Below, piece after piece: positions 1-64,000 of a DNA stretch of 64,000 nucleotides. Positions within the stretch are counted from its first letter, which is position 1. Every line of letters begins with the position of its first letter. The stretch is from an uncultured delta proteobacterium (GTDB taxonomy: Bacteria > Desulfobacterota > Desulfobacteria > Desulfobacterales > Desulfosalsimonadaceae): contig CAWGYD010000006.1 in NCBI GenBank assembly GCA_963826785.1, positions 192,001 to 256,000 on the forward strand, read 5' to 3'. Below the pieces are notes generated by a model. That model was not told where the DNA came from. It made no database searches and was given only the letters and a program-made list of their open reading frames with translations. Both the position numbers and the translations under genes were made by a program.

Positions 1-1
1 A

Positions 2-463
2 AACAATGTGGTGCTGGATGTAAACGGCAAAAAGGAAAAGCTGACCGTAGAGGAAGAGGTTATTTCCCGCCAAAGCAGCCCCGTATCGGCAAAGATACTT
101 CCGTCGCCCGCGCCCCGATTCTCCTCGGGGGCGCAGATTGCGCTCAAGCGCTCACAGATCGACGATGCCCTCAAAAATATCAATCAACTCATGAGCGAGG
201 TTAAAATCAGGCCGAATTTTGAAGACGGCAAACCCGCCGGATTTATCGTGTCGAATATCGCCCCCAAATCGGTGGTCCGGGACATGGGCATCAAGAGCGG
301 CGACATCGTGACCAGTGTCAACGGCAGGCAGATTCAATCCGCAGATGACGCCATGTCGTTCTATGAAAGCCTCAGATCCGGCGACCGGCTGTCCATTCAG
401 CTGAAAAGGCGCGGCCGGCCCCAAACCATTGAATACACCCTTGAAGGCGAGATGCCGAAATGA
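2..463 (+). CDS. gspC: Type II secretion system protein C, C-terminal PDZ part (5'-truncated by the window edge)
   Basis: Frame is open from the window start; RPNFEDGKPAGFIVSNI...GIKSGDIVTSVNG is typical of the GspC PDZ domain. Confidence 0.8.
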   Translation, partial: NNVVLDVNGKKEKLTVEEEVISRQSSPVSAKILPSPAPRFSSGAQIALKRSQIDDALKNINQLMSEVKIRPNFEDGKPAGFIVSNIAPKSVVRDMGIKSGDIVTSVNGRQIQSADDAMSFYESLRSGDRLSIQLKRRGRPQTIEYTLEGEMPK

Positions 464-1242
464 CGAAAGCATTCCTTTTAATCCTCAGCCTGACCGTGCT
501 GATCTGCCTGGCAGCACCGCTGAACGCGCTTCCCCTGGTGGACGTCGAAGTCGCTGTCGGCGCCTGGCGGCAGTCGCCCAGCGGCGTGGTCTCCTATAAA
601 TCCGATGACGAGTTCGACCTCGAGGATACCCTGGGCTACGACGATGAAACCGCATTTTTCGGGCGCCTGAAGATCGAGCTTCCCTTTCCCGTGCCCAGCA
701 TCTACCTGATGTACTCCCCCCTGAAGTTCGAAGCGACCAGCGTCACCGATGGTTTTTACGACTTCGGCGGCATCACGGTGGTGCCGGGGATTCCTTTCTA
801 TTCAAAGCTTTCCGCCGATCAGTATGACATCGGCCTCTATTACCGAATCCCCCTGCTGAAGCAGGCCTCCTTCAACCGCCTCAACATTGAACTGGGGATC
901 AACACGAAAATCATCGATGCAGAAGCCGAAGTGGTCCAGGACACATTTGCCCCCATTTACGTGCTCCGGGAAACCGAGCAGGATACCCTGGCGGTGCCCA
1001 TGGCCTACCTGGGCGCCCAGTTCCGCCCGCTGCAGCGGCTCTCCCTCGAAGGGGAATTCCGGGGGCTATCCTGGAGCGACAGCAGTTTCTACAGCTTCAT
1101 CGGCCGGGTGAAGGCCGATATCTGGGGGCCCCTGTTCGCGGCCGGCGGATATCGATTCGACACCGGCGACTCCACCGAATGGGCCCTTAAATTCGATGCT
1201 GATTTCCAGGGCCCTTTTATCGAGACCGGATTCCACTTCTGA
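460..1242 (+). CDS. Outer-membrane beta-barrel protein (TIGR04219-like)
   Basis: Signal peptide, alternating beta-strand pattern, C-terminal ...GPFIETGFHF with terminal Phe; ATGA overlap with gspC. Confidence 0.7.
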   Translation: MTKAFLLILSLTVLICLAAPLNALPLVDVEVAVGAWRQSPSGVVSYKSDDEFDLEDTLGYDDETAFFGRLKIELPFPVPSIYLMYSPLKFEATSVTDGFYDFGGITVVPGIPFYSKLSADQYDIGLYYRIPLLKQASFNRLNIELGINTKIIDAEAEVVQDTFAPIYVLRETEQDTLAVPMAYLGAQFRPLQRLSLEGEFRGLSWSDSSFYSFIGRVKADIWGPLFAAGGYRFDTGDSTEWALKFDADFQGPFIETGFHF

Positions 1243-1463
1243 TAAGCACATTCTTTGATACGGGGCCGCCCTGCTTTGATCCAGAGAGGGGCGAAATGCC
1301 GACCATTTCAGATTCTCCTGCCGGGCCAAATCCATTAACCCGCCTGTGTTTGCCGAAATGATACCTGTAATGAGATGATAGATCTGTTTGAAACCGCCCG
1401 GATTGTCTTTAAGCTTAAAGAACAAGGGATGGCCGGAAAAACGTTTCAAAGGATTTTTCGAAT

Positions 1464-2975
1464 ATGGCCCCAAAACAGTCCAGCCCGTTTGACGCCATCG
1501 TCGTCGGCTCCGGCTTTGGCGGATCGGTTTGCGCCGCCCGCCTGGCGGAAAAAGGGATGCGGGTGCTCATCCTGGAGCGCGGCCCGTGGTGGGGCCCCCT
1601 CAACCGAAAATTTCCGGCCAGAGACCGCCGGGAATTTCCCCGGGGGTTTTTCGGCGCCCGCAAGCTGGTGCGCAATATGCGAATCGCCGGCACCCGGCGG
1701 CGTGCCGAATGGCTGATCAACCATGACGGCCTGCTTGAAAACCACGTCTTTGAACACCTGAACGCCCTTACCGCAAGCGGGGTGGGCGGCGGCTCCCACA
1801 TCTACACGAACATTCTGGAGGCGCCCCCGGCGGAATTCTTTGCGGCCTATCCGGAAGAGATCACAGAAGCGGAAATGCGGCCCTATTTTGACCGTGTGCG
1901 GCAGATGCTCCGGCCGGCCCCGGTTCCCGAGGCGCTGGAGCGGCAGCGGGTGTTCGCAGAAGCGGTGGATGCGGCCGGATTGCCGGCTGCAAAATACCCG
2001 GACCTGGCCATCGCCTGGGGAAAGGATCCTGAAAAACCGGAAAAAGTCATCAATGCGGCCGGCGTGGAGCAGTCCACATCCACCTACCGGTGCGATGTCT
2101 TTGTGGGCTGCGAAGACGGATCCAAAACCACCCTCGACCTCACCTATGTTCCCATTGCCCTGCGCCACGGGGCAAAGCTGCGCCCCCTGTGCGAAGTGCT
2201 GTCCATCGGGGGCCACCGCAACTACTGGGTGCATTACCGCGATTACCGCAGCAAAGAGGAGCACTTCGAATCGGCCCCGAGGCTGATCCTGGCCGCCGGC
2301 GGTCTCAATACCCAGCGGCTGCTGTTCCAGGCCCGGGATTCCGCCCGCACCATGGCGAACCTGCCAAAGACCCTCGGGCACCATTTCTCCCCCAACGCCG
2401 ATTTCGTGGCCCTGCTGTGGAAAACCAGCACCATCCGGGATTCTTCCCGCGGCCCGGCCGTGGGGGCGCTCACCCGCACCGGCAGCGTCCATTCCAGAAA
2501 CTTTGACATGGGCGAGCTGGGGCTGCCGGTCGATGCATTGACGCTGCCGGAGTTCATGCGCCAATGGCTTCGGCACTCGGCATTTCTCTTTTGCATGGGC
2601 CAGGATGTTGCCACCGGAAGAATGGGGTTTGACGGAAAAGGCCTGGTCACCTCCATGGGACGGTCTTTTGACAGGCAAATCTACGATGAAATGGAATCGT
2701 CGGTTGCACTCGTGGCCGGCCACTACAAGGCCCGGCGGCTGGTTCCTAATTTTCTTTCGGGCAGGGGACCGGAAGGGCTCTTCACCGTCCATCCCCTGGG
2801 CGGCTGCTCCATGGGCGCAAGCCCTGAAACAGGATTTACCAACCACATGGGCGAGGTATTCGGCCATCCCGGGCTTTACGTCGCCGACGGCTCGCTCTAT
2901 CCCAGATCCCCCGGGATCGCCCCCAGCATGACCATCGCCGCCCTTGCCGAACGCCAGGCCAACCTGATGGAATAA
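1464..2975 (+). CDS. GMC-family FAD oxidoreductase (cholesterol-oxidase-like)
   Basis: IVVGSGFGGS FAD motif, GVGGGS, TVHPLGGC, LYVADGS...PSMTIAALAER. Confidence 0.85.
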   Translation: MAPKQSSPFDAIVVGSGFGGSVCAARLAEKGMRVLILERGPWWGPLNRKFPARDRREFPRGFFGARKLVRNMRIAGTRRRAEWLINHDGLLENHVFEHLNALTASGVGGGSHIYTNILEAPPAEFFAAYPEEITEAEMRPYFDRVRQMLRPAPVPEALERQRVFAEAVDAAGLPAAKYPDLAIAWGKDPEKPEKVINAAGVEQSTSTYRCDVFVGCEDGSKTTLDLTYVPIALRHGAKLRPLCEVLSIGGHRNYWVHYRDYRSKEEHFESAPRLILAAGGLNTQRLLFQARDSARTMANLPKTLGHHFSPNADFVALLWKTSTIRDSSRGPAVGALTRTGSVHSRNFDMGELGLPVDALTLPEFMRQWLRHSAFLFCMGQDVATGRMGFDGKGLVTSMGRSFDRQIYDEMESSVALVAGHYKARRLVPNFLSGRGPEGLFTVHPLGGCSMGASPETGFTNHMGEVFGHPGLYVADGSLYPRSPGIAPSMTIAALAERQANLME

Positions 2976-3101
2976 AGAAGTTCACAGCGGTCATCGCAAA
3001 CAGACGCCTGGCAAGGATCTGCGCGAATTTCGAGGGGCCCCATTATCATTTCCGCCGTGAGTGGAACCCACAACCGATTCCCCCCCGTGAGTGGAACCCA
3101 C

Positions 3102-3184
3102 GACACCCCCCAGCCCCCCTCGAGGGGGGAATTTTAATTAAAAATTATTAGTTAATCCCCCCTTGAGGGGGGCAGGGGGGTGTC
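3102..3184. repeat. REP-like inverted doublet (ACACCCCCC..CCCCCCTCGAGGGGGGAAT family) with AT-rich spacer, between convergent genes
   Basis: gacaccccccagcccccctcgaggggggaatt ... aatccccccttgaggggggcaggggggtgtc; related copies at 8635, 9655, 9820/10245 and 35038. Confidence 0.8.
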
Positions 3185-4429
3185 CCTCCCACCCAAGAAC
3201 CCCAAATCAAAACCCACCACCCCCGCCCCTACAACGTCCCGCTTCAAAAACTGCTTCGCCATAGCCCGCGCTTCCTCGAATTTTTCCCCTTCCAGTTCCG
3301 CGGCCACATCTTCCAGCAAATCCGGAATGGCAAGCCCCTGGGGGCATTTCTCCAGGCATTCCCCGCACTGGACGCACTGGGAGGCCAGGCCGGGCTCATC
3401 ATAGAGGACGGCCCCCAGGCGGGCGGCATAGCTGAACAGTGCGCTTTGCGCATCCTTGAACATATGCAGGTTGTTGTACACCTCAAAGCAGGTGGGGATG
3501 TCCACACCGGAAGGACAGGGGGCGCAGTATCCGCAGCCGGTGCAGCCCACTTTCAGCAGCTCCCGGTATTTCTGTGCCACCCGGTCCACCAGTTCAAGCT
3601 CGCGGGCCGAAAGCGAATCGGGCCGGGCCTGGGCCGCGACCGCCAGGTTCTCCTCCACATGGGCTTCTTCATTCATCCCGGACAGCACCAGGGTGACCTC
3701 CGGATGGTTCCACACCCACCGCAGGGCCCATTCAGCCGGCGTGCGCGGATGTTTCGCCTCCTCCCACAGGGCCGCCACCGGCTCCGGGGGCGTGGGCCGG
3801 CTCAGAAGCCCGCCCCGCAGCGGCTCCATGATGATCACGGCCAGGTCCCTTTCCGCGGCATACTGCAGCCCCTCCGTGCCGGCCTGGTTTTGCGTATCCA
3901 GAAAGTTGTACTGAATCTGGCAGAACTCCCAGGGCCGTCCATCCACGATCCGCTTGAAATCCGGCAGCCGGCCATGAAAGGAAAACCCGGCATTTCTGAT
4001 CCGCCCGTCCGCCATGGCCCGGTCCAGAAACTCCATCGCCCCGAACTGTTCAAGCCGGTCCCACAGCGGCCCGTTGAGGCCGTGGAGCAGGTAATAGTCG
4101 ATGTGGTCCGTGGCCAGCCGATCCAGCTGCGCATCCAGGTATTTGTCCATGTCCGCCCGGCTGGTGATGAGCCAGGAAGGCAGCTTGGTGGCGATCCGCA
4201 CCTTCTCCCGGTACCCGCCGGCCAGGGCCCGCCCCACAAAGGGCTCGCTCGCCCCGGCATGGTAAGGCCACGCGGTGTCCAGGTAATTCACGCCGTGGTC
4301 AATGGCATGGCGGACCTGCGCGCCCGCCCGCTCCTCATCGATCTTCCCGTCCTTCATGGCCAGGCGCATGCACCCGAACCCCAGAATGGAAAGTTCATCT
4401 CCGGTTTTGGGGACTTTTTTGTAGAGCAT
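3152..4429 (-). CDS. Aldo/keto reductase with C-terminal 4Fe-4S dicluster domain; C-terminus reads into the REP-like repeat
   Basis: LSILGFGCMRL, YLDTAWPYH, CTGCGYCAPC and CVQCGECLEKC motifs. Confidence 0.9.
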   Translation of the reverse strand: MLYKKVPKTGDELSILGFGCMRLAMKDGKIDEERAGAQVRHAIDHGVNYLDTAWPYHAGASEPFVGRALAGGYREKVRIATKLPSWLITSRADMDKYLDAQLDRLATDHIDYYLLHGLNGPLWDRLEQFGAMEFLDRAMADGRIRNAGFSFHGRLPDFKRIVDGRPWEFCQIQYNFLDTQNQAGTEGLQYAAERDLAVIIMEPLRGGLLSRPTPPEPVAALWEEAKHPRTPAEWALRWVWNHPEVTLVLSGMNEEAHVEENLAVAAQARPDSLSARELELVDRVAQKYRELLKVGCTGCGYCAPCPSGVDIPTCFEVYNNLHMFKDAQSALFSYAARLGAVLYDEPGLASQCVQCGECLEKCPQGLAIPDLLEDVAAELEGEKFEEARAMAKQFLKRDVVGAGVVGFDLGFLGGRDTPLPPSRGD

Positions 4430-4465
4430 GGAAATTCTCCGGTTTAGAAAAATTGTAAAATATAA

Positions 4466-4540
4466 AGCGTTCCTGAAATTTGGGGCTTAATTCGCTTTTT
4501 TTCAACACCCTGTCCATCTTCGCCCAATTTCAGGAACTCT
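4466..4540. repeat. Short inverted-repeat element (MITE-like remnant)
   Basis: AGCGTTCCTGAAATTTGGG ... CCCAATTTCAGGAACTCT; internal TTTTTCAACACCCTG resembles an IS end. Confidence 0.45.
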
Positions 4541-4652
4541 TCCGTCGTGGTCCGCCAAGGGTTCCGTTTTTGTTTGTCTGAAGATTCCAATTCGTATATG
4601 ACAAGACGTATCAAAAATTCTGGAACAACTCAAAACAAAGGGCCGAACAAGG

Positions 4653-5531
4653 ATGAATGGAGTTCAGATAAACGAAATACTGGATGCATTTAAAAACAAT
4701 GATGGCATTTACAAAAAGGCCGAGGTCGACGCCGCAATCTCTTTAAAAGACGAAATCACCCCGCACCTGATCCGGATACTGGAAAACGTGCTGGCCCATC
4801 CGGAAACCTCTGCGGAAGACGATAATGCATTCGATCACATCTATGCATTTATGCTTCTGGGCCATTTCAGGGAAACCGCAGCGCATCGGGTCATCATCGA
4901 TCTGTTCAGCCTGCCGGACGACATGCCAGGCAAATTGTTCGGGGATCTCGGAACGGGTTATCTGCCGAACATACTGCCGGCAACCTGCGGCGGATCATTA
5001 GAACAAATCAAGAAACTGGCCGAAAACCGGAACGCGAATGTCTATATCCGGGCCAGCGCGCTTCAAGCCCTGACCTATGCCACTGCGGCCGGCATGGCAG
5101 ACCGCATGGATATTCTTTCCTATTATGAAAGCCTGTTCACCGGCGACGAAGCCGATAGGGATTCTGATTTCTGGAGCTTTATGGCTATGTATGCCCATGA
5201 TCTCCATCCGATTGAAATCATGGATTCCATCGATCGCGCCTATGAGCAGGGATTGATCTTTTCTGGAATGATCGCGCCTGAAGATTTCAAGAAAGCTGAG
5301 GCCAGAAATTCGGAAGAGTGCATGGAGCGGCTGAAAGAAGAATATGAAGAGTTCTTTGGGGACATTCACGATATCATGGGGCGATGGTCATTTTTCGGCG
5401 GCAATGCTGGATCATGGGAACCCACTCTGTCGGCAAATCCCCGACAATTTAACAAACCCGCCAAGAAGAAAAAAGCGGACAAAAAAAAGCGGAAAATGGC
5501 CAAATCTTCAAAACGGAAAAACCGCAGATAG
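4653..5531 (+). CDS. DUF1186-like protein with a basic C-terminal tail
   Basis: EITPHLIRILE...HIYAFMLLGHFRE...YIRASALQAL pattern; tail KKKKADKKKRKMAKSSKRKNRR. Confidence 0.65.
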   Translation: MNGVQINEILDAFKNNDGIYKKAEVDAAISLKDEITPHLIRILENVLAHPETSAEDDNAFDHIYAFMLLGHFRETAAHRVIIDLFSLPDDMPGKLFGDLGTGYLPNILPATCGGSLEQIKKLAENRNANVYIRASALQALTYATAAGMADRMDILSYYESLFTGDEADRDSDFWSFMAMYAHDLHPIEIMDSIDRAYEQGLIFSGMIAPEDFKKAEARNSEECMERLKEEYEEFFGDIHDIMGRWSFFGGNAGSWEPTLSANPRQFNKPAKKKKADKKKRKMAKSSKRKNRR

Positions 5532-5554
5532 GCGTTTGCTGGCTCTCTCGCATG

Positions 5555-5794
5555 GCGGCCACCGCCTCCGGAGGTGTGAGCCTGGCTCAGCAGCCCGCCC
5601 GCAAAGGGCTCGCTCGCCCCGGCATGGTAAGGCCACGCGGTGTCCAGGTAATTCACGCCATGGCCAATGGCATGGCGGACCTGCGCGCCCGCCCGCTCCT
5701 CATCGATCTTCCCGTCCTTCATGGTCAGGCGCATGCACCCGAACCCCAGAATGGAAAGTTCATCGCCGGTTTTGAGAATTTTTCGGTACAACAT
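5555..5794 (-). pseudogene. Internally deleted duplicate of the aldo/keto reductase gene
   Basis: About 5602-5794 is nearly identical to 4237-4429. It is joined directly to a segment resembling 3770-3815 (GGLLS), after which homology is lost. Confidence 0.85.
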
Positions 5795-5811
5795 CGGATT
5801 TCTCTTCATAT

Positions 5812-6594
5812 TTAAAATTTCGAAAATCGTACATTTCGATGATATGTCAAAAATTCAGTATCGGGCAAAAACCGATAAGGAAGTTTGATTTGTTTGTTTT
5901 CATAGGCCAAAAAATAGCTCTCAACAACCGCTTTGTCCATGTCCTCTTTAAGCCTTTTCGAAACAAGAAGATTGTAATCATTGGTAAGACTGATCAAACC
6001 TTTGTCGAAGGCTTTATCATGAAGCGCATTTAGGCATAATCCATTCCTCGGATTCAATCTGTTTTTTTCGTCTTCCGCCCATGATTTTATATGGCTCGCG
6101 ATTAACAACTCCGGAACAGAAATTCCTGTAATACAGCATTTGAAAGAATAGGCAGAAAGAATATTTTTTCGAAAAAAGGCTTGATTTACTCTTGCCTTGA
6201 CAATTGTTTCACGGTCTAATCCCTGAGTAGGAAGATCATCAATACAAATTTCTGCTGATTTCTCTAAAGATTCATTTCGATATTCAGCCATCAACTTTTC
6301 GCTCTCAAACCCAAGTTCTTCCCAGTTCTCATAAAATTCATTCCAAATTTTCCTATCCATTTTACTGCAATTCTTTGCCCCTGAAATTCCTCTTGCTTGC
6401 AAAGAAGGATCTAAACTTGCAAAATTACAGAGCTTCCAAGAAACAGCGGATGGAGTTCTATCGATCATTTTCGCTAATCCAATTATTTCAGGATTTCGAT
6501 GATCGATCTTTCCAAAAGGAATCTTGCAATACTGATTTATTGCAAGAATGAGTTCATTTCTTGTCCAAAGAGACTTGGCCATAGATTTGCTCAT
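5812..6594 (-). CDS. HNH endonuclease (COG3440/McrA-like putative modification-dependent restriction enzyme)
   Basis: RVNQAFFRKNILSAYSFKCCITG...ASHIKSW...NGLCLNALHDKAFDKG; visibly AT-rich relative to its flanks. Confidence 0.85.
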   Translation of the reverse strand: MSKSMAKSLWTRNELILAINQYCKIPFGKIDHRNPEIIGLAKMIDRTPSAVSWKLCNFASLDPSLQARGISGAKNCSKMDRKIWNEFYENWEELGFESEKLMAEYRNESLEKSAEICIDDLPTQGLDRETIVKARVNQAFFRKNILSAYSFKCCITGISVPELLIASHIKSWAEDEKNRLNPRNGLCLNALHDKAFDKGLISLTNDYNLLVSKRLKEDMDKAVVESYFLAYENKQIKLPYRFLPDTEFLTYHRNVRFSKF

Positions 6595-7562
6595 TTCGAA
6601 AATGTGGTTTTCCTATGCCATTCCAGATTTTCCTGCGCCGGCCAGAAGGATTGATCCGCCGGCCGGAAGATGGTTCTGTCGGACAGGGTCAGAATATGTC
6701 CAGGGTAGTTCTTTTCAGTTTTCACCAGCTTTGAAACCATCACCTCATAATTGTTGCCGACGCTCATCAGGCCTTCATCGAAGGACCAGTGGCATAGCCT
6801 GCACAGGGACATGCCATTTGTCGGCAGGTCATCATAGCTTTCACTCCACGGCTTTACATGTGCCGCCTCAACAACCGTATGGCCTTCGGGCGTGAGCATG
6901 CGGATGCCGCAGAGGGCGCACCGGTGTTCATAGAGCATGACCACCGCTTTGCGGAACCCCTGATCCCTTATTTTTCTGTCCCGCGTGTCCTCTTTCCGCT
7001 CGGCTTCAAACGGGATGACTTTCTCTGAAACCTTCAGCAGATTCTGACTGTATTCATATGCTTTGATATTTACGTACCCGCATTCTGCCACCGCCGGCCG
7101 AATCTGCTCGGCAAAATGATGGTTGATGACGGCAGCCCTCAGCTGCTCCCGTGTTTCCATATGGCTAAACAGCAGGAATAGCTTTTCATCGAGCCGCGCA
7201 CCTGCGGATACTTCCCTGAGTTTTTTCATGGAGGTGATGGACTGGATGTCTATGCGGCCCTTGAAGTCCGGATTCGAAACCAGGGTAAGAATGCCGTCAT
7301 TTTGGAGGCGTGGAAACGGGTAGGCCATATTGCCGGTCGTGCCCAGCGGCATGATGGCCTGCCAGTAGAGATTGAATGTCTCTACGAGTTCGAGCGAGGG
7401 CTCAATAAAATTTTCTGTAATCAGGCCTTCCGCAAAATGGTCCATGACGGAAAGCAGCAGGAATGGCTTGTGCGGCGCCTGATAGCACGTCAGCGCGGAC
7501 CATTTGCTGCGGTTCTTGTCCGTCCGCAGACGGGTCAATTTTCGGGCGAATTCTTCGAGCAT
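6591..7562 (-). CDS. SBD-HNH endonuclease, probable phosphorothioate-DNA-dependent restriction enzyme
   Basis: N-terminal APHKPFLLL and YPFPRLQNDG (sulfur-binding-domain-like); C-terminal RDQGFRKAV...CALCG...AAHVKPW...CRLCHWSFDEG. Confidence 0.75.
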   Translation of the reverse strand: MLEEFARKLTRLRTDKNRSKWSALTCYQAPHKPFLLLSVMDHFAEGLITENFIEPSLELVETFNLYWQAIMPLGTTGNMAYPFPRLQNDGILTLVSNPDFKGRIDIQSITSMKKLREVSAGARLDEKLFLLFSHMETREQLRAAVINHHFAEQIRPAVAECGYVNIKAYEYSQNLLKVSEKVIPFEAERKEDTRDRKIRDQGFRKAVVMLYEHRCALCGIRMLTPEGHTVVEAAHVKPWSESYDDLPTNGMSLCRLCHWSFDEGLMSVGNNYEVMVSKLVKTEKNYPGHILTLSDRTIFRPADQSFWPAQENLEWHRKTTFSK

Positions 7563-7578
7563 AGGGCCGCCACTCTTT

Positions 7579-8604
7579 TCAACTGAACATCATGATTTTT
7601 TTTCGCAGCTCAGCCGCCAGGCCACTGTAAACCGTCTCATTATAAATATCCAGTACCATTCGCTGATACGCCTTCACCGCCTCCTGGAAGCGAAACCATT
7701 TTGAATTTTTGTAATTTGCGGGGGAGCGCCATTCAAGGCGTATTTCATTAGGCAGATCGTAATTCAATACTTCTTTTTCTACGATGACTTCCGTCTGCCA
7801 TTGGGCCAGGCTGAAATCCGGGAGTTTTCGGCCGTTGTATTCCGGCCGCTGTGCCAGCAGGCCGTATTGCCGGATGCGGCCTTGTCTGCCCGTGTTCCAC
7901 GGGTTTTCCCGGGCCGGGCCGAAGGCCGTGGAAAAATCGCTCAGCATGGCATCGCGCTCCGCCGGGACCGGCGCTTTGTCCAGCACCGAGCAGAATTTAT
8001 CATAGAGGCGCCCGGCGGCAGACAGAAACCGCTCGTTGTTGCTGATGGTCCGGCTGCCGGGCATCAGGCGCGGGTCGGTCCAGATGTGGGCCGGCCGGTC
8101 CGGGTTTGTTTTGGCGTCCGCATGGCCGATGCTGGGAATGAGGTGATTGACAAAGCCCTCCAGGTCATTGAACGCATCCCAATATCCGACAAAGTTCTGG
8201 TGGGACCAGGTGTCCGCATAGGCGTGGGAGGCGATGCCGATCTGCATCAGGTCCCCGGTTGCAGCCGCCGCATCAAAGCATTGGTTGGCCAGCGGGCTGT
8301 CCGGGGTGGTGTTCAGGGGATGGGTCCGGCCATCTGCCCGGGATGCCGGTGGGCTGTCCGGTTCGCCGGGGATGAAATGAAAGACCGGGTAAATGCGCAT
8401 CCGGCTGTAACGGGGTTTGAGCAGGTTCATGGTCTGGCTGACGTAGTTGGCATAGTGGTGCGGCGTGCCGGGGTCGATGTCCAGGATATGGGTGTTTTCA
8501 TCCACCGCCTGGCAGGACCGGGCGATGGTGAGGGCATCCTCGAAGGGAAAGCCGGCCCGGGCGGCGGTCAGATAGGTGAGGTGATAATGAAATTCTTTAT
8601 CCAT
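7579..8604 (-). CDS. DUF6765-like protein (possible Zn-dependent phospholipase C/nuclease fold)
   Basis: MDKEFHYHLTY..AARAGF, FHFIPG, GIASHAYADTWSHQNF, IGHADA. Confidence 0.6.
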   Translation of the reverse strand: MDKEFHYHLTYLTAARAGFPFEDALTIARSCQAVDENTHILDIDPGTPHHYANYVSQTMNLLKPRYSRMRIYPVFHFIPGEPDSPPASRADGRTHPLNTTPDSPLANQCFDAAAATGDLMQIGIASHAYADTWSHQNFVGYWDAFNDLEGFVNHLIPSIGHADAKTNPDRPAHIWTDPRLMPGSRTISNNERFLSAAGRLYDKFCSVLDKAPVPAERDAMLSDFSTAFGPARENPWNTGRQGRIRQYGLLAQRPEYNGRKLPDFSLAQWQTEVIVEKEVLNYDLPNEIRLEWRSPANYKNSKWFRFQEAVKAYQRMVLDIYNETVYSGLAAELRKKIMMFS

Positions 8605-8616
8605 GTGAATGGTTTC

Positions 8617-9447
8617 TCAACGTGCGCTTCTTGTACACCCCCCTGGCCCCCCTGAAGGGGGGAATTTAGTAGAGGAACCGCCCCTGAAAAGGAAATTCAG
8701 CGGGGTTGCCCTCAAAGGGGGGCATTGAGGGTTGCCTAAAGAAGAAAGGACATACCCCAGCCAAACATCCTTCGAGTTCATAACCGACTCTCTGCTTGAA
8801 AAATCCGTCACTGCAAAGCGCAGGTTCTTGAAAATCGTTCTCAGCTGTGCATCCTGCCACAGGTAAAATACCCGGCCGGTATCGTCGGTTTTCGTGCCCT
8901 CTCCTTTTTTGATGAACCCGCAAAAAGTCCGAAGTTCGTCACTCCGGTGAAAACCGGACTCTATAACCAACTTAGTTTGTAGTAGATTCCGGCCTCCGCC
9001 GGAATGACGAAAGCGTAAAATCCGACTTTTTACGGCTTCATCTTTTTTCAGCGAGATGTAAAACCAGCCGCCGGGGGAAAGTGCCCGGGCAACATTTTCG
9101 ATGACATGGGCCAGCCGGGCATGGGGCACATGGACAAAGGCGCCGGAGGCCAGAATGGCATCGAAGGAGAGGGCGGCAAAATCAAATGTTTCAAAATCGC
9201 CTTCAATCACTTCGCATCCGGAGTGCTTTCGGGCAAGCGCGGCCAGGCCGGGGGACTTTTCAAAACCGGTGGGGGCAAATCCCCGGTCTTTCATCCACAG
9301 CAGGTCGCGGCCGGATCCGCACCCCACATCGAGGATGGCGGCGCCTTCGGGCAGCGCCCGGACAAAGGGGGAGAGAAAAGAAGACGGATCGACGGAAAAA
9401 GTCCGATCGAAAAAGGATTGAGAATGCCGGTGGTAATAGTCTGCCAT
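8617..9447 (-). CDS. Class I SAM-dependent methyltransferase carrying an in-frame MITE and a REP-derived C-terminal extension
   Basis: ILDVGCGSGRD motif I; ancestral SLKKGEG is interrupted by a 44-aa insert plus a duplicated KK. Confidence 0.85.
   Translation of the reverse strand: MADYYHRHSQSFFDRTFSVDPSSFLSPFVRALPEGAAILDVGCGSGRDLLWMKDRGFAPTGFEKSPGLAALARKHSGCEVIEGDFETFDFAALSFDAILASGAFVHVPHARLAHVIENVARALSPGGWFYISLKKDEAVKSRILRFRHSGGGRNLLQTKLVIESGFHRSDELRTFCGFIKKGEGTKTDDTGRVFYLWQDAQLRTIFKNLRFAVTDFSSRESVMNSKDVWLGYVLSSLGNPQCPPLRATPLNFLFRGGSSTKFPPSGGPGGCTRSAR
8635..8727. repeat. REP-like element within the 3' end of the methyltransferase gene
   Basis: acaccccccctggccccc..gaaggggggaatt, same family as 3102 and 35038. 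Confidence 0.7.
8911..9042. mobile_element. 132-bp MITE, copy 1 (in frame within the methyltransferase)
   Basis: About 22-bp TIRs GATGAA(G/C)CCG(T/C)AAAAAGTC(G/C)GA; flanked by TTTTTT on both sides; reverse complement of 60761-60892 with 3 mismatches. Confidence 0.92.
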
Positions 9448-9654
9448 CTATTTCTGCGGTTATGCGTGAAGAAGGATTTGACTGAATTTTAAAAGAGCAG
9501 GAGAGAAGCGGCCCGGATTTAAACGGGCATCGGTTTGAGCATATGCTTTTCTAAAATTAAATTGACGTGCGCGTCAAGTCATATGTGTGTTTTTGGCGTA
9601 AGGTTGGCTTTGGGATTTGCTGTCTGCGGGCGGGGGAACACTTCCCTGGCCGGG

Positions 9655-9687
9655 AACACCCCCCTGGCCCCCCTCAAGGGGGGAATT
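9655..9687. repeat. REP-like unit
   Basis: aacacccccctggccccccctcaaggggggaatt-type unit. Confidence 0.75.
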
Positions 9688-9841
9688 GAAATGGGTATGT
9701 TTGGGTTGCAAGTGTGAAAACACTCTGGGCGCTCCCCGCAGAGGGAATGATGAATGGAGGGGCGGTTTTGGCGCTTGGAGTTTTGGGCTTGGAAGGAATT
9801 TGTTATTTGTGGCGGGTTGAACACCCCCCTGGCCCCCCTCA

Positions 9842-10244
9842 CAGGGCTAGGCGCTAATTAAGAATGCGATATCTTCTAATTTGTCAGTTCCTCTTAAGAG
9901 CGTCATTCGGGCAGCTCCTCCAGAAGAGAAATGAACAGGAAAGCGGTATACATTCTTGCAAATAAGAATCGGAGTTTATGGTTGACCTGAAAGCGAGTTT
10001 GGGAATATAATTTGTGGAAGGGTTCACCAAAAGTATGGAGTCCATTTTTGGGTTTTATGAGAATTCATGGAAGTATAGATTTGCTATCCAGCGAGAAAAC
10101 GATTGAAAGACTGGAACGAAAGTGGAAAATGATTGATTGAGAGAACGAATCTCGTTGGAGGATTTGTATCCGAATATTTGATGGATTCCGGTAAAATGGA
10201 ATTATGATGATTTACGGGTTGGATACTATGCTTAAGTAGCCCTG
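9842..10244. mobile_element. 403-bp non-coding insertion nested inside a REP-like unit
   Basis: Ends CAGGGCTA...TAGCCCTG, flanked by direct repeat CCCTCA (9836-9841, 10245-10250); removing it restores acacccccctggcccccctcaaggggggatt. Confidence 0.75.
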
Positions 10245-10529
10245 CCCTCAAGGGGGGATTTAGGGATAGAGGGACGACTTAAGAGTCGGTCATCGGCAGC
10301 TTTGGCCGCTCTCGCAGGGGGAATTGGTATGGGTGTTGTTTCAGATTGGATGTGTGAAAGTCTTGGGGCTCCTCGCAGGTGGGGAATTGGAGAATGGGGG
10401 ACGTATGAACCCGGTATGATTCATGGGCGGGCTTTTTAGCTTTTAGAATTGATTTTAATCCTTCCGGTCGATATATGTTGCAGTAAATCCGGTCCTAAAG
10501 AGCGTTTCCATTCGGCCAGAGGGGAAAAG

Positions 10530-13259
10530 ATGATGAAATCGGGTATCATACCGGGAATAATCGGAGGAGTTGTCGGCGGATTTCTCATCGGATTTGACGG
10601 CCTGCTGTTCGGCCTGGCGGCGGGGTTTCTGGCGGGTGCGGTCCATGCAATAAACGGCCGCGTCAGGAATCTGGAGAACCGGGTAGCGGATTACGAGCGG
10701 CGGTTTCACCCGGCGGAAAAAGAGGCGATTCAGCCGGCCCCGGCGCCCGACTGGCCGGAAACGCCCGTCGAAGCCGCACCGTTTGAGCGCCCCCTTTCCC
10801 CTGGACCCGCGGTCTTTGCCGATGATTTCAAATTCCCGGATGCCCGGCCTTCCCCGCCGGCGGCCGGCCCGACGCCTTCCCCCGCGTCTTCGGGGGCGGC
10901 CGCCCATGGCTCCGTCAGCTTCAATGAACAGGTGATCGGGCACATCAGGGATTTCTTCACCCGGGGCAACGTGGTGGTGCGGATCGGCCTGGTGGTGCTC
11001 TTTTTCGGGGTGGCCTTTCTCATCAAGTACGCGGCGGAGCGCAACATGCTCCCCATCGAGCTTCGGCTCTGCGCGGCGGCGGCCGGCGGCATCTTCATGC
11101 TGGGGCTGGGCTGGCACCTGAGGCTGCGGCGGCCCGGGTATGCCATGCTGATCCAGGGCGGCGGGGTGGGCATCCTTTACCTCACCGTGTTTGCCGCCGC
11201 CCGGATGTACGGGCTTCTGCCGGCGGCCCTGGGGTTCTTCCTGCTGGTGGGGCTGGTTTTTCTGAGCGCGGTGCTCGCCCTGCTTGCCGATGCCCGGGCC
11301 ATGGCCCTGTTCGCCACGGCGGGCGGTTTTCTGGCGCCGGTGCTGATGTCCACCGGCAGGGGCGACCACGTATTCCTGTTTTCCTTCTATGCCCTGCTCA
11401 ACGCCGGCATCCTTTGCATCGCCTGGTTCAAGGCCTGGCGGGAGCTGAACCTGGCGGGGTTTCTCTTTACCTTCGTGATCGGCACGGCATGGGGGGTGAC
11501 CCGGTACCGGCCGGAATTCTTCGCCTCCACCGAGCCGTTTCTGGTGTTGTTCTTTCTCTTCTATGCGGCCATTTCCGTCTTGTACGCCCACCGGCAGCCG
11601 ATCAACCTGAAGGGGTATATCGACGGGCCGCTGGTGTTCGGTCTGCCCCTGATCATCTTCGGGCTGCAGGCCGCGCTGGTCCGGAATTACGAATACGGGA
11701 TGGCCGTCAGCGCGGTGGCCCTGAGCGCCTTTTATCTCATCCTGGTCCAGGTCCTGTGGAAACGGCGGCTCGAAGGGATGCGGATGCTTGCGGAATCCTA
11801 CCTGTCCCTGGGGGTCGTGTTTGCGTCGCTGGCCATACCCCTGGCCTTCGACAGCTCGTGGACATCCGGGCTGTGGGGGCTGGAGGGCGCGGGGCTGGTC
11901 TGGATCGGGCTGCGCCAGAACCGCCTGAAGGCACGCTGTTTCGGGCTGGTTCTCCAGGCGGGCGCCATGATCTCGTTCCTGCACACCGCAAAGCTTGCCG
12001 CCGGCAGCACCCCGGTTCTAAACGGCGTTTGCATGAGCTGCCTGTTCATCAGCCTGGCCGGATTCATCTCCAACTACTGCTACGTCCATTTCAAGGACCG
12101 GCTGCGGGGCTGGGAAGATCCGATCCACATCCTGCTGATCATCTGGGCGCTGGCCTGGTGGCTCGGCGGCGGAATCAACGAGATCGAACGCCATATCGGC
12201 ATCACCCACGAACTGCACGCGGCCCTGCTGTTCATCGCGGCAAGCGCCTGGGTGACGGGGCTTCTGCATGGACGGTTCAACTGGTCGGACATGGCCGCAC
12301 CGCCCATGGGGCTGCTGCCGGTGATGACGTTGATCGCGGCGGGCGCGTATGCGTCCGGCATCTGGCGCCATCCGTTTTCCGGGTGGGGCGGACCGGCCTG
12401 GGGGATGGCCATTGCAATTCAATACCATCTGCTGTGGCGGCTTGAGAAGACCTGGAAGGAACTGGTCATCCGCTGGCATCATTCCTTTGCCTTCTACCTG
12501 GCGCTGTTTCTGGCGGCCTGGGAATCCGCATGGGTGATTGAAAAATCAACGGGCGGAGCCATTTGGGGATTTGTGTGCTGGGGTGCGATCCCCGCTCTTG
12601 CCGCCCTGCTGATGATGCTTTATGGAAGGCGCATGGCCTGGCCGGTGCGCCGATTTGCACCGCAGTATCTTTCAAAGGGAATGGCGCCCGTGATGGGCTG
12701 CCTGTGGGTGTGGGTGCTTGCCGCATGCGTAAACGAGGGAAACCCGGCCCCGCTCCCCTATGTCCCGGTCGCAAACCCGGTGGAGATCGCCCAGGTCTTC
12801 GCCCTGCTGGTGATCACCCGGTGGTGGATGCAATCCCGCGGGGAAATGACCGACGCCCTGCCGGAATTGCCGATGCATGCGGTGCCCTTTGCCATCGGCG
12901 GGGCCGCCTTTTTCTGGCTGAACGGCGTCATCGCCCGCACGGTGCATTTCCGGGGCGGGGTCCCCTATGACGGGGCGTCCCTGTTTGACTCGGTTTCGTT
13001 TCAGGCGTCCATCAGCATCATCTGGACGATCACGGCGCTTTGCATCATGGTCGGCGCCACGCGCAGGGCCAGCCGCATGGTGTGGTTTGTGGGATCGGTG
13101 GTCCTGGGCCTGGTGGTGGCCAAGCTTTTCCTGGTGGATCTGGACGGCATCGGCACGGTCGCCCGGATCATCTCATTTCTGGTGGTGGGGGTGCTGATGC
13201 TGGTGATCGGCTATTTTTCCCCGCTGCCGCCCAAACAGGCAACGGAGGCCGCGGCATGA
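10530..13259 (+). CDS. DUF2339 large polytopic membrane protein
   Basis: GNVVVRIGLVVLFFGVAFLIKYA, many TM helices, C-terminal KLFLVDL...RIISFLVVGVLML...YFSPLPP. Confidence 0.85.
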   Translation: MMKSGIIPGIIGGVVGGFLIGFDGLLFGLAAGFLAGAVHAINGRVRNLENRVADYERRFHPAEKEAIQPAPAPDWPETPVEAAPFERPLSPGPAVFADDFKFPDARPSPPAAGPTPSPASSGAAAHGSVSFNEQVIGHIRDFFTRGNVVVRIGLVVLFFGVAFLIKYAAERNMLPIELRLCAAAAGGIFMLGLGWHLRLRRPGYAMLIQGGGVGILYLTVFAAARMYGLLPAALGFFLLVGLVFLSAVLALLADARAMALFATAGGFLAPVLMSTGRGDHVFLFSFYALLNAGILCIAWFKAWRELNLAGFLFTFVIGTAWGVTRYRPEFFASTEPFLVLFFLFYAAISVLYAHRQPINLKGYIDGPLVFGLPLIIFGLQAALVRNYEYGMAVSAVALSAFYLILVQVLWKRRLEGMRMLAESYLSLGVVFASLAIPLAFDSSWTSGLWGLEGAGLVWIGLRQNRLKARCFGLVLQAGAMISFLHTAKLAAGSTPVLNGVCMSCLFISLAGFISNYCYVHFKDRLRGWEDPIHILLIIWALAWWLGGGINEIERHIGITHELHAALLFIAASAWVTGLLHGRFNWSDMAAPPMGLLPVMTLIAAGAYASGIWRHPFSGWGGPAWGMAIAIQYHLLWRLEKTWKELVIRWHHSFAFYLALFLAAWESAWVIEKSTGGAIWGFVCWGAIPALAALLMMLYGRRMAWPVRRFAPQYLSKGMAPVMGCLWVWVLAACVNEGNPAPLPYVPVANPVEIAQVFALLVITRWWMQSRGEMTDALPELPMHAVPFAIGGAAFFWLNGVIARTVHFRGGVPYDGASLFDSVSFQASISIIWTITALCIMVGATRRASRMVWFVGSVVLGLVVAKLFLVDLDGIGTVARIISFLVVGVLMLVIGYFSPLPPKQATEAAA

Positions 13260-14668
13260 AGAAGCGGGTGGGTGCAATGGCGCTGCTGGTGATGGGGGTG
13301 CTGATGCTGATGACAATTTATGGCGATCCGGGTGCGCATGCAGAGCAGCCGGCAGCTGAACCGGCTCCGGATGATTTTGCATACGGCATGTCCATACGCC
13401 TGGAAGGAGAGGCCCCCATCTATGAAATGGCGATGCCCGAGGCGGTGTACCGGCAGGTGACGCGCCCGGATCTCGGGGACATGCGGGTGTTCAACGGCGA
13501 AAACGAAGCGGTGCCCCATGCCGTCGCCCGGCCGGAGCGGCCCGTCAGCCAGAACCCGCCGGTGCCGGTCCCCTTTTTTCCGCTGCCGGAAAACCTTGCC
13601 GCCAACGGGAAAAACATCTCGTTAAACATCACCACCGATCCGGCGGGCACGATCATCGATGTGGAAACCGACGGCCGGGAAGCGCGCGTCAAAAAAATTT
13701 CCGCATGGCTGCTGGATCTGAGCGGCATCGAAGATCCCCCCGAAAAAATCGAAATCAACTGGAATCGGCAGTCCGAGAATTTTTCAGCCACCGTGGCCGT
13801 TTACGGCAGCAATGACTTAAATGACTGGCGCCTTTCGGTTCCCGCAGCATCCATCGCCCAGCTTGATTTTTCCGGCCATCAGCTCTTCAAGAACGAAATC
13901 GATCTGCCGGCCGCCCGGTTTAAATACCTGAAATTGACCTGGCCGCAGGAAGCTGCGGGGCACGCGTTGACGGACGCAACGATCTTTTTTCCGGAAAAGG
14001 TTCAGGAGAATTCCCGGAACTGGATTTCCATCAGCGGAAAACAAACGGAAAAAGACAACCGCGCCTGGACGTTTGACAGCGGCGGCGTGTTTCCCGTGGA
14101 CCGGATCGACCTTGCGCTGCCCGGGAAAAACAACCTGCTGCAGGCCTTGATCCAGGCCCGCCGCAGCCCGGAAGAAGTTTGGCACGACCGGTGCGGGGGA
14201 TTGTTTTACCGCCTTTCGATGGATGAGACCCTCCTCGTCAATGATCCCGTGCGGCTCAGCGCCGTGACCGACCGGTACTGGCGGATTAAAATCGTTTCCG
14301 ATGACAGCGGCCCGGGCGGCGAACCGCCCCGGCTGAAATTGGGCTGGACGCCCCACCGGTTGATATTTCTGGCCCGGGGCAACCCGCCGTTCACCCTGGC
14401 CTTCGGCAGCGCCGGGATCGGGCCTGCCGCCCAGACGGTCGACCTGCTTTTTTCAAAAATTTACAAAGACGGCAAACCCGAACTGATCAAATCCGCATCC
14501 GCGGGCGAAATGTCCGCCCTCGGCGGCCCCGACCGCCTGAAGCCGATCCCGCCGCCGCTCCCCTGGAAAAAATGGCTGCTGTGGGTCATTCTGGTCTCAA
14601 GCGTCGCCGCCCTGGCCTGGATGGCGCTGAAACTGTACCGGCAGATGAACGCTATTTCTAGCTGTTGA
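13256..14668 (+). CDS. DUF3999 family exported/membrane-anchored protein
   Basis: Signal peptide, DLGDMRVFNG, FLARGNPPFTLAFG, C-terminal TM WKKWLLW; usual partner of DUF2339; ATGA overlap. Confidence 0.8.
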   Translation: MKKRVGAMALLVMGVLMLMTIYGDPGAHAEQPAAEPAPDDFAYGMSIRLEGEAPIYEMAMPEAVYRQVTRPDLGDMRVFNGENEAVPHAVARPERPVSQNPPVPVPFFPLPENLAANGKNISLNITTDPAGTIIDVETDGREARVKKISAWLLDLSGIEDPPEKIEINWNRQSENFSATVAVYGSNDLNDWRLSVPAASIAQLDFSGHQLFKNEIDLPAARFKYLKLTWPQEAAGHALTDATIFFPEKVQENSRNWISISGKQTEKDNRAWTFDSGGVFPVDRIDLALPGKNNLLQALIQARRSPEEVWHDRCGGLFYRLSMDETLLVNDPVRLSAVTDRYWRIKIVSDDSGPGGEPPRLKLGWTPHRLIFLARGNPPFTLAFGSAGIGPAAQTVDLLFSKIYKDGKPELIKSASAGEMSALGGPDRLKPIPPPLPWKKWLLWVILVSSVAALAWMALKLYRQMNAISSC

Positions 14669-16070
14669 GCCAGCCGCCGGTGAAACCGGCCTGCTCCAGG
14701 CCCTTTTTGATGTATTTGTTTTCTTTCATCAGGTTCCAGATAAATCCTGTCCGGTAATTTTCGATCATCAGAAGGATGGGGCCCTGGTCGATGGCAATGT
14801 ACTGATTGTCAAACCATCCGTCCGGACTGGTCGAATCGTACGTGTATGAAAGATTGAACGCATCCTTGAAACCATATTCGCCGTAAACATCATTGCCGAA
14901 TCGATCTTTCAGGTGCCTCAGGGTGGGGATGGTGATATCCGGTGCGAACGGGATGGAGCCGCCCACGGCCGTGGGGGCGATGGTTCCGTCGTCGCACAGG
15001 TACGCGGCGCCGGCGCCGCGCGCCCAGTACCGATGATACACCCGGGCATCCTCCCCCTGTCCAACGGCGGCATCCATGGGACCGTCCGACGCCGTCAGCC
15101 CCCAGACCTTTTGGCCGTATCCCTTCCAGTCATTGGGATTGTCGATGCAGTAAGCCTGTCCGGCATATGTCGCCCGCCTGGAATTGATGAAATAATCGAT
15201 TCCTTTTGACCGCATGTAGTCGTCCTGAATGCCGCGGAAATCGATCCAGGCCTGGGAGTACTGGTGACCGAACAGCGGTCCGAAATTCACATACGAATGG
15301 TCATAATAGGTTTCCCACTTGTACGTATCAGTCCATTTCCCCCATGAATCCGGGGAGATCGGATGGGTCGGCGATCCAAGCGCCAGAATGTAGAGGATCA
15401 TTCCTTCATTGTATCCGCTCCAGCAGGCATCGGTATAACCCTTTTCCGGGTACCACCCCATGTTGAGCAGCGGCTTGTGCTGCTTGTCATAAAACCAGGG
15501 CCAGACGATCCGGCGATACAGGATGTCGGCGCAAGACCGGATCCGTGCCTCCGTGGGGTTGTCCGCATCAAAATAGGTCTGGGCCGAAAGGACGCCAGCC
15601 ATCAGCAGGGCCGTGTCGATGCTGGACAATTCAGTATCCCCCACCCGGGCCCCGCTGTCCATGTCCAGAAAGTGGTAGAAAAAGCCCTTGTAACCGGCAA
15701 CATGGCGCGATTCGGGCCCCTGAGGGGCGTCCTTTAAGAACTGCAGCGTGGTCAGGGTCCGCTGCGCCGCCTGGGCCCGGGTGATATAATGCCGCTGCGC
15801 CCCCACCAGGTATGCGGTAAGGGAAAAACCAACGGCGGCCACACTCGACAGACGGTTGTCCGGAAAACGGTCCGGGGTGAGGCCGTTTTTCGGATTGGGG
15901 GTGTTCCAGAAGAAATCAAAGGTATCGCGTTCCAATTTATTCAGAAATTGCTGCTGATGCGCCGTGAGTTTCCCATGAAGGGGCGCCGATGCGGCTGATG
16001 CCGGGACAGAAGACAGGCAAAAGGCGGGAATCAGAAATAATGTGACGAGCACATATATGCGTTTTCTCAT
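14658..16070 (-). CDS. Secreted glucoamylase-like / GH144 (beta-1,2-glucanase-like) glycoside hydrolase
   Basis: Signal peptide; KGFFYHFLD, ELSSIDTALL, GYNEGMILY, PLFGHQYS, IDQGPILLMIENYR. Confidence 0.8.
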   Translation of the reverse strand: MRKRIYVLVTLFLIPAFCLSSVPASAASAPLHGKLTAHQQQFLNKLERDTFDFFWNTPNPKNGLTPDRFPDNRLSSVAAVGFSLTAYLVGAQRHYITRAQAAQRTLTTLQFLKDAPQGPESRHVAGYKGFFYHFLDMDSGARVGDTELSSIDTALLMAGVLSAQTYFDADNPTEARIRSCADILYRRIVWPWFYDKQHKPLLNMGWYPEKGYTDACWSGYNEGMILYILALGSPTHPISPDSWGKWTDTYKWETYYDHSYVNFGPLFGHQYSQAWIDFRGIQDDYMRSKGIDYFINSRRATYAGQAYCIDNPNDWKGYGQKVWGLTASDGPMDAAVGQGEDARVYHRYWARGAGAAYLCDDGTIAPTAVGGSIPFAPDITIPTLRHLKDRFGNDVYGEYGFKDAFNLSYTYDSTSPDGWFDNQYIAIDQGPILLMIENYRTGFIWNLMKENKYIKKGLEQAGFTGGWLNS

Positions 16071-16406
16071 GAAAAATTACCTCTCGAATCCCGCATATAT
16101 CCCCGCTGGCGGGCATTTCCGGCCGCCCACCCGGCACGCGGGCAAAAAGGCGCAAAAACCCCCTTGCGGATCAAAACATCGCCCATTTTGATAACCATCC
16201 GGATTACCGCAAATGGAGGATGCCTGATGCGCAGTTACTCATATGCTTTTCAAAATTTCGTAACTTGCAGAAGAGTTTCTAAAGCACAGCAGGTTTACAA
16301 GCGAGATAAATGCATTTGATATTATATGATATGTTTCCGGGGATCGGAACTACACGCCCAGGGCCGGATTGTCAAGGGAATAAATTGGGGAACACCATGC
16401 CCCCTG

Positions 16407-17267
16407 TTAGGGGACATCGATGGAGATCATGATGCTCAGGGTGGTAATGGCCAGTATGGAGAAGCGGTAGAGTTTTTTGGCCCAGGGGCGGGGATCGGTG
16501 GGATTGAAGCCCCTCCATGCCATATACAGCCAGCACAGGCCCAGTGGCAACGCCACGGCAAGGGTGATGCAGCCGGTGCGGCCCGCAGCGGTCAGCAGCG
16601 GCACGGTCAGCGTAAAGGCCAGGATATAGCCGATGATGTGCCTTCTGGTTGCAATCGTTCCCCGCGCAACCGGCCAAACCGGTATGCCGGCGGCGGCATA
16701 GTCATCGAGCCGGTAAATGGAAATGGCATAGCAGTGGGGCATCTGCCAGAGGCTGAACATTAAAAACAGGATCAGTCCCCCCATATCCAAACGGCCGGTG
16801 ACCGCGCAGTAACCGGCCAGGGGCGGGACGGCCCCCGCCAGACTGCCGGCCAGGGCACCGTACACCGAACGGCGCTTCAACAGCAGGCTGTATAAGACCA
16901 CATAGACCCCGAATCCGGCGCCCACGAGGGCCACGGCCAGGAGGTTGGTTTCCGCCCAGAGCAGGGCGATCCCCGCCGCCCCCAGCAGCGACGCAAAGAG
17001 GGCAGCATTCTTGACCGGCATGCCCTCCCGGGCCAGGACCCGGTTTTTCGTCCGGACCATTTTCCGGTCCATGCCCCTGTCAATGCAGTTGTTGTAGACA
17101 CAGCCGGAGGCGACCACCAGGGATATGCCGGTGATCGCCGGCACGAGCAGAGCCGGGTTCACCTGGCCCCCGGAGGCCAGGAAAAAGCCGGCCGCCGCCG
17201 AAACCAGATTGCCCAGGACGATCATCGGCTTGGTGACGCGCAGATAGTTTTTGGCCGTATCCCTCAT
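16407..17267 (-). CDS. cyoE: Protoheme IX farnesyltransferase (heme o synthase)
   Basis: NNCIDRGMDRKMVRTKNRVL, LWQMPH; last gene of the cyo operon. Confidence 0.92.
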   Translation of the reverse strand: MRDTAKNYLRVTKPMIVLGNLVSAAAGFFLASGGQVNPALLVPAITGISLVVASGCVYNNCIDRGMDRKMVRTKNRVLAREGMPVKNAALFASLLGAAGIALLWAETNLLAVALVGAGFGVYVVLYSLLLKRRSVYGALAGSLAGAVPPLAGYCAVTGRLDMGGLILFLMFSLWQMPHCYAISIYRLDDYAAAGIPVWPVARGTIATRRHIIGYILAFTLTVPLLTAAGRTGCITLAVALPLGLCWLYMAWRGFNPTDPRPWAKKLYRFSILAITTLSIMISIDVP

Positions 17268-17596
17268 TACCATTTCAGCCGGTAATTCATGTTGTACATG
17301 ATCCAGAGGGTTCCCCCGACAAACAGGACCATGATCAGCAGGGTAAACAGCAGGGCCGCCACGTTCCAGCGCATGGAAGACGAGGTGTCCAGGTGCAGGA
17401 AAAAATGGAGGTGCACCAGGATCTGTAAAACGGCCGCGGAGAACATGCCGGCCAGGGTGGCCCGAAGGGAGACCGCGCCGCTCATGACCAGCACAAACGC
17501 CATGACCGTCAGCAAAAGGGACAGGACAAACGCAATAAGATAGGATTTGAGGCTTCCCCTGCTTGCCCCGATCCGCTCAGCAGATGCCGGATTCAT
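17267..17596 (-). CDS. cyoD: Cytochrome bo3 ubiquinol oxidase subunit IV
   Basis: SYLIAFVLSLLLT...QILVHLHFFLHL...GTLWIMYNMN. Confidence 0.92.
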   Translation of the reverse strand: MNPASAERIGASRGSLKSYLIAFVLSLLLTVMAFVLVMSGAVSLRATLAGMFSAAVLQILVHLHFFLHLDTSSSMRWNVAALLFTLLIMVLFVGGTLWIMYNMNYRLKW

Positions 17597-18214
17597 TTAT
17601 AAGACCCCCATCAGGTACACAAAGGTGAATATGCCGATCCAGATAACGTCCAGAAAGTGCCAGAACATGCTCAGGCGCATCAGCCGCGACTGGACGGGGG
17701 CGGTCAGCCCCTTGACGGCAACCTGCCCGATCATGACCGCCATCCACAGCAGCCCGAAGCTCACATGGGTGCCGTGGGTGCCCACCAGGGTGAAAAAGGC
17801 CGATAGAAAGCCGCTGCGCTGGGGTCCATGACCGGCGGCCACCATGCCGTAGAACTCATGGATCTCCATGCCGATAAACCCCAGTCCCAGCAGAAAGGTG
17901 ATGCCAAGCCCCGCCAGAAGCAGCCGCCTTTTCTCATTGTGCATGGCCACCATGGTCAGGCCGTAGCTGGTGCTGCTGAACAGCAGGAACATGGTTTCAC
18001 CGAAGGTGTAGCGAAGATCGAACAGGTCCTTGCCGGTGGGGCCGCCTGCATAATTGCGGCCCACTACGGCATAGGTGGCAAAGAGCGCCGCAAACAGCAC
18101 CAGGTCGCTCATGAGGTAAATCCAGAACCCGAAGGCCTGGATATCCATGGTGTCATGGTGTAGCGCTTCCCGGGAATAAGTGGAGGCGATGGTCGAAGCG
18201 TCGGTTGCAATCAT
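17597..18214 (-). CDS. cyoC: Cytochrome bo3 ubiquinol oxidase subunit III
   Basis: FGFWIYLMSD, FLSAFFTLVGTHGTHV, FWHFLDVIW. Confidence 0.95.
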   Translation of the reverse strand: MIATDASTIASTYSREALHHDTMDIQAFGFWIYLMSDLVLFAALFATYAVVGRNYAGGPTGKDLFDLRYTFGETMFLLFSSTSYGLTMVAMHNEKRRLLLAGLGITFLLGLGFIGMEIHEFYGMVAAGHGPQRSGFLSAFFTLVGTHGTHVSFGLLWMAVMIGQVAVKGLTAPVQSRLMRLSMFWHFLDVIWIGIFTFVYLMGVL

Positions 18215-18217
18215 GAT

Positions 18218-20266
18218 TTACCCCTGCGGTGAAGGTTCGGACCGGGCCGGTCCGCCGGAAACGAAATTGCCGGCTGCCGCTGCCATCTTGCGGTATCGCT
18301 CTTTCTCGATCCGCTCGACTTCAGCGGCGGGTATGGTATATTCTGTGTCGTCATTCGATCCGCGGGCAATCACCATGATGAGGATGCCCAGGGCGCATAG
18401 AATGGCCAGCCACCAGATGTACCAGATCATCCCAAACCCGAACAAAAAGGCCAGTATCCCGATGAAGAAGCCGTTGGGTGCGTTTTTGGGCATAGCGATA
18501 TCGTAGTACCGCCCCGGGTGAGTATGGGCGGTCCCCTTTTCCTTCATGTCCCTGAAGGCATAAATATCGTGGACGACCGGTATCCTGGCAAAATTATAGA
18601 CCGCGGGCGGCGAACTGGTCTTCCACTCCAGGGTGTGCCCGTCCCAGGGGTCTCCGGTATCGTCGCGAAGGGCCTTGCGGTCCCTGATGCTCAGGGCGAG
18701 CTGAAGCAATTGGAAGATGATGCCCAGCAGGATGACGGCCACGCCTGCGGCGGCCACCAGCAGGTAGGGCTTCCAGGCCAGTACCGAGTAATGCTGCATG
18801 CGGCGGGCCATGCCCATGAAGCCCAGCACGTAAAGGGGAATAAAGGCCAGATAAAAGCCGATGAGCCAGCACCAGAAGGCGAGCTTGCCCCAGCTCTCCT
18901 TCAGATGGAAACCAAGGGCCTTGGGAAACCAGTAATAGTATCCCGCGAAGAACCCGAACAGGGCCCCGGGGATCAATACGTTGTGAAAGTGGGCGATGAG
19001 AAACAGGCTGTTGTGGAGCACCCAGTCGGCCGGGGGCATGGACAGCAGCACCCCTGAAGCGCCGCCGACGGCGAAGGTCACGATAAAGCCCAGGGTCCAG
19101 TACATGGGCACGGTGAACCGGATGCGGCCCCGGTACATGGTGAACAGCCAGTTGAAGATCTTCACCCCGGTGGGGATGGCGATCATCATGGTGGCCACGC
19201 TGAAGAAGATGTTCACGTCGGCGCTGGCCCCCATGGTGAAGAAATGATGCAGCCACACGGAAAATGACAGGATCATGATCACGCCGGTGGCGTAGACCAG
19301 GGAGCGGTAGCCGAACAGCCGCTTGCCGGAGAAGGTGGACACCACCTCCGAGAAGACGCCGAAGGCCGGCAGGATCAGGATGTAAACCTCGGGATGCCCC
19401 CAGATCCAGAAGAGATTGATATACATCCGCATGTCGCCGCCCATGGTATTGGTGAAAAAATGCATCCCCAGGTAGCGGTCGAGGGTGGTCAGGGCCATGG
19501 CGACCGTCAGCACCGGAAAGGCCCCGATCATGAGCACATTGGTGAAAAAGGTGGTCCAGACAAACAGCGGCATGCGCATGAACTTCATGCCGGGGGCCCG
19601 CATTTTGACGATGGTGACCAGAAAATTAATGCCGGTCATGAGCGAGGCGACGCCGGCAATTTGGAACGACCATACCCAATAGTCCACTCCGGTGCCGGGG
19701 CTGTAAGCCTTTTCCGTCAAGGGGGCGTAACCGGACCAGCCGGCCTTGGAAAACTCGCCGATACCCAGCGACACCATCACCAGCAGGGCACCGGCAGTGG
19801 TCAGCCAGAGGCTCACCGAATTCATGAAGGGGTAGGCCACATCGCGTGCGCCAATCTGCTGCGGCATGGCGATATTCATCAGCCCTACCAGAAACGGCAT
19901 GGCCATGAAGATAATCATGATGGAGCCGTGCGCGCTGAAGATCTGGTCGAAGTGTTCGGGCGGCAGGTAGCCGTGGGCGGCCCCCAGGATGCCGGGGGAG
20001 GTGACCGCGCCCAGGGCCTGCTGGGAACGCATGAGGATGGCGTCTGAAAACCCGCGCAGCAGCATGATCAGCGCCAGGATGATGTACATGATGCCGATCT
20101 TCTTGTGGTCAAGGCTGGTAAACCATTCCCGGTAGAGGTATCCCCATTTCCGGTAATACGTGATCAGGGCCAGAATGATAAACGCCAGCACCAGGGCCCC
20201 GCTCACTGCGGATATCACGATCGGTTTGTCATAGGGTACGGCCGAGAGGCTTAATTTTCCAAACAC
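18218..20266 (-). CDS. cyoB: Cytochrome bo3 ubiquinol oxidase subunit I
   Basis: [50 protein letters not shown]. Confidence 0.97.
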
Positions 20267-20267
20267 G

Positions 20268-21170
20268 TTAATCTTTCTCCAATACGCCGGCAGTCGGGTT
20301 CGTTAAAACAAAATCCCTGTTTTCGGGGCCTGGATGATGGTATTTGCGCATGACGTGTTCAAACAGGCCGGGCTGGACCGACGAGAAGGTCACCGGGTGG
20401 GACGTACCGGGTTCGGCGAGCTTCTCGTATCTGGGCAAATCGAGTGTTTCCGGTGACTGCCGGGCCTGTTGCACCCAGGCCTCAAATTCCTCACGGGATG
20501 CGGCGATCGCCTTGAAATGCATGTCGGCATAGCCGCTGCCGCTGAATTGCTGATTGTGGCCGCGGAAGGTGCCCTCTTCGTCGGCCAATAGATGAAGCCG
20601 GCTCTGCCCCCCCGGCATGGCGTAAATCTGGCTGCCCAACTGGGGGATAAAGAAGGATGTCAATACCGTGCCGGCGGTGAGCTTGAAGCTCAAAGGGACA
20701 TGGGCGGGGAAAACCAGCTGATTGACGGCCGCGATATTCTGCTCCGGATAGATAAAGAGCCATTTCCAGTCCAGGGACACCACCTCGATGGTCAGGGGCT
20801 TTTCGCCGTTATGGATCGGCTTGTAGGGATCCAGATGATGAGTCCGGGTCCAGGACAGGTAGGCAAGGGCTGCCACGATGGCGACAGGGACCAGCCACAT
20901 GGCCAGGTCGATCTTGACGGAATAGTCCCATTTGGGCATGTAGGTGGCGCGGGGGTTTGAGGCCTTGTACTTTCGGGCAAACCAGTAGGCCATGACAAAA
21001 ACGGGAACAACCACGATCATCATGAGCGCGATGGCGACCACGATGACGAACAGTTCCCCGCTGCCGATGGGTCCCTTGGGATTGAACAGAATGATATCGC
21101 TGCAGCCGGAGAGCGGCCCCGTAACTAAAAGTGTATATCCGAGGAGAACAGCATCCTTTTTTCTTTTCAT
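20268..21170 (-). CDS. cyoA: Cytochrome bo3 ubiquinol oxidase subunit II (lipoprotein)
   Basis: LSGC lipobox, [30 protein letters not shown]; lacks the CuA cysteines, so quinol type. Confidence 0.95.
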
Positions 21171-21524
21171 TGAGCCGCTCCAATCCGCCGCATGCCTTTG
21201 CCGGCGCAAAATTGCAGCACCGGATGGTGCATCTTTTCTCGCACCCCAGATGCTATCCGCTCAAGCTGATAATTTTCTACGAGGGTTATTTTCTGAAAAT
21301 ATAGGATTCATAGTTCCATCCTGCAAATCTGATGTCAGGGGAATCAGGGGATGGAAATGGGGGAATGGCAATGGGGGCACCAGCCTTATTTCTGCATTTG
21401 GTGCAAAATTCGGGCTGATTTCAGTCGATTTTTCTCATCGCCGGCAGGGGACGGGTACGGTGTCCCCGAAATTACCGGCATCAGGCGGAATCAGGAAGAA
21501 GAGGATTGCAAGAATCCGATCAAA

Positions 21525-22376
21525 TTAAGAGGGGGTGCTGTGCTTGTAGCCCCTGCGGCCTTTGTAGTTTTTTACGCAGTTGCCGAGGCCGAGCATCAGG
21601 GCGAGGCGGGCCTGAAGGCAACTCGGCAAAAGGCCGCGGGCGATGATGCCAAGCCGGATCTGCCATGGAATGACGACCATGTAGCGCTGCTTTTTGAGCC
21701 CCTTTTCCACGATGCCTTTTGCGATAATGTCGTGGTCTTTGACCGGAGGGGCCATCAGCCGTCCCAGAAGATTGAGTGAAAAGCCTTCGAACATGCCGGT
21801 GAGGATGTTTCCCGGGTGCACCGAGGTGAATTTCACCCCGTTTTTGCCGGCGGCCATGACTTCCAGGCGCAGCACATCGGTAAGCCCCCACACCGCCCAC
21901 TTGGAGGTGGTGTAGGCGGCCAAGCCGGGTGCGCTGGTCACGGCCACGCCGGAAGAGACATTGACGATGTGTCCTGAGTTTCGCGCCATCATGTCGGGCA
22001 GAAACTCATGAATGCTGTAAAACAGGGCATTCACGTTGACATCCATCTGCTTGACCGCATTTTCGACGGGCTGCTCCCAGAACATGCCGTTTCGCACGTA
22101 GCCGGCATTGTTGATCAGGATATCCACCCGGCCCATGTCCTTTGTCGCTTGGATGGCCAGTTCGCGGACCCGGTCCTTGTCGGAGACATCGCACACCCAG
22201 GCAAAGACCCGGCCGCCCATTTCTTTCAGCTCGGCTGCCGCCGCCGCCAGATCCTTTTCGGCAAGGTCCCAGATGGTCACCTCGCAACCTTCTTTCACCA
22301 AACGCCTGCAAACGGCCAACCCGATCCCCATGGCCCCACCCGTCACAATCGCCTTTTTCCCCTTCAAATTCATCAT
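21525..22376 (-). CDS. Short-chain dehydrogenase/reductase
   Basis: TGGAMGIG, NNAG, YTTSK. Confidence 0.9.
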   Translation of the reverse strand: MMNLKGKKAIVTGGAMGIGLAVCRRLVKEGCEVTIWDLAEKDLAAAAAELKEMGGRVFAWVCDVSDKDRVRELAIQATKDMGRVDILINNAGYVRNGMFWEQPVENAVKQMDVNVNALFYSIHEFLPDMMARNSGHIVNVSSGVAVTSAPGLAAYTTSKWAVWGLTDVLRLEVMAAGKNGVKFTSVHPGNILTGMFEGFSLNLLGRLMAPPVKDHDIIAKGIVEKGLKKQRYMVVIPWQIRLGIIARGLLPSCLQARLALMLGLGNCVKNYKGRRGYKHSTPS

Positions 22377-22377
22377 A

Positions 22378-23609
22378 GGGACGCCCTTTACATTTTTATA
22401 TTTTTCAAAATCTCCTGCAGCACCAAACCCTCTTTTTGAGCCAATCGAATTCCCCTTTTAACCGCAACGCTTACAGTGGGCACCGAGATTTTCAAACTGC
22501 CTGCCACATCCGTCATGGACATACCCAGCCCGCGCACCGCCCAATGACAGACAAGGGCACGCGCCTTCGTGATGACGCGCACTTTGGACGGCCCGACAAT
22601 CTCTTCCGGATCGATCCCGAGAAAACGGGATACGGCTGAAATAACATGTTCCAGTGTCACGCCCCTGGCGACGGGCTCGTATCGCGTTTGCATGCGCTCA
22701 CGGGCATTGGCCAAGACAGATTCGACAAAGTCCCCGTCCCCGAGAATGCGCTCATCGCTTTTTTGGAAAGCTCCGGTCCTGCGCAGTGATTGAACTGATG
22801 TCCATCCGCCGGCGCTTCGAATCAGTCCGCCGCCAACAAGCTCCGGCTGTCGCCCCTTTTCGATACCCTTTATAAGATATTCCCGATAGCTTTGCCGCGC
22901 CGCATTTTTCTTCCTGCCGAAAAATGCCAGCACGTCCTCGATTGATTGCCAGTCGTTGCGCCGTTTTGCCATCAGGTAACTATGCCCTGCAAATTGATAA
23001 TGGTCCAATTCGCCAATATCATAAACCAATCCGGCCCTGAGCGGGTTAAGATGGATGTAGCGAACCAGTTCTTTCAAATATACGTCTTCCTGGCACAGAA
23101 TCGATTTGTACCTGTTCTGAAAAACGTGCCCACATCGCTCGTGGCGCCGGTTATAACTTACTGCATAGCCGGTCAGAAGTCGGCGCATGACAGTGGAAAT
23201 CGGTTCATTTCCGGTTTTCAGCAGCAGGTGGAAGTGGTTGGGGATCAATGCCCACGAGAAGCATTTCGTTTGGGTTTCAATAATGATCTGGCCGAGACGC
23301 TTCAAAAAATTTTCACAATCCTGATCATCACGGAATATCCGGCCTTGCTCGATCCCCCTGGCAATGATGTGATGCACCGCCCCCGGCGCGTCTATGCGTG
23401 CTTGTCTTGGCATACCAAATCCATAGCACATGATCAGATTAATATAAAGTATAAAGGGCGTCCCACAATTGAGGGACGCCCTTTATACTTTATATTTAGC
23501 TGTTGCGGTTGAGTCCGGTTGTTTCTCGATCCAGGGGTTGGTGTTTGTGCAATACTTCATCACACTTTACCAGAGCGATATCTGAAATGTAAAATGTAAA
23601 GGGCGTCCC
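22378..23609. mobile_element. Inverted-repeat-bounded element carrying a RAYT-like Y1 transposase plus a tandem mini-unit
   Basis: Four TAAAGGGCGTCCC copies (22378-22390 reverse, 23452-23464 forward, 23473-23485 reverse, 23597-23609 forward); perfect 22-bp outer IR at 22375-22396 and 23591-23612. Confidence 0.75.
22388..23413 (-). CDS. HUH Y1 transposase (IS200/RAYT superfamily) with C-terminal DnaA-C-like HTH
   Basis: MPRQARID..GAVHHIIARG, LIPNHFHLL (HUH), GHVFQNRYKS, YIHLNPLRAG; C-terminal KARALVCHWAVRGLGMSMTDVA. Confidence 0.9.
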   Translation of the reverse strand: MPRQARIDAPGAVHHIIARGIEQGRIFRDDQDCENFLKRLGQIIIETQTKCFSWALIPNHFHLLLKTGNEPISTVMRRLLTGYAVSYNRRHERCGHVFQNRYKSILCQEDVYLKELVRYIHLNPLRAGLVYDIGELDHYQFAGHSYLMAKRRNDWQSIEDVLAFFGRKKNAARQSYREYLIKGIEKGRQPELVGGGLIRSAGGWTSVQSLRRTGAFQKSDERILGDGDFVESVLANARERMQTRYEPVARGVTLEHVISAVSRFLGIDPEEIVGPSKVRVITKARALVCHWAVRGLGMSMTDVAGSLKISVPTVSVAVKRGIRLAQKEGLVLQEILKNIKM

Positions 23610-23612
23610 TAT

Positions 23613-24362
23613 CTATTGGATTTGAAATTGTTCGATGAAGATGACTTCGCAGGCGCCGTTGCCGGTATCGTTTCGGGACAGGGAGCTTTTCCACTTCCAG
23701 TTGTCTTCTCCCGTCACCTGCACCAGGTATCCGTCAAAATCGACGATGTCGCCGGTTCGGGCCGCCTTTATCTGTTTTAATACGGACGAATCCGCCGGGA
23801 TCAGGTGCATGTTGGCGCTGTGGGTTTCAATTTCATTTTTGGGGATGGGAAACTGATCGGTCGACCAGAAGTAAAACCGGTTGGATTGATGAATTTTGAG
23901 TTTCTGAAGGACGGATTCATCCGACATCCTGCCCCAGCCCAGCGCCAGATCAATGGGCGCCAGGTCCGACTCACGGCCGAATGAATATTTCTTCTTGCTC
24001 AGCACCCGGGCATTGACGTGAAAATCGGCCAGCGGGGTCACCTGGTATGCTTTGAACGCAAAAGGCGCGGTGGAGGGGGCGGTCTGTTCGGGCGGATCCT
24101 GCGCCATTACACCCGGGCCATGGGAAACCGGCCGGCTGCTCCACCAGTCGAATGCCCCGTAAAGGATGATAATGAGGGAAAGCAGGGCGACCGCGAAGGA
24201 TTTTACCGGAAGACCCGAAGACGTGTCCTTCGGGGATTGCGTTTCAGGGACGGAGCCCGGCGGCGGCCGCATCGGATGTTCATTGTATTTGCGGATGATA
24301 ATTCCGCACGAGATGCATTCCAGGGCTTGGGGCTGCTCAAAACCGCATTTGGGGCACTTCAT
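23613..24362 (-). CDS. Hypothetical membrane-anchored protein with N-terminal zinc ribbon
   Basis: CPKCG...CISCG, one TM helix, conserved-looking DLALGWG, SANMHLIP, SRNDTGNGACE. Confidence 0.75.
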   Translation of the reverse strand: MKCPKCGFEQPQALECISCGIIIRKYNEHPMRPPPGSVPETQSPKDTSSGLPVKSFAVALLSLIIILYGAFDWWSSRPVSHGPGVMAQDPPEQTAPSTAPFAFKAYQVTPLADFHVNARVLSKKKYSFGRESDLAPIDLALGWGRMSDESVLQKLKIHQSNRFYFWSTDQFPIPKNEIETHSANMHLIPADSSVLKQIKAARTGDIVDFDGYLVQVTGEDNWKWKSSLSRNDTGNGACEVIFIEQFQIQ

Positions 24363-24424
24363 GAAAACTCCTTGTGTGCGGGGCGCGGGCTGAAATTTCA
24401 GAAACGATGGACCTTTGCCCGAAT

Positions 24425-25282
24425 TTAGAAGTCGGCCCAGTCAGTGACGGGCCGGAGCGGCACCGGCGGGTAGATCTGGCCATGGCTGGGGGGCATGGAA
24501 TTATAAACCCAATCGATATCAATTGTTCCCAAATTCAACAACCGTATACGATTGAATCCGTTGAATTTGCCCCGGGTCAAAACGTCCTCCATTTTCATGG
24601 TCAGGCCGAATACCGAAACGGTTTGTCCGGCGGGGATGGCTTTCAGTTCGGATCCGTATGCATAGGGGGTGAAGGCCAGCCGGCGGCTGTCCGCGGCCTG
24701 GCACTGGAGCATGGGAACGATCTCCGGAAACCCGTCCGCTTTCACCCAGGCGATGAATTTGAGCGAATCGATGGCGTTGAACAGGTTTTCGGAAAACGGG
24801 GTCAGAATGCGGCGGTCCTTCCCGGTGGCCGCTGCACTCCTGGCAATCCGGGTCGTCAGCGAGGATGCGATGATCGACGCCAGCGGAAGCCCGTCCGGGC
24901 CGCGCAGATCCACCAGGTCGAGGTAATGGACGGTGTTGATCCCGAAATAGGAATTGTACCGGAACATGGGCAGGTTGTTGTAGGCCTCATATTCCGGCCC
25001 CTCGGTTTTGAGATGCGTCCAGGACGCATGCCCCCGCCACATTTTCCGGTTCATGGTCAGCACCAGAAAGGCAACTCTGGGGTTCTTTTGAATAAAGGAC
25101 TTGCTCTGCCCCTTGCAGAATTCGCCCAGGGTGATTCCGCTTTTGCCGGCGGCCCGCAGGGAGGTGATCAGGGTGATGTGGGGCAGGCCCGCGGGGTTGA
25201 TCGATGCCACCAGCCCGATCTTTTCATTGGGCGAAAACGCTTCGATGGTCTGTTCATCCATTTCATTAAGATCGTAGCTCAC
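24425..25282 (-). CDS. Tandem pyridoxamine-5'-phosphate-oxidase-like (FMN split-barrel) protein
   Basis: Two similar halves (GLVASINPAGLPHIT; KFIAWVKADGFPEIV); GAGGAG RBS ahead of GTG at 25282; overlaps the activase stop. Confidence 0.7.
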   Translation of the reverse strand: MSYDLNEMDEQTIEAFSPNEKIGLVASINPAGLPHITLITSLRAAGKSGITLGEFCKGQSKSFIQKNPRVAFLVLTMNRKMWRGHASWTHLKTEGPEYEAYNNLPMFRYNSYFGINTVHYLDLVDLRGPDGLPLASIIASSLTTRIARSAAATGKDRRILTPFSENLFNAIDSLKFIAWVKADGFPEIVPMLQCQAADSRRLAFTPYAYGSELKAIPAGQTVSVFGLTMKMEDVLTRGKFNGFNRIRLLNLGTIDIDWVYNSMPPSHGQIYPPVPLRPVTDWADF

Positions 25283-26426
25283 CTTGGGGCTCCTCCTCTG
25301 TGTTTTTCTTTTCCAGCCGGGCCGACCCCGACCAGGATACGATATCCGGATCGACGCCGGACGCCTTTGCGGTCCGGGCAAAATCGTTCATTTCCGCTTC
25401 GCTGAGCAGCGGGGTATCATGAAATTCCCATTTTCTGTCCAGGCGCAGGTACTTGTCTCTGCACAAATTGTTGAACGCGCACAGTTCCCAGCGGCTCACC
25501 ACGTCTTTTATGTTTTCGGCGATGAACCGGCCGATGGCCGCGATGTTGTCATGGTGTGCCGTGGCCCCCGGGATGACGGGCGTGCGGATCCACAGTTCCC
25601 GGGGATACAGGTGCGAACGGATGTAGTGGGCCGTATGCAGCAGATTTTCATGTATGTTTTGATTGCTGTGTCCGGTAAAGCGTCGATGGGCTTCCTCATC
25701 CATGATCTTGAGATCGAACAGCACCAGTGCCGCATGGGGAAGCAGGTGATCCAGCGCCTCGCGGCTGCACTGGCCGCAGGTGTCCATGGCGGTATGGAGC
25801 CCCGCTTCCCGCAGGGCCTGTAAAAACGCCCCCGCAAACCGGTGCTGCAGGGTCGGCTCCCCGCCGGATATGGTGATGCCGCCTTCGGATGCCTCAAAAT
25901 ACGCCCGGTCCTTGACCACCTCGGCCACCAGTTCGTCCACACGCCATTTTTTGCCCAGAAGTTCCAGGGCCGTGCCGGGGCATTCGGCCGCACACGCGCC
26001 GCACCCCTCGCAACGGGTGCGGTCGATGGCCATCCCCTGCTCCGAAAGTGTCAAGGCGCCGTTTTCGCATGTCTCAAGGCAGGTGCGACAGCCGATGCAC
26101 CGGTTGCCGATCCAGCAAAGCTGGGGTGAAATGGAGATGCTTTCCGGGTTGTGGCACCAGGCGCACGAAAGCGTGCATCCTTTGAAAAACACCGTGGTCC
26201 GGATCCCCGGCCCATCCTCGGTGGACATGCGCACGATCTCCAGGATGGTGCCGGTCAGATTTGAATTTTTTTCCTTTTTTCCGTTTGTCTGTAAAGACGG
26301 TTTATCCTTGCTCCCCCCTTTCGCAAAGGGGGGCAGGGGGGGATTTTTTGCAGGATCTGCTCCAAATCCCCCTAAATCCCCCTTTTCAAAGGGGGACTTT
26401 TCAGTTGCAGGCGCTTGTGGATTCAT
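25266..26426 (-). CDS. Glycyl-radical enzyme activating enzyme (radical SAM with ferredoxin-like insertion)
   Basis: DGPGIRTTVFFKGCTLSCAWCHNPE; CIGCRTCLETC and CEGCGACAAEC; GGITISGGEP. Confidence 0.95.
   Translation of the reverse strand: MNPQAPATEKSPFEKGDLGGFGADPAKNPPLPPFAKGGSKDKPSLQTNGKKEKNSNLTGTILEIVRMSTEDGPGIRTTVFFKGCTLSCAWCHNPESISISPQLCWIGNRCIGCRTCLETCENGALTLSEQGMAIDRTRCEGCGACAAECPGTALELLGKKWRVDELVAEVVKDRAYFEASEGGITISGGEPTLQHRFAGAFLQALREAGLHTAMDTCGQCSREALDHLLPHAALVLFDLKIMDEEAHRRFTGHSNQNIHENLLHTAHYIRSHLYPRELWIRTPVIPGATAHHDNIAAIGRFIAENIKDVVSRWELCAFNNLCRDKYLRLDRKWEFHDTPLLSEAEMNDFARTAKASGVDPDIVSWSGSARLEKKNTEEEPQGELRS
26311..26399. repeat. REP-like palindromic doublet inside the activase 5' coding region
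   Basis: tcccccctttcgcaaaggggggcagggggggatt ... aatccccctaaatcccccttttcaaagggggac. Confidence 0.75.
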
Positions 26427-26459
26427 CCGCTTTTCCTGGCAATGCATTTTGAAGTTCTC

Positions 26460-28973
26460 TCAATACCGGCTGTGGCTCAGCCTGGCGATCACCTCGTTCT
26501 GGAGTTCGCGGCCCACGGCGGTGAAATAGGCATTGTAGCCGGTGATCCGCACCAGCAGGTGCCGGTAGTTCTGGGGGTGCGCCTGGGCGTCTTTGAGCAT
26601 CTCCGGGTCAAGCATGTTGACCTGGAGGCAGGTGCCGCCGTTTCGGTCGTATCCCTTCAGGAAGGCCTTGAATTTTTCCCGGTGGGCCGGGTCCGCGATG
26701 ATGGACGGGTTGAAGGTCATGGTATGACTGGCGCCGTTGGGGAGGCAGTTGAGATACCCGCCCCAGTCCCCCTGCCCGTCTTTGGCCCGGCCGCCCAGGG
26801 CCTTGCCCACGGAGTTGGCATTGGCGGTGGGGCCGTTGATGTCCGCGCCATTGGACGGGCAGATGGCGTTGGACAGGAACTCGCCCTTTCTGCGGCCGTC
26901 GGCGCTGGCGGCCATGACAAACCCGTCGCCCGCCCAGTAATTCCAGCTCAGCATCCCGGGGCGAAACTGCCGGCCCGTGCTTTTCGTCCTGTGCTTCCAG
27001 GCCTCGGCCGTCCAGAGGTCCATGACTTTTTGCGCCATTTCGTCTGCCGCATCATCGTCCCGGCCGTACTTGGGCGCCCGGTTTCTGGCCAGGGCGCGCA
27101 GCTTGTCGTGGCCTTCCCAGTTGTCGCGCAGGGCGGCGATGAGTTCGGACATGGTGCATTTTTTTTCGTCAAACACCAGGTACTTGACCGCCAGCAGAGA
27201 ATCGACCGTGGTGGCAAAGGTCACCGCCTCCAGGGTGACAAATGAAATCTCGGCGCCGCCCCGGGTGACGTCGATCCCTTTTTCCGCGCACCCCTTGACC
27301 AGGCAGGAGAGATAGGGGGTGGGCAGATACGCCGCCCGAACCGATTCGGAGCGCTCATAGAGGTCCACGCATTTTTTGACGATATACTGCGTCTGGCGGG
27401 CATAGGCTTCCCAGAACCGGGCCCAGTCCGCAAAACGGGCGGCATCTCCGGTGTAGGGGCCGTCCTGTCGGATCTTTTCGACTTTGCCGGTGAGAATGTC
27501 TTTGAAGGGGATGATGTCCGTGCCGCCGGTAAGGGCGAGTTCAACGGCCTTGAGCAGGTTCAGGTTGCAGTCCACCGTGCCGGAGCGGTCGTTTCCCGCC
27601 ATGGTATTCTCCAGGCATCCCACCGGCGCGTAGTCGTGAACGTTGTCCCGGTTGATCAGATGGCCAATCCCTGCTTCTTTGGCCTCCCGGAGCATCCCGG
27701 CCATGGAGCGCTCATCGAAATTGATCAGAAAGGGCGCCCCCTGGCTGGATGAAATCATGTCCACCATTTTTTCCAGGAGGGGCTCGGGCGAATTTTGGTG
27801 CAGGCGGACATTGGGCTTGGGCTCCAGGATGGGGCTCATCTCGTCGATGACTTCAAGGATGACATAGGTGAGGTCGTTGGTGGTGTCCAAGCCGTCTTTT
27901 CCGATGCCGGAGAGGGTGAGGAGCTGCCCGAACCCGGCGGTGATCCCCTGGTTGCCGTTTCGGATCATGGCGTCATAAGCGGTGTTGGCATGCACCCAGA
28001 AGCATTTGAGGATCTCCTTGCCGAACTCCCGGTCCATGCCGGCATCGATGGAGGCCTTCCAGAAGGGGAGCAGGTACTGGTCGATCCGGCCGAAGGAAAC
28101 CCCCGGGCCGGGATAATTTTCGTCGCTCATGACCAGCATGTGGGTCAGCCAAAGGGACTGGACGGCCTCCCAGAAGGTTTTTGGCGGCTCCCAGGGCACC
28201 CGGTCCAGATTTTTGACCATCTGCATCAGTTCGGCCTTGCGCTCCGGGCCGGTTTCCCTTACCGCCAGTCCCCGGCAGACCGTGGCGTATTTGGCCGCAA
28301 GTTCCCTGGGCAGGGTTGCCGATGTCATCATGGCCTTCAGCTGGGCACCCTTTTCGCCTTTCTGCTCTTCCGGGGAAAGGGCCTGGAAGAGATGCTCCAG
28401 TTCCTCGTGAACGCCTTTCCAGCCCATGGCCAGCACCTTCGGGTAATCCGGGATCAAGTGCCCGGAAGTGGCGCCGGCATTGCCGTATCCGTGGTCGTGA
28501 AACCATTTCACCGCGGCCCGGGCGCCCTTTTTGCCCGTGGTCAGCGCATCGAATGCCGCCTGCTCTTCCCGGTCCAGGCACATGGAAGCGATAATGTTGA
28601 ACCGGCCGCCGGCAATGAGGTCTCCGGGCAGCATCTCTGCGGGCAGGCAATTGACCATGACTTCCTTGATGAACACGGCCCGGCGCTCCACGATGGATTT
28701 TTCCCAGAAGCCGGCGGGAAGATCCACCATCCGGGCGGACTGCCTGAAGGAACTGCGCAGGGTCTGCATCAGCATGTAGGTTTCCGGGACGATGTAGTAG
28801 GTCATCTCGTTGAACTGGACATCCCAGGGGGTGCCCGTGGTCCAGGCGGTAAACTCGTTGTTCCAGGCCCGGTCGGTTCCCTTGAAGTAATAATCCCGCA
28901 GTTTCGTGATGCGATCGGAAAGACCTGCGGGTTCCTTGATGCCGGGCTGCAGCCGGGCGGCGGATGTGGCCAT
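26460..28973 (-). CDS. Glycyl radical enzyme (PFL superfamily), substrate unknown
   Basis: Cys loop APVGCLEN (single Cys), Gly loop LLVRITGYNAYF, SFGRIDQYL. Confidence 0.93.
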   Translation of the reverse strand: MATSAARLQPGIKEPAGLSDRITKLRDYYFKGTDRAWNNEFTAWTTGTPWDVQFNEMTYYIVPETYMLMQTLRSSFRQSARMVDLPAGFWEKSIVERRAVFIKEVMVNCLPAEMLPGDLIAGGRFNIIASMCLDREEQAAFDALTTGKKGARAAVKWFHDHGYGNAGATSGHLIPDYPKVLAMGWKGVHEELEHLFQALSPEEQKGEKGAQLKAMMTSATLPRELAAKYATVCRGLAVRETGPERKAELMQMVKNLDRVPWEPPKTFWEAVQSLWLTHMLVMSDENYPGPGVSFGRIDQYLLPFWKASIDAGMDREFGKEILKCFWVHANTAYDAMIRNGNQGITAGFGQLLTLSGIGKDGLDTTNDLTYVILEVIDEMSPILEPKPNVRLHQNSPEPLLEKMVDMISSSQGAPFLINFDERSMAGMLREAKEAGIGHLINRDNVHDYAPVGCLENTMAGNDRSGTVDCNLNLLKAVELALTGGTDIIPFKDILTGKVEKIRQDGPYTGDAARFADWARFWEAYARQTQYIVKKCVDLYERSESVRAAYLPTPYLSCLVKGCAEKGIDVTRGGAEISFVTLEAVTFATTVDSLLAVKYLVFDEKKCTMSELIAALRDNWEGHDKLRALARNRAPKYGRDDDAADEMAQKVMDLWTAEAWKHRTKSTGRQFRPGMLSWNYWAGDGFVMAASADGRRKGEFLSNAICPSNGADINGPTANANSVGKALGGRAKDGQGDWGGYLNCLPNGASHTMTFNPSIIADPAHREKFKAFLKGYDRNGGTCLQVNMLDPEMLKDAQAHPQNYRHLLVRITGYNAYFTAVGRELQNEVIARLSHSRY

Positions 28974-28976
28974 TTT

Positions 28977-29708
28977 TCAGTCCTCCTGTCTGGATACGAT
29001 GTTGCGCAGCCGGTCTTCGCCATGCTTGAGCATGCGCCACATGACATCTGCGGCGGCGGGCTCGTCTTGATCGGCGATGGCGGAAACCAGCTCGCTGTGG
29101 AATGCAAAGACTTCCTCAACCACGGATGTATCGGTGAAAAACTGCCGGGAGAGGTTGGTGTAGACCGGCTTGAAGGAATTGATCAAAAGGGGATAAAGAA
29201 GGTTGTCGGTGGCGATGGTCACCGTAAGATGAAATTCGAAATCGAGCTGGGTCACGGCATCGATGTCTGCGGCCGAAGCCGCCTGCTCCCGGCCGGTGAT
29301 GCGGTGAAATTCCAAAATCTGTTCATCGGTGCGGTTTTTCGCGGCCAGGCGGGCGTTTTCCGTCTCCACCAGCAGCCGCATGTTGAGCATCCCCTCCAGC
29401 AGCCGGGGATCGAGCTTGCCGTCCTGGTACGCCAGAAGGGAGGTGAGCAGGGTGATCGATCCCTGCCTGCGGTAGTCGTTGATGATGGTGCCGATGCGGG
29501 GGGTCATGGAAACCAGCCCCTTGGCGGCAAGATCCACCAGTGCCTCGTGTACGACGGGGCGGCTCACCCCCAGATGCCTGGCCAACTCGCGCTCCGGCGG
29601 CAGCTTCTCCCCCACGGCAAGCGCTCCGGAGAGAATCAATTCCTCAAATCGCCTGACACATGCTTCCTTCAAGCTGTCCGATCTGACCGGCCGCAATCGG
29701 TCGAGCAT
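28977..29708 (-). CDS. GntR/FadR-family transcriptional regulator
   Basis: KLPPERELARHLGVSRPVVHEAL wHTH plus FCD domain (DFEFH). Confidence 0.93.
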   Translation of the reverse strand: MLDRLRPVRSDSLKEACVRRFEELILSGALAVGEKLPPERELARHLGVSRPVVHEALVDLAAKGLVSMTPRIGTIINDYRRQGSITLLTSLLAYQDGKLDPRLLEGMLNMRLLVETENARLAAKNRTDEQILEFHRITGREQAASAADIDAVTQLDFEFHLTVTIATDNLLYPLLINSFKPVYTNLSRQFFTDTSVVEEVFAFHSELVSAIADQDEPAAADVMWRMLKHGEDRLRNIVSRQED

Positions 29709-29733
29709 CCGTTCTTCCTCCTTTATCTGGCTG

Positions 29734-29746
29734 GTGGTAAGACCAC
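29734..29746. promoter_or_regulatory. Probable FadR-subfamily operator
   Basis: Palindrome GTGGT-AAG-ACCAC just upstream of the regulator RBS, matching the TGGT-N3-ACCA pattern of FadR/PdhR/LldR. Confidence 0.7.
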
Positions 29747-29925
29747 AAATATCAGATTAATCCTCTTTTTCAACTAAAACCAGCAAGTCGACATAAAAAA
29801 TGTACGGACGCCCTGAATGCGATTGCTTGACGCATCTGCCCGTGATACGTTTTGATGACTTGCAGACTTCTGTCCCACAGGCGGATACCCGTTGAACGGC
29901 AATTTAAACTTGAGGAATCCGATCC

Positions 29926-30267
29926 ATGCGCTCCCCTGAAATATCTTCTCCCTCGCGTTTTGTTTTTCTGCTCTTTGTTCTGGCCGGCTTCCTGCTTTTC
30001 TTCGGATGCGCCACTACACCAAAGGACGATTTTACAAAACGGCTCCGCAATATGCCCGATACAGAACTTATCGCCTACTATAACGGCATCAGCGAACGGC
30101 TCAAGACCATCGACAACCGGACGCGTGATATGCGCAGCGCAGAACCCCGCCGGGAGCCGGAAAACAGCTTTAATGGAGAATTTTATTACGGAAGTCCCGG
30201 ATACGACCTCATGCAGAAACAAAAACAGGTCGAAAAAGAATTGAAGTGGCGGAATCTGGCACCCTGA
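29926..30267 (+). CDS. Hypothetical lipoprotein
   Basis: Hydrophobic leader ending FFGC. Confidence 0.6.
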   Translation: MRSPEISSPSRFVFLLFVLAGFLLFFGCATTPKDDFTKRLRNMPDTELIAYYNGISERLKTIDNRTRDMRSAEPRREPENSFNGEFYYGSPGYDLMQKQKQVEKELKWRNLAP

Positions 30268-30338
30268 CAACAAAAAAACCCTGCCGGATGGGAATCCACC
30301 GGCAGATCAAACAGAAATGAAAAGAAAAGGAACTGCAG

Positions 30339-30650
30339 ATGAAGAAATTAAAACTCTGGGTATTGATCCTGGTGGCTGCAACGGTAACCGGCTGCGCGAC
30401 CCCCTTTCCGGTCGGCGTCATCTACACCGATATTCAAGTGCCCTATCCGGTGGCCGGAGAATCATCGGCCATGGAAAAGTCCGGAACCGCGGAATGCACC
30501 AGTGTGCTCGGACTGGTGGCGGTGGGGGATGCCAGCATCCGGCAGGCGATGCAAAACGGGCACATTACCAAAGTCAGCTACGTGGAATGGTCGGCCAATA
30601 ACATCCTGGGCGTTATCGGCACCTATAAGGTGACGGTATACGGCGAATAA
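30339..30650 (+). CDS. TRL-like family small lipoprotein
   Basis: VTGC lipobox; KSGTAECTSVLGLVAVGDASI..AM..G.ITKV. Confidence 0.75.
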   Translation: MKKLKLWVLILVAATVTGCATPFPVGVIYTDIQVPYPVAGESSAMEKSGTAECTSVLGLVAVGDASIRQAMQNGHITKVSYVEWSANNILGVIGTYKVTVYGE

Positions 30651-30687
30651 ACTGATGAATCAACGCCGGGCGGAACCGCCCGGCGGA

Positions 30688-30900
30688 TCACACCCCTCAC
30701 GTCCCGCCATAGCCGACCGATACGTTTTCGCCATCCACGATGACCGGCACTTTTCGTTGTCCGCCGGTAAGCTTGAGCATTTTGTCCAGTTCATCCCTGT
30801 CGGATTTCACATCGATGTACCGGTGCTCCGTATAGGCCCCACGGGCCTTTTCCGTGTAGGGTCAGCCGGATTTCCCGTAAATCAGGATTTGCCTGTTCAT
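30688..30900 (-). CDS. Glutaredoxin-like selenoprotein (Uxx-star type) with two in-frame UGA codons
   Basis: MNRQILIYGKSG-U-PYTEKARGAY...GQRKVPVIVDGENVSVGYGGT-U-GV*; GGAGG RBS; a hairpin follows each UGA; absent from the ORF track. Confidence 0.88.
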
Positions 30901-31189
30901 GGTCGCCTCCCTGGCTGCGTGGCATGCAGCGGTTAAAGAAAACATGTTTCCACAAGCCATCTCAAAGCATCTCAAAAAAACGCCCTTCCCCCCGACAGCA
31001 GCGTTACGACATTTGAAAATAACTCACACAGGGACGATATGCTCGCGTTTTCATTGGCCCCATGCCGCCCTGCGCCTGGATGTGACCGGCATTTTTGAAA
31101 GACTTGCAATTGCTATAAAAATAAAGTCGGATCTGCGGAATTTCAAAATAAACGCATCCGGCAACGCCAAGGATACGTGCGAATCGTCC

Positions 31190-33421
31190 CTAAACGGCCG
31201 GGGCTATCGTCACCGGAATGCCGTTTAGCACCGCGGTTCCGGTGATGCGGTCGGTTTCGGCCGGGGTGATCCGGTTGGTATTGACCCCGGGATGCTGCCG
31301 GGCCACATCCATCTGAATTCCATCTACATCATGCCCCCACCCGTGGGGCAGGCTGACCACTCCGGGCATGATATCGGAGGTGATTTCCACTGCTGCGGCG
31401 ATGGACCCGACGCTGGACGTGATCTGCGCCGGGACATTGTCCGCCAGCCCCAGGCGTTTCGCATCATCTGGATGAACCAGCAGGGTGCACGGATTTTTCG
31501 AAACGAGGGATTCGATGTTGTGCATCCAGGAGTTGTTGGTCCGCAAATGCCGCCGGCCGACCAGAACCATCCGGCCGCGCTCCGGACCGGCCGCCGCACC
31601 GATTGATTGCGTCAGTGCTTCGATATCGGCCTTCATCGCTTCCGGGAAAAGATGGATTTTGCCGTCGGGGTTGGCCAGGGCATGTTTGATCCAGGATTTG
31701 AGCGGCCCGAGATCGATGCCGTGCGGGTTTTTAATCAGCTTTTCAAGATTGATCCCGTCCGGCTTCATTCCAAAATTATCCCCATAGGGGCCGATGCGCA
31801 GCAGGAAATCGAGGATGCGCTCCGGTCCTCTGCTGCCGGACAGGGGGGTTGTCAGCATCTCCTTTGTCACCCCGGATTTTTCTCCGCCCATGGCCTTGAT
31901 AACGCCTGCGGCCAGTTCATCGACCATCTGCGCCTCCAGTTCCGAAGGCGAAGCTGCGGCCCCGCGTCCGCCAGCGATCAGGGCCAAATGGGCCAGGATC
32001 TCCCACTTGTCCTTTTCATCTAAGGCCCTTTCAAACACGGGCGGGGAATAGCAGGCATAATTGTGCACGGACAGGGCATGGAAGAAAAAATCATAGTGGC
32101 CGTGGCACAGAATCGATGCGGGCGGCAGGATCACGTGGGCATGCCGGGTGGACTCGTTGATGTAATAGTCGACCGACACCATGAAATCGAGTCCGGCCAG
32201 GGCCGCATCCAGCCGATCGCTTTGGGGGGTGGCCACCACGGGATTTCCGGCAACGGTGAGCAGCGCGCGGATCCGGCCTTCGCCTTCGGTTTCCATTTCT
32301 TCGGGCATCACGGCCACCGGCAGTTCCCCGGAGACTTCCGGTGCGCCGGACACCCGGGACGTAAAGCGCCCCACCGCATACCCTTTTCGGGGAATGCTGC
32401 CGTCCGGGAGATGGGCCGGCCGGACAAACATCGTCCCGCCTTCCCGGTCCAGGTTGCCCGTCAGGATATTGATCACCTCGATCAGCCAGGAACTCACCGT
32501 GCCGTATTTTACCGTGCTGGTGCCCATACGGCCGTAGACCGCACAGGTATTCGCCCGGGCAATCTGCCGGGCCAGCGCGGCAATCTGATCCGGGGCAATG
32601 CCGCAAAAAGCGGCGGCTTTTTCGGGTGTAAAGGGTTTTACCGCTTGCCTGAGCAATTCGGCATCATCGATGAATGCATCAATATGCCCTGTTTTTACCA
32701 GGCTTTCTGAGAACAGGACGTTCACCAGGGCCAGCAGCAGGTAGACGTCGGCTCCAGGCCGGATGAACAAATGACGGTCTGCCGCTTCTGCGGTGCGGGT
32801 CCTGATCGGGTCGATGACAATCAGTTTTCCGCCCCGCTTCTTAAGCGCCCGGATGCGGCCGGGCATATCCGGTGCGGTCATCAGGCTGCCGTTGGAGACA
32901 AACGGATTGGCCCCGAACACCACGAACAGATCGGTGCGGTCGATATCGGGTATGGGGATCCGCATGGGGCTGCCGTAGAGAAATCCGCAGGCGGCCATCT
33001 TGGGCATCTGGTCGACGGTGCTGGCCGTGTAGAAATTTTTCGTCTTGAACGCCTTGATCAGCGGCCGTATGAACACGCCGCCGGCCATGGTGTGGGTGTT
33101 GGGATTGCCCAGGTATACCGCCACGGCATCGTTGCCGCCGGCCTGTCGAACGGCGGTGAGTTTCTCTTCCACCCGGGCGAGAGCTTCGCCCCAGCTCGCC
33201 GGTCGGAATTTTCCATCCTCCCGGATCATGGGCTGCCGCAGCCGGTCGGGATCCTCGTGCAGATCCTTCAACGCGATCCCCTTGGGGCAGCAAAATCCTT
33301 TGCTCATCGGGTTTTGCTCATCCCCGCGGATTTTTTCCACGCGATTTCCGGAAATGGTAATGGCAAGCCCGCACCCGGCTTCGCACAGGGGGCAGATTCG
33401 AAAAGCAGTTCTGGTATTCAT
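31190..33421 (-). CDS. Molybdopterin (bis-MGD) oxidoreductase, stand-alone catalytic subunit
   Basis: CPLCEAGCG...CPKG 4Fe-4S motif, GRRHLRTNNSWMHN, PGVVSLPHGWG. Confidence 0.9.
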   Translation of the reverse strand: MNTRTAFRICPLCEAGCGLAITISGNRVEKIRGDEQNPMSKGFCCPKGIALKDLHEDPDRLRQPMIREDGKFRPASWGEALARVEEKLTAVRQAGGNDAVAVYLGNPNTHTMAGGVFIRPLIKAFKTKNFYTASTVDQMPKMAACGFLYGSPMRIPIPDIDRTDLFVVFGANPFVSNGSLMTAPDMPGRIRALKKRGGKLIVIDPIRTRTAEAADRHLFIRPGADVYLLLALVNVLFSESLVKTGHIDAFIDDAELLRQAVKPFTPEKAAAFCGIAPDQIAALARQIARANTCAVYGRMGTSTVKYGTVSSWLIEVINILTGNLDREGGTMFVRPAHLPDGSIPRKGYAVGRFTSRVSGAPEVSGELPVAVMPEEMETEGEGRIRALLTVAGNPVVATPQSDRLDAALAGLDFMVSVDYYINESTRHAHVILPPASILCHGHYDFFFHALSVHNYACYSPPVFERALDEKDKWEILAHLALIAGGRGAAASPSELEAQMVDELAAGVIKAMGGEKSGVTKEMLTTPLSGSRGPERILDFLLRIGPYGDNFGMKPDGINLEKLIKNPHGIDLGPLKSWIKHALANPDGKIHLFPEAMKADIEALTQSIGAAAGPERGRMVLVGRRHLRTNNSWMHNIESLVSKNPCTLLVHPDDAKRLGLADNVPAQITSSVGSIAAAVEITSDIMPGVVSLPHGWGHDVDGIQMDVARQHPGVNTNRITPAETDRITGTAVLNGIPVTIAPAV

Positions 33422-33570
33422 GGCGCTCCTTTTTTATTTGGCTTCTTCAATCATCCGCAGCAGAACAGCAGAAGCATTCGTCTTGCGAAGAACGTAAAAA
33501 ACGGTATTATATAGTATAATTTCGGGTATGACAAATTCTATAACTGGTGTTGCACGAAAGGAGAGCTGTC

Positions 33571-34116
33571 ATGAAGCGTTTAGCACTTGTAGTGATGTTT
33601 TTTTTCCTGTCCGCCACAACCGCATTTTCCGAGGGTTTCACCCTCACCAGTCCCGATGTTTCCGGGCAGTTGTCAAAAGCACAGGTCTATTCCGGATTCG
33701 GGTGCACCGGGAAGAATATCTCGCCCGCCCTTTCCTGGAAAAACGCTCCCGAAGGGACCCGGAGTTTTGCCGTGACCGCCTATGACCCGGATGCGCCCAC
33801 GGGCAGCGGATGGTGGCACTGGATCATATTCAACATCCCGGCCTCCGTTCATGAGCTCAAAGCCGGCGTGGGCAACCCGGATAAAAATCTTGCCCCCGAA
33901 GGCGCCGTCCAGAGCATCAACAGCTATGGAAAGCAGGGCTACGGCGGAGCCTGTCCGCCCGAGGGGGCGCCGGCCCACCGCTACATCTTCACGGTCTATG
34001 CGTTAAAAACAGACAAGCTGGATATGGGGCCGTCCACCCAGGCGCCCCAGGTGGGTTTTGCCCTGCATCAGAACGCACTGGCCAAAGCCTCCGTTATCGG
34101 CTACTATGGCAGATAG
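33571..34116 (+). CDS. YbhB/YbcL-family (PEBP/RKIP-like) exported protein
   Basis: YDPDAPTGSGWWHW, GGACPP...HRYIFTVYAL; signal peptide. Confidence 0.92.
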   Translation: MKRLALVVMFFFLSATTAFSEGFTLTSPDVSGQLSKAQVYSGFGCTGKNISPALSWKNAPEGTRSFAVTAYDPDAPTGSGWWHWIIFNIPASVHELKAGVGNPDKNLAPEGAVQSINSYGKQGYGGACPPEGAPAHRYIFTVYALKTDKLDMGPSTQAPQVGFALHQNALAKASVIGYYGR

Positions 34117-34132
34117 AAAACAGCCGACAGCC

Positions 34133-34978
34133 ATGACCCGAGACATCATCGCAGACAGCTGGGCAGCCCTCCAGGAAGAACTCTTCCGGGAATCCTGGAA
34201 TGAGAGCATTTCACGATTCAGGTCGCCCTTTGTTTTCCGGGGACTGTCGGACGCCTCCTATCGGCTGCTGACCTCCCTGATCCGCCTGGGCGGGCCTTAC
34301 CCCACCCTGGAGCGGCACCTGCTGCGCAATTTCCGGAAATACGCCCAGAACATTCCCCAGGCCTTTTCATCTTTCTGGCAGCTGCTGTCCATCGCCCAGC
34401 ACTACGGGCTTCCCACCCGCCTGATGGACTGGACCTATTCCCCATGGGTGGCGCTCCATTTCGCCACGGCCAATCATGAACGCTACGATCTGGACGGGGT
34501 GATCTGGATGGTCAATTTCCAGCAGACCCATGAACGGCTGCCCGAAGACATGCGCTCGCACCTGCACAGGGAAGGCGCCCAGGCGTTTACGGTGGAGCTT
34601 CTCACCAGTTTGTCCAAATTCCGCGCCGACAGCTGCACCACGGATGACACCACCTTCTATGACGTGATCCAGACGCTGGAGGAATTCGACCGGGTGGCCG
34701 ACAGCGAGGAGTTCCTGATGTTTTTCGAGCCGCCTTCTTTAGACGAGCGGATCATCAACCAGTTCGCCCTGTTTTCGGTCATGCCCAATCCGAGACGGGC
34801 AATCGACGAATGGCTGGACCGGCGTCCCGAACTGTACCGGCGCATCATCATCCCTGCGGCCATGAAATGGGAATTCAGGGACAAGCTGGACCAGTGCAAC
34901 ATCACCGAACGGGTTTTGTTCCCCGGCCTGGGAGGACTGAGCACCTGGCTGCGGCGGCATTACAGCCCGAAAAATTGA
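34133..34978 (+). CDS. FRG domain protein
   Basis: VFRGLS, AQHYGLPTRLMDWTYSPWVALHFA, LFPGLGG. Confidence 0.9.
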   Translation: MTRDIIADSWAALQEELFRESWNESISRFRSPFVFRGLSDASYRLLTSLIRLGGPYPTLERHLLRNFRKYAQNIPQAFSSFWQLLSIAQHYGLPTRLMDWTYSPWVALHFATANHERYDLDGVIWMVNFQQTHERLPEDMRSHLHREGAQAFTVELLTSLSKFRADSCTTDDTTFYDVIQTLEEFDRVADSEEFLMFFEPPSLDERIINQFALFSVMPNPRRAIDEWLDRRPELYRRIIIPAAMKWEFRDKLDQCNITERVLFPGLGGLSTWLRRHYSPKN

Positions 34979-35037
34979 GGGGCGGCAACAAAGATGGGGA
35001 AAAACGAAGGGCTTGATAATATTTGCCGAGTCGCCGG

Positions 35038-35157
35038 AACACCCCCCTGGCCCCCCTCGAGGGGGGAATAAATTATCATAAATTAAAAATTCCCCCCTCG
35101 AGGGGGGAATAAATATGTTGATGCATTCCCCCCTTGAGGGGGGCGAAGGGGGGTGTT
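35038..35157. repeat. REP-like triplet with AT-rich spacers between convergent genes
   Basis: Three CCCCCCT(C/T)GAGGGGGG palindromes bracketed by AACACCCCCC...GGGGGTGTT. Confidence 0.8.
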
Positions 35158-35189
35158 AAATCGCGGCCGGCAGGCAATACTCAAATTTC

Positions 35190-35222
35190 GCAGGGGTCCG
35201 TCAAACAGGACGGGACCCCTGC
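35190..35222 (-). terminator. Hairpin after the iscS-like gene
   Basis: GCAGGGGTCC...GGACCCCTGC stem. Confidence 0.5.
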
Positions 35223-35233
35223 AAAGAAATGGA

Positions 35234-36409
35234 TCAGGCGGAATGTTTTTCCTTGTACAGCGGGGACATGTTGCGCAGGGTCTTGACCGTCTGCTGAAGC
35301 GATTTTAAAAACCGGTCCACATCGTCTCTGGTGTTTTCAAGGCCCACCGAAAGCACCAGCGTCCCCTGAGCGTCCGCGTGGCTCAGTCCCAGGGAGAGCA
35401 GCACATGGGAGGCCCGCAGGCTGCCGGTGGCGCAGGCCGATTTGGTGGAAACGGCGAAATCCTCCTCATCTAGCATCAGCATCACGCTTTCGCCCTCGAT
35501 GTACTTTACGGATACGGACAGCAGGTAGGGCAGGCTGAACTCGGGATGGGTGTTGACGATGCATTCATCCACATACTTGGGCAGTTCGTCCATCAGGTAC
35601 TGCTTCAGGCCGGAGAGATAAGCATACCGGTCATCCATATCCCGGACGGCCAGTTCCGCCGCTTTTCCCATGCCGATGATGCCGATGAGGTTTTCCGCAC
35701 CGCCTCGCTTGTTGTTCTCCTGCACCCCGCCTTCCAGCAGGGGAAAAATGCGGGTGCCCCGGCGGATGTAGAGCCCACCCGCGCCGGTGGGGCCGTAGAA
35801 GGTGTTTGAAGCGAAACTGAGCAAATCCACGTTGAGCTTGTTGACATCGATGGGCATCACCCCCACGGAGTCCACGGCATCCGTATGAAACAAAACCTTT
35901 TTCGCCCGGGTGATCTTCCCGATTTCTTCGATGGGCTGCAGCGTCCCGGTTTCGTTGTTGCTGTGCATGATCGATACCAGGATGGTCTTGTCGGTGATGG
36001 CGTTTTCCACATCAGCGGGATTGACCCTTCCGGTCGTATCCACCGGCAGGGAGGTCACTTTGTATCCATACGCCTTGAGCCGCTTGACGCTGCGGATCAC
36101 CGCATTGTGCTCGATATTGGTGGTAACGATATGGTTTCCGGTTTCCCGGTTGGCCATGGCCACCCCTTTGATGGCGTGGTTGACCGACTCGGTCCCGCCG
36201 GAGGTGAATACGATTTCTTTAGGGCTTTCCGCATTGATGAGCCTGGCCACGGTTTCCCGGGCGGCCTCGATTTTTTCGGCCGCAGCCTCACCGGCCTTGT
36301 GCTGGCTGGAAGGGTTGTGAAAGTCCCCCTCGATCGCCTCGATCATGACCTTTTTGACTTCCGGCAGCAGCGGGTTGGATGAAATATGATCAAAATTGGT
36401 TATCCGCAT
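35234..36409 (-). CDS. iscS: IscS/NifS-like protein lacking the PLP Schiff-base lysine
   Basis: FTSGGTES, HSNNETG and SACATGS are retained; canonical SxHKxYGPKG reads ASNTFYGPTG. Confidence 0.85.
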   Translation of the reverse strand: MRITNFDHISSNPLLPEVKKVMIEAIEGDFHNPSSQHKAGEAAAEKIEAARETVARLINAESPKEIVFTSGGTESVNHAIKGVAMANRETGNHIVTTNIEHNAVIRSVKRLKAYGYKVTSLPVDTTGRVNPADVENAITDKTILVSIMHSNNETGTLQPIEEIGKITRAKKVLFHTDAVDSVGVMPIDVNKLNVDLLSFASNTFYGPTGAGGLYIRRGTRIFPLLEGGVQENNKRGGAENLIGIIGMGKAAELAVRDMDDRYAYLSGLKQYLMDELPKYVDECIVNTHPEFSLPYLLSVSVKYIEGESVMLMLDEEDFAVSTKSACATGSLRASHVLLSLGLSHADAQGTLVLSVGLENTRDDVDRFLKSLQQTVKTLRNMSPLYKEKHSA

Positions 36410-36431
36410 CAGTCTTCCCCGGCTTTCTGGT

Positions 36432-36944
36432 TTAGTGTTCTTCGGTCAGATCATGCTGGCACGCCTCACAGAACGTGGTGGACGGCTGGATCTGAACATC
36501 GCAGTAGGGGCAATAGCATTTTTCGCCATGGGAATGCTCGTGCTCGTCTTTACGGACCGGTTCGGGACGGGTCTTTCCGGATTTCCGGTCCTCGTAGTTC
36601 TGAATGGCCATGTGCAGCGCATCCGCGCCCAGGTTGGAACAGTGCATCTTGTTCTTGGGAAGCCCTTCCAGGGCTTCTGCCACGTCCTTGTTGGTGATCT
36701 TCTTGGCTTCTTCGATGGTCTTTCCTCTGGCGATCTCGGTGAGCATGCTCGACACCGCGATGGCGGACCCGCAGCCGAACGTCTGGAATTTGATGTCCTC
36801 GATCTTTTCATCGCTGATCTTGAGATAAATGGTCATCATGTCCCCGCACAGCGGATTTCCAACCTCGCCCACGCCATTGGCATCCTCGATGACCCCGACA
36901 TTCCTGGGGTTCTTGAAATGATCCATAACGACTTTGTTGTACAT
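36432..36944 (-). CDS. iscU: Fe-S scaffold IscU/NifU-N with His-rich linker and C-terminal zinc ribbon
   Basis: DHFKNPRNVG, GNPLCGD, FGCGSAIA, KMHCSNL; tail HEHSH..CPYC..CEAC. Confidence 0.92.
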   Translation of the reverse strand: MYNKVVMDHFKNPRNVGVIEDANGVGEVGNPLCGDMMTIYLKISDEKIEDIKFQTFGCGSAIAVSSMLTEIARGKTIEEAKKITNKDVAEALEGLPKNKMHCSNLGADALHMAIQNYEDRKSGKTRPEPVRKDEHEHSHGEKCYCPYCDVQIQPSTTFCEACQHDLTEEH

Positions 36945-37286
36945 GATAAGTTCCTCCGAAACCGTATATATTTATTACTAAAACGTAAACACGATCGATC
37001 AATTGTAAAGAAAGGCCGAATCCGGGGAAAAGCGCGGCAGGGCATCCCTTATGCTTTTTTCCCCCGGTCGATCGGCTATCCATTATTTTTAAAACCAATC
37101 AGATAACAAACTACAAGGAAATCAAAATGTCAATTGATCATTTGATGGGAGTCGATCCGGACGGATCGGGAACGGACCCGCTGCGTTTTCATGAGTTTGC
37201 AGACGGCCGGCGGGTGCTGAGGACACCGTCCATGGAACCCGGGCGAATTTAACTTCACGGCCGGTTTTTGTCCGGGAGAGGGCCGC

Positions 37287-38516
37287 CTAAAGATTGCCGG
37301 CCAGGCGGAGCTGATTTTTATTCAAAGCCAGCCGGAGTTTATCCTGAACCAGTTCATGGGTCTTTTCCCGGAAGGGGACATACACCAGCTGCGCTTTTTT
37401 GGGGCGGATGGAAATCCTGGGCAGCAGCTCGGGAATCGACTCCCGGGGCCGCAGAAAGGCTGTCAGCATCAGCTTTAAGCTTTGGAGGGCTTCGGTGACA
37501 TCCAGGTTCACCGATACCATGCGGCCCCTGGGCATATTTTTAACCAGTTCCCGTTGCAGCTGGGCATGGGTCATGCCGGTGGAAAGCGCCAGAAAGGTCT
37601 GCGGCCGCACTTTAAAGGCCATGGCCCAGAAGGTAAACGGCTGGTTTTCCATATCCGGCTGCACCACTTTCGGCAGGTTGGCCGCGCGCACCAGATCGGC
37701 ATAGGTGTTTAACGCAATCCCGTTCGTTTCCGCACGGATCCGCCAGAAGGGGAGATAGACCACATCCGCCCCCGCCTCGGGGATATGGGCTGCGCTGATG
37801 GGTTTGAGCCGACCGTCTGCGGGTTTCCAGGAGGTTTCACAATTCCGGCAGCACAGGACCGACGAGTCCCGGTGGCCCTCCAGGTCCCATCCGCAGGCCG
37901 GGCACAGGGTGGGAATGAATTGGATTCCCCAGTCGGGCCGATCACCGGAAAACGCATCCAGGGAGAAGTCATCATCTGCCATTACAGCCGGGACCGGCCG
38001 GTCGAGGATGCCGTCATAGAGGCGGCCGCTGAGGTAAAAGGGGGAGTAGATCAGGCTGGCGGACTCGCCGATAAAGGTTTTGTAGATGATCGGCTTGGGA
38101 AATGCCGGATCATACCGGCGGGAAATGGATTTCAGCACTTCGGACATAGGCTGGACCGGTTTTAAAAACCGGCCGTTATCCTCCGGGGTGACGAACTTGA
38201 GCTTCAGCGCCTGGCTCCGGATGCCCACGGATACCGGAAAATACCGCGAAGATATGGCCTGGTGGCTGACATCGACAAACCGGTGCTTCACCCCGGCCGG
38301 CACCGATGCAAACAGCATCCCCTTGTAATGCCAGAAGGGAAAATAGACCAGCCCCTCTTTATCCGGATTCTTCGGCACAAACCGGTAGCGGAACACCCCC
38401 CGGGCCGTCAAATAGGATTTCACCCGGCAGAAGGCGCAGGAAAACAGACGGTCGGTTTGCTCCAGGGTGGCCGGCGCCCCGCACTGGGGGCACTCATAGG
38501 AAATCTGATAGCCCAC
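37287..38516 (-). CDS. Hypothetical protein with two zinc-ribbon pairs
   Basis: CPQCG/CAFC and CPACG/CRNC; co-transcribed with the SPFH gene. Confidence 0.7.
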   Translation of the reverse strand: MGYQISYECPQCGAPATLEQTDRLFSCAFCRVKSYLTARGVFRYRFVPKNPDKEGLVYFPFWHYKGMLFASVPAGVKHRFVDVSHQAISSRYFPVSVGIRSQALKLKFVTPEDNGRFLKPVQPMSEVLKSISRRYDPAFPKPIIYKTFIGESASLIYSPFYLSGRLYDGILDRPVPAVMADDDFSLDAFSGDRPDWGIQFIPTLCPACGWDLEGHRDSSVLCCRNCETSWKPADGRLKPISAAHIPEAGADVVYLPFWRIRAETNGIALNTYADLVRAANLPKVVQPDMENQPFTFWAMAFKVRPQTFLALSTGMTHAQLQRELVKNMPRGRMVSVNLDVTEALQSLKLMLTAFLRPRESIPELLPRISIRPKKAQLVYVPFREKTHELVQDKLRLALNKNQLRLAGNL

Positions 38517-38519
38517 GGA

Positions 38520-39689
38520 TCACAGTTTTTCGCCGCACTGGTTGCAAAACATGGCTTTGGGCAGGTTTTCGCTGCCGCAATTGCCGCATTTCTTCGGGCC
38601 CGGTTTCTCTTCGGCACCGGTCCCGCACCGGGGGCAGAAACGGGCGTTGGCGGACAGGTTCTTTCCGCAGTTCTGGCATTGACGGATGACCAGCTGCTGG
38701 TGGCCGCAGAAGGGGCAGAATTTGGCCTCCGCGGGAATCGTCCCCCGGCAGTCGGGGCATGAGGCAGTGCCGGCCGGCGACGGTCCGGGTCCGGGCGCGC
38801 CCGGGCCGGACGGCATGCCGCCTCCGGAGGGATTTGGACCGGCCCCGGCGAAATACTGCGCGAACATGGCCGGCATCATGAATCCCATCCCCATGCCCAT
38901 TCCCTGCCCGGCGCCGCCTTCCGCAGAGGCGGCTTTTTCCATGGCCATGGCCGCCTTCATCTGCATCAGCTTGTTCATATCGCCAAATACCCCCATGCGG
39001 CTGCGGTCGTCGATGGCCTGCTGGACCTCGGGGGGCGGGGTGATGGCATTGATATACAGGTGGTTGAGCCCCAGACCGAAATGGCTGAAATCTTCTGCCA
39101 GCCGTCCGGCAAGCTTTTCGGACAGCTCGTCATACCGGGAAGGGAGGTTTAAAATGGAATCGATGGTTTCGCCCATGTAATCGTTGAACCGGGACACGAT
39201 CACCCGGTTTAAGTATTCCTCCACCTCGGCGGTGGTGAAAATTCCCTGGGTGCCCACCATGGAATTGACGAACAGGACCGGCTGGACCACCTGCAGGTTG
39301 AATATCCCGAAAGCCCGCAGCCGGATCAGGCCCAGTTCGGAATCCTTGAATGCCACCGGGTCCCGGGTCCCCCATTTCAGGTTGGTGAAGACCTTCATGT
39401 TGACGAAATAGACTTCCGCCCGAAGGGGACTGCTCAGCGCCCAGGGGATGGACATGATCTTGTTGAGCACGGGGATATTGCCGGTCTTTAAAGTATGCCG
39501 GCCCGGTCCGAAAGCTTCGATGGCGTGTCCCTTGTAGAAGAACACCGCCGCCTGGCTGTCCCGGACGGTCAGCTGGGCCCCCCACTTGATTTCACCGGAG
39601 CCCTGCTCCGGGATGCGGTGGACCAGGGATATGCCGGTATCATCAAACCATTCGATATTCTCAAGAAAAATGACATTGTCCATTCCCAT
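38520..39689 (-). CDS. SPFH/Band-7-like (YdjI-type) protein with C-terminal zinc ribbons
   Basis: GAQLTVRDSQAAVF, FGPGRHTL, KWGTRDP, repeated CxxC. Confidence 0.85.
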   Translation of the reverse strand: MGMDNVIFLENIEWFDDTGISLVHRIPEQGSGEIKWGAQLTVRDSQAAVFFYKGHAIEAFGPGRHTLKTGNIPVLNKIMSIPWALSSPLRAEVYFVNMKVFTNLKWGTRDPVAFKDSELGLIRLRAFGIFNLQVVQPVLFVNSMVGTQGIFTTAEVEEYLNRVIVSRFNDYMGETIDSILNLPSRYDELSEKLAGRLAEDFSHFGLGLNHLYINAITPPPEVQQAIDDRSRMGVFGDMNKLMQMKAAMAMEKAASAEGGAGQGMGMGMGFMMPAMFAQYFAGAGPNPSGGGMPSGPGAPGPGPSPAGTASCPDCRGTIPAEAKFCPFCGHQQLVIRQCQNCGKNLSANARFCPRCGTGAEEKPGPKKCGNCGSENLPKAMFCNQCGEKL

Positions 39690-39728
39690 GGGCCAATCCC
39701 TCCTTTTTTCCGTTCGATGGAAGCGCTT

Positions 39729-40121
39729 CTATGGCATCAGGTTGGGGGCGCAGTTGATCAGGGCCGCACGTTCGAGTGCATTTTCCCGATCCTGCTGTAC
39801 CTTCATGTAGGATTCCGAGGAAATCATTTTGATAAACGCAGCCTTGGAGGGATATTCCACCAGGAGCACGTAATCCCATTCATCGCTATTCGTCCCGATG
39901 AACACATGGTTGACGTTTCCGGCCCAGACGACTTTCGCCCCGACCTCCTTTAACAGCGGAAAGACATTTTCGGAATACCGCCGGTAGGACTGGCGGCCGG
40001 ACATGGATCCGTCATCCACTGTTTCCTTGAACTTCAGCAGGTTGACCATGACCATGGGGCCTGCATCCGGCGCGTTGATAAACGCGTCAAACTGCGCTTT
40101 CGTGGGATTGACCGGGCTCAT
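39729..40121 (-). CDS. DUF1330 family protein
   Basis: MVNLLKF, WDYVLLVEYPS..AF. Confidence 0.8.
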   Translation of the reverse strand: MSPVNPTKAQFDAFINAPDAGPMVMVNLLKFKETVDDGSMSGRQSYRRYSENVFPLLKEVGAKVVWAGNVNHVFIGTNSDEWDYVLLVEYPSKAAFIKMISSESYMKVQQDRENALERAALINCAPNLMP

Positions 40122-40400
40122 TTACGCTCCTTTCACTGCACGTGACAATACTTGGATGAAATATCCATATAAAATCAAATTCGTATTAAAAGAGATCCTT
40201 TAGAAGATGCTATTTGCGCCGCCCGATTTTGTCAAGCCCTTTACTGATGTTGCCTTTGAGCATTCCTGACGGTCGCAATTTGATGGGCGCACCGGAATGT
40301 TTATGATGTTAGAAAACCCTTTTGCCGATCCCGGATTCGGGCGCCATTTCCTGAAAGGACATGGCTTCGGGCAATGAAACCAAAGAGAAAAAGGAGACCG

Positions 40401-42362
40401 ATGGATCAATCCAAAAAAAGACCCCGGCCCGGCAACGTTCCGGATACATCATCGTCCTTCCAGGGGTGGTGGTTTCTATTTGTGCTGATGATCGCCTATT
40501 TCGGCTGGAGTCTTTATGCCTCCAATTCCGGATCCGAAAATATCTCCTACACGGATTTTAAATCTTATGTGAAAAACGGGAATGTATCCAAGATCACGGT
40601 CCAGGGCCAGACCATCCGGGGCGAATTCAAGCATCCGGTTCCCCGGAATGAAAATGAAAACAATTCACAAAGCGCAAGTTCCCCGAACGCCAATAAAGCA
40701 TCCGCCAATTCCCAGTCGGAGCCGGGTGCCAAACGATTCGTGACCTATCTCCCCTCATTTAACGATCCCAGCCTGATCAACATTCTGCAGGCCAACCATG
40801 TAGAGATCCAGACCAAGCCCCAATCCAATTCATCCTTCTGGCTGATCTTTCTCATGCTGCTGCCGTTTGTCTTTATCATCTGGATGGGATTTGCCCAGTA
40901 CCGCCGCATGCAGGGACAGGGCGGCGGCGGCGGCGGCTTGTTCTCCATCGGACAGAGCCACGCACGGCTCTACCGGAAAACCCAGGAAAGAACCTCCTTC
41001 GATGACGTGGCCGGCGCCCGGGGAGCCAAAACGGAACTCAAGGAACTGGTCATGTTCTTGAAGGATCCGGAAAAGCTGCGCAACCTGGGGGCCGAGGTTC
41101 CCAAGGGCTATATGCTGGTGGGGCCTCCGGGGACGGGAAAAACCCTGCTTGCCCGTGCCGTGGCCGGGGAAGCCGATGCGCCCTTCTTTTCCATCACCGG
41201 GTCGGATTTCATGGAGATGTTCGTGGGCGTAGGGGCCAAGCGTGTCCGCAGCCTGTTCGCGGATGCCAAGAAAAGCGCCCCCAGCATCATTTTCATCGAC
41301 GAAATCGATGCCATCGGACGGCAGCGGGGGACCGGACTGGGGGGCGGCCACGACGAACGGGAACAGACCTTGAACCAGCTGCTTTCCGAACTGGACGGAT
41401 TTGAACCCAACGAAAATGTGATCGTCATGACCGCCACCAACCGGCCTGACGTGCTCGATCCCGCCCTGATGCGCCCCGGCCGGTTTGACCGGCGCATCGT
41501 GGTGGACCTTCCCTCCACCTCCGACCGGGTGGCGATTTTAGAAATTTATGCCAGGAACAAGCAGCTGGACGCCGATGTGGATTTGAAGCAGACGGCCCAG
41601 GGGACCCCCGGATTTTCAGGCGCCGATCTCAAAAACATGCTCAATGAAGCCGCTCTGCTGGCGGCAAGGCAGGGCCGGAACAATATCGGTCCGGACGACA
41701 TCGAAGAAGCCCGGGACAAAATCATGATGGGACTGGAACGGGAAGGCCTGATGATCACCGATGAGGAAAAAAAGATGGTGGCCTACCACGAAGCCGGGCA
41801 CGCCATCGTGGGCGCATGCCTTCCCCTGGCCGACCGGGTGCACAAGGTCTCCATTGTCCCCCGCAGCCAGTCCATGGGGGTGACCCAGCAGTTTCCCGAC
41901 CACGAAAAATATATCTACAGCCGCCGTTACCTGAACCACCGGCTGGCGGTGATGATGGGCGGCCGCTGCGCCGAAATGATGATTTTTAAAAGCCCCACCA
42001 GCGGCGCCGGCAACGACCTTCAGCAGGCCACCGCCACCGCCCGGAAAATGGTGCTGGAATGGGGAATGAGCGGCCGGTTCGAACACATGGCCATGGGCTC
42101 GCCCCGGGAGCACGTCTTTTTAGGGGAGCAGATGGCCAAGCCCAGGGAATACAGCGAGGCCACCGCCCAGGAAGTGGATCGGGAAGTGGAGGTTCTGCTC
42201 CAGGAGGGCTACTCCACGGCTGAAACCATCCTGAAAAACAACCGCACTGCCTTAGATGAACTTTCAAGTCATCTGGTGGAGGTGGAAGAGGTGCCGGGCC
42301 AATATGTCTATGACCTGCTGGGCCGGCATGCGGAAGAAGGCAAAAAATGCGGCGACGGATAA
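40401..42362 (+). CDS. ftsH: ATP-dependent zinc metalloprotease FtsH
   Basis: Two TM helices, [36 protein letters not shown]. Confidence 0.96.
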
Positions 42363-42372
42363 CAAATTTAGC

Positions 42373-42405
42373 GTCGAAAGGTGACAAAGTTTGTCACCTT
42401 TCGAC
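42373..42405. terminator. Perfect 33-bp palindrome after ftsH (terminator or binding site)
   Basis: GTCGAAAGGTGACAAA-G-TTTGTCACCTTTCGAC. Confidence 0.55.
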
Positions 42406-42707
42406 AATCTGTATATAAAATCATAACTTCAGGCAGCCCTTCCTGCCCCCTGCCCGGCGAAAATTCATCCAGCGATAAAAACGGGCCGCTCACTTTCTTT
42501 TAACTTTTCCCACGGTCCGCCACCACTGGATACCACAGGTACGGGTACCCGGTCATTTTCATCTTTCCGGGGACACGTGGTTTCTTTTGTTTTCCCCCGA
42601 CAATCAATTCAATTCACTGGCAGCGGTCCTTTGCCGATACTTCAACGGATGGTTTTGCCGCCGGCGGATATCGCCCATGGAGGCCCCGCCGGATGATCAC
42701 CTGACAA

Positions 42708-42723
42708 TGGCATATATTGTGCA
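42708..42723 (+). promoter_or_regulatory. Putative sigma-54 promoter
   Basis: TGGCATATATTGTGCA, with GG-N10-GC spacing, about 50 bp upstream of the kinase start. Confidence 0.55.
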
Positions 42724-42774
42724 ACATGCGAATAGAACTTTTAATTAAACGCCGTTTCATCATTTTCGTGAGCC

Positions 42775-44986
42775 ATGTCGATTCGCACCAAAATTGGCAT
42801 CATCCTCCTGCTCGCCGTATTCGGGATCGGTATTGCCGAATACTGCATCCAGCGGTGCGTCGTCCTTCCCGGTTTTTTTGAACTGGAGCAGGAGGAAGCG
42901 CGTGAAGACGCCCACAGGCTGGTGAAAAACGTTGAAAATGAAATCAATCACCTGGGCAGGGTCTGCACGGACTGGGCACAATGGGACGACACCTATGCAT
43001 TCATGGAAAACCATTCTCCCCGGTATATCCAATCCAACCTGGTGCCGGAGACCTTCATCAACAACCGCATCAACCTGATCTGCATTTACAGCCTCTCCGG
43101 CCATCCGGAGTACTCCCGGATCTATGATCTGAAAAGTCAAGTCCCCTTATGTTTCAACCGCTTTTCCCGAAGAGGGTCTGCCGGAGGGTCACCCAATTTT
43201 CCCCCGGCTTCCGCTGAAGCCGGAGGATTATCCCATCAAAGGCTTTCTCGCCACTGACATGGGTCCCATGATGGTGTGGGCCAACCTGATCCTGACCAGC
43301 ACTGCAAAAGGTCCTCCCCGGGGGCTGTTGGTCATGGGGCGGCTGATGGATGATCAATTGGCGGGCAGCGTATCCGGGACCACCGGGATTAGAATCGAAA
43401 CGCTTCCCGCGGCCGGAAAATCACTCCCCTGGCATGAACAGCCCTCGGGCAGCACTGCGGCGATTGCGATTGAATCCGCCAGCAGTTCGCTTCTAAAAGT
43501 TCATGCGATTTTCCCGTACCTTTCGGGAAAAGAGGCTTTTTGCCTCACCGAGGCCATTCCTCGAAATATCGTCGCCAAGGGCTATGTCATTGTCCGCTAT
43601 GAAATGGTGTCTCTCCTGATCGCCGGCCTGTTTATTCTGATACTGGTGCTCATCGGACTGGAAAGATCCGTGCTCAGCCCGCTGGCGCTATTTACGACGC
43701 ATGCCCGCCGGATCGAAGAAACCATGGATTATACGCGGCGGCTCTCCTTTACCCGCAAGGATGAAATCGGGGTCATGGCCCGGGCTTTTGACAAGATGGT
43801 CTCCAGAATACAGATGTCCCTGGAGCGGCTGAAAATCTTAAATGATCACCTGCAGGACGATATTGAGAAACGAAAACAGGCGGAGAATGCCTTGAAGGAA
43901 AGTGAGGAGCGGTTTCGGCTGGTGGTGGAGCAGGCGCCGGACGCGGTTTTCGTCCATGACCTGTCCGGACGGTTCCGTATGGTCAATCAGGAGGCCTGCC
44001 GGCGGCTGGGATACGAGCGCCACGAACTGCTGAACCAGTCGGTGGCGCTCATCGATCCGGATTACAGCCGCCGGGACGATCCGAATACCTACTGGCGTCA
44101 TATCGATCAGGGCGCCCCGGTCATCTTCGAATCCCGTCACATCAATAAAGAAGGGTCGTACCTGTCCGTGGAAGTGAGCTTGAGCCCTATTCTATACCAG
44201 GGTGAAAAACTGATTCTGGCCATGGTCCGGGATATCTCCGAAAGAAAGCAGCTGGAAGAACGCATCCGGTATGCGCATAAAATGGAAGCCATGAGCACCC
44301 TTACTGCTGGAATCGCTCATAATTTCAACAATATTTTGTCCGTCATCGTCGGCAATACCGACCTGGCCAAATACCAGGCGGCGGACAACGGCAAGGCCGG
44401 CGCATCGCTAAACAATATTGAAAAGGCCTGCCTGCGGGCCAAGGAAATTGTCTGGCAGCTGATCAGCTTCAGCCAGGACTCCATAAACCCGATGAAGGTC
44501 ATTTCCCTCCCGTCAACTGTTGTCGATGCGATCTCTCAAATGGAAGCCGCGCTGCCGACTCACATTCAGCTCAAGACCGCCATTCAGGAAAATTGCCGCC
44601 CCATCATCGGATCGGCCGAACAGATCCGCCAGCTCATTGTCAGCCTGTGGCAAAATGCAGTGGAAGCTATCGGCGAAAGTCAGGGCACCATCGACATTTG
44701 CATGGAAAACATCACCGTCGGAGATACGCCCGCCCTTCCCGCAAGCAGCGATCTGCCGGCCGGCGGCTACGTTCGCATCACCTTCGCCGACACGGGCTGC
44801 GGCATCGAAAGCAAACACATGGACCGGATCTTTGACCCGTACTTTACCACCAAAAATTTTGCCAACGGCGCCGGCATGGGATTGTCCATCGTCTACGGCA
44901 TCGTCAAGAGCAACCGGGGGGCCATCCGCGTGGACAGCAAACCGGGAGGGGGGACCCGGTTTACCATCTATTTTCCGGTGAAATAA
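42775..44986 (+). pseudogene. CHASE4-HAMP-PAS histidine kinase split by a +1 frameshift
   Basis: DWAQWDDTYAF (CHASE4) in 42775-43257; the +1 frame is open from 43133 through the HAMP, PAS, AHNFNN and GMGLSIVYG motifs. Confidence 0.75.
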
Positions 44987-45003
44987 GAGATTTACATGGG
45001 CGG

Positions 45004-46224
45004 TCAACTTTCAAAAGTAACGGCGGTCTTGATGGCCCGGTGCCTGGATTTTTCGAGGTTGGTTTCAATCAGGGCTTCGTAATCGTCTATGGCAAACTTG
45101 TGGGTGAGCATTTTTTCCATTTTGATCTTTTTGTTTGCCACCATGTCGATGGCCATTTCAAAGACATGTTTTTTCCCGCCGCCCGTGTCGGTCATGCCGT
45201 AGGCGAACACGCCCTTTACGGTCTGGAGCTTCAGCCAGAGCGGGGTGAGGTCCAGCTTGACATCGTGGCCGATCCCCACGATGCTCAGCACGCCGCCCAC
45301 GGCCATGCAGCGCATGGCGGTATTGAGGGTGCCGCTGTTTCCCACGCAGTCGAATACGCGATTAAACCCGCCCATGAGGATGTCCTGGCCCATCATCGGC
45401 TTGTATCTTCTGGCGCCGGTGATTTTCACCGTGCCGGAAAACAGGTCCCCGTCCGTGATCAGGTGGTGGGCCCCGGCCGATCTGGCCATTTCAGCGGAAA
45501 ACGGCGAGGGCTCGGAAACCGTCACGGTGCACCCGCAATCCAGGGCGGAGATCACCTGCACGATCAGCGTGCCGATCACGCCGCCGCCGATGACCAGCAC
45601 CTGGTCCTCTTTTCCGGGCCGATTCTCCAGCACAGCCGCCAGAGCCACGGAAAGCGGCTCGATCATGGCCCCTTCCTCCGTTAAGACCCCTTCGGGCAGG
45701 ACGAACACCTGGCTTTCATGGGCCACAAGGTATGGCGCAAACCCGCCGCCGATCTCGCTGCAGATGCCGCTGAACATTCCCGGCGCCAGTTTTCCTTCGG
45801 CGAAATTTTCGCAGCTTCCCACCCGGCCGGTGCGGCAGGCCCGGCATTCGGGCTCGATCTGCCGGGGGCGGCAGTTGAGATGCGGTGCGATGGTCACCCG
45901 GTCGCCGACGTTGACTTTTTTTACCGCAGGGCCCGCCTCTTCGATATCGCCGCACACTTCATGCCCCATCACGCAGGGAAACGATCCGAACGGGCTGGCG
46001 GTGGGGGAATCTCTCAAGAAGATCAGGTTCAGGTCGCTGGCGCAAAATCCCGTCAGGCGGGTTTTGATCTTCACCCAGTCCGGACCGGGAAGGACCGGAT
46101 CGGCAATATCATCGAGTGAAACAGTGGCCAGCCTTCCCCTGTAGTAAACCTCTTTTTTAAACGTTCCCAGGGCCTTTAGCGCCAGCCATCGGGGGACATT
46201 GACATTAAACCGGAGTGCTTTCAT
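45004..46224 (-). CDS. Zn-dependent medium-chain alcohol dehydrogenase
   Basis: FCASD, GHEVCG, structural-Zn cysteines, GGGVIG. Confidence 0.9.
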   Translation of the reverse strand: MKALRFNVNVPRWLALKALGTFKKEVYYRGRLATVSLDDIADPVLPGPDWVKIKTRLTGFCASDLNLIFLRDSPTASPFGSFPCVMGHEVCGDIEEAGPAVKKVNVGDRVTIAPHLNCRPRQIEPECRACRTGRVGSCENFAEGKLAPGMFSGICSEIGGGFAPYLVAHESQVFVLPEGVLTEEGAMIEPLSVALAAVLENRPGKEDQVLVIGGGVIGTLIVQVISALDCGCTVTVSEPSPFSAEMARSAGAHHLITDGDLFSGTVKITGARRYKPMMGQDILMGGFNRVFDCVGNSGTLNTAMRCMAVGGVLSIVGIGHDVKLDLTPLWLKLQTVKGVFAYGMTDTGGGKKHVFEMAIDMVANKKIKMEKMLTHKFAIDDYEALIETNLEKSRHRAIKTAVTFES

Positions 46225-46487
46225 ACCATTTCTCCCTTTGCGGAAAGTAAACTGGAAATACGATCAGGTCGCGTGCCGATGTCCCGGCCGGCGGAAAAAC
46301 CGGGTGTTAAAAAATTTGAATATCAGCGCCAAATACCCATTTATAATCCGGGAATGGCGGCCGATCAAGTGCTTTTGGAAATACGCCTGGCGGCGGTTGG
46401 CGTTTTGACCAAATGTATTATCTTCTAAGAGTAGTGATTTTTATGCACCTGAATTCAAAGGTGATCGGATAACCTCTCACAAACCTG

Positions 46488-47576
46488 ATGGTGACAGCCA
46501 TGATGATATGGAGCCTGATTTCCGGCATCGCGGGTGCCGGCACGACCGAAACGACATCGCCGGATGCAGACCGGCTGAAAACAGCCACTTTTGCCGGCGG
46601 ATGCTTCTGGTGCGTTCAAGCGCCTTTTGAAAAAATAGACGGTGTGGTCAATGTGGTTTCCGGCTATACCGGAGGGGAAACAGAAAATCCCACCTACCCG
46701 GAAGTCTCCTCCGGCACCACCGGCCATCTCGAAGCCGTTCAGATCACCTATGATCCCGGTAAAGTGACCTACGAAGAATTGCTGGCGGTATTCTGGCGCC
46801 AGATCGATCCCACCGACCCGGGCGGATCATTCGTCGACCGGGGCAGCCAGTACCGGTCGGCCATTTTCTACCATGATGATCAGCAAAAGAGGGCAGCGGA
46901 GCAGTCGAAAGCGGAACTGGCGCAAAACGGGCCCTTCCATCAGCCCATCGCCACTGAAATCATCCCTCTTACGCATTTTTACCCTGCTGAAGACTATCAC
47001 CAGAATTATCACCGGAACCATTCCATCCGGTACACATATTATCGCCACGGTTCGGGAAGGGATCAATTCCTGAAAAAAATCTGGGGCGAGATCAAAGACC
47101 CGAATGACATCATCGCGCAAACCCGCAATCCGCATCAATCATATGAACGGCCCGCCGATGCGGCGCTGCGGGAGAAACTGTCGCCGATGCAGTATGCCGT
47201 GACCCGCGAGAATAAGACCGAACCGCCCTTTGCCAACGCCTATCACGATCATAAAAAAGAGGGGATTTACGTGGACATTGTCTCGGGAGAGCCGTTGTTT
47301 TCGTCCACAGACAAGTTTGACTCCGGCACCGGCTGGCCCAGTTTTGTCCGGCCCATAACAGATGATGCCGTGGTGGAAAAGGAAGACCAAAGCCTTTTTT
47401 CCGTCCGCACGGAGGTTCGCAGCCGGCAGGCCGACTCCCACCTGGGGCACGTGTTTTCAGACGGTCCGCCGCCCACCGGGCAGCGCTACTGCATGAACTC
47501 GGCGGCAATGCGGTTTGTGCCCAAAGCGGATCTGGAGAAGGAAGGATACGGGGAGTTCCTCAAGCTGTTTAACTGA
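46488..47576 (+). CDS. msrAB: Exported bifunctional methionine sulfoxide reductase MsrA/MsrB
   Basis: [38 protein letters not shown]. Confidence 0.95.
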
Positions 47577-47612
47577 TCGCTTCCGGTATTAAATGCGAAA
47601 TGACCAATTGAG

Positions 47613-48920
47613 TTACTTATGACTTTGCAAAACCGGCCTGGGCTCCTCGTAGACGGTGGTTTTCTTCTGCAGCCGCTCAAAGTCGATCATTCCGCCCCAT
47701 CCGGTTTTCAAGGTATCGGCCAGGATTTTATCGAAATAGCCCTTTGCCACCAGGTTGCCGGACCCGTCTGCGATGTCCTGGAGAATGGGTGCGGGGCCGC
47801 AGTCGGTATATTTTTCAATGACGGCATTGCTCTTTTCGTTTTCAAACACCTTGTAACCGGTAATGTACGGGAAGTAACCCTCCAGCAGGCTGATCCCCTT
47901 GACCAGCTTCTTAAACCGCCGGTTCCGGGTGACCGTATACAAAACCTTGTAGGCGGTTTTCTGCGCGTTGATCATGGAATAGAAAAACCATCGGGGGACG
48001 AACCGGATCCTGGGAATGACCCGGCCTTCCACCGGATCATGGTTCACATAATAATTATACCCGACGTGATGCAGGTACCCGATGGGGACGGCATTTTTAC
48101 CTGCCGCCAGCCGCACGACGCCCTGGTGATAACGGTCGCCGTCCATGATGGCCGCGACCACCCGGGCCACCCAGTCCACGGGAACGATATCCAGGGTGTT
48201 GTCCGCGGCGGTCAGGAAAGGGAGCTTGCCCATGTATCCCAGCATCATCACGATGTAATGGAGGTTGTAGGTCCTGGTCCGCCCGGTCCGGGCCGAGCCG
48301 CCGATGATGGTGGGCTCGAAAATGACGATCCGGTCGTTATGGGCGCCGATTTTTTCCAGGATAAAGCGCTTGGCTTCGGCTTTGGTGGTGGCATAGGTGT
48401 TGTCCGGTTCGCCGGGATGAAAGGCCGGGAAATCCTCCGGGATGGGCTTCTTGTAAATCCCGTAGGCATACCCGGTGGAAATATAATAAAGGGTGGGGTC
48501 CGGCTGACCGTTGTTTTGCCGGTGGGCCTTGATGGCGTCGAATAATTCATAAATTTTCCGGGTGAAGACCACGTTGGGAATCCGGATCTTCTCATAGGGC
48601 TGATCAAACCGGACGTCTGCGGCCCCGTGTAGAATCTTTCCGGTGCATTCCACCAGTTCGGTGTAGATATCCGGATCGATCCCCATTTTTTCTTTTTCGA
48701 TGTCGATTTCCACCAGCCGGGACGCGTCCATGAGATTGCGCTTCAAGTTGTGCTCCAAATCCATGGAATCGATCACCCTTTCAAAGCGCTGCTGAATCCC
48801 GTTTCCTTTGGAATCTGAACGGATGGCAAAATAAAACCGGGCATCGGCTTCCTTTTTCATCAACTCTTCGATAACGACCGGGACCACCGTGCCGGTTATG
48901 CCGGTGACAAAATAGATCAT
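47613..48920 (-). CDS. Extended SDR, fatty-acyl-CoA/thioester reductase-like (NAD_binding_4)
   Basis: FVTGITG, HGAADVRFD, YISTGY, YATTK, DIVPVDWVA. Confidence 0.75.
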   Translation of the reverse strand: MIYFVTGITGTVVPVVIEELMKKEADARFYFAIRSDSKGNGIQQRFERVIDSMDLEHNLKRNLMDASRLVEIDIEKEKMGIDPDIYTELVECTGKILHGAADVRFDQPYEKIRIPNVVFTRKIYELFDAIKAHRQNNGQPDPTLYYISTGYAYGIYKKPIPEDFPAFHPGEPDNTYATTKAEAKRFILEKIGAHNDRIVIFEPTIIGGSARTGRTRTYNLHYIVMMLGYMGKLPFLTAADNTLDIVPVDWVARVVAAIMDGDRYHQGVVRLAAGKNAVPIGYLHHVGYNYYVNHDPVEGRVIPRIRFVPRWFFYSMINAQKTAYKVLYTVTRNRRFKKLVKGISLLEGYFPYITGYKVFENEKSNAVIEKYTDCGPAPILQDIADGSGNLVAKGYFDKILADTLKTGWGGMIDFERLQKKTTVYEEPRPVLQSHK

Positions 48921-48950
48921 AAAACCCCCTTTGTATCGAGCGAAAGCATA

Positions 48951-50015
48951 TTAGAAGACATTGGCCAGCTTGAATACGGAGATGAGTTTGACCGCCGGCA
49001 GAAACCATTTATGGGCGCAGTAGAATTTATTTTCCCGGCCCATGAAACGGGATTTGGTGAAACTGATGCCCTTGAAGTTGTAGATGAAATTGCCGTAGCG
49101 GAAGATGAGCCGTTCGATGTTTTTCAGCAGCAGGGCCTCACTCTTCTTGTCCGCTTCGTCCAGCACCAGGATGGACAGCCCCAGGTTGATCTCCCCGAGG
49201 CCTTCTTGTTTGAACTGGTCCATGGCCGTCAGCATGATGGCATAGAAGATGCCCTGGCGAAATTCATGTGAAAACCTGGAGATGTTGGGAACATAGCTGA
49301 TGATTTTTCCATCCTGATAGACCGGATCGAAAAAGATGAACCCGATGATCTCGCCATCGAGATAGGCGAAAAACTTGCGGGTTTCATGCTGGTGGTCCAT
49401 GTTCATGGGCCGGATCAAAAATCCGATCTCCCGGTTCTTGATTTTGCGGGTGGACATCCAGTTTTTCGACAGCTCATGATAGCAGTTTTCACCGGGGCAT
49501 TCCCTGATCTCCACCCCCATTTTCTTCGCCTGGTTCAACGCGGTGCGCAGCACCTGCTTTTTCTTGCCGGAAATGCTCCAGGTGTTTAGGTCGATGATGG
49601 TCTCGATGCCGAACTGGGTGGCATAATACCCGAACTGGTGATGCATCAGGTCGGCCACCGGCTCGGTGATCTGGATGAACCCGGTGCGGGGGTGGATCTT
49701 TAAAAAATCGCCGATCAGGCGCTCCCGATCCCCATCGGCGCACACGGGATCAGACAGCACCATGGCGGATCCCCACTTTGGCATGAAGGCGATAAACCCT
49801 TTTCCCGGCACATCGAAATACTGCATGCCCGGCTGCAGGGTGGAAAACGACATGCAATGGTTGCCGTAGGCACGGATATAATCGAGGCGCTCCTGAAAAT
49901 GAAACCGGTTTACCGATCCGGTGACGGCGATTTTTTCCGGAAAATGGATAACCCGGGGCAGGGCAAGTTCGCCTGCCGGGCGAATCATTTCAGAGATCTG
50001 GGCGGTCGGCGGCAT
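48951..50015 (-). CDS. Stand-alone DUF2156 / aminoacyl-phosphatidylglycerol-synthase C-terminal-like (tRNA-dependent aminoacyl transferase) domain
   Basis: VLSDPVC, IDL..WSISGKKKQVLR, FKQEG..INLGLS, IYNFKGISFTKSRF; no TM flippase domain. Confidence 0.75.
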   Translation of the reverse strand: MPPTAQISEMIRPAGELALPRVIHFPEKIAVTGSVNRFHFQERLDYIRAYGNHCMSFSTLQPGMQYFDVPGKGFIAFMPKWGSAMVLSDPVCADGDRERLIGDFLKIHPRTGFIQITEPVADLMHHQFGYYATQFGIETIIDLNTWSISGKKKQVLRTALNQAKKMGVEIRECPGENCYHELSKNWMSTRKIKNREIGFLIRPMNMDHQHETRKFFAYLDGEIIGFIFFDPVYQDGKIISYVPNISRFSHEFRQGIFYAIMLTAMDQFKQEGLGEINLGLSILVLDEADKKSEALLLKNIERLIFRYGNFIYNFKGISFTKSRFMGRENKFYCAHKWFLPAVKLISVFKLANVF

Positions 50016-50245
50016 ATTGTCAACTCCCGTTATTTATCGTTTCCTGATACCCTTTTCAGGGCCCCTTTCGATGAATAATAGGATTACACATTTCAGACAA
50101 CATGCAACGCTAAAAGAATGCGGGGCGATTACTAGGTAAAATCTAGTAGGCTAACGGCGGGAATCCTGGAAAGATCTGAAAATATAAAGTTATCACCCGT
50201 TGAGATTTTCAGATCGGTAAAAATCGGGGATCTATAATTTACGCA

Positions 50246-51394
50246 TCAGCGCCGGCCCTGCCGCAGCCCTGCGACGGCCCCGGCCACCACTTCGATGGCC
50301 CGGTCGATTTCCGCTTCCGTGGTCATTTTCCCCACTGAAAAACGGACCGTTCCTCTGGCCCACTGATTGTCAATGCACATGGCGGTGAGCACGTGGGAGA
50401 TCTCCACCGAGTCGGCATGGCAGGCGGCGCCTGCGGATGCGGCCACATCGAGGCCGATCTCTTCGAGAATCCGGTTGGCATCCAGACCGTAAAAGGAAAG
50501 GCTTAGTGTATTGGGCAGCCGGTTTTCCGGGTGGCCGTTGAGGCGAACCGATGAAACATTTTCTTTGATTCCGGCAAACAGGCGATCCCTTAAGCGCCGC
50601 ATGCGGTGCGCATTGACGTTCAGATCCCGGCGGGCAATTTCACAGGCTTTTCCCAGGCCGGTGATTTCAAGCACGTTTTCCGTACCGGCCCGGCGGCCAC
50701 TCTCCTGGCCCGCCCCGTGGCAGAAGGGTTCCAGCATAAGCCCGCCCCGCACATAGAGGGCCCCGACGCCTTTGGGGGCGTACAGTTTATGCCCGGCCAG
50801 GCTCAGCAGGTCCACTTCCAGGGCATTGACATCAACTTCGATTTTGCCTGCGGACTGGGCGGCATCGGTGTGCATCAAAATGTTTCGCCGGCGTGCGATC
50901 CTTGCGATATCGGCCACCGGCTGAATCACGCCGGTTTCGTTGTTGGCGTGCATGATGGAAACGAGTATGGTCCCCGGCCGGATGGCCGCCTCAAGATCGG
51001 CGATGCCGACCCGGCCGTCCGCATCCACCGGCAGATAAGTGGTTTCAACCCCTTCGGTTTCAAGGTACCGGCAGACATTGAGAACGGCAGGATGTTCGAT
51101 GGCCGAGGTGATGATGTGATTCCCCCGGGTTTTCATCCCCCGGGCGATGCTCTTGATGGCGTGGTTATTGGATTCGGTCCCCCCGCTGGTGAACAGGATC
51201 TCTTCCGGGCGGCACCCCAGCAGACCGGCGGCCTGGGCGCGGGCGGTCTCCACCGCCTGCCGGGGCGCAATCCCGTAATAATGTCCGCTGGAGGGATTCC
51301 CGAACTCGGTTTCCAGGTACGGTCGCATGGCCGCGATCACTTCCGGATCATGGGGCGTGGTGCCGTTATAATCCAGATAGATGGGGCGTCTCAT
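50246..51394 (-). CDS. Cysteine desulfurase / selenocysteine-lyase-like PLP enzyme
   Basis: YLDYNGTTP, AGHKLYAPKG (Lys intact), SAGAACH. Confidence 0.9.
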   Translation of the reverse strand: MRRPIYLDYNGTTPHDPEVIAAMRPYLETEFGNPSSGHYYGIAPRQAVETARAQAAGLLGCRPEEILFTSGGTESNNHAIKSIARGMKTRGNHIITSAIEHPAVLNVCRYLETEGVETTYLPVDADGRVGIADLEAAIRPGTILVSIMHANNETGVIQPVADIARIARRRNILMHTDAAQSAGKIEVDVNALEVDLLSLAGHKLYAPKGVGALYVRGGLMLEPFCHGAGQESGRRAGTENVLEITGLGKACEIARRDLNVNAHRMRRLRDRLFAGIKENVSSVRLNGHPENRLPNTLSLSFYGLDANRILEEIGLDVAASAGAACHADSVEISHVLTAMCIDNQWARGTVRFSVGKMTTEAEIDRAIEVVAGAVAGLRQGRR

Positions 51395-51411
51395 AATACC
51401 GTTATATACCG

Positions 51412-51861
51412 TTACTGCACCGTTTCAAATGACTGAATCGTAATTTCCAACCCTTCGGGCATGGGCGGGGGTTCGCTGCCCCTGGCATAGATCAGGGCCA
51501 CGTCCTTGAAATTGAAATCTTCATCGCCTCCCACCGCCAGATAGCCGATGACATCCTTCTGATCATCGATCTTTTCCACATCCGGAGATACAAACCATTT
51601 TCCCATGATCCACTGATCTCCGCATGTCTTGCAGCCGCCGGTGACCACCACATTTTTAACGTCCACCGCACCCACGTTCTTGACCCGGCCGCGTGCTTCG
51701 ATGGTCCAGCTGGTGTCGCTGAACTTTCGCACTGAAAACTGCTTGTCTGCGACAACGACCTTTCCTTCCGCTTTCGCTGTCTTCTCACAGGATGCCGTTC
51801 CCAACCCAATCAGTGAAACTGCGATCAGCAGCGCGATCTGCCGAATGCCTGAAATTCTCAT
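51412..51861 (-). CDS. Hypothetical lipoprotein with CxxC
   Basis: TASC lipobox, GGCKTCG; GGGAGG RBS. Confidence 0.65.
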   Translation of the reverse strand: MRISGIRQIALLIAVSLIGLGTASCEKTAKAEGKVVVADKQFSVRKFSDTSWTIEARGRVKNVGAVDVKNVVVTGGCKTCGDQWIMGKWFVSPDVEKIDDQKDVIGYLAVGGDEDFNFKDVALIYARGSEPPPMPEGLEITIQSFETVQ

Positions 51862-52335
51862 GTCCGCCCTCCCCTATGATGGTTTCGTGTCTGATTTCAT
51901 TTAATGTATAAAAGGCATATGCGCCGCTTCTATGATGAAAGATGATCCCGGACGGTGAAGAACGCAAAATTCGGTTATCGTTTGCAATTAGTATTAAAAC
52001 CGATCTTCGTTCATTGTCAACGAAAACAAAACCGGCATGCATTATGAGTGAAGTCACTTTTCTCCTGCGGATATCTCTTCCTTCGATCAAATTTCCTAAT
52101 AAATAATTTGACTTGCGTGCTTTTCACCGGTATAAATACCCCAGCCGATTTGATGTTGAAGATGCGAAACTCCGGACACGGCCGCCAGGACCGTCATCCG
52201 GCAGATGTGTCAGTCGATCTTTACATAAGGCGAATCCCCCCCGCCAGCCATTTTCCCACGCTTGACTGATCCCAAGAGGGGGCATAGCCTTACCATGATT
52301 TTTCCGGAAGAATTATCACTGCGAGGGGAGTGTAC

Positions 52336-55191
52336 ATGATTCAGGAAAGCATGATGAAATTTTTACGCCTGACCCGCCCGCCAAAAGAAGGCGAGTCCGT
52401 GGCGGGCAAAATGGATGCGGTGCCGGCTCACGATCATCTGCAGTTTCAGTCCATACTTGACCACATCGACCAGGGAATCATCGCCGTTGATGCCCGCGGA
52501 AAAATCCTGTCCATCAATGCCGCCGCCTGCGTGTTATTTGACCTCGAACCTGAACGTCCGACCGCTTCCATCGACGAACTGGCCGACACCTGCGAACTTT
52601 TCGATGAATCCGGAAACATCATTGCCCCCCACCTCTGGCCGCATACGGAAATCCTCAAAGGAGAACTGTATCCCGCCCAGAATCTGAAGGTTGCGCACAA
52701 ATCCCAGGCCAAATCGCACATCGTCCGATTTACCGGCATGCCGGTCATGAATGATAACGGGGAGCCGGTTCTGGCGGTGATCACCATGCGCGACATTTCC
52801 CGGGATGTCCGGGTGACGGAAATGCTGCGAAATACCCGCAACCGGCTTGCCGCCATTCTGTCGAGCATTCAGGAGGGCTTTATCGTTCTGGACAGGGAAT
52901 GGCGGCTTACCTACATCAACAGCTCGGCGGCCCAGTTGCTGGATTCCACCCCTGACGAAATGAACGGCCGCATCATCTGGGAGGCTTTTCCCCAGTTTTC
53001 GGACACCACCTTTGCCCAGCAGTTTCTTGCGGCGGCGGAAAAACAGGAACTGACCCGTTTCGAGGCGTACTACCCGCCCACGGCCCGCTGGCTCGAATGC
53101 CGCTGCTATCCCGTTCCCGGCGGTCTGACCGTCCTGTTTACGGACAACACCGAACAGCGCCGCCTCAAAGAAATGCTGAAAAACCATAAAGACCAGCTCG
53201 CCGACGTACTGGAAGGAAGCAACGACGGATACTGGGTGTGGGACCTGACCACCGGAAAAGTTGAAGTTTCGCCCCGGTTCCTGGAGATCCTCGGAATGGA
53301 GCAGGAAGATCTTACCCTGGAATACGAGATACTCTATGAAACTGCGCACCCGGAAGACATAGCGGAATTGAAGGAGGCAATCACGGGGGCGCTCAAGGGA
53401 GAAGAAGGGGACCGCTATGAAGCCGAACACCGGATGCGCCATGACGAGGGAAATTACCTGTGGGTTTTCAACCGGGGAAAGGTGACCCGCCGGAACGAGA
53501 AGGGGCGCGCCGTGAGAATGAGCGGGACCATCACCGATGTCACCGACCGGGTTTATGAAAAGGAGCTGCTCGCCTTGAGCGAAGAACTCGCCAGGGGGCG
53601 CCTGTCTGAAATCGAGGCGATTTATCAGTCCGCACCGGTCGGTTTATGCGTCTTGGACAAACGGATGCGCTACATCCGCATCAACGACCGTCTGGCCGAA
53701 ATCAACGGCATCGAGGCCAAGGAGCACATCGGCAAAACCATCCGGGAAGTGCTTCCCGAAACGGCAGATGCGACCGAGCCCCAGTGCCTGAAGGTGATCG
53801 AAACCGGAATGCCGGTGCTCAACGTGGAAATCAGCGGCGAAACGCCGGCCCTGCCGGGGGTGATGCGCTACTGGATGGAGCATTTCTTTCCCTTGCAGAC
53901 CCCGGATGGAAAAATACTGGGCATCAATGTGGTGGTGGAGGACATCACCCAGCGCAAACATGCCGAAGCGCAGCTCAAATCATTAAACGCCACCCTGGAA
54001 TTGCGGGTCAGGGAGCGCACACAGGAACTCCAGTCTTTGAATGCGGACCTGCAGAAACGCTCCCGCCAGCTCCAGAGCCTGACCCTGATGCTTTCGGAAA
54101 CCGAAGACAATGAGCGCCGCCGGCTGGCAGAAATTCTCCATGACGACCTCCAGCAGCTACTGGCTTCGGCACGGCTTCACCTGGGACGGCTGGACACCTG
54201 GGCACAAACCGACAAGAAAGCGGAGGATATCTTAAAGCAGGTCAACGACATCCTGGCCGATTCCCTGAAGAAGACCCGGAATCTGTCCCATGAATTAAGC
54301 CCGGCCATTCTCGGCCGGAACAGCCTCGCCGAGGCACTCGCGTCTTTGTGCAAAAAAATGCATAGCAAACATGCCCTTTCCGTGTCGCTCGACGCCGATG
54401 AAGATGCCGAACCGAGCACCCTCGCGCTCAAAACATTTCTGATCAAGTCGACAAACGAACTGCTGTTCAACGTGGTCAAACACGCGGGTGTCGATCATGC
54501 GCAGATCAGAACCCGGCGGACATCTAATGGCATTGAAGTGTTTATGTCCGATGACGGGAACGGATTCGACCCGCAATGCCTTCAATCCGGCGGCGGCAGG
54601 GATGTCGGAATCGGCCTGCTGAGCCTGAGGGAACGCATCAGCCTGATGGAAGGCCACCTGCACATCGACAGCGCACCGGGACGGGGATCGCGCTTTACCC
54701 TCTTTGTTCCCGATTCGGCAAAGAAATGCCCCGAAACCGACCCTGCACAACCGGTCATATCCACTGAAATTTTTGCCCCCGGAGATGAAGACACGGGCTG
54801 CGGCGGAAATTATGCCATCCTGCTGGTGGACGACCACCAGATGGTCCGGCACGGTCTGAAGGATATCCTGCTGAAGCACCGGCAGATCGGGGTGGTATAT
54901 GAAGCGAAAAATGGCCGGGAAGCCCTCGAAATGGCCGAAAAACACCGGCCCGACCTGGTCCTGATGGATGTTTCCATGCCGCAGATGAACGGCATCGAGG
55001 CCACCTGCGCCATCAAGGAGCGGTGGCCCGACATGCGGGTGGCGGCCCTGTCCATGTATGATGAGCCCGATATCCGGGCCGCCATGCTCAAAGCCGGCGC
55101 CTGCGCATACCTGGACAAGTCCGGCCCCTCCGAACAAATCATAGAAGGCCTGCGCAAGGTGTTTGATTCCCCGGATCGAGCTGAGAACTGA
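52336..55191 (+). CDS. Hybrid multi-PAS histidine kinase (HisKA_3) with C-terminal receiver
   Basis: Four PAS-like repeats, ERRRLAEILHDDLQQ, NVVKHA, DDGNGFD, LLVDDH...LMDVSMP. Confidence 0.9.
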   Translation: MIQESMMKFLRLTRPPKEGESVAGKMDAVPAHDHLQFQSILDHIDQGIIAVDARGKILSINAAACVLFDLEPERPTASIDELADTCELFDESGNIIAPHLWPHTEILKGELYPAQNLKVAHKSQAKSHIVRFTGMPVMNDNGEPVLAVITMRDISRDVRVTEMLRNTRNRLAAILSSIQEGFIVLDREWRLTYINSSAAQLLDSTPDEMNGRIIWEAFPQFSDTTFAQQFLAAAEKQELTRFEAYYPPTARWLECRCYPVPGGLTVLFTDNTEQRRLKEMLKNHKDQLADVLEGSNDGYWVWDLTTGKVEVSPRFLEILGMEQEDLTLEYEILYETAHPEDIAELKEAITGALKGEEGDRYEAEHRMRHDEGNYLWVFNRGKVTRRNEKGRAVRMSGTITDVTDRVYEKELLALSEELARGRLSEIEAIYQSAPVGLCVLDKRMRYIRINDRLAEINGIEAKEHIGKTIREVLPETADATEPQCLKVIETGMPVLNVEISGETPALPGVMRYWMEHFFPLQTPDGKILGINVVVEDITQRKHAEAQLKSLNATLELRVRERTQELQSLNADLQKRSRQLQSLTLMLSETEDNERRRLAEILHDDLQQLLASARLHLGRLDTWAQTDKKAEDILKQVNDILADSLKKTRNLSHELSPAILGRNSLAEALASLCKKMHSKHALSVSLDADEDAEPSTLALKTFLIKSTNELLFNVVKHAGVDHAQIRTRRTSNGIEVFMSDDGNGFDPQCLQSGGGRDVGIGLLSLRERISLMEGHLHIDSAPGRGSRFTLFVPDSAKKCPETDPAQPVISTEIFAPGDEDTGCGGNYAILLVDDHQMVRHGLKDILLKHRQIGVVYEAKNGREALEMAEKHRPDLVLMDVSMPQMNGIEATCAIKERWPDMRVAALSMYDEPDIRAAMLKAGACAYLDKSGPSEQIIEGLRKVFDSPDRAEN

Positions 55192-55359
55192 ATACCCCTG
55201 CTTTCATTGCCCCGAGCGTTGACTTACGGGCAAAAAAAATAACGCCCTTTGCTTGCGTAAGGGAAATACCGGGGTTAAAATTATCAGTTGCAGGTGTTCT
55301 TTAATCAATTTGCGACCGTTTTCGAACGGCGCCGGATGCAATGGACGGAAATATTTTAA

Positions 55360-56727
55360 ATGAATGAAAATCCATCCCCGAAGGAGGATCTGCGCGACCG
55401 GGCGAAACAGATCATTGAAAAAAAGGCCGGCCAGCTGAGCAGCCGCTTCGGCGCCGATAAAGAGGCCCTGGTGGAGGAACTCAAGGCCTACCAGATCGAA
55501 CTGGAGGTCCAGGCGGAGGACCTCAGGCAGGCTCAGATGATGGTGAACATCACCCTCCGGCAGTACCAGGATCTCTATGATTTTGCGCCGGTGGCTTACG
55601 TCGGCCTGGACGGGGACGGAAAAATTCAGGAGGCAAACCTGACGGCCTCACGCCTGCTGGAAACCGAGCGCGACCGGCTCAAGGATCGCCCCCTGCGCCG
55701 GTTTGTGGATATTGAGGACACGGATGCCTTTCTTCTGTTTATACGCCAGATGATGAATGGCGGCATGCAGCGCATCATCGACATGCGGCTTTTCGTCCCC
55801 TCAGGCCGTCCGGTCTGGGTTCGGGTAAACGGCCGGTTCATTTCCGGTGCGCCGACGGGACAATCTCTGCTGCTGACGCTGACCGACATTACCGAGCAGA
55901 AGGAGGCCGAAGAAGCCCTCAAAAAGATGCGCGATGAACTGAGCGCCCGGGTGGCGGCCCGCACTGCGGACCTGGACCGGTCCGTCAGGGACCTGCGGAC
56001 CGAGATCGACCACCGCAAACAGGCGGAAACCGAACTGCGCCATTCCCGGGAAAATCTTCGGGACCTTTCCCATAAGACCCTGCTGATGCTGGAAAATGAC
56101 CGCAAGGCCGTGGCCCGGGAAATCCATGACAATGTCGGAGGCAGCCTGGCGGCCATTAAATTTTCCCTGGAGCACGCCATGGCCCGGTCGCCGGTCAATT
56201 CGGAACTCCTGCCCGATATGGAAAAGGCGATCGCCAATATCCAGACCACCATCAAACAGGTCAAACTCATGGCCGCAGGCCTGCGGCCCACCGTGCTGGA
56301 TGATCTCGGACTCGTCGCCACCATCAAATGGCTCTGCCGGCATTTGTCTGAAATCAATCCGGCGGTATCGTTTACCACAAATATCGACATCGCCGAACAG
56401 GAGATCCCCGACTCCCGCAAGATCCTGATTTACCGCATTCTCCAGGAAATCATGACCAATGCGGTGACCCACGGCAAGGGCGACAATGTTTTTCTTTCCC
56501 TGTCCGGCCCCAGCGGGGAACCCGACGGCATCATCGAGATCGATATCAGGGACAACGGAGACGGGTTTGACCTTCGGCCCTCCGAACCCGTGAAGGACCG
56601 GCTCACGGGATACGGTCTCACCACCATCCGCGAGCGGACTGAACTGGCCGGCGGATCATTTTTCATGGACACCCGCCAGGGCCATGGCACCCGCGTTCAC
56701 ATCACGCTGCCCACTGAAACCGCCTGA
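55360..56727 (+). CDS. PAS histidine kinase (HisKA_3)
   Basis: LYDFAPVAY, VAREIHDNVG, LRPTVLDDLGL, DNGDGFD. Confidence 0.9.
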   Translation: MNENPSPKEDLRDRAKQIIEKKAGQLSSRFGADKEALVEELKAYQIELEVQAEDLRQAQMMVNITLRQYQDLYDFAPVAYVGLDGDGKIQEANLTASRLLETERDRLKDRPLRRFVDIEDTDAFLLFIRQMMNGGMQRIIDMRLFVPSGRPVWVRVNGRFISGAPTGQSLLLTLTDITEQKEAEEALKKMRDELSARVAARTADLDRSVRDLRTEIDHRKQAETELRHSRENLRDLSHKTLLMLENDRKAVAREIHDNVGGSLAAIKFSLEHAMARSPVNSELLPDMEKAIANIQTTIKQVKLMAAGLRPTVLDDLGLVATIKWLCRHLSEINPAVSFTTNIDIAEQEIPDSRKILIYRILQEIMTNAVTHGKGDNVFLSLSGPSGEPDGIIEIDIRDNGDGFDLRPSEPVKDRLTGYGLTTIRERTELAGGSFFMDTRQGHGTRVHITLPTETA

Positions 56728-56935
56728 CGCGGGTTTTGATGCAAGCAACGCCTATTTGCTCTTGAAGTCGCCTGTTCACATGCTCTTCAGAAACTATTAT
56801 TGCTGAAATTGCAAAAATCCCTCATCGTTTTTCATGTTTTTTCCCTTCATTGACATCGCAGTCCACTTCGATTAACGTGTCCCCCATGAATTGATAACCG
56901 CGCCTTGAACCCCTATTTGAGAAAATCGTTATTTT

Positions 56936-58453
56936 ATGGCTTCGCATGAATTGAGCGGGTCTGACCGCGAATTTTTCGTACAGATCAGCCGGGCCGGGTT
57001 CATCAACCCGTTTTCCGAAGCCCGCGACGAAATCGATCTTGAAATTTCGGGACTGTCCCCATCCTCGCCCCGGCGGGAGCGGATTGAAAAAGTGGTGGCC
57101 GTCACCGCCGGCCGGATCGCCGCCCTGGAGCGGGAAGGACTGGCGAATATCAGCATGTACAGCGGCGAAGACCGCCGGCTGCTGGAGCGGGCTTTTCTGT
57201 TTGAGCTGTTCTACCGGTTCAAGGATCGCTTCGATCAGTTCATCGACGCCCAGATGCAGGCCGGCGACAGCCCGGTCAAGGTTCCTTTTTACAACGAGGC
57301 CATGGCCGTTCTGGAAAAACGGGGATTTGACGAAGAGGCCTGCCGGCGCTATATCGCACTGGGATTTCAATTCCGCCGGGCCTACTACTTCATCGACCGG
57401 AGTCTGGCCGGGACCAGCCCCTGCATGAAGGCCCTGCGGCTCAACCTGTGGAACAATGTCTTTACCCGCAACATCGATCTGTACGACCGTTTCCTGATCA
57501 ACCGGATGGAGGATTTTTCCACGCTGATTCTGGGAGAAACCGGCACCGGAAAGGGAACGGCCGCCTCGGCCATCGGCCGCTCGGGATTCATTCCCCTGGA
57601 TAAACGCAAAAAGCTGTTTGTGGAAAGCTTCACCCGCTCTTTTGTGGCCTTGAATCTCTCCCAGTTTCCCGAAACCCTCATCGAGTCCGCCTTGTTCGGC
57701 CATAAGAAAGGATCGTTTACCGGCGCGGTGGAGGATTACCAGGGGGTATTCGACCGGTGCAGCCCCTATGGGTCCATTTTACTCGACGAAATCGGTGAAG
57801 TCTCCAAACCCATCCAGATCAAGCTCCTCCAGGTCCTTCAGGATCGGGTATTCAGCCCGGTGGGGAGCCAGAAGGCCAACCGCTTCAACGGACGGGTGAT
57901 CGCGGCCACCAACCGCCCCCTGGACCGGATCCGGAAGGAAGGGCTGTTCAGGGATGATTTCTATTACCGCCTCTGCTCCGATATCGTCATGGTCCCGCCG
58001 CTGCGGCAGCGCATCGCCGAAGATCGAGCCGAACTCGATATCCTGCTCGGCATCACGGTCACCCGGCTGATGGGCAAGGCTTCTCCCGAACTGGTCCGCC
58101 TGGTCAAGGATGCCGTCAGCCGCCAGCCGGGGCCCGATTATCCCTGGCCGGGAAACGTCCGGGAACTGGAGCAGTGCGTGCGCCGGGTGCTGCTCAAGGG
58201 GATGTATGCGGGCGACAGCGCCATTGCCGAAACCGGTCTGGAAGGCCATCTGATCAGCGGCATCGAACAGGGAAATATCGATGCGGCCTCGCTCTTGTCC
58301 GGATACTGCTGTCTGCTCTACCAGCGGCACCAGACCTTCGAAGAAGTGGCCCGCCGCACCGGCCTGGACCGCCGCACCGTGAAAAAGTATATCCAGGACT
58401 GGACCAGTGGAGAAGTTGCCGCAGAAGAACCCGAAGCAGACCCGCAGGCCTGA
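56936..58453 (+). CDS. Sigma-54-dependent enhancer-binding protein with a non-receiver N-terminal domain
   Basis: GETGTGK, LFGHKKGSFTGA, LLDEIGE, FRDDFYYRL, WPGNVREL, C-terminal HTH. Confidence 0.9.
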   Translation: MASHELSGSDREFFVQISRAGFINPFSEARDEIDLEISGLSPSSPRRERIEKVVAVTAGRIAALEREGLANISMYSGEDRRLLERAFLFELFYRFKDRFDQFIDAQMQAGDSPVKVPFYNEAMAVLEKRGFDEEACRRYIALGFQFRRAYYFIDRSLAGTSPCMKALRLNLWNNVFTRNIDLYDRFLINRMEDFSTLILGETGTGKGTAASAIGRSGFIPLDKRKKLFVESFTRSFVALNLSQFPETLIESALFGHKKGSFTGAVEDYQGVFDRCSPYGSILLDEIGEVSKPIQIKLLQVLQDRVFSPVGSQKANRFNGRVIAATNRPLDRIRKEGLFRDDFYYRLCSDIVMVPPLRQRIAEDRAELDILLGITVTRLMGKASPELVRLVKDAVSRQPGPDYPWPGNVRELEQCVRRVLLKGMYAGDSAIAETGLEGHLISGIEQGNIDAASLLSGYCCLLYQRHQTFEEVARRTGLDRRTVKKYIQDWTSGEVAAEEPEADPQA

Positions 58454-58596
58454 CCGCCAAACCCGATCTTCCTTCTCCCCCATACCTCTCTTGTACATAA
58501 GCTGTGCACTGCGTGCTGCCCGAATTGAAACCCCGGTCAGCGCAAAGAAATCACATCACCTGAAGTTTAGCGCACTTGGAAAAAACCTGCATTGTT

Positions 58597-58612
58597 TGGC
58601 ACAACCCTTGTA
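58597..58612 (+). promoter_or_regulatory. Putative sigma-54 promoter
   Basis: TGGCACAACCCTTGTA, one mismatch to TGGCAC-N5-TTGCA, directly downstream of the activator gene. Confidence 0.55.
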
Positions 58613-58720
58613 TTCTTAATTGGGACGTTCAACCGGAAAAAGAATCCGTTGAACCGGTAACTTCCCATTTGAACAAAAAGGCGCACTTGCGCCTGCCACC
58701 CCCATGAAACAGGAGGAGAA

Positions 58721-58834
58721 ATGAAAGTACAGCAGATCATTATCAGGGATTTGGATGATATTCTGGCCGAACTGATGGAAGTACTGGCCCGGCTGAGCAG
58801 TTGGCGGCCCCTGGGCGACGAAATGCTTCGTTAA
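58721..58834 (+). CDS. Putative 37-aa small protein
   Basis: AGGAGG RBS; MKVQQIIIRDLDDILAELMEVLARLSSWRPLGDEMLR*; below the ORF-track size cutoff. Confidence 0.55.
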   Translation: MKVQQIIIRDLDDILAELMEVLARLSSWRPLGDEMLR

Positions 58835-59195
58835 TTTTCAATTCGACTCAGGCAAAAACACAAATAAGAGACAGACAACCGGCCCGGGATGCGCTTGCAT
58901 GCGATAAAAACCGCAATGGCATACCCTGGCCGGTGCCGTTTGTCCTGCTGCAGCCCTCCTGCATTTTCACGGTCCCACGTTAGATTTGGCGGTCATACCC
59001 GCGGAAAAATTCATTCATCAAAAGATAACCAACTGTTAATACAAATTTTTCAGCAAAAGAGAACTCACCCGATTTGTCATTTGCGATCAGGCGCCTATAA
59101 TGTTTAGGAAAACGGCGCCGTCCCGGTTTCAGGGAACGGCTATTTTGACTAACCTGCCCGGTTATTCCGGAGTGAAATGTCAGGAGGATCAGCAA

Positions 59196-60593
59196 ATGAA
59201 GAAATATGGTTTAATGATGATAATTCTTTTATTCGCCGCCCATGCGAATGCCTCAAACATCGACACCTTCGGCATCGGGTCGAAAGCCACGGCCATGGGG
59301 GGCGCCTTTTCGGCCTATGCGGATGACGTGTACGCTCCGTATTACAACCCGGCGGGATTGACCCAGATCAAAAATCCACAATTTTCCATCGGAGCGATTG
59401 TCGAATATCCCGATCTCAAGGTCCAAAACTTCGCCGTTCCGGCGCTGGGGATCGGCCCCACGGACGTGGAAGACGATTCCCCCGTTCTGCCCACGCCCCA
59501 TCTGGGTTTTGCCATGCCTTTAAATGACATGATCGGCATGGGAATTGCCGTGTATGCGCCTTTTGGCTTTGACCTGAAATGGCCCAAAAACCCGCAGGAG
59601 AATCCGGCCGCCTACAACGCGTTTGAATCCACCACCGCCCGCCTGGTGGCCACCCCCACCGTCGCCTTTAAATTCAGCGACATGTGGTCGTTCGGGGTGG
59701 GGGCATCTCTGGGCACCGCCCAAAACACGGCCAAACTCCAGTCATTTGACCTGGCGGCGCTCGGTACCGCCGCAACCGGAACACCGATCACCGCATATGA
59801 GGATGTGGACGTGACGGACGATTTCAACTGGTCCGTCAACGCCGGTGTCATGTTCAATCCCTCCGATGCGGTCACCATCGGCGTCACCTACCGCAGCCGG
59901 ACCAACACGAATTATGACGGCGACCTTACGTTCAAGGATCTCGACGCAGCCGAAGTCGCAGTTCTAAATGGATTGATCCAGGCCGGCTCCGGCGGAGCCG
60001 TCGCCGGGCTGACCAAGACCAAATTCGATGTCAGCCTGGACGGGCTTGATTTTCCGGATCAGGTCCAGGCGGGTTTGCGCTATCATGCCTGTGAAGATGT
60101 GTCCGTGGAGTTCGACGTGGTTTGGACCAACTGGGGCATTATCGACAATGAAATACTGACAATAGATGATCCCCAGCTGCAAACCGCGCTTGCGGCATTG
60201 TCCCAGCTGGGCGGAAATCCCACCACCGGCCAACAGATCGTCACCCCCCGGAACTGGAACGACACCGTGCAGATCAAAACCGGCATCGAATGGTGGTTCT
60301 GCGACAACTGGGCCCTTCGCGCCGGCTTCTTCCATGATCCCACGCCCATTCCCGACGACACCTTCGATGCGGTCTGGGCCGATGCAAATAAAAACGCCTA
60401 TTCCGTAGGGCTGGGCTATGTCCTCAATCAATGGACCATCGACACCGTCTTCCAATACACCAAGACCGAAGGCAAACGCTACATCGGCGGTGAAAGCGTG
60501 AATCTGAATGACTCCTTCGGCGGCGCCCCCGTTCAACTCGAAGCCAAGGGGCAGATCTTCGGCGGCGGGCTTACCGTGGGATATGCGTTCTGA
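59196..60593 (+). CDS. fadL: FadL/OmpP1 long-chain fatty acid/hydrocarbon outer-membrane transporter
   Basis: Signal peptide, AMGGAF..ADD...YYNPAGL, YAPFG, terminal GYAF. Confidence 0.88.
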   Translation: MKKYGLMMIILLFAAHANASNIDTFGIGSKATAMGGAFSAYADDVYAPYYNPAGLTQIKNPQFSIGAIVEYPDLKVQNFAVPALGIGPTDVEDDSPVLPTPHLGFAMPLNDMIGMGIAVYAPFGFDLKWPKNPQENPAAYNAFESTTARLVATPTVAFKFSDMWSFGVGASLGTAQNTAKLQSFDLAALGTAATGTPITAYEDVDVTDDFNWSVNAGVMFNPSDAVTIGVTYRSRTNTNYDGDLTFKDLDAAEVAVLNGLIQAGSGGAVAGLTKTKFDVSLDGLDFPDQVQAGLRYHACEDVSVEFDVVWTNWGIIDNEILTIDDPQLQTALAALSQLGGNPTTGQQIVTPRNWNDTVQIKTGIEWWFCDNWALRAGFFHDPTPIPDDTFDAVWADANKNAYSVGLGYVLNQWTIDTVFQYTKTEGKRYIGGESVNLNDSFGGAPVQLEAKGQIFGGGLTVGYAF

Positions 60594-60604
60594 TTTTGCT
60601 CTTC

Positions 60605-60643
60605 GTGAAATGTGGGAGGCGGTATCCGCCTTCCACATTTCAC
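60605..60643 (+). terminator. Hairpin after fadL
   Basis: GTGAAATGTGGGAGGCGG-TAT-CCGCCTTCCACATTTCAC. Confidence 0.6.
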
Positions 60644-60760
60644 ACATTCCCACTGTTCCGGTAAAAACTCGATTTAACCCTACCCATTGCCGCCATCCTT
60701 GACATTTCTCTTATTTTTCCCCATGTTTAAATACAACGATCGATAAGTTCACCTAATCTT

Positions 60761-60892
60761 GATGAAGCCGTAAAAAGTCGGATTTTACGCTTTCGTCATT
60801 CCGGCGGAGGCCGGAATCTATTACAAACTAAGTTGGTTATAGACTCCGGTTTTCACCGGAGTGACGAACTTCGGACTTTTTACGGGTTCATC
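60761..60892. mobile_element. 132-bp MITE, copy 2 (intergenic)
   Basis: TIRs match at 20 of 22 positions; flanks AATCTT/AATATT; near-identical to 8911-9042. Confidence 0.92.
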
Positions 60893-60984
60893 AATATTGC
60901 ATCTTAAATAGAGGATAGACGAAAACCATCTATTCGGGTTTTCGCCGGGCCACTAAAACTCAGAATGGCCGGTATTCGAAACCA

Positions 60985-61743
60985 ATGGCACAAGTCCGGT
61001 TTACCAACCATGCGGGCGAATGTTTGAGCGCCACCCTCCATGAACCCGGCCGGCCAAACGGCGGCGGCCTGGTCATGGGGCACTGCTTCACCTGCTCCCG
61101 GCACACCCGCATCCTGGTTGAACTGGGAGAAGCACTGGCCGGGGCTGGATTATCGGTGCTTCGATTCGATTTTTCCGGAAACGGAGCAAGCGAGGGCAGG
61201 TTTGAACAGTCCACCTATTCAAAGCAGGTGGCCGAGCTTTCATCCGCCATGGATTACCTGGAAGGACAAAAGGTAACGACCTTGTTTCTGGCGGGGCACT
61301 CCATGGGCGGGATGTCCGCCCTGTTTGCCGCCGCCCGGGAGCTCCGGGTCAAAGGAGTGGCGGCCCTCGCGGTGGGGCTGCGGATGCTCTCACCGGAGCG
61401 CCTTTTGAGCAAAGATCAGCAGGCCGCGCTGGAGGAGAACGGATCGGTCCGGTTTTCCAGCCGGGGGCGCGACCTTGACTTGACCCGGGAATTTTTCGAC
61501 GATGCCGCCCGGTTTGACATCCCCGCTGAAATGGGCAGGATCACCTGCCCCGTGCTGCAGGTACATGGCGAAAAAGATGAGATCATGCCCGTTTCTGCCG
61601 CCCGGCAGCTCCATGCCGCCCTTGGCCCGGAATCCGAATGGTTTGAAATCGCCGGCGCCGATCACATGTTTTCAGATCCTAAACACCGAAAGGCGGTGTC
61701 GGAGCGGGTGAGGACATGGATTCATAAAATTTCAACAGTGTGA
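60985..61743 (+). CDS. Alpha/beta hydrolase (OsmC N-terminal/esterase-like)
   Basis: HCFTCS, RFDFSGNG, GHSMGG, HGEKD, GADH. Confidence 0.88.
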   Translation: MAQVRFTNHAGECLSATLHEPGRPNGGGLVMGHCFTCSRHTRILVELGEALAGAGLSVLRFDFSGNGASEGRFEQSTYSKQVAELSSAMDYLEGQKVTTLFLAGHSMGGMSALFAAARELRVKGVAALAVGLRMLSPERLLSKDQQAALEENGSVRFSSRGRDLDLTREFFDDAARFDIPAEMGRITCPVLQVHGEKDEIMPVSAARQLHAALGPESEWFEIAGADHMFSDPKHRKAVSERVRTWIHKISTV

Positions 61744-61791
61744 GACCTGAGCATTTAATATATCATCGAATCACTAATCAGGAGTTCCCCT

Positions 61792-64000
61792 ATGACATGG
61801 TCCGGCCCCTGGAGCGCCCAATATATCGAAAAGCAATATGCGCTGTGGAAAGAAAACCCGGAGCGTCTTGAAAAAGACTGGCGGTTTTTTTTCGAAGGCT
61901 TTGAACTGGGGCTCTCCCCGCCGGAATTCTTCCAGGAAGGCGTCTGCGATGAAGCGACCGCCCGGCTGCAGTCGAAAGTCGAAGCCCTGATTTACCGGTA
62001 CCGGGATATCGGCCATTTGATGTCCTGCCTGGACCCCCTGGAATCGTGCCCCACCGACCATCCGCTGCTCAACGTGGAGGCTTTCGGGCTTTCCACAGAC
62101 GATCTGAACCGGCCGTTTTATGCCCCGGACCTGTATCCGGACGGATCCGTCCCTTTGAAGGAAATCATCGGGCGGCTCAAAAAGACCTACTGCCGTTCCG
62201 TGGGTGTGGAATACATGCACATCCAGGACCCGCAGGAACGGGAATGGCTGCAAAGCCGCATCGAAAATCCGGATCCGGCCGGCGCCGGTGCCGAGGAAAA
62301 GATCTGGATCTTCAAAAAATTATCCCAGGCCAACCGCTTCGAGCAGTTTGTGCACAAAAAATACCTGGGCCAGAAGCGCTTCTCCCTGGAGGGGGCGGAC
62401 GCGGTGCTGCCCATGGTGCATGAGCTGTTCAACCACGCGGCCGGATACGGCTGCGAGCGGGTCATCCTGGGCATGTCCCACAGGGGCCGGTTAAATGTCC
62501 AGGTGAACGTGTTCGGCAAATCCTACGAGGATCTCTTCCGGGAATTCGAGGACCAGCACAACCCCGAAGGCGAGGTGGGCACCGGGGACGTGAAATATCA
62601 CAAGGGGTTTGAATCGACGTTTATTGCCGCCAGCGGGGAAAAAATCCATGCGGTCATGGTCGACAATCCCAGCCACCTGGAGTCGGTGGACCCGGTGGCA
62701 CAAGGCATCGCCCGGGCCTTTCAGGACCGGTTGACCGAAAAAAACGGCGGGGCCGAACAGATCCGGCAGAAGGTGATGCCGGTCCTGCTTCACGGGGACG
62801 CCGGATTTGCCGGCCAGGGGATCGTGGCCGAAACCTTGAACCTTTCCCAGCTTTCCGGGTATGCCACCGGCGGGACCGTCCACATCATCATCAACAACCA
62901 GATCGGATACACCACCCTGCCCGAAGACGCCCGGTCCAGCCGGTATTCCACGGATATGGCCAAGGCGCTGATGATCCCCATCTTCCACGTCCATGGGGAG
63001 GACCCCGAGGCGGTGCTGCGGGTGGTGCGGCTGGCCTGCGACTACCGGATGCACTTTGGAAAGGACGTGGTCATCGATGTGGTCTGCTACCGCCGCTACG
63101 GCCACAACGAGGGGGACGAGCCGTACTTCACCCAGCCCACCCTGTACGAGCGGATCCGCAACCGGCCCACCCTGGACCGACTCTATGCCGAAACCCTGGT
63201 TCAAGCAAACGTCGTGGAAAATGACGCCGTCGAAAATATCCAGAATGATATCGACCACTGCCTGGACACCGCGCTGGAAAAAGCCAGAAATCAACCGCCG
63301 CCTTCTTCCGGCAAAACACCGGATGAGGCCGCCGACGCTGAATCTGCGGACCGCCTTGACGGCAGGACCGCGGTCGCCAAAAAAGAGCTGACGGCCCTTG
63401 CCGAAAAGATCAATTCGGTGCCGGACGGGTTTCATCTGCACGCCAAACTCAAGCGGGTGCTGCTGGACAACCGGCTCAAGGCGGTAAAAGAAGGCAAAGG
63501 GATCGACTGGGCCAATGCGGAGGCCCTGGCCTTTGCCACCTTGCTCAAAGAGGGGCGGCCGGTGCGGTTAAGCGGCCAGGACAGCCAGCGGGGGACCTTC
63601 AGCCAGCGCCACAGCGTTTTATTCGATACACAAACCGGCGACCCCTATGTGCCCCTGGCCCATATCGGCGAAGATCAGGGGCCGTTTTATACGGTAAACA
63701 GCCCCTTGTCCGAAGCCGGGGTAATGGGATTCGATTACGGCTATTCCCTGTACCGCAGGGAAGGGCTCACCTTATGGGAAGCCCAGTTCGGCGATTTCGT
63801 CAACAACGCCCAGGCCATCATCGATCAATATCTTTCCAGCGGGGAGAGCAAATGGCAGAAGAAAAGCGGCCTTACCCTGCTGCTGCCCCATGGCTACGAG
63901 GGGATGGGACCGGAGCACTCCAGCGCCCGCATCGAGCGTTTCCTGCAGCTGGCCGCCGAGGACAACATCATCGTCTGCAACCCCAGCACCCCGGCCCAGT
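61792..64000 (+). CDS. sucA: 2-oxoglutarate dehydrogenase E1 component (3'-truncated by the window edge)
   Basis: AGGAG RBS; KRFSLEG, GMSHRGRLN, GDVKYH, HGDAGFAGQG, SGQDSQRGTFSQRH, WEAQFGDF, LLPHGYEGMGPEHSSAR; absent from the ORF track because it has no stop in the window. Confidence 0.95.
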   Translation, partial: MTWSGPWSAQYIEKQYALWKENPERLEKDWRFFFEGFELGLSPPEFFQEGVCDEATARLQSKVEALIYRYRDIGHLMSCLDPLESCPTDHPLLNVEAFGLSTDDLNRPFYAPDLYPDGSVPLKEIIGRLKKTYCRSVGVEYMHIQDPQEREWLQSRIENPDPAGAGAEEKIWIFKKLSQANRFEQFVHKKYLGQKRFSLEGADAVLPMVHELFNHAAGYGCERVILGMSHRGRLNVQVNVFGKSYEDLFREFEDQHNPEGEVGTGDVKYHKGFESTFIAASGEKIHAVMVDNPSHLESVDPVAQGIARAFQDRLTEKNGGAEQIRQKVMPVLLHGDAGFAGQGIVAETLNLSQLSGYATGGTVHIIINNQIGYTTLPEDARSSRYSTDMAKALMIPIFHVHGEDPEAVLRVVRLACDYRMHFGKDVVIDVVCYRRYGHNEGDEPYFTQPTLYERIRNRPTLDRLYAETLVQANVVENDAVENIQNDIDHCLDTALEKARNQPPPSSGKTPDEAADAESADRLDGRTAVAKKELTALAEKINSVPDGFHLHAKLKRVLLDNRLKAVKEGKGIDWANAEALAFATLLKEGRPVRLSGQDSQRGTFSQRHSVLFDTQTGDPYVPLAHIGEDQGPFYTVNSPLSEAGVMGFDYGYSLYRREGLTLWEAQFGDFVNNAQAIIDQYLSSGESKWQKKSGLTLLLPHGYEGMGPEHSSARIERFLQLAAEDNIIVCNPSTPAQ

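Follow-up and report, generated by a model that had tools for sequence, protein, structure and literature searches.

The locus is, on sequence comparison, an intact example of the already named TIRtron design, and it lies in a 64,000-nucleotide window, the whole stretch of DNA analysed, from an uncultured delta proteobacterium. The transposase gene is intact and encodes a predicted single-stranded-DNA-cutting Y1/HUH transposase with a DnaA-like tail. Judged by size and position against its relatives, the core element at the locus is 22378-23464. Units with this architecture turn up at unrelated sites, which makes them likely to be mobile as units. A preliminary description, made from the window alone, had proposed such mobility of an inverted-repeat-bounded unit, and the case for it is now a comparative one.

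The start codon of the transposase gene is most likely the one at 23413 rather than that at 23431, giving a protein of 341 residues, because M-P-R is invariant in 29 of 29 aligned proteins. The protein matches the Pfam family Y1_Tnp over the cut-off (E 6e-8). The matches to Bac_DnaA_C (PF08299; E 3e-6, 27.5 bits) and to the NCBIfam family REP_Tyr_transpos (NF047646; 64.4 bits) are under the respective cut-offs of 31.5 and 80. The catalytic motifs are H60-F-H62 and Y119-I-H-L-N123-P124 (Y-x-x-x-N-P), and residues H60, H62, Y119, and N123 are invariant across the 29 aligned proteins. The C-terminal part, about residues 255-319, contains a helix-turn-helix similar to DnaA domain IV. An AlphaFold model of the protein has a pLDDT of 85. 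The fold search with this model ranks TnpA-REP (4ER8) first, followed by the TnpA proteins of ISDra2 and IS608, and then by DnaA domain IV (3PVP and 1J1V, with TM scores of 0.70-0.74 on the target). A search of solved structures with the single transposase sequence gave no match, and a profile search of them found DnaA chains only (E 6e-4); the Y1 domain emerged by the fold search. The named relatives of the protein come mostly from Desulfobacterales and other deltaproteobacterial assemblies, with some from Nitrospirae, Chlorobia, and Actinomycetes.

Table 1 Features of the TIRtron locus and its two neighbouring host genes, in window coordinates.
Feature	Position	Strand	Remarks
Short-chain dehydrogenase (SDR), host gene outside the element	21525..22376	-	adh_short, E 2e-52
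Downstream (right) terminal inverted repeat	22375..22396	+	Contains the transposase stop; outer bases overlap the first SDR ATG
TIRYT gene, 341-aa Y1/HUH transposase-like protein	22388..23413	-	Pfam, NCBIfam, invariant residues, fold model
Upstream (left) repeat of the TIRtron proper, lower hairpin arm	23441..23464	-	51 nt before the transposase ATG
Loop between tips	23465..23472	.	8 nt, nearly self-complementary, central CAATTG; no perfect palindrome
Inverted copy of the left end, upper hairpin arm	23473..23502	+	Private variant in common with the lower arm
89-bp unique interior of the "mini-element"	23497..23585	.	No similar sequence in the compared loci or the rest of the genome
Outer upstream repeat	23591..23612	-	Perfect 22-nt partner of the right end
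Upstream host gene, outside the element	23613..24362	-	No Pfam or NCBIfam match

The perfect inverted repeat of 22 nt, reported in the preliminary description at 22375-22396 and 23591-23612, is present in the sequence and is not extendable by one base on either side. The transposase stop, said to lie within the first of these copies, is indeed there (TAA at 22388-22390). The 86 nt behind the right repeat match a right-end profile from 16 relatives (E 2e-13), and a left-end profile matches the end at 23441-23464 (E 6e-22). The outer upstream repeat has the orientation of this inner left end and lies 145 bp away from it. The elements of relatives are mostly 1.04-1.16 kb long, those of close relatives about 1,090 bp. 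Seven copies of the 12-mer AAAGGGCGTCCC are present in the 4.43-Mb genome, four of them at this locus; two of the remaining three are the ends of a 154-bp unit (C6:432570-432723), and one stands alone at C1:680689. The two bases outside the seven genomic tips are TA, TA, TA, AC, AC, TC, and TC. A 16-mer occurs in 15 of 58 family genomes, and a reversed control pattern in none of the 58. The window's genome has a second TIRtron (C6:850209-851294) with 53% protein identity, its own different repeat sequence, and a tandem tip copy at its right end. Near the start of contig C2 the genome contains a long perfect inverted repeat (C2:3043-4564) with arms of more than 500 bp, which may be an assembly artefact.

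The proposed tie of this Y1 and helix-turn-helix class to inverted repeats extends to its relatives. An inverted pair alike at 17 or more of 22 positions brackets 60 of the 72 distinct full-length loci that have enough flank, loci truncated at contig ends and those with incomplete genes being excluded; the other 12 are without a pair at this threshold. The repeats are usually positioned 50-60 nt before the ATG and 12-113 nt past the end of the protein match. A GGACG core is nearly invariant, and the clade core is GGGGACG(T/C). The 15 positions inward of the core are variable among elements, yet both ends agree in 52-60 of the 60 elements, as compared with 19-51 of 60 in a swapped-end control. 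Kin among the loci are not independent, so the P values given below overstate significance. Relatives often have additional upstream ends of the same orientation (L011, L014, L053, and L219). The outer pair of the window's locus is perfect over 22 nt, and the pair formed by the inner left and right ends agrees at 17 of 22 positions, the lowest score among the 60; this speaks for the larger unit having been used last. One of the related genomes has 11 of its 12 exact repeat matches within ~115 kb (G026:C6:121900-236300), a strain-variable region in which most of the ends are decayed or deleted.

Tandem copies of the tip, whose inner length varies from 4 to 40 nt, occur at 24 of 254 ends, and in 15 of the 24 the match extends 7-11 nt outside the core, with a mode of 9. 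Among tip copies with a period of at least 20 nt, 8 of 13 fall in this range, compared with 2.9 expected under slippage (P = 0.002; the 7-11-nt range was picked after inspection of the data). At 14 junctions compared with repeat-free alleles at least 85% identical, the distance outside the core at which host homology ends is 5-11 nt in ten and 14-20 nt in four; these distances were counted by hand and are upper bounds. Tip duplications that start from about 9 nt outside the core suggest a nick-and-displace chemistry. The window's own junctions, 4 nt and 2 nt from the cores, are tighter than the 9-nt rule. Among pairs of near-identical ends with unrelated flanks, 114 of 127 have just one to three outer bases in common, and the outer segment is therefore not carried faithfully.

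Fourteen pairs of elements are at least 78% identical over at least 800 nt. Ten of them have no flank in common, two share both flanks, and two the right flank only, so that 4 of the 14 keep one or both flanks, as in vertical inheritance. Four of the ten pairs without a common flank are within single assemblies (L077/L079/L080, 96-98.5% identical, and L049/L051, 96%). The elements L077, L079, and L080 are each about 160 bp short and internally deleted, and thus likely moved in trans. The elements of G008 and G072 are 92% identical, with recA at 78%. Gene-less derivatives of ~218 bp, composed of 170 left and 50 right bases, occupy different sites in G026, G064, and G072. Together with the 154-bp derivative in the window's own genome, which retains a 5' remnant of the transposase (profile E 1e-9) and has outer bases other than TA, they bear out the expectation that the class gives rise to non-autonomous copies. 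The genes flanking the 154-bp derivative are not adjacent in the 57 family genomes searched. In G008, 774 bp, consisting of a gene-sized stretch with a 77-bp mini-unit at one edge, stand where G026 is continuous. The search for empty sites among congeners of G009, G008, G024, G072, and G016, and for the genome's own mini-element, yielded none that was clean. Nor was there a clean filled and empty pair: L007 and the derivatives of G064, G008, and G072, which were traced, have flanks of different origin, as is also expected from adjacent deletion beside a resident element.

Two further observations concern the surroundings of related elements. A shared stretch of a host gene adjoins a repeat end in L189 (1162-1570), L249 (2097-2505), and L183 (1891-2303), which belong to two genera and in which the sides of the element differ. 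At the ends of a 61-kb contig (G040:C21), the segments L187:1-4761 and L188:3674-8435 form a mirrored repeat of at least 4.76 kb that is 99.7% identical, contains a TIRtron, and ends 8 nt beyond the core of the TIRtron's right end.

The reading that we favour, with somewhat better than even confidence, is that the TIRtron moves rarely as a repeat-bounded unit without target duplication and also copies and rearranges its own ends, by nicking, priming, and rejoining. The helix-turn-helix would bind the variable, A+T-rich, co-varying inner repeat, and the HUH domain would nick one strand about 5-11 nt, mostly 9, outside the GGACG core. With the inward-reading strand nicked, the flank would retain a 3'-OH able to prime inward strand-displacing synthesis. 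Rejoining would give rise to tip duplications with a fixed outer edge and to one-sided junctions, and the use of both ends would result in a moved unit. Y1 chemistry provides a 5'-phosphotyrosine and a free 3'-OH, and the scheme is the one proposed for the amplification of BIMEs by TnpA-REP (PMC3333891, cited, like the papers below, for the covered part of its text). A bolder version, to which we give rather less than even weight, is that the clade consists of true insertion sequences with an undescribed chemistry, in which a Y1/HUH enzyme acts on two symmetric ends without target duplication. The DnaA-like domain would then read the ends as double-stranded DNA, nicks would be placed ~9 nt outside GGACG on opposite strands, and strand displacement would move whole units, their miniature derivatives, and at times adjacent genes.

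It is also conceivable, if unlikely, that the transposase is a domesticated RAYT-like resident gene that nicks its repeats and no longer copies itself, with its movement due to host recombination and gene transfer. Nicks at the repeats would then cause duplicated ends, deleted or swapped flanks, and the spread of small repeats. Such a gene would be consistent with the single copy in the window's genome, the retention of the site in congeners (L005/L006 and L084/L085), the one-sided flank changes in L030/L038 and L106/L107, and the one-sidedness of every traced junction. The near absence from phages (0 of 50,697 records matched at E 1e-10) and plasmids (3 of 72,556 records, all distant) points in the same direction, as does the treatment of class 2 and RAYT genes as mostly immobile in the covered text of PMC6006769 and PMC5581495. 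However, whole units that are 96-98.5% identical occupy different positions within one assembly, and their homology ends at both repeats or a few bases beyond them, and units that are 92-95% identical are present in genera that differ by 22% in recA. Both observations argue against a resident gene and for rare movement of the repeat-bounded unit.

The immediate junctions of the window's element are compact. The upstream gene stops at the same residue as its homolog in L009, and its stop codon is 4 nt from the upper repeat core. The lower core is separated by 2 nt from the first ATG of the SDR, and in an alignment with seven close SDR homologs this ATG coincides with the start of six. The operon junction TAG-AT-ATG-ATG, which the preliminary description rebuilt by removing 22378-23609 and one TA, has the sequence given there; however, it does not single out a TA duplication, because the junction left when everything up to and including the 22-bp repeats is taken out, TAG-G-ATG, is just as tight. 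On the minus strand, AAAGGG of the right repeat is the sole ribosome-site-like motif ahead of the SDR. A ribosome site is located upstream of 7 of 7 close SDR homologs with upstream DNA, whereas the rebuilt junction has none, so that a clean insertion and a loss of the SDR leader next to the repeat are equally plausible.

The pattern of the empty junction has no match in the metagenome collection. SDR relatives are present there at nine loci, are at most 84% identical, and none is accompanied by the upstream gene. In 301 genomes of the order the upstream gene has seven other homologs, none within 1.5 kb of an SDR. Adjacency of the two flanking genes in relatives, by which the insertion was to be judged, is found at none of the loci compared from other organisms (10 for the SDR and 8 for the upstream gene). 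This result carries little weight, given that all these loci are distant and outside the genus and that four SDR loci have little upstream DNA. One sequencing run, with 6% of the words present, yields short pieces and no joint across the element, and is neutral evidence. Farther out, both on the minus strand, the window contains five ORFs at 16407-21209 that we take to be an operon for a cytochrome bo3-type terminal oxidase and heme O synthase, and ORFs at 25266-29708 that presumably encode a glycyl-radical enzyme, its activating enzyme, and a GntR-type regulator. The oxidase-like ORFs sit in a genome whose relatives carry labels of sulfate-reducer kin.

The TA duplication suggested for the locus finds no support as a family trait. 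TA is present at both ends of 6 of 60 elements, compared with 3.1 for swapped ends (P about 0.05), and two of the six are near-identical copies. TA and AA are the commonest dinucleotides outside the G-run. Non-palindromic outer dinucleotides are inverted-repeat-like in ten cases and direct-repeat-like in one. No symmetric direct repeat of 3-9 nt, at offsets of 0-13, exceeds the swapped control in the 60 elements. By contrast with such direct repeats, the ends are weakly complementary out to about 9 nt, with 182 matches versus about 136 at positions -3 to -9. The third base (ATA) also matches, which a 2-nt duplication does not explain. These comparisons make a loose outer repeat that includes the TA the best reading. 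The alternative already offered in the preliminary description, that TA belongs to the inverted repeat, is thus the better family-wide reading, whereas this locus alone is compatible with either.

A cut-and-paste-like event, in which all of 22378-23609 entered a tight operon junction cleanly at a TA and duplicated it, is quite improbable. The 22-nt perfection of the outer pair, the two host genes intact up to the repeat, and the excess of TA outside the G-run at both ends speak for it; 54 of 60 relatives without TA at both ends, the lack of a direct repeat of 3-9 nt, the inverted-like outer dinucleotides, the unexplained third base, and a rebuilt junction that has neither a ribosome site nor a metagenome match speak against it, as does, weakly, the separation of the flanking genes in distant loci. 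TA-duplicating elements with terminal inverted repeats, of the IS630/Tc1 type, encode a DDE transposase and have TA at both ends of every copy, unlike the present Y1 elements.

The 24-bp hairpin noticed upstream of the gene is formed by the inner arms 23441-23464 and 23473-23496, which pair perfectly over 24 nt around the 8-nt loop. The pairing continues imperfectly to 34 nt (91%), with the arms differing at 3 of 34 positions. Folded as single-stranded DNA, the hairpin has an energy of -27.7 kcal/mol (z = -11), and none of 200 shuffles is as good. The variant common to both inner arms is absent from the other ends listed for comparison. The upper arm is likely a local fold-back duplication of the left end, because both arms have the private variant, pair beyond the repeat, and enclose a nearly palindromic loop. 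No second hairpin joining two tips of this repeat occurs among the loci compared. The upper unit of 137 bp was considered as a deleted copy of the transposase, and this was rejected since its interior matches neither the left- nor the right-end profile. The unit is also single-copy, and the tandem mini-element of the preliminary description is not supported as a transposed one. The additional 145 bp most likely consist of an older upstream end (23609) and a fold-back copy of the present one, rather than of an independently inserted mini-element. A promoter scan gave a sigma-70-like match (9/12) on the minus strand, from 23593 to 23564. It is highly improbable that an assembly error produced the hairpin or the extra 145 bp and that the perfection of the outer pair is incidental: the hairpin is unique among the compared loci, the locus is known from the assembly alone, and the same assembly has the other long perfect inverted repeat on contig C2, but the arms are not identical, the loop is no perfect palindrome, the interior of 89 bp is unique, and additional upstream ends are frequent among relatives.

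Fused tips of another kind occur in two related genomes. Palindromes of 28 bp, L154:1501-1528 (G064:C23) and L175:2421-2448 (G026:C6), consist of two tips with nothing between them. At the site of L154 in G064, G026 carries a longer remnant behind the same flank.

Among known systems, the element shares with classical REPtrons (E. coli TnpA-REP with REP and BIME) its top structural match, 4ER8. The duplication of its ends resembles the amplification proposed for BIMEs, and the tip-to-tip doublet resembles a REP doublet (PMC3333891, in part). Unlike a classical REPtron, it has no GTAG-tagged hairpin and a C-terminal helix-turn-helix, and whole units are present at unrelated sites. Abundant tagged REP hairpins mark that class; here there are seven core copies in 4.43 Mb, and the NF047646 score is under its cut-off. 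Group 1 is the most IS-like of the true RAYT groups, with 6.2% duplicates (PMC5581495, in part).

With IS200/IS605 elements (IS608 and ISDra2), the TIRtron shares the HUH/Y1 fold and the lack of target duplication. Those elements encode short proteins with Y-x-x-x-Q, instead of the Y-x-x-x-N-P of the window protein, and end in dissimilar subterminal hairpins. In the covered parts of PMC3333891 and PMC4810608, both of their cuts are on one strand at a 4-5-nt target, and terminal inverted repeats are lacking; IS605/ISC elements are likewise described as without terminal inverted repeats or target duplication (PMC4810608). The present element has inverted repeats, and its single ends fold like shuffles (z -0.1 to -0.4). 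A GGG-ACG-CCC stem at each tip, considered as an IS608-like hairpin, is no better than shuffles and is unconserved across the clade. Symmetric TIRtron ends would place equivalent cuts on opposite strands, unlike in IS200/IS605.

The long class 2 protein with Y-x-x-x-N-P, the C-terminal Bac_DnaA_C-like helix-turn-helix, and the lack of typical REPs are as in TnpA-REP subclass 2.1.2 (PMC6006769, in part). By that published description, it is the motif and the C-terminal domain on which the match to the subclass rests. The architecture was named TIRtron, with its transposase TIRYT, in 2013 by Di Nocera, De Gregorio, and Rocco (PMC3733652), and 20 of 26 TIRYTs were put in subclass 2.1 in 2018 by Quentin et al. 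(PMC6006769), so that the novelty implied in the preliminary description does not stand. One paper states that evidence for mobility of such units is lacking. A literature search, with subscription papers largely outside its scope, found no experimental study of TIRYTs.

The locus agrees with the TIRtron in having a RAYT-like tyrosine transposase gene, with a conserved HUH motif and a catalytic tyrosine, between terminal inverted repeats at a fixed distance, instead of GTAG REPs. It also agrees in repeats that sometimes overlap the 3' end of the gene, a G-run near the tip, small repeat families, and dimers (PMC3733652, in part). The clade core is GGGGACG(T/C) and the published motif GGGGWSAS: the window's AGGGACGC matches 6 of the motif's 8 positions, and in all 60 left ends of the clade a G stands where the motif has A. 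That motif is common to some, not all, TIRs, and unrelated TIRs are allowed (PMC3733652, in part). The locus by itself adds little beyond its unusual fold-back hairpin and very tight junctions. The clade adds, all of it by comparison, data on ends, target signature, and mobility, which the covered text of PMC3733652 does not give. Y1 transposons cut both ends on one strand and are without terminal inverted repeats, according to the covered parts of PMC3333891 and PMC4810608. For the symmetric TIRtron ends, the comparison yields substrates, namely an intact gene, co-varying ends, and 218-bp derivatives, together with a predicted nick position, which makes the question directly testable.

Follow-up and report, generated by a model that had tools for sequence, protein, structure and literature searches.

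A Four-Gene Operon for an Uncharacterized Glycyl Radical Enzyme with a Predicted Split-Barrel Subunit

Organization of the Operon

A self-contained four-gene operon for a glycyl radical enzyme (GRE) of anaerobic bacteria was identified in the window, i.e., the whole stretch of DNA analyzed (64,000 nucleotides). The enzyme represents an uncharacterized clade that is likely to feature C–O eliminase or isomerase chemistry. The protein encoded last, a tandem split barrel, is quite probably a subunit of this GRE, as suggested by its conservation beside the enzyme and by a predicted complex of the two. A split-barrel subunit on the substrate channel of a GRE, as predicted here for a widespread clade, would represent a new architecture. 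In our main reading, to which a probability of roughly 0.3 is assigned, the barrel caps the channel and the GRE performs a radical C–O elimination on a remnant of a glycerol-backbone lipid, most likely an alkylglycerol ether.

The cassette and its operator palindrome extend over positions 24425..29746 of the window, all genes being located on the minus strand:

29730..29750, no strand assigned: predicted operator, 21-bp near-palindrome, family consensus GCTGGTGGTAATACCACCAGC, 27 nt from the regulator start
29735-29745: operator core TGGTAAGACCA
28977..29708, minus strand: GntR-family regulator of the FadR subfamily, 243 aa (Pfam GntR, FCD, FadR_C)
26460..28973, minus strand: GRE catalytic subunit, 837 aa (PF02901 and PF01228)
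25266..26426, minus strand: radical-SAM GRE activase with ferredoxin insert, 386 aa (TIGR02494, 300 bits, cut-off 174)
26300..26410, no strand assigned: dispersed palindromic repeat, in frame within the first ~45 activase codons
24425..25282, minus strand: tandem split-barrel partner (PNPOx/FMN-binding-protein fold), 285 aa, GTG start at 25282

The order given in the initial annotation (operator, FadR-subfamily regulator, GRE, activase, tandem split barrel) was confirmed, and so was the tight spacing described there, with gaps of 3 nt between regulator and GRE and 33 nt between GRE and activase, and an overlap of 17 nt between activase and barrel. Likewise, a Cys-Cys pair, a small Fe–S subunit gene, and a microcompartment gene are absent from the operon, as had been claimed; the gaps (3, 33, and −17 nt) leave no room for small Fe–S subunit genes. 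A purine-rich ribosome-binding site is located at each of the four gene starts, and an alternative in-frame ATG of the activase upstream at 26447 fits such a site less well. Scans for promoters and terminators yielded no signal above that of shuffled sequences, and homologous loci do not share the flanks of the operon in the window (a 249-aa gene, an IS200-like transposase, an SDR, lipoproteins, and a molybdopterin oxidoreductase).

The activase carries the CX3CX2C motif at residue 84 and, at residues 110 and 139, the ferredoxin motif CX2CX2CX3C. The palindromic repeat at its start, which has 55 blastn matches in the genome of origin (self and double matches included), is not part of the conserved system, and homologous activases align only from about residue 50 on.

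The Glycyl Radical Enzyme

The Cys loop VGCLEN, containing C453 and E455, and the Gly loop RITGY, containing G812, were found as initially described and provide, together with H172, the key residues of the enzyme. Across 100 aligned rows, C453-L-E455 was invariant, as were R809-I-T-G812-Y and G452-C453, which place the protein in the GRE superfamily. Clade-specific features are an N-terminal insert (38-81) and a YPGPG loop (287-291). The GRE is approximately 27–31% identical to solved GREs, scores under every NCBIfam family cut-off, and forms its own long-stemmed clade in a quick version of the tree that left out IslA, HpsG, HplG, decarboxylases, and BSS. Its AlphaFold2 model (pLDDT 84.7) matched glycerol dehydratase (GD) best (Z 32.6, rmsd 3.1, 705 aligned residues), tied with other eliminases. 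The assumption that the enzyme lies outside characterized classes was thus borne out for those tested by NCBIfam cut-offs, PDB search, tree, and structure comparison. A recent review also lists whole GRE clades still without function (PMC13450708).

The C-x-E loop, correctly read as eliminase-type in the initial annotation, is a feature of the GRE eliminase/isomerase class (PMC13450708), and the presence of the His-Cys-Glu set (H172, C453, E455) suggests C–O elimination. On the H172 strand and the beta-1 loop, small residues replace bulky residues of GD; the bulky W677 stands at GD S642, and the pocket therefore appears to be reshaped rather than simply larger.

Matches to the GRE clade were found in 445 stretches in GTDB. 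The barrel family occurs in 34 of 301 genomes of the phylum of origin, the GRE was detected in 9 of 251 genomes from a second phylum, and barrel homologues are named from Helarchaeota. Some genes of this GRE clade carry the labels ‘PFL’ and ‘HypD’; these, as well as ‘Ass/Bss-like’, are unsupported.

The Split-Barrel Partner and Its Predicted Complex with the GRE

The description of the partner as a tandem PNPOx-like protein held with respect to the fold, since residues 1-126 of its model (pLDDT 89.2) matched the FMN-binding split barrel 3IN6 (Z 15.1, rmsd 3.0, 125 aligned residues) and the two halves are homologous (hhalign probability 96.5, E 7e-10), but not with respect to Pfam, where PNPOx_N scored 22.4, below the cut-off of 28.1. 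G51-x-S53-K54 and H28 are 90–98% conserved in the near clade and weaker in the far clade; the C-lobe lacks this motif. HupZ, Swol_0183, and the Desulfovibrio FMN-binding protein resemble each lobe in fold (Z 12–15); however, they are single-lobe homodimers of 14–19% identity, and a role as GRE subunit has been reported for none of them. HupZ has the basic residues K29/R30 at the positions where the barrel has I32/T33. All top fold matches cover one lobe only, with no tandem split barrel among them, and all ESM Atlas matches were clusters of this family that bore either no name or a PNPOx label.

The comparison of neighborhoods called for in the initial annotation showed the barrel gene to be conserved beside GRE homologues: 67 of the 80 loci carry it downstream of the GRE gene, 11 of the misses being contig ends, and activase and regulator genes were detected in 71 and 49 of these loci, respectively. 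Among 80 genomes, the GRE was present in 32 of the 33 carrying the barrel, versus none of the 47 barrel-less ones. In nine loci (L011, L038, L180, L188, L200, L201, L202, L206, and L207), the GRE and barrel genes are neighbors without an activase gene separating them, and in L198 a single-lobe barrel with both conserved motifs follows a GRE of the third subclade. Neither activase nor barrel was found at the GRE loci L063, L067, L215, and L217 despite enough downstream DNA (as judged for the locus only), and at L108 the barrel occurs without a GRE at the locus. Overall, the barrel family is almost confined to loci of this GRE clade.

Modeling of GRE and barrel together resulted in a complex score of 0.80 (runs 0.79, 0.82, and 0.80), the best of three controls reaching 0.00; the complex was folded without the C-terminal 93 residues of the GRE and without flavin. 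The mark applied was passed by 116 of 157 solved versus 2 of 215 mismatched pairs, these counts applying only roughly here, where our own alignments were used. At least 89% of contacts were common to the runs, with a partner pLDDT of at least 83. It is unlikely that the score reflects a similar complex already known to the prediction model, because the review mentioned above lists no split-barrel GRE subunit.

The predicted interface comprises the N-lobe loop 98-109 and C-lobe residues 223-227 and 254-263 of the barrel; on the GRE, it takes in helix 62-81, which is specific to the clade, and the substrate-channel face, with the cap-helix region 335-345 and residues 678-685. The GRE side includes the cap helix and the post-beta-8 helix, both named as GRE channel elements (PMC13450708). 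The invariant barrel residues F48, R101, Y102, N103, Y105, P257, and P258 fall into this interface, the barrel columns of which are conserved above the barrel average (0.71 vs. 0.60); those of the GRE are not above its average (0.71 vs. 0.75). H28, S53, and K54 lie outside the interface, and a cofactor site of the barrel may therefore survive. Inter-chain mutual information placed none of the top 200 pairs in the interface (1.5 expected), the 100 paired rows (effective number 44) being too shallow.

Operator and Regulator

Autoregulation of the operon by a FadR-subfamily protein, as proposed initially, is supported at the sequence level by the domains of the regulator (wHTH and FCD/FadR_C) and by a conserved TGGT-N3-ACCA operator upstream of its gene. 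The palindrome GTGGTAAGACCAC is located at 29734-29746, and a TGGYnnnRCCA core was found upstream of 47 out of 49 homologous regulators but before none of the 28 GREs that lack a regulator gene and whose upstream window was valid; three further windows of this group were invalid, since the contig start cuts the GRE. Using a matrix from 38 homologous sites, the site in the window ranked first genome-wide (21.3 bits, next 18.1). The following two sites of the genome (C1:866703 and C6:86003) lie among unrelated genes, and beyond the operon the scan revealed no strong operator close to any informative gene.

In contrast, the small carboxylate suggested as ligand is not supported. The best PDB relatives of the regulator, over residues 14/25-212, are the acyl-CoA-sensing E. 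coli FadR and the Rv0494/FadR construct, and the recurrent neighbors described below point to glycerol and lipid metabolism. The match to FadR is weak (E 4e-15), and the PRK04984 equivalog scored 76.7 (cut-off 189).

Genomic Neighbors, Proposed Reaction, and Alternative Readings

Flanks are unrelated in most loci, and telling neighbors form a minority. Among 197 loci, which include some genomes twice and non-independent kin, a glycerol kinase (GlpK) gene lies within 300 bp of the cassette in seven, representing three separate lineages on the barrel tree; all three kinases tested exceeded the NCBIfam cut-off. For comparison, the 4.4-Mb genome of origin contains one glpK. In a fourth lineage, glycerol dehydrogenase (GldA) adjoins the cassette (L060), and glycerol-3-phosphate-dehydrogenase-like genes lie near L216. 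In the GlpK clade, the genes downstream of the cassette encode a lactate-type MFS transporter and a glyoxylate-reductase-like protein. Within 2.6 kb, aldehyde:ferredoxin oxidoreductase (AOR) was found in 10 loci, SCP2 in 7, and Fe-alcohol dehydrogenase (Fe-ADH) in 6; the two lineages concerned differ in gene order. Acyl-CoA and lipase genes are also among the flanking genes. The genome of origin encodes an ADH–SCP2-like–AOR cluster (C10:214528-218296) with no strong operator. A sulfatase and a membrane protein are located beside the cassette in four lineages and are not explained by the ether-cleavage model.

A glycerol backbone in the substrate appears about evenly balanced between right and wrong, and an ether is a tentative proposal. 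According to established GRE chemistry, the activase would install the radical on G812, giving rise to the C453 thiyl radical. The composite surface of the barrel is predicted to grip helix 62-81, 335-345, and 678-685 of the GRE and would gate access in the manner of BSS-beta. The thiyl radical would then take a hydrogen from the carbinol carbon, with E455 deprotonating the carbinol hydroxyl and H172 protonating the neighboring leaving oxygen. Speculatively, for a 1-O-alkylglycerol, hydrogen abstraction at C2 would lead to a fatty alcohol and hydroxyacetone, the Fe-ADH/SCP2/AOR module could pass the fatty alcohol to beta-oxidation, and the FadR-like repressor might sense a fatty acyl signal. 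A two-subunit, oxygen-independent ether-lipid lyase with a flavin-fold beta subunit gating a hydrophobic channel, the activase of which also serves neighboring activase-less GREs, is a more daring and less probable version, which would open the ether lipids of anoxic sediments to fatty-acid-degrading Desulfobacterota, Chloroflexota, and Asgard archaea.

An ether accounts no better than free glycerol for glycerol kinase, glycerol dehydrogenase, and the lactate-type transporter. In a somewhat unlikely alternative, the same two subunits would form a B12-independent dehydratase that arose by convergence and acts on free glycerol or a different small diol. Here, 3-hydroxypropionaldehyde formed from glycerol would be disproportionated by Fe-ADH and AOR beside an oxidative branch of GlpK and GldA. 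The glycerol-related genes of the four lineages and of L216, the two genes following the cassette in the GlpK clade, the kept equivalents of H164, C433, and E435, and the top, though tied, structural match to GD all agree with this. However, the equivalents of GD H281, S282, D447, Y640, and S642 are replaced, true GD works without a subunit, SCP2 and the FadR-like regulator are left unexplained, and no gene for a glycerol facilitator was detected adjacent to the cassette.

It is less likely that the enzyme, as a dehydratase or deaminating eliminase, forms a fatty aldehyde or ketone from a long-chain substrate that has no glycerol ether, either a vicinal diol or an amino-alcohol (alkane-1,2-diol, hydroxy fatty acid, or sphingoid base). 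The AOR–SCP2–ADH module in two lineages, the acyl-CoA and lipase genes, and the FadR-like regulator are consistent with such a substrate, and the other GREs known to have channel-capping subunits act on hydrophobic substrates. However, the repeated adjacency of GlpK and GldA would be left unexplained, and the lipid-gene background is high because such genes are abundant in these genomes.

The model of the initial annotation, an independent flavoenzyme acting on the GRE product with a small carboxylate as inducer, has a poor chance of being correct. The split-barrel fold, the resemblance of H28, G51, S53, and K54 to the FMN-phosphate helix of HupZ, and the position of H28, S53, and K54 away from the interface would suit a flavoenzyme; the regulator keeps the FCD-type residues D156, H160, H204, and H229, unlike E. 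coli FadR, and PdhR-type regulators likewise use TGGTnnnACCA cores. However, the exchange of HupZ K29/R30 for I32/T33 and the motif-less C-lobe argue against this model, and downstream enzymes are usually exchangeable, whereas the barrel family occurs almost only with this GRE clade. Because the barrel stays beside the GRE without the activase and is predicted to dock strongly on it, a subunit is likelier than a separate product-processing enzyme.

Least probable is a barrel serving as flavin electron donor for the activase (a flavodoxin substitute) or as radical quencher, combined with a GRE chemistry that does not involve lipids. Such a role would suit the overlap of the barrel gene with the activase stop, the need of activases for a flavin reductant, and the closest fold matches, which are FMN-binding proteins from Syntrophomonas and Desulfovibrio, but the barrel stays with the GRE in the nine activase-less loci, and other activases in the genomes compared have no such partner in the regions inspected.

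Our preferred reading, the barrel-capped GRE cleaving an alkylglycerol ether, would provide a candidate enzyme for anaerobic ether-lipid cleavage; the well-known ether-lipid-cleaving enzyme requires oxygen. As a practical hint, the GRE probably needs co-expression with the barrel.

Comparison with Known Systems

The gene combination had been regarded as unfamiliar, and in a literature search whose scope excluded most subscription papers, none matching it and no paper pairing a GRE with a split barrel surfaced; neither did queries on uncharacterized GRE sequence-similarity networks, GRE ether cleavage, Smithella, Asgard, alkylglycerol, and bssP bring up this system. Its novelty is qualified by LssP of the limonenylsuccinate synthase operon, a fumarate-adding system, which is reported to be PNPOx-like and to be encoded and expressed in an operon with a GRE (PMC12583861); among the papers listed on GREs with pyridoxamine, PNPOx, or FMN-binding proteins, this was the only one to pair the two.

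The B12-independent glycerol dehydratase DhaB1 of Clostridium butyricum (1R8W/1R9D) and 1,2-propanediol dehydratase (PD; 5I2A, 9RCO) feature the same 10-stranded barrel and likewise use a ferredoxin-insert activase. Identity is 27–29%, and the quick tree does not place the GRE within the GD/PD fork. GD His164/Cys433/Glu435/Gly763 have equivalents, the first three being H172/C453/E455 (the alignment reference equals the 1R8W sequence except at a few residues). In contrast, GD H281, S282, D447, Y640, and S642, which serve substrate binding, are replaced by P/G, G, V, L, and W (P290/G291, V467, L675, and W677), an invariant D468 following one residue after V467. The GRE also lacks ~45 N-terminal residues of GD and carries a different insert as well as the barrel partner. 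The roles of GD H164, C433, and E435 are described in PMC13450708.

The YbiW and PflD isomerases, which cleave the ring C–O ether of 1,5-anhydrohexitol-6-phosphates beside a carbinol (PMC13450708, section 5.7), have the C-x-E loop and the His before beta-1 in common with the GRE. However, they are only 28–29% identical, stand separately on the tree, and occur in a PTS, aldolase, or sugar-phosphate context lacking at the GRE loci; no subunit has been described for them. The best PDB sequence match was Archaeoglobus fulgidus PFL2 (2F3O; E 3e-86, 31% identity), a protein of debated function that lacks the N-terminal remodeling and the YPGPG loop and is closer to the neighboring activase-less GRE-B family. 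HplG matched with E 1e-62.

Several classes were rejected. Pyruvate formate-lyase does not fit G452-C453, which is no Cys-Cys pair (TIGR01255 67.5 vs. 994). CutC has Asp in place of the beta-1 His, whereas the GRE has H172 (TIGR04394 312 vs. 1050) and an operon without a BMC gene. For the C–S lyases IslA/IseG/HpsG and HpfG, Gln193 registers with H172, Arg189 with A168, and Arg678 presumably with L675 (NF048009 374 and NF048011 354, both vs. 1000); these three residues form the sulfonate anchor (PMC13450708). The HypD marker residues Asp278 and Asp339 (PMC7077986) correspond to G289/P290 and F348 (NF043068 368 vs. 1100). Fumarate-adding synthases and arylacetate decarboxylases were rejected by score (HPAD 176 vs. 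1150, IAD 229 vs. 1100, BssD equivalog 177 vs. 496), C-x-E being present.

Small subunits are known for only three GREs, all of them iron proteins of enigmatic role, according to a review of June 2026 (PMC13450708). In these multi-subunit enzymes, BSS, MASS, and HPAD, the small subunits are HiPIP- or rubredoxin-like, and the catalytic subunits are 21–24% identical to the eliminase-like C-x-E enzyme in structure alignment. Nevertheless, the predicted seat of the barrel on the substrate-channel face resembles that of BSS-beta and MASS-beta.

Operon Organization and Candidate Operator

The operon comprises four minus-strand genes, each of them equipped with a ribosome-binding site:

29708-28977, minus strand: FadR-subfamily regulator, first gene of the operon
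28973-26460, minus strand: glycyl radical enzyme (GRE, 837 aa) with the Cys loop VGCLEN (C453, E455) and the Gly loop RITGY (G812)
26426-25266, minus strand: activase with a radical-SAM motif and two ferredoxin motifs
25282-24425, minus strand: tandem split barrel (285 aa), last gene of the operon

The initial annotation had described a tightly spaced or overlapping order of regulator, GRE, activase with ferredoxin insert, and barrel, as well as both loops; this was confirmed, with spacings of 3, 33, and −17 nt and all motifs present. FadR-type proteins are the closest solved relatives of the regulator, which retains FCD-type residues. The palindrome at 29734-29746 represents the middle of a 21-bp candidate operator site, kept upstream of 47 out of 49 homologous regulators and found upstream of none of 28 regulator-less GREs (valid windows only). 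With a matrix derived from 38 homologous sites, it ranked first in the 4.4-Mb genome. Judging from this rank and the conservation of the site before homologous regulators, the regulon looks local and autoregulatory. Furthermore, a dispersed palindromic repeat with dozens of genome copies occupies the 5' part of the activase gene (26300-26410) without disturbing its frame, and an IS200-like (Y1) transposase gene was located at 22388-23431.

Classification of the GRE

The GRE scored below the cut-off of every NCBIfam family it touches, the best value being 408 against 678 (PFL2/GD subfamily, GD being the B12-independent glycerol dehydratase), followed by HpfG (374/1000), HypD (368/1100), and CutC (312/1050). 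Its closest PDB relatives are PFL2, HypD, and CutC, and the AF2 model (pLDDT 84.7) matched GD, PD (propanediol dehydratase), PFL2, CutC, HypD, and PflD with tied Z values of 32-33 at 27-31% identity. In a quick IQ-TREE of 32 rows, built without IslA, HpsG, HplG, decarboxylases, and BSS, the query, eight close homologues, and eight sister sequences formed a single group (SH-aLRT 100, stem 1.62), separate from GD, a PD-type GRM enzyme, CutC, HypD, YbiW, PflD, and an HpfG-like protein.

Compared with the GD reference, verified against 1R8W, the clade kept H164 (= H172), C433 (= C453), and E435 (= E455), while H281/S282 are replaced by a YPGPG loop, D447 by V467 (adjoined by the invariant D468), and Y640, S642, and I644 by L675, W677, and Y679, respectively. 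Neither HypD residues D278 and D339 (PMC7077986) nor the IslA Arg/Gln anchor (PMC13450708) are retained. About 45 N-terminal residues common to all references are missing from the clade, and the insert 38-81 is its own. The GRE, initially annotated as unassigned, thus belongs to no characterised class tested.

Co-Inheritance of Barrel and GRE

The barrel is inherited together with the GRE. Among the best 80 of 445 GTDB matches, 71 loci carry the activase, 67 the barrel, and 49 the regulator. In 11 of the 13 loci without a barrel, the sequence stops within 1.6 kb; the other two are true stand-alone GREs (L063, L067). From the barrel side, 49 metagenome loci had 1.8 kb of upstream DNA, and 48 of these carry the GRE there. 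The barrel gene, contrary to what would have spoken against the initial annotation, is conserved beside the homologues. Twelve of 13 distant barrel homologues fetched (20-27% identity) lie behind a sister GRE at 44-51% identity, the last being at a contig end. Nine loci carry GRE and barrel without an activase between them.

A GRE profile was run on 80 of 301 sampled genomes, namely all 33 barrel-positive ones besides the own genome (G000) and 47 of the 267 negative ones. The clade GRE was detected in 32 of the 33 and in none of the 47. The sole exception, G298, carries a deletion scar (L199, G298:C28, 6942-7358) in which residues 3-88 of the GRE are directly followed by residues 238-275 of the barrel; the cassette was lost there as one unit. 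In Chloroflexota, the GRE stands alone in two of eight loci (L215, L217), which counts against co-inheritance.

Predicted GRE-Barrel Complex

Complex prediction (GRE 16-744 and barrel 3-272, 100-row alignment each) yielded a score of 0.80 (0.79, 0.82, and 0.80; best control 0.00), with at least 89% of contacts common to the runs and a partner pLDDT of at least 83. Of 157 solved complexes, 116 attained this mark, as did 2 of 215 mismatched pairs; these rates apply roughly, as own alignments were used. The model thus supports binding of the barrel to the GRE. On the GRE side, the predicted interface comprises the clade-specific helix 62-81 as well as residues 335-345 and 678-685, assigned by alignment and secondary structure to the cap helix/post-beta-8 helix, which belong to the substrate channel according to review PMC13450708. 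The barrel side of the predicted interface (48-51, 98-109, 154-157, 223-227, and 254-272) takes in the invariant barrel residues. Since H28, S53, and K54 are conserved and not among the named interface residues, a cofactor may lie beneath the interface. A third-subclade locus (L198) encodes a single-lobe barrel of 147 aa with both conserved motifs within a Liv-type ABC transporter operon, suggesting that the tandem barrel arose by fusion of a homodimer and retained a single composite surface.

Proposed Chemistry and Substrate

In established GRE chemistry, the activase installs the glycyl radical and a thiyl then forms; both steps would proceed likewise here. The C-x-E motif and the His protonating the leaving group in GD point to C-O 1,2-elimination or isomerisation.

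Most cassette flanks were unrelated. Over 197 loci (some genomes twice), glycerol kinase (GlpK) occurred within 300 bp of the cassette in seven, aldehyde:ferredoxin oxidoreductase (AOR) within 2.6 kb in ten, and sulfatase, SCP2, and Fe-ADH nearby in eight, seven, and six, respectively; glycerol dehydrogenase adjoins it in one. On the 178-row barrel tree, these represent three separate lineages for GlpK, two for AOR with SCP2, and four for sulfatase. Because the own genome carries a single glpK, three independent GlpK adjacencies over 259 long flanks exceed the rough expectation (<0.1, estimated from one gene in ~4000). Hosts named among the matches listed include Smithella, Syntrophaceae, and Desulfobacteraceae, which are fatty-acid degraders. 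A glycerol backbone and a lipophilic alcohol or aldehyde product are best reconciled by an alkylglycerol ether substrate, tentatively proposed with a probability of roughly 0.3. Free glycerol, the closest rival given the kinase and dehydrogenase neighbours, is conceivable but doubtful; long-chain diols, likewise a close rival, are unlikely, and about the same holds for a substrate outside those considered.

In the own genome, Fe-ADH, an SCP2-like gene, and AOR reside in a fatty-acid-type cluster (C10:214528-218296), a module that follows the cassette in other genomes. A sulfatase-family hydrolase and a 186-aa membrane protein lie beside the cassette in L005, L006, L041, L124, L131, L134, L136, and L147 (four lineages). 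Directly 3' of sister-clade cassettes, a glyoxalase-family gene was found (L183:7152-7607, L185:7088-7483), compatible with a reactive aldehyde product.

Additional GREs and Possible Shared Activation

A second family, GRE-B (~790 aa, e.g., G000 C6:379443-381812 and L008:12657-15035), is closest to PFL2 and GD, retains GD H164 and D447, and has no activase of its own. In ten loci (nine genomes) it sits no more than 450 bp from the cassette, and it occurred in 10 of 80 genomes, all cassette-positive, and in none of the 47 negatives. GRE-B may therefore depend on the activase of the cassette or share a pathway with it. Shared activation, generally considered rare among GREs, is suggested here because GREs outnumber activases: five and a fragment to two in G000, and 3/1, 2/1, 2/1, and 6/2 in G300, G109, G283, and G009, respectively. 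G000 also encodes a 1013-aa GRE (C1:533917-536958) with an N-terminal extension of ~200 residues, no adjoining activase, and a Gly loop (RISGYNAYF) resembling that of the window GRE. An apparent operon (C4:11378-19817; names from reading sequences) combines an activase-less GRE with two SDR/epimerase-like genes, a two-subunit CoA-transferase-like pair, and an MmgE/PrpD-like gene, and at C8:203636-207853 an activase accompanies a GRE split by frame changes, 70% like L043:2-2578.

Comparison with Known Systems

The cassette is real and widespread, its split barrel is predicted to represent a new type of GRE subunit, and the proposed substrate is testable. The consulted part of review PMC13450708 lists subunits for HPAD, BSS, and MASS only, and the words 'flavoprotein', 'FMN', and 'pyridoxamine' are absent from it. 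The nearest precedent in the literature consulted for a pairing of GRE and PNPOx-like protein is lssP, a gene of the limonenylsuccinate synthase operon without an assigned role (PMC12583861). Single-Cys GREs at 29-33% identity are labelled Ass/Bss in the Hermodarchaeota study (PMC8163825). The cassette GRE is proposed to work in the manner of GRE C-O eliminases and isomerases, and through the predicted subunit it would share its build with the multi-subunit BSS and MASS; yet it belongs to no family among those tested.
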